From positions 29,512,001 through 29,576,000 of the forward strand of contig NW_026889750.1 in assembly GCF_033153115.1 (NCBI RefSeq): 64,000 bases of DNA. Reading direction: 5' to 3'. Shown piece by piece: positions 1 through 64,000 of this stretch (position 1 is its first letter; each line of letters opens with the position of its first letter). The position numbers and the translations under genes are program-made. The notes beneath the pieces were generated by a model, which saw nothing but the letters and a program-made list of their open reading frames with translations, did not search any database and was not told the DNA's origin. The DNA is from Saccostrea echinata (lineage: Eukaryota).

Positions 1-22540: not shown

Positions 22541-23480
22541 ATTTTGTTTTTGTTTTTTGGTTTTTTTTTAATTATTTTATTTTTTCACACAATTCATTCT
22601 ATACAAAATATCCACTATCTTTTCTATAACAGAACTGTGCATATATAGAATTATAAGAGAGAGAGTTACAAAAATAGTTAGTTCCGCCTGTTCCACTGAG
22701 TGTCAAATTTCTCTTTTTCACCACTTTTATACGAAATATATTTTTGTGTTTGGTAAAAATAACTCAAGTGTGATATCGCAGAGTGCACATTTAGAGGTTT
22801 TTCAGTACATCTAGAAGTATAAATATACTATTTTAACCATAAGATTAAGATATTAGATATTTCATTATTTTTTCCTCCAATTCCTAAAATAAATGATTTT
22901 TTTTTGTTATGGGCAAATGGAGGTTGCTGGAGATAATATTCAAAGTTTTCAAGGAGTGATTGTACAAGATCACATTCCCATAGGATATGTTTAATTGTCT
23001 CTTCTTCTTTTTGACAAAAATTACACTGCTTAGAAACAACCTTTCTGATTTTGAGTAAAAAAGAATTAGTTGCCAATATTTTTTTTATAGTTCTGTACTG
23101 AAACCACTGGATTTTACAGTTTTTTTTTTTGTAACTTGGAATGGTAATTTTAGAATTATTTTGTATTCCTTGCTATCCAAGTCAAATAATTCAGTCCACT
23201 TTTTGTAACCAGCTGTTATAGAGGAATTTCATAGAAGTTTTTTGATTTTTTGCATTTTGATACAAGATGAAAAATAAACATAAGAAGAGGATTTTCTGAT
23301 TTTTGTAAATTTTTATCAAAATTGCTCCTCTATCCAAGCTTCAACTGCATGGATTAAGCTAGAATATTCTATCTTTATATCTGGATAAGTATTGAAAAAG
23401 CATTCATAGCTATAAAAAGTGCCATCTACTCCAATAATATCATTAATATATCTAATATTATTGTCAAAAGGATGATTTTG
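22541..23480 (-). mobile_element. 5'-truncated, decayed L1/Tx1-clade non-LTR retrotransposon (ORF2 C-terminus + A-rich tail)
   Basis: ORF 23076-22828 gives ATNSFLLKI...CNFCQKEEETIKHILWECDLVQ (zf-RVT-type CCHC); upstream remnant IRYINDIIGVDGTFYSYE; T-rich tract at 22541-22586 reads as a poly(A) tail on the minus strand; frameshifts present. Confidence 0.8.
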
Positions 23481-23616
23481 TTATTTTTTTTATGAATATG
23501 GTATAAGACGCAAAGTTGTGAACAAAAAACTACACAGTGTTTAGTGCATAATGCGCTCCATACTGAAGATCCGTAGTCGCTATTTTATAAATGTTCACCC
23601 AACCGAAAATGTTAAT

Positions 23617-24197
23617 TTGGATGTTTTACTGATTATAGACGATAAGGGTCAACTAACAACTAAATTGTATGACAGACTTCAACTTTTCCATCGTCAGCTT
23701 TCCTTATTTATGTAGTAATATCCCGCTATCACCTGCATATAGTGTTTACATCTCCCAACTTATTCGATACTCAAGAGTATGCCCCGAGTACTGTCAATTT
23801 TTAAACTGAGACAGGCTACTGACAGATAAGTTGATGTTATAGGGATTTCAACAACCTCGTTTAAAGTGAGTATTTCGTAAATTTTATGGTCGTTATAATG
23901 ACCTTGTCAGCAAATATAACCTATCAGTGGGTCGTATTTTGACCGACTTGTTTCATACCAATTGTAAAGCCTTTGTTCTTGTACTGGATTTGACTAGTGA
24001 ATGTTCCGTATATCTGATCAATATATAGGGCTCTCGGCAGATGTGACCGGTCAACAGGGGATGCTTACTCCTCCTAGGCACCTGATCCCACCTCTGGAAT
24101 TTCCAGGGGTCCGTATTTTATGCCCTCTTCACAGAATTGTATTGTTTATAGATTTTTTGAGATCGATCACTGTTCGTTATCTTCACCTTTTTCATTT
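23617..24197 (+). mobile_element. Penelope-like element relic: RT C-terminus and 3' untranslated region
   Basis: Hand translation LDVLLIIDDKGQLTTKLYD/FNFSIVSFPYLCSNIPLSPAYSVYISQLIRYSRVC...FRKFYGRY matches the PLE RT motif YDKRDDFNFxIVNFP..SNIP..PAYGVYISQLIRY; three in-frame stops and a deletion. Confidence 0.85.
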
Positions 24198-25182
24198 TTT
24201 TGTTATATTTTTGCGGAAATACACGAACATAGGAAATTGCACACAAAGATTTATAACACGTTAGAAACCTTCTCTTGACCATCCGTCTATTTTTCTATTA
24301 ATTTTCTTTTAAAGCCTTTAATCATACAATTCTTATTTTTCTTTTTTTTTTATTGGTATAATTTATATTTGTATGTAGCCTGGTCAAGTATAGAGACTAC
24401 ATCAAGATAGATATACACATGTATCCTTTTGCATTGGTAATATTGATTTTGAAGAACTCTCTGTTGCAACCCTTCGTGTAAAAACATATTTAATGCATCA
24501 TTTTATTTTAAGGGTTCATGTGCAACCCACTGTATTAACCCCCCCCCCCCTCGTTTCCTTTTGATTTGTTCTTGTTTTAAACGCCCATCAAACCTTCACA
24601 TTTAGGGTATTATTGCAACATGTAAAGGGCGTCTATTGACACTGATGCTTAAATTAAATGCAAAGAAGTCTAAACTTTTTTCACATGAGGAAAAAAATAA
24701 GAAAATAACAAAACACGATACTGTGCTTGGAAGTAATTAGTTAATTAAACATTTGAATAACAGAATTTTGAAAAGAGAGGACAACGGAGCTTTTGGACAT
24801 CTCTAAAGGGATGTTTCATTTACAATTTAGAAATTTTTGACGAGGAACCCCCATCCCTGATCACTGACGGGATGGGTGTTCAACGTTATACCCATTCCTG
24901 ATCACTGACGGAATGGGTATTTGCAGGGCCTAAAGTTCCGAAAGATGTGAAAATTTTGGAATAGTTAAATTTTGTTCGCAATGCTAGCCTCAGATCTGTC
25001 TCCAAGGCCAACATTGCGTATTTTTTTTTTTAAAAAGAGCCAAAAAGGAAACAGGTTGAATTAAAGGCCAAACAACCAAATAAAGAGCTCGGGTGTCCCC
25101 TCTTTGGTTCCAATGTTTAAAATTACAAGCTTCAAAATAATTGTATAATTTTAGTCAATGATATTAAGAGTTCAGATCCAAT

Positions 25183-25322
25183 TTATTCGGCAGTGTTGTT
25201 GACATATTTCTCGAACCTCTCCATCTCCTTGTGGGCCACTTCAATCTCTTTCTGGATACGGGCTTCCTCTCTATTCTGTTGTGCCCGCTCCTGTTTCTCG
25301 GCCTGTGCCTTTTCCTGAGATT
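25183..25322 (-). CDS. Stathmin-like small protein, exon 2 (ESQEKAQAEKQERAQQNREEARIQKEIEVAHKEMERFEKYVNNTAE*)
   Basis: Acceptor TTTTCTTCCTGTTTGACAG (AG at 25324-25323); phase-1 join to exon 1 gives GAA and an open coiled-coil-like frame to TAA at 25185-25183. Confidence 0.85.
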
Positions 25323-25550
25323 CTGTCAAACAGGAAGAAAATCAATATTAAAATTCTTTAAAATTGTTATAAATACCGTACGAAACCTTTTTCAAGTCAT
25401 AAATACATCTTGATATGATAACTACAGTTATTTCAATATAGTATTTCAATTACTTGGAGCAAATAGCTACTTAGCTGATCTTACGGAGTATCTCAGGAAA
25501 AGAAGCTGTTTTTGTTGAAATTGCCTCATACTAAATTGTTATACACCTAC

Positions 25551-25773
25551 CTCTCCATTTCTCAAAGTCCTCCTTTTTGTTTTCAAGCAGTCTGGCTGGG
25601 GCCATCTTCGGGGTTTCCTCTGAAACGAAGGTGAGATCAAAGGCCACACCGCCTTTCTTTTCTTTTACTTCCTCTGCGACCATTGTACGTCGTACTTTCT
25701 CGTACGCCTCTATCTCTTCCTTCATCACGCCCACTTTGTTATTTCTGGCAAAACAACTCTGAAGAAGACCCAT
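25551..25773 (-). CDS. Stathmin-like small protein, exon 1 (spliced product 120 aa; 228-nt intron 25323-25550)
   Basis: MGLLQSC (MGxxxS myristoylation consensus + Cys), KGGVAFDL (cf. stathmin SGQAFEL), PARL..KKEDF; donor G|GTAGGT at 25551/25550; coding-like E/K-rich composition. Family assignment rests on motif recall only. Confidence 0.8.
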
Positions 25774-25789
25774 GATCTTTACAGAGTGT

Positions 25790-25872
25790 CAATGACTGTA
25801 TCTAACAACAAAGCTTTTGTTGATAAATATTTGTGACGTCACAGTGGGACAAGTTTGATTATGACGTCATAA
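25790..25872 (-). promoter_or_regulatory. Proximal promoter of the stathmin-like gene: two full CRE palindromes, TATA-like and Inr-like elements
   Basis: TGACGTCA at 25834-25841 and 25862-25869, both with extended palindromic flanks; minus-strand TATTTAT ~25829-25823 and TCATT ~25795-25791. Confidence 0.6.
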
Positions 25873-26260
25873 ATAATCAACAAACTCCAAGGTTGCTAGT
25901 TGACAGTACTGTCGACCATTGACAGTTGACTTTTCGTCAAGCTCACAAATTGCTGACATAACAATAAGAAGCACGATCAGTAGAGACGTAACGTTAGGGT
26001 TAGTCGCACAAGCTCTTAATTTGTTTCTGTAATAATTTTTAACCCATAGTATAATAATAATACAAGTTCTTAATACAAGACTTAGCTGAAATTTGCTTCT
26101 CAACCAATGAAAATCATTCGCCCAAATGTCATTCTATTTTTATCAAACCATACACGTGGGTATATTGAAGTGAAAACAAAGTATTTTCGAATAAGCTAAT
26201 GAAAATATCCACAAATGCTTCTGTTCATGTGTAGGAATTTAGGCTAGACTGTGGACATCT

Positions 26261-26333
26261 ACCTGGATAGCTTAGTGGTTAGAGCACCTGACTAGTAATG
26301 CAGGGGTCCCGGGTTCGATTCCCGGTCCAGCCA
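26261..26333 (+). pseudogene. tRNA-Thr(AGT)-like cassette in the 5' LTR
   Basis: A box TAGCTTAGTGG, CT-AGT-AA loop (AGT 26294-26296), T arm CCGGG-TTCGATT-CCCGG, T5 at 26338-26342; two acceptor-stem mismatches and one extra base in the anticodon arm. Confidence 0.8.
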
Positions 26334-26556
26334 TATGTTTTTCATTATATATATATTTATGAATTTTCAATGTATATGAACTCATTCCTCCTTTCGATAC
26401 TACAGATGGTGCCGTGGCCTACCTTGTTCAGGCAATATGATATGTATATGTAATTAATGTTAAGTCCTGACAAGGTGAACATGTGTTGTGTCTTCGGGGG
26501 CGAAGACTATTTAAGGAGGGAGGAATGTAGAAATTTAGGCAGGACTGCGGACATCG

Positions 26557-26629
26557 GCCTGGATAGCTGAGTGGTTAGAGCACCTAACTAGTAATGCAGG
26601 GTTCCCGGGTTCGATTCCCGGTCCAGCCA
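26557..26629 (+). pseudogene. tRNA-Thr(AGT)-like cassette in the 3' LTR
   Basis: A box TAGCTGAGTGG, AGT at 26590-26592, B box GGTTCGATTCC, acceptor stem 6/7 paired, T5 at 26634-26638. Confidence 0.8.
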
Positions 26630-27268
26630 TATGTTTTTCATTATATATATATTTATGTATATTAACTCATTCCTCCTTTCCATACTACACATGCAACCTC
26701 TTCCTATTTTTTTAAGACGTGTGAATGTACTTGTTGGTATAATTATTACAAAGCCTAGTAATCTATTCTTCTATTTTAATGACCGAATGCACTATCTATG
26801 GCTGGAAACACGTGGGATTTATGGAAATGTTGTATATAAGTCTTGCCTTTTGGCCTTGTGTGCCTTGTCTTGTGGACACGAGAGCCGTACGCCCTGCAAA
26901 ACGTAAGGTTTTAGACTTATAAGGCAAGCCTTACTGTGTGTACCGGCCCTTACACTTTCAGAGAGTACGCACTGACAAACTGTTTATTACCACAACGTCA
27001 AATACTAGATGCAATGCATTTTTCTGAATGTGATAAACGCGTGTCTTTTCTACAAATATCTTAAATAACTATATGTATTATTTAAAGGTTTGCACATAAA
27101 AAACCCAATATTGTAATAAATTTTAATTAAATTAATATACTGAAAGAAAAAAGAAACGCATACCTTAATATATAAAGTTAGCAGTTTCTGCACGTGTATA
27201 TAACCGGCGGCTTTTGGCCTTAAGGTCAATAGGGGTCTTTTAGTTAAAGAAATTCATGACCACGTTTC

Positions 27269-27273
<5 letters not shown>

Positions 27274-27308
<35 letters not shown>
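27274..27308. repeat. (AG)n microsatellite
   Basis: About 17 AG units, directly visible. Confidence 0.95.
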
Positions 27309-27310
<2 letters not shown>

Positions 27311-28977
27311 TAATGACTATGTACTGTATGCATTATATGAATTTCTGACCTTTTGACCTCATAATCAACAAGAATCTTTTTAAGAGTCATATTGACTAAA
27401 GGTATAACATTTCATTGCAAAACCTCAAAGAGAAAATTATCATCAGGAAACCATGTTATGCAAGATATGAATATTTTACCTTGACTTTTTGACCTAAAAC
27501 TCAATAGGGGTCTCCTTCAAGTCATTGGGAGTTATGATAAAATATTTCATTGAAAAAGCTCAAGAAAAACTTAAGTTATCATCTGGAAACCGTTTTTTGC
27601 AATATATGAATTCCTGACCTTGACCTTATACCTTTCGACCTAAAAATCATTAGGGATTAGGGGTCTTCTTTAATTATAACTTACTCTCATTTGAACATGG
27701 CATAATACCTTATACTGTGATGTTTTAATTATAGGATAACATTACAATGGGTTTATAAGCTGGGAAATTTTTTTTTTTCTCAGTTCGAATTAGAATTTAT
27801 CTTTCGTCCGTGTGTCTGTCGTCAATCAATTTGCCTATGCATTTTTTACTGCTTCTCAAGAACTACCGGACCATTTTTTAGTACATTGCCACAGGCCAAT
27901 AGCGTAGCCTAAAGCAAAAAGAATACCTTGAATGAATCAAATTTAAAACGAATTTGATCGAAAAAAAAAAAGGTGACAGAACAACAAATGGGGCAAAACA
28001 CTACTCGTGCGAGGAAAGTTGTGCAAAAAAAAAAGGATTGGAACTTCTTACTGAAAAATGTAGAAAGAAAACTTTTTTGGAATGACACAAATATATGATA
28101 AGATCATTACTGCAACACTCTTGTGGAAGATGTGAACTAAAATCCTAGTAATACAAAACATCTTTCAGCAAATGATGTTCATAAAAACAAGTCATATGGC
28201 TTACCCATAAGAAACTTGAATTCAATAGTTTGGTAGCGAAAGAAATTGAATATTATAATAATTTTAAAAGGTGTCATTTACCGCTCTCTGTGCAATAATT
28301 TATAAAGAATCATGCATACATACAATGTATGCATGATTCAGGGAAATGGGTGTACATACATGAACCAATATCAACTTTGCCAAACTAATAATGGGAAAAT
28401 AAGTAGAAACATTTCATTTTTACTGTTGTGAGAGCCAAAGTTTTCTCGATTGTGTGTTATAATTATACGATGTATGTAGTAGCCACAACGCTCTTGATAT
28501 GTGAGGTTCCAAAAACCAGGATTAAAGCATGTGTGTTAATTTTTTAATCCGAAATACAGCCTCCAAATCGAACCCGAGACATAGATAATATTATTTATGT
28601 TTATGTTTATGTTTTTTTTTTCAAAGTAACGATTTAAAGATCAAGATCATTAATATAGAAAAATAAACAGAACACTTCCAAAAAAAAGCATACACTCAAA
28701 ACATGCATAAACTGCAAATGTTCAACGAAATAAGAAAAAAAACAAGAATGATTTTGATAAAGAGATGCTGAAAGGAAATTTTACCCAAAATCATAATAAA
28801 GAACAATTTCAAACAACAAATTAGTAAAAAGAGATAATTAATTAACAGAAGTATATGATTTTAACATTATTTTTAACTGGTACAGCAGCAAAAATGCCCA
28901 AACAAGAGGGGAAATGGTGACCAATATCGTAAAAAGAAGCTTTATAACGGTAAATCATGCAGAGACTTTGAAGAACA

Positions 28978-29154
28978 NNNNNNNNNNNNNNNNNNNNNNN
29001 NNNNNNNNNNNNNNNNNNNNNNNNNNNNNNNNNNNNNNNNNNNNNNNNNNNNNNNNNNNNNNNNNNNNNNNNNNNNNNNNNNNNNNNNNNNNNNNNNNNN
29101 NNNNNNNNNNNNNNNNNNNNNNNNNNNNNNNNNNNNNNNNNNNNNNNNNNNNNN
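28978..29154. other. Assembly gap (177 N)
   Basis: Run of n characters. Confidence 1.
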
Positions 29155-29533
29155 TATTGAATACGTTTAAAGAAGGATAACTCTTCTGGTCTTATTATAA
29201 ATTTGGCTAAACATTATGCTGTTCTCTGTGCTTGTGTATTAATTTATAAAATTAAACTTAAAAATTTACATGAAAAGCCGTAGATTAGATTAAGAGAAAA
29301 GTGGAAATTTATTTTCTATGTTCACTTAGCCTAATGATTTTAGAACTTTATTTCTTTCTAAGATAAAGTGTAGTGTGTACATGGTATGCGCTAAAAACTT
29401 TTATATTATTTTACATAGTTACATATTACATTGAATTTGTTTATTGTTATTAAGATAGATGCAATTTTGGATTGTCATAGTTTTTTTTTGTTTTTTTTTT
29501 TTTTGTTTGTTTTTTTTGGTAGCTGTTTTCTGT

Positions 29534-29715
29534 TTTCGCGCGCTTTTATTTAATCGACTTCCGGAATTCTACTGTTGCTAAAATTACGTCACTTGGAGGA
29601 TTTCACCGCCATCTTTAAAATAGTTCAGGAGGTCGCTGAACACCTGAACATGGTAAAGTGACTGTCTAGCACCCAAATAGAAAAGTAGCTGTGTTCGAAT
29701 CCCCCAAATGTAAGT
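29534..29715 (+). promoter_or_regulatory. Probable promoter and first non-coding exon of the downstream + strand gene
   Basis: Local CpG enrichment; E2F-like TTTCGCGC (29534-29541), ETS ACTTCCGG (29557-29564), CRE-like TTACGTCA (29584-29591), YY1 CCGCCATCTT (29606-29615); candidate donors GTAAAG at 29653 and GTAAGT at 29710. Confidence 0.6.
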
Positions 29716-31445
29716 AATTCGATAATTTATTATCAGTATCGTCAAAGGCTAATGTTGTTTGTCAGGATTTTAGAAATTGACCCGAAACAAACATGCTCGG
29801 GGTCAAGGCACGAGAAAATGTCTTTAGTACAGACAAAAGTTTTTTCACTTTACAAATAGTTTTCCAATGTATTCTGTGAAGCATATCTATTTATTTTGAT
29901 AATAAATTAGTCTCCATTTCTTTCTTTCAGTAGAGTTTAGCTCTTTAATTTTGTATTGCATTTTCATGATTTTGACATTTATGTATATTCAAAGGGCGGT
30001 AACTCCAATATTGACTCCACTTTTTGGGGTTGGGGGGTTGGAGGAGAATGCACAATATTTAGCAAGAAACAAACAAAAATTTTGTTTGATTATTGACGTT
30101 TAAGCAAATCATGACAAGTTTAATATAAAGTTACTGTTTAGAATGTTAGGTCAAATATTTGTGCAGTATCATATCAGAATCAGTATTTATATATTTAAAC
30201 CTAAATTCACAGTAAAGTTGGTCATGAAAATTTTGAAATAAAACTTAGAGGAACAAAAATCAAAGATTAAGAATTGTGCATCTCTTGTTTTACAGAGTTG
30301 GGACTCTGGATCTTATTTTTTTTAGTATATAATAATAATATGGTAGAGTCAGAGTGCTTTATGTGTATATAAATAAAACATCTTAGAAGATAAGAGCTAA
30401 TGGTAGGTTATTTTAGGAAGTGAGAATTTATAAAATTCCCTAGTTCCAACTGGAATATAAAATGGATTTTGTTATTTATACAGCATTTAAAAAATTTAAT
30501 GCATCTTGATTTTCTTTCTTTATGTGAAGAAACAGCATAAGTACATAGAACAGAAAATGAAGACAGTGTACAATGATTAGATTATGTTGTGTATTACTAT
30601 TATGTAATTTGTAACTGTTTATATTTTACTTGTTCATAATAAATATGGAAAGATGTAATTCAGTTAGTACTTGTATACTGATTCACATGGTACCCGCATG
30701 AATTCTACTTGAACTTGAAATTTATGTTCTTATTCAGTCTTTCTTTATGTCAAATATACAGTGTTGCAGTTGAAGATAAAGGGAACAAAAAAAATCTCTT
30801 TGTTTTCATGATAAATGTGTCCACTCCTTGTACATGTATGTATCAATAAAATGTTTGTGTACACAGTTTTCATTTAGGACTATAGGACCTGAGTAACTTT
30901 AGGGATTTTGCACCACTTAGTACTGGGGCTGGGGGCCATTAAAATTGGGAAAATTAGCAACTTTTGGGGAATTTTGGGAAAATCAATATATACATGACAG
31001 GGATAGACATTAACTTTCAGATTCAGAACTCAAACTTTGACTTGTACGAATGCCAAACTTGGTTGCCCAAAATTTAGAAAGAAGAAAACACCGGTAACTT
31101 AATATATTATTGTAAATGAAGTGTGACATATTAATTAAATAAACTGCCAGAAAAAAATGTTGATATATGCCGGTGATGCTACATTTGTAAAATACATGTA
31201 CATGTATATCATTTTCCTGTCATTTACTATGCTGAAAACTCACACTACCATGCAGCATTATTCCTTAAAATTCATATTTTTAAAATTATTTTCTGTACAA
31301 TCTTAATTTTGTGAATTTTGATTTTTTTCCCCCCTGAAAAACTGAAGCCATGTTATGCTTAAAGGAAAACTGTTTCCATGTTTTGAAACACACACATCCT
31401 GACCAGGATACATCCTGCGCCTAGAATAACTGTTCTAACTATTTT

Positions 31446-31993
31446 AGGAATGACTCTAATTCTTGGCCAAATTATTCGAGTATAACCTGGTTTGGGTCAG
31501 TTTACGCTTTATAATCCGCGAAGCGGATTATAAAACAGCGTAAACTGACCCAAACCAGGTTATACTCGAATAATTTGGCCAAGAATTAGAGTCATTCCTT
31601 ATAATTTAATTCTAAAATCATTAAACAACTGTGGGTGTAAAATTTCGTTGCTTTTTATTAGTTCAAATTTGCCGCTCAATAATACAACCCTAGTAACGGA
31701 AGTGATGGGAAGCAAGGGGAGGTAAAAACTGATACATGGTCCTAGCAGCCATGTTTTTTGTTTACATGTGGTAAGGTCCGAGTTGCTGTTTGAAGCTAAA
31801 GGTAAATTTATTAAATCTGGAATTTTCCATGAATCCCGAGGACTGGAGATGAGAGGATTGCATGGATACAGACGATTCAGCTGGTTGTCAGGGGGGTGTG
31901 TCCCCATACCAAACCAGGTTATACAGAAATAATTTGTGTTCCTTTTTGGATATTAACCAATCAGAGGCTAGAATACAAACAAAATTAAATTAT
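31446..31993. mobile_element. Non-autonomous hairpin element with internal complement of both termini (Crypton/DIRS-like, tyrosine-recombinase type)
   Basis: Near-perfect inverted repeat 31446-31599 capped by GCGAAGC; ATAATTTAATT (31601-31611) is complementary to the right end AATTAAATTAT (31983-31993); CCAAACCAGGTTATAC recurs near 31909; no clear TSD. Confidence 0.65.
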
Positions 31994-32471
31994 TCCATAA
32001 TATCTAATTTCATAAGAAGAATGTTAAGAAAGTTTTCCAACGGAGAACATATTTTTGTGAAAACGGAATAACGAACCCGATATCGGAATAAATGTTCTGA
32101 TTGAAAAACACTATGAACGTCTGACCAAGGGGTTCCGAATGCAGAACCTGGCGGAAATCAGTGTTCAATTTTTTTTATTAACTAATGTAAGATTTCTATT
32201 AGAAATATTCACTTGCCTGATCGGACAATTACATTGACAGTTTAACTTGCTCGAACTGAGAATTTACTTTCCCCGGGCAATTGGACAACGGGTAATGTCG
32301 ATCCCTGCATGAAAACGCATCATATTTGGGGTTTGATATTACCTACATTTTTATTTTGCAATATGCAGAAGCATGAATAGCCAGTTTACTATTTATCCAA
32401 ATATATGTTCTTTAATTTTGAGGGGTAATGAGTATTGGAAAAAATACATATTCAGTTGGGAAAAAAAATAC

Positions 32472-33337
32472 CTTTTTAGCTCTACTGGTCAGAGACCAGA
32501 AGAGCTTATGCGATAGCAAGGTGTCCATCGTCCATCTGTCTGTAAACAATTTTTCAAAATGCTACTCCTCCTACAGTTTTGGTCTGATTTCAATATAACT
32601 TGGCACACAAGTAGATTAGACTTTATATCGGTTTTTGATTTCAATGAATGGTATTGCCATGGATACTAAAAATAGAAATTTCTTTGAAATTCCTTCAAAA
32701 CACTACTCAGTATTGGTCTGATTTCAGTATATCTTGGCACACAAGTAGACGACACAGATACATAATTCTCTTTATCGGTTTTTGATTTCAATGAATGATG
32801 TTGCCATGGTTACTAAAAATAGAAATTTCTTTTAAATTCCTTTAAAACATGCTACTCCTCGTACAATTTTGGTCTGATTTGAATATAATTTGGCACACAA
32901 GTATACTACACGAAGATTCACAATTCTATTTATCGGTTTTTGATTTTGATGAATGGTGATGCCATGGATACTAAAAATAGACATTTCTGTGAGATTCTTT
33001 TAAAATGCTTCTCCTACAGTTTTGGTCTGATTTTAATATAACTTGGCATGCAAGTGAACTACACTTACTGGGTAGATGCATAATTAATTCTCTTTATTGA
33101 TTTTTGACTTTGATGAACGGTGTTGCAATGGTTATTAAAAATAGAAATTTCTGAAAAATTCTTTTTAAAAGGCCTCTCCTCCTACAGTTTAATCTGATTG
33201 CAATAAATCTTGCAACTAAAAGAGACTAAACCAAGGATCATTATTCTATTTATTGCTGTTGCATAATTTCAAGTCCAAGTGCTACTTTTCTAAATACAAA
33301 CCAGTAGAGCTTCAGTCTCATCAGAGACTTCTGGTTT
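32472..33337 (+). mobile_element. HINE-type element with ~150-bp tandem units (relatives at ~5058-5095, 51490-51845, 55440-55930)
   Basis: 5' TTTTAGCTCTACTGGTC..GACCAGAAGAGC hairpin; 3' CCAGTAGAGCT subterminal inverted repeat plus AGTCTC-ATCA-GAGACT hairpin; about 4 internal units. Confidence 0.8.
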
Positions 33338-62696: not shown

Positions 62697-63739
62697 GTAA
62701 AATCATGTCATGTATTTAACAGTCACATGGTACAGGGAGATTTACAATTATTTACAGAAATGTGTACGTAAAAAAGATGTCAGATAAATTATGATGGAGT
62801 AAACATGCTTTGTAAAAGTAGATGCATATTTCATAAGAACCTGCATGTGATGAGAATAAAACAAGTTGAGCATGTAATGTGGGAATGAATACATAATAAG
62901 CCTTGAACAGTGGTTTATTGAAAGGAATAATGTTTTGATTATAGTTTTTATACCTGCTATATCTTAGTTGCAGAATTTGAATAATACACAAAACCTGGAA
63001 TTAGTTGCACAGTCTATTAATTGTATTGCAAAATGATGTTGCTAAAATTTATTTTTCATTTTACTTTATGGTCTTCAGGGAAACCATACTCATATATCAA
63101 TTAAAAATTATGTTATTTGACCCTCACTTTCATTCAGCCAAGAATAATGGTCAATTTGACAGTGTGGTGGTTAGGAATCCTCTTGAGAGGAAATGATTGA
63201 ATGCAGGAATGCATTGAAACTTCAATAGATAGTCAGCTTAAAGAGAAATGGAATTAGCTGAAATAAGAGCTGATGTAACAAAAGGATATTGATGATAATT
63301 ACATGAAGCATGGAGGCTTTGTGAAGTAAGCTAAACTGATACCATAAAATTTGTCATGGTTAAGGGAATCTCAGGTTTATAAGTATATACATTAACATAA
63401 GCTGACATTAACAGGGCACCCTTCATGATCTCTTGCCTGTATTTGGTTGCCACAGGTACTAAGATTTGCTGAAATCACGATTCTTCCCATGCTTTTTAAT
63501 CAATTATAGAGCAGTTTTCTTCATTGACTCAGTAGAGGGAGATTGTGGAGTAGGATGGTGTCGGGTGGTTACGTTCCGATTCCGTGTTCGACCTGCGTGG
63601 TTACGACCCAAGTGGTTTCGACCTACTCTAATGTATATCCCTACATGTGAATACCTGAGTACAGGGGTATACACTGTGCGGTAAACAAATGGATATTCGG
63701 TAGCTGTATATTGTATGGCTTCAGAGATGTACGTGTCAA

Positions 63740-63777
63740 CAGGGACCTATATACTAACGTTAGTATATAGGTCCCTG
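63740..63777. mobile_element. 38-bp perfect palindrome with 7-bp TSD (minimal TIR-only element)
   Basis: CAGGGACCTATATACTAAC|GTTAGTATATAGGTCCCTG; GTGTCAA at 63733-63739 and 63778-63784. Confidence 0.8.
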
Positions 63778-64000
63778 GTGTCAATATAGGTAGTTGTTTC
63801 CGTATAATGTGTAGTCAACATGCAGTGAGAAGGTTTCCTAACATTTTTTTCTACTATCGCGGAGCATGGATGTTGATGAATTTGATTTAATAATGAATTA
63901 TATTTGAACAGTTTTCCATAAAAATTAATCAAATACTTCATCAATGTACCGTGATTACATATGCACTGTCTAAACATTAATGTAGGTTTCTCCAAATTAA

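Follow-up and report, generated by a model that had tools for sequence, protein, structure and literature searches.

The 460-bp element at 26230-26689 of the analysed window, a 64,000-nucleotide stretch of the Saccostrea echinata genome, is very likely an old and probably dead TRIM of the Helenus group, from the oyster lineage of Helenus-2B_CGi and Helenus-4_CVi. We reread window positions 26100-26820 and found every part of the layout proposed in the original prediction (CATG-LTR-GA-PBS-interior-PPT-LTR-CATG, where PBS is the primer-binding site and PPT the polypurine tract) at its place. The features of the element are as follows.

26226..26229, + strand: left flank CATG, an apparent 4-bp target-site duplication (TSD); the same 4-mer follows the element
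26230..26404, + strand: 5' LTR, 175 bp, TGTAG...CTACA; boundaries identical in 20 other copies
26261..26333, + strand: tRNA-like unit of the 5' LTR; Rfam tRNA, 46.5 bits; A box 26268-26278, B box 26312-26322
26338..26342, + strand: T5 run, Pol III terminator-like, four bases past the 5' LTR unit; read directly
26405..26419, + strand: GA spacer and primer-binding site TGGTGCCGTGGCC; PBS itself 26407-26419; complementarity to tRNA-His
26407-26416, + strand: TGGTGCCGTG, start of the PBS; read directly
26421..26476, + strand: stem-loop 1, ACCTTGTTCAGG / CCTGACAAGGT enclosing an AT-rich loop; minimum-energy fold
26490..26507, + strand: stem-loop 2 (pre-PPT hairpin), GTCTTCG-GGGG-CGAAGAC; read directly and by folding
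26513..26525, + strand: polypurine tract AAGGAGGGAGGAA; adjoins the 3' LTR directly
26526..26689, + strand: 3' LTR, 164 bp, carrying an 11-bp deletion; alignment with the 5' LTR
26557..26629, + strand: tRNA-like unit of the 3' LTR; Rfam tRNA, 41.6 bits, and ARAGORN; A box 26564-26574, B box 26608-26618
26634-26638, + strand: T5 run, four bases past the 3' LTR unit; read directly
26690..26693, + strand: right flank CATG; read directly

The TRIM assignment follows from the repeats (175 and 164 bp, with TGTAG...CTACA ends, in an element of 460 bp overall) and from a non-coding interior of 121 bp with a PBS after the 5' LTR and a PPT before the 3' LTR. The alignment of the two LTRs gives 11 substitutions and one 11-bp indel (K2P 0.070), the very differences that had been counted by hand. 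With this divergence, the deletion and a mismatch in the PBS, the window copy is among the older members of its family. Near the element we found no ORF of at least 150 aa, and none of the ORFs of the window encodes RT or integrase. The sole long ORF of the window (11501-15604, + strand, 1367 aa) lies 10.6 kb upstream of the element. Taken together, the results below support the predicted non-coding element, in which both LTRs carry a tRNA-like unit, the PBS fits tRNA-His and TSDs of 4 bp are made.

Relation to Helenus and other TRIMs

Helenus elements are TRIMs with tRNA-derived sequence in their LTRs (Kojima 2024, PMC10886601). There are 51 families in pteriomorph bivalves, and the animal members have 4-bp TSDs (PMC10886601). 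For seven bivalve families a tRNA-Thr-like sequence was predicted in the LTR; the PBSs correspond to tRNA-His among other tRNAs, including in oyster families, with a PBS match to Gypsy-39_CGi (PMC10886601). In the family studied here each LTR carries tRNA-derived sequence, scored by Rfam and containing an A and a B box, and the TSDs are 4 bp long. The class name and the TSD length given in the original prediction agree with the published definition. The accompanying guess that the class may be known and only the family new was also correct, the class having been published in 2024 and the family being new in this genome.

To establish homology, short exact strings of the interior were located in Data S1 of Kojima (PMC10886601) and the remaining sequence was compared by eye. 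Helenus-2B_CGi of Crassostrea gigas and Helenus-4_CVi of C. virginica have the same order of parts as the window element, TGTAG/TGTGG...CTACA ends and a 4-bp TSD. Common to all of them are a tRNA-like core (...GCAGGGGTCCCGGGTTCGATTCCCGGTCCAGCCATAT plus a T-run), the PBS TGGTGCC(G/A)TGGCC, an interior stem CCTTGTTCAGG / CCTGACAAGG, the hairpin GTCTTCG-GRGK-CGAAGAC and the PPT. Outside the AT-rich loop, about 95 of 98 interior bases match Helenus-2B_CGi (hand count), and in the 3' half of the tRNA-like unit 41 consecutive bases up to the T-run are identical to the published consensus (hand count). The window family and the Helenus-2B_CGi lineage also have in common a bulged G that spoils the anticodon stem, and this feature is therefore ancestral to the oyster lineage of the window family.

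The differences concern mainly length. The LTR of the window element measures 175 bp versus 153 and 161 bp in Helenus-2B_CGi and Helenus-4_CVi; it is longer because of an AT-rich stretch in U5, and U3 has diverged. The interior of 121 bp exceeds the published 114 bp because the AT-rich loop differs, and the terminator run is T5 rather than the T4 of the two published families. The window family comprises 78 LTRs and 30 interiors versus 260 and 45 for Helenus-2B_CGi, which Kojima counted differently. None of the Helenus families listed by Kojima has the 175/121-bp dimensions (PMC10886601). Judged by family sizes and sequences, the window family is a counterpart family in a genome outside the Kojima survey.

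Plant Cassandra, with 5S rRNA in its LTRs, and nemertean Ajax were grouped as 'TRIMp3' (PMC10886601). They are likewise TRIMs whose LTRs hold a Pol III promoter and terminator that originate from the gene for a small RNA. However, their unit derives from 5S, their TSDs are 5 bp long and their hosts are others, so that they are alike in working and do not belong to the same family. The element biv-TRIM (Satovic et al. 2019, PMC6934838) is a bivalve TRIM too, found in tandem arrays and with no known helper, but it lacks a canonical PBS, has no reported tRNA-like unit and contains another inner domain. It is unrelated to the window element.

The tRNA-like unit, transcription and the primer

Both LTR units exceed the Rfam gathering score for tRNA (29 bits). 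Comparison by eye with the type-2 Pol III consensus shows agreement in the A box (TAGCTTAGTGG, TAGCTGAGTGG) as well as in the B box (GGTTCGATTCC). The 21-mer of the B box had no matches in 100 shuffles of the window, and the entire unit recurs genome-wide. Of the predicted tRNA-Thr(AGT) cassette, the A and B boxes stood and the tRNA-Thr gene did not. ARAGORN calls both units but, owing to an anticodon loop of 8 nt (with a four-base anticodon, 'agta'), gives them no isotype, and the first two acceptor pairs of the 5' LTR unit are mismatched; in a functional tRNA-Thr gene the loop would have 7 nt and the acceptor stem would be paired. The LTR units are thus tRNA-like and are not tRNA-Thr genes. 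Minus-strand Rfam matches to 'Plastid-ycf2' (46.9 and 35.1 bits versus a gathering score of 65.7) were rejected, being the tRNA-like unit read in antisense.

A second family in this genome, which resembles Helenus-2C_CGi and Helenus-1_SaGl, has a tRNA-like unit about 80% alike, and the cloverleaf is 92% paired across both families. Two acceptor-stem pairs differ in both bases from one family to the other (CG to UA, AU to GC), and pairing kept in this way is more than a DNA promoter alone would need.

Judging from its motifs, the tRNA-like unit with its A box, B box and T5 run would serve as a Pol III promoter and terminator. On this model R would be the tRNA-like segment of ~77 nt, with a U3 of 31 bp, a U5 of ~62 bp and a genomic RNA of ~377 nt. 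An RNA spanning R-U5-PBS-interior-PPT-U3-R would be made, plus-strand DNA would be primed at AAGGAGGGAGGAA, and an integrase acting in trans would join the TG...CA ends to a 4-bp staggered cut. A T5 or T6 run is present in 25 of 26 LTRs (13 copies measured), and this fits a putative terminator that would define the R/U5 border. The T5 run of the 5' LTR must then be read through to produce the genomic RNA; given its position after the unit, most Pol III products would be ~80 nt long and end well short of the PBS. Retroviruses similarly ignore the poly(A) signal in their 5' repeat.

The same T5 run, lying directly past the unit and expected to end Pol III transcripts before the PBS, is one reason to ask whether the genomic RNA of the same TRIM comes instead from Pol II or from read-through of the flanks. 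The tRNA-like unit would then play another role: a fold that defines or protects the ends, an aid to export or packaging, or a passenger left by a SINE insertion. The two compensatory acceptor-stem changes, unneeded by a DNA promoter alone, also favour this view, and Kojima calls the Pol III function of Helenus unvalidated (PMC10886601). On balance we consider it unlikely, though deserving of serious weight, since near-consensus A and B boxes occur in both LTRs and in sister families, the 5S analogue Cassandra is reported to be transcribed from its own Pol III promoter (PMC10886601), and a Pol II promoter would hardly fit into the U3 upstream of the unit, which is only 31 bp long. That the units are two functional tandem tRNA-Thr(AGU) genes instead of parts of LTRs is hardly conceivable: although the Rfam tRNA scores exceed the gathering score and ARAGORN calls one degenerate copy elsewhere tRNA-Thr(AGT), the anticodon loop has 8 nt in 36 of the ~39 family LTRs called by ARAGORN, the acceptor stem contains mismatches, the unit always lies within an LTR, and it has little likeness to a tRNA-Thr(CGT) of this genome outside universal tRNA positions.

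The predicted complementarity of the PBS to tRNA-His at its 3' end holds at 12 of 13 bases in the window element and at 13 of 13 in the copies L002 and L010 (tRNA-His reference: Fig. S2 of Kojima, PMC10886601, and the L054 sequence). At locus L054 (L054:821-1215; C37, ~2976575-2976969) the PBS position is occupied exactly by a tRNA-His(GTG) that is complete but for its six final bases and oriented as copying of the entire primer by reverse transcriptase would leave it. This tRNA sequence is flanked by inverted LTRs of a sister Helenus family (arms of 173 nt, 95% complementary) with a perfect junction, ACATTTCGTG / CACGAAATGT. The locus has the appearance of a relic of plus-strand strong-stop DNA whose synthesis ran on through the entire primer tRNA before the strand folded back on itself, and the presence of tRNA-His at the PBS position supports it as the real primer.

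Loci L031-L060 (e.g. L038:1404-1704, L045, L053) contain at least two further Helenus families with the PPT string and a tRNA-His PBS. The LTRs of one start with TGTGGCGG and are accompanied by the full 18-nt PBS; those of the other start with TGTAA. Genome-wide, 417 exact matches to the PPT string TTAAGGAGGGAGGAATGT were counted versus one for the control, and 207 of these PPT-LTR junctions lack a G two bases after TGT.

The family and its insertion sites

We searched the window's own genome (923 Mb) for the family and found at least 20 full-length matches (80-93% identity) and 11 LTR-only matches, with shared boundaries; element conservation was assessed position by position. The 1549 first-look candidates of this search were mostly other tRNA-like repeats. 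Near-exact pattern counts gave 30 LTR-PBS junctions (0 for the control) and 78 LTR 3' ends (0 for the control), which correspond to roughly 28 interior-bearing elements and ~27 lone or unpaired LTRs. The family is small, with a low copy number in this genome.

Perfect 4-bp TSDs flank 13 full copies and represent 10 different sequences (CATG, GTAT (twice), ACAG, ATAA, TATA, GTAC, AAGG, ATAG, GTTT, CTAG), and several further copies match at 3 of 4 bases. The 13 copies include two duplicate-contig pairs, and the distinct sites number 11. Palindromic 4-mers are found at 4 of the 11 distinct sites versus 6% expected (hand count). K2P between paired LTRs ranges across copies from 0 in L005 and L006, the two copies with identical LTRs, to 0.19. 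The family is mobile, generates 4-bp TSDs, and its sister copies were recently active. The other copies with the same boundaries and varied 4-bp TSDs on which the original prediction had staked its case do exist, as do lone matches of LTR size. An ordinary tRNA-derived SINE duplicated locally, which the two tRNA-like heads 296 bp apart might bring to mind, has practically no chance of being the right description in view of the TG...CA ends, the PBS and PPT at canonical positions, the at least 20 two-repeat copies at unrelated loci with 4-bp TSDs, the lone LTRs, and the lack of an A-rich or simple-repeat tail.

Several loci have features of their own. In each of the pairs L002/L003 (C54, C30) and L007/L008 (C76, C14), one insertion with identical flanks is found twice, on two contigs and in opposite orientations, probably because haplotypes were left uncollapsed or pieces of the assembly duplicated; copy counts are slightly inflated as a result. 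L016/L020 form a tandem LTR-interior-LTR-interior-LTR array. The family copy at C43:3670666-3674591 (L028:1731-3230, L030:1-1500) is split near interior position 232 by a ~3.9-kb insertion, in which one ORF encodes a tyrosine-recombinase domain (Phage_integrase, E 2e-08); the insertion may be a DIRS- or Crypton-like element.

The window element lies within an older host repeat, whose two halves are given below.

26067..26227, + strand: older host repeat, left half; nine full-length paralogues scored, 93-98% identity to eight of them and 83% to the other
26694..26950, + strand: older host repeat, right half; 88-90% identity to the same paralogues

In the paralogues the two halves abut without the element. 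We found 27 exact empty junctions reading GCTTCTGTTCAACCTCTTCC and one further variant, likewise without CATG. None of the 28 paralogous empty sites that were read contains the 4-mer; the sequence there is GTT/CAACC. Hence the window carries the 460-bp element plus eight bases, and its CATG was not duplicated from ancestral paralogue sequence. Two readings of the CATG remain: a private 4-base insertion in this copy of the host repeat before integration, based on the right half being 2-11 bases longer in the window than in the paralogues, or a non-canonical junction. The family-wide 4-bp TSD is unaffected by this puzzle. The host repeat has at least 27 paralogues; in some of them the right end recurs in inverted orientation ~100 nt upstream, so that the repeat may be MITE-like.

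Interior stem-loops and a proposed helper

The interiors of both families are predicted to fold in the order PBS, stem-loop 1, hairpin 2, PPT, and a comparison of the folds is suggestive of stem-loops kept across families. Besides the window copy, 12 others show stem-loop 1 in their minimum-energy fold. Its inner CAGG/CCUG stem is kept in both families, with one CAGA/UCUG variant, while the outer stems differ between them (ACCUUGU/ACAAGGU versus CCCUGG/CCAGGG). Hairpin 2 has the stem GUCUUCG/CGAAGAC in the window family and GGUCUUUGG/CCAAAGACC, GUCUUCGG/CCGAAGAC or GUCUUUUG/CAAAAGAC in the second family. Among the distinct interior sequences of the two families, its pair 6 is C-G in 11, U-A in 6 and U-G in 2. 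Published Helenus consensuses with other PBS types contain a hairpin with a TTCG-RGGR-CGAA core, and a similar hairpin is carried by the published Lys-PBS families (PMC10886601, Data S1).

The statistical signal of these structures is modest. Z-scores for the fold of the interior range from -0.8 to -2.4, and the stems were counted by a script whose shuffle control is weak, 30% of shuffles giving a stem of at least 7 bp. RNAalifold, run on MAFFT alignments of the interiors and of the 40-nt stretch preceding the PPT, found nothing, since indels put the stems out of register. The structural covariation involves few independent changes and is suggestive only. The word 'hairpin' is absent from the main text of Kojima (PMC10886601). 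The original prediction likened hairpin 2 to the pre-PPT motif of Gypsy-group elements; nothing specific on such a hairpin in Gypsy elements emerged from a literature search.

The enzymes would be supplied by a Ty3/Gypsy helper, for which the two interior stem-loops might act as cis signals. A search for such a helper with the PBS pattern ACANNTGGTGCCGTGACC gave 31 genome sites, nearly all of them other Helenus families or broken copies. In five 10-kb stretches around PBS sites that did not look like TRIMs we found no LTR pairs, no RT and no integrase, the only match there being a weak HSP70. The family loci examined likewise had no ORF for RT or for integrase. Genome-wide there are 92 sites with the full 18-nt His PBS and 417 with the PPT-TGT string; among the matches listed, the first 100 of each PPT search, no PBS was paired with a PPT at a distance of 3-10 kb, which is a weak negative.

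The element has little value as a discovery, because a 2024 publication already covers the class, its occurrence in oysters, the LTR resembling tRNA-Thr, the tRNA-His primer and the duplication of 4 bp. Two features appear to go beyond the Kojima paper: the acceptor-stem pairing kept between families through double changes, and the two interior stem-loops apparently kept across families. Further additions are the non-canonical state of the tRNA-like unit and the T5 run after it. The finding is of use for annotation: tRNA genes or pseudogenes will be called wrongly in this genome at the family's 78 LTRs and at several hundred LTRs belonging to sister families. Two points may merit further work: by what means an LTR element driven by Pol III passes the terminator in its own 5' LTR, and the conserved interior with its two hairpins, a candidate signal for helper recognition. 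Overall, we tentatively propose, as a possibility that we would not yet back, that oyster Helenus interiors constitute a conserved structured RNA module (PBS, stem-loop 1 and a hairpin with a G-rich loop 3-5 bases before the PPT) common to families with different LTRs, which together with the tRNA-like R, its acceptor stem kept by compensatory change, might form the recognition or packaging signal by which one Gypsy lineage mobilises several families.
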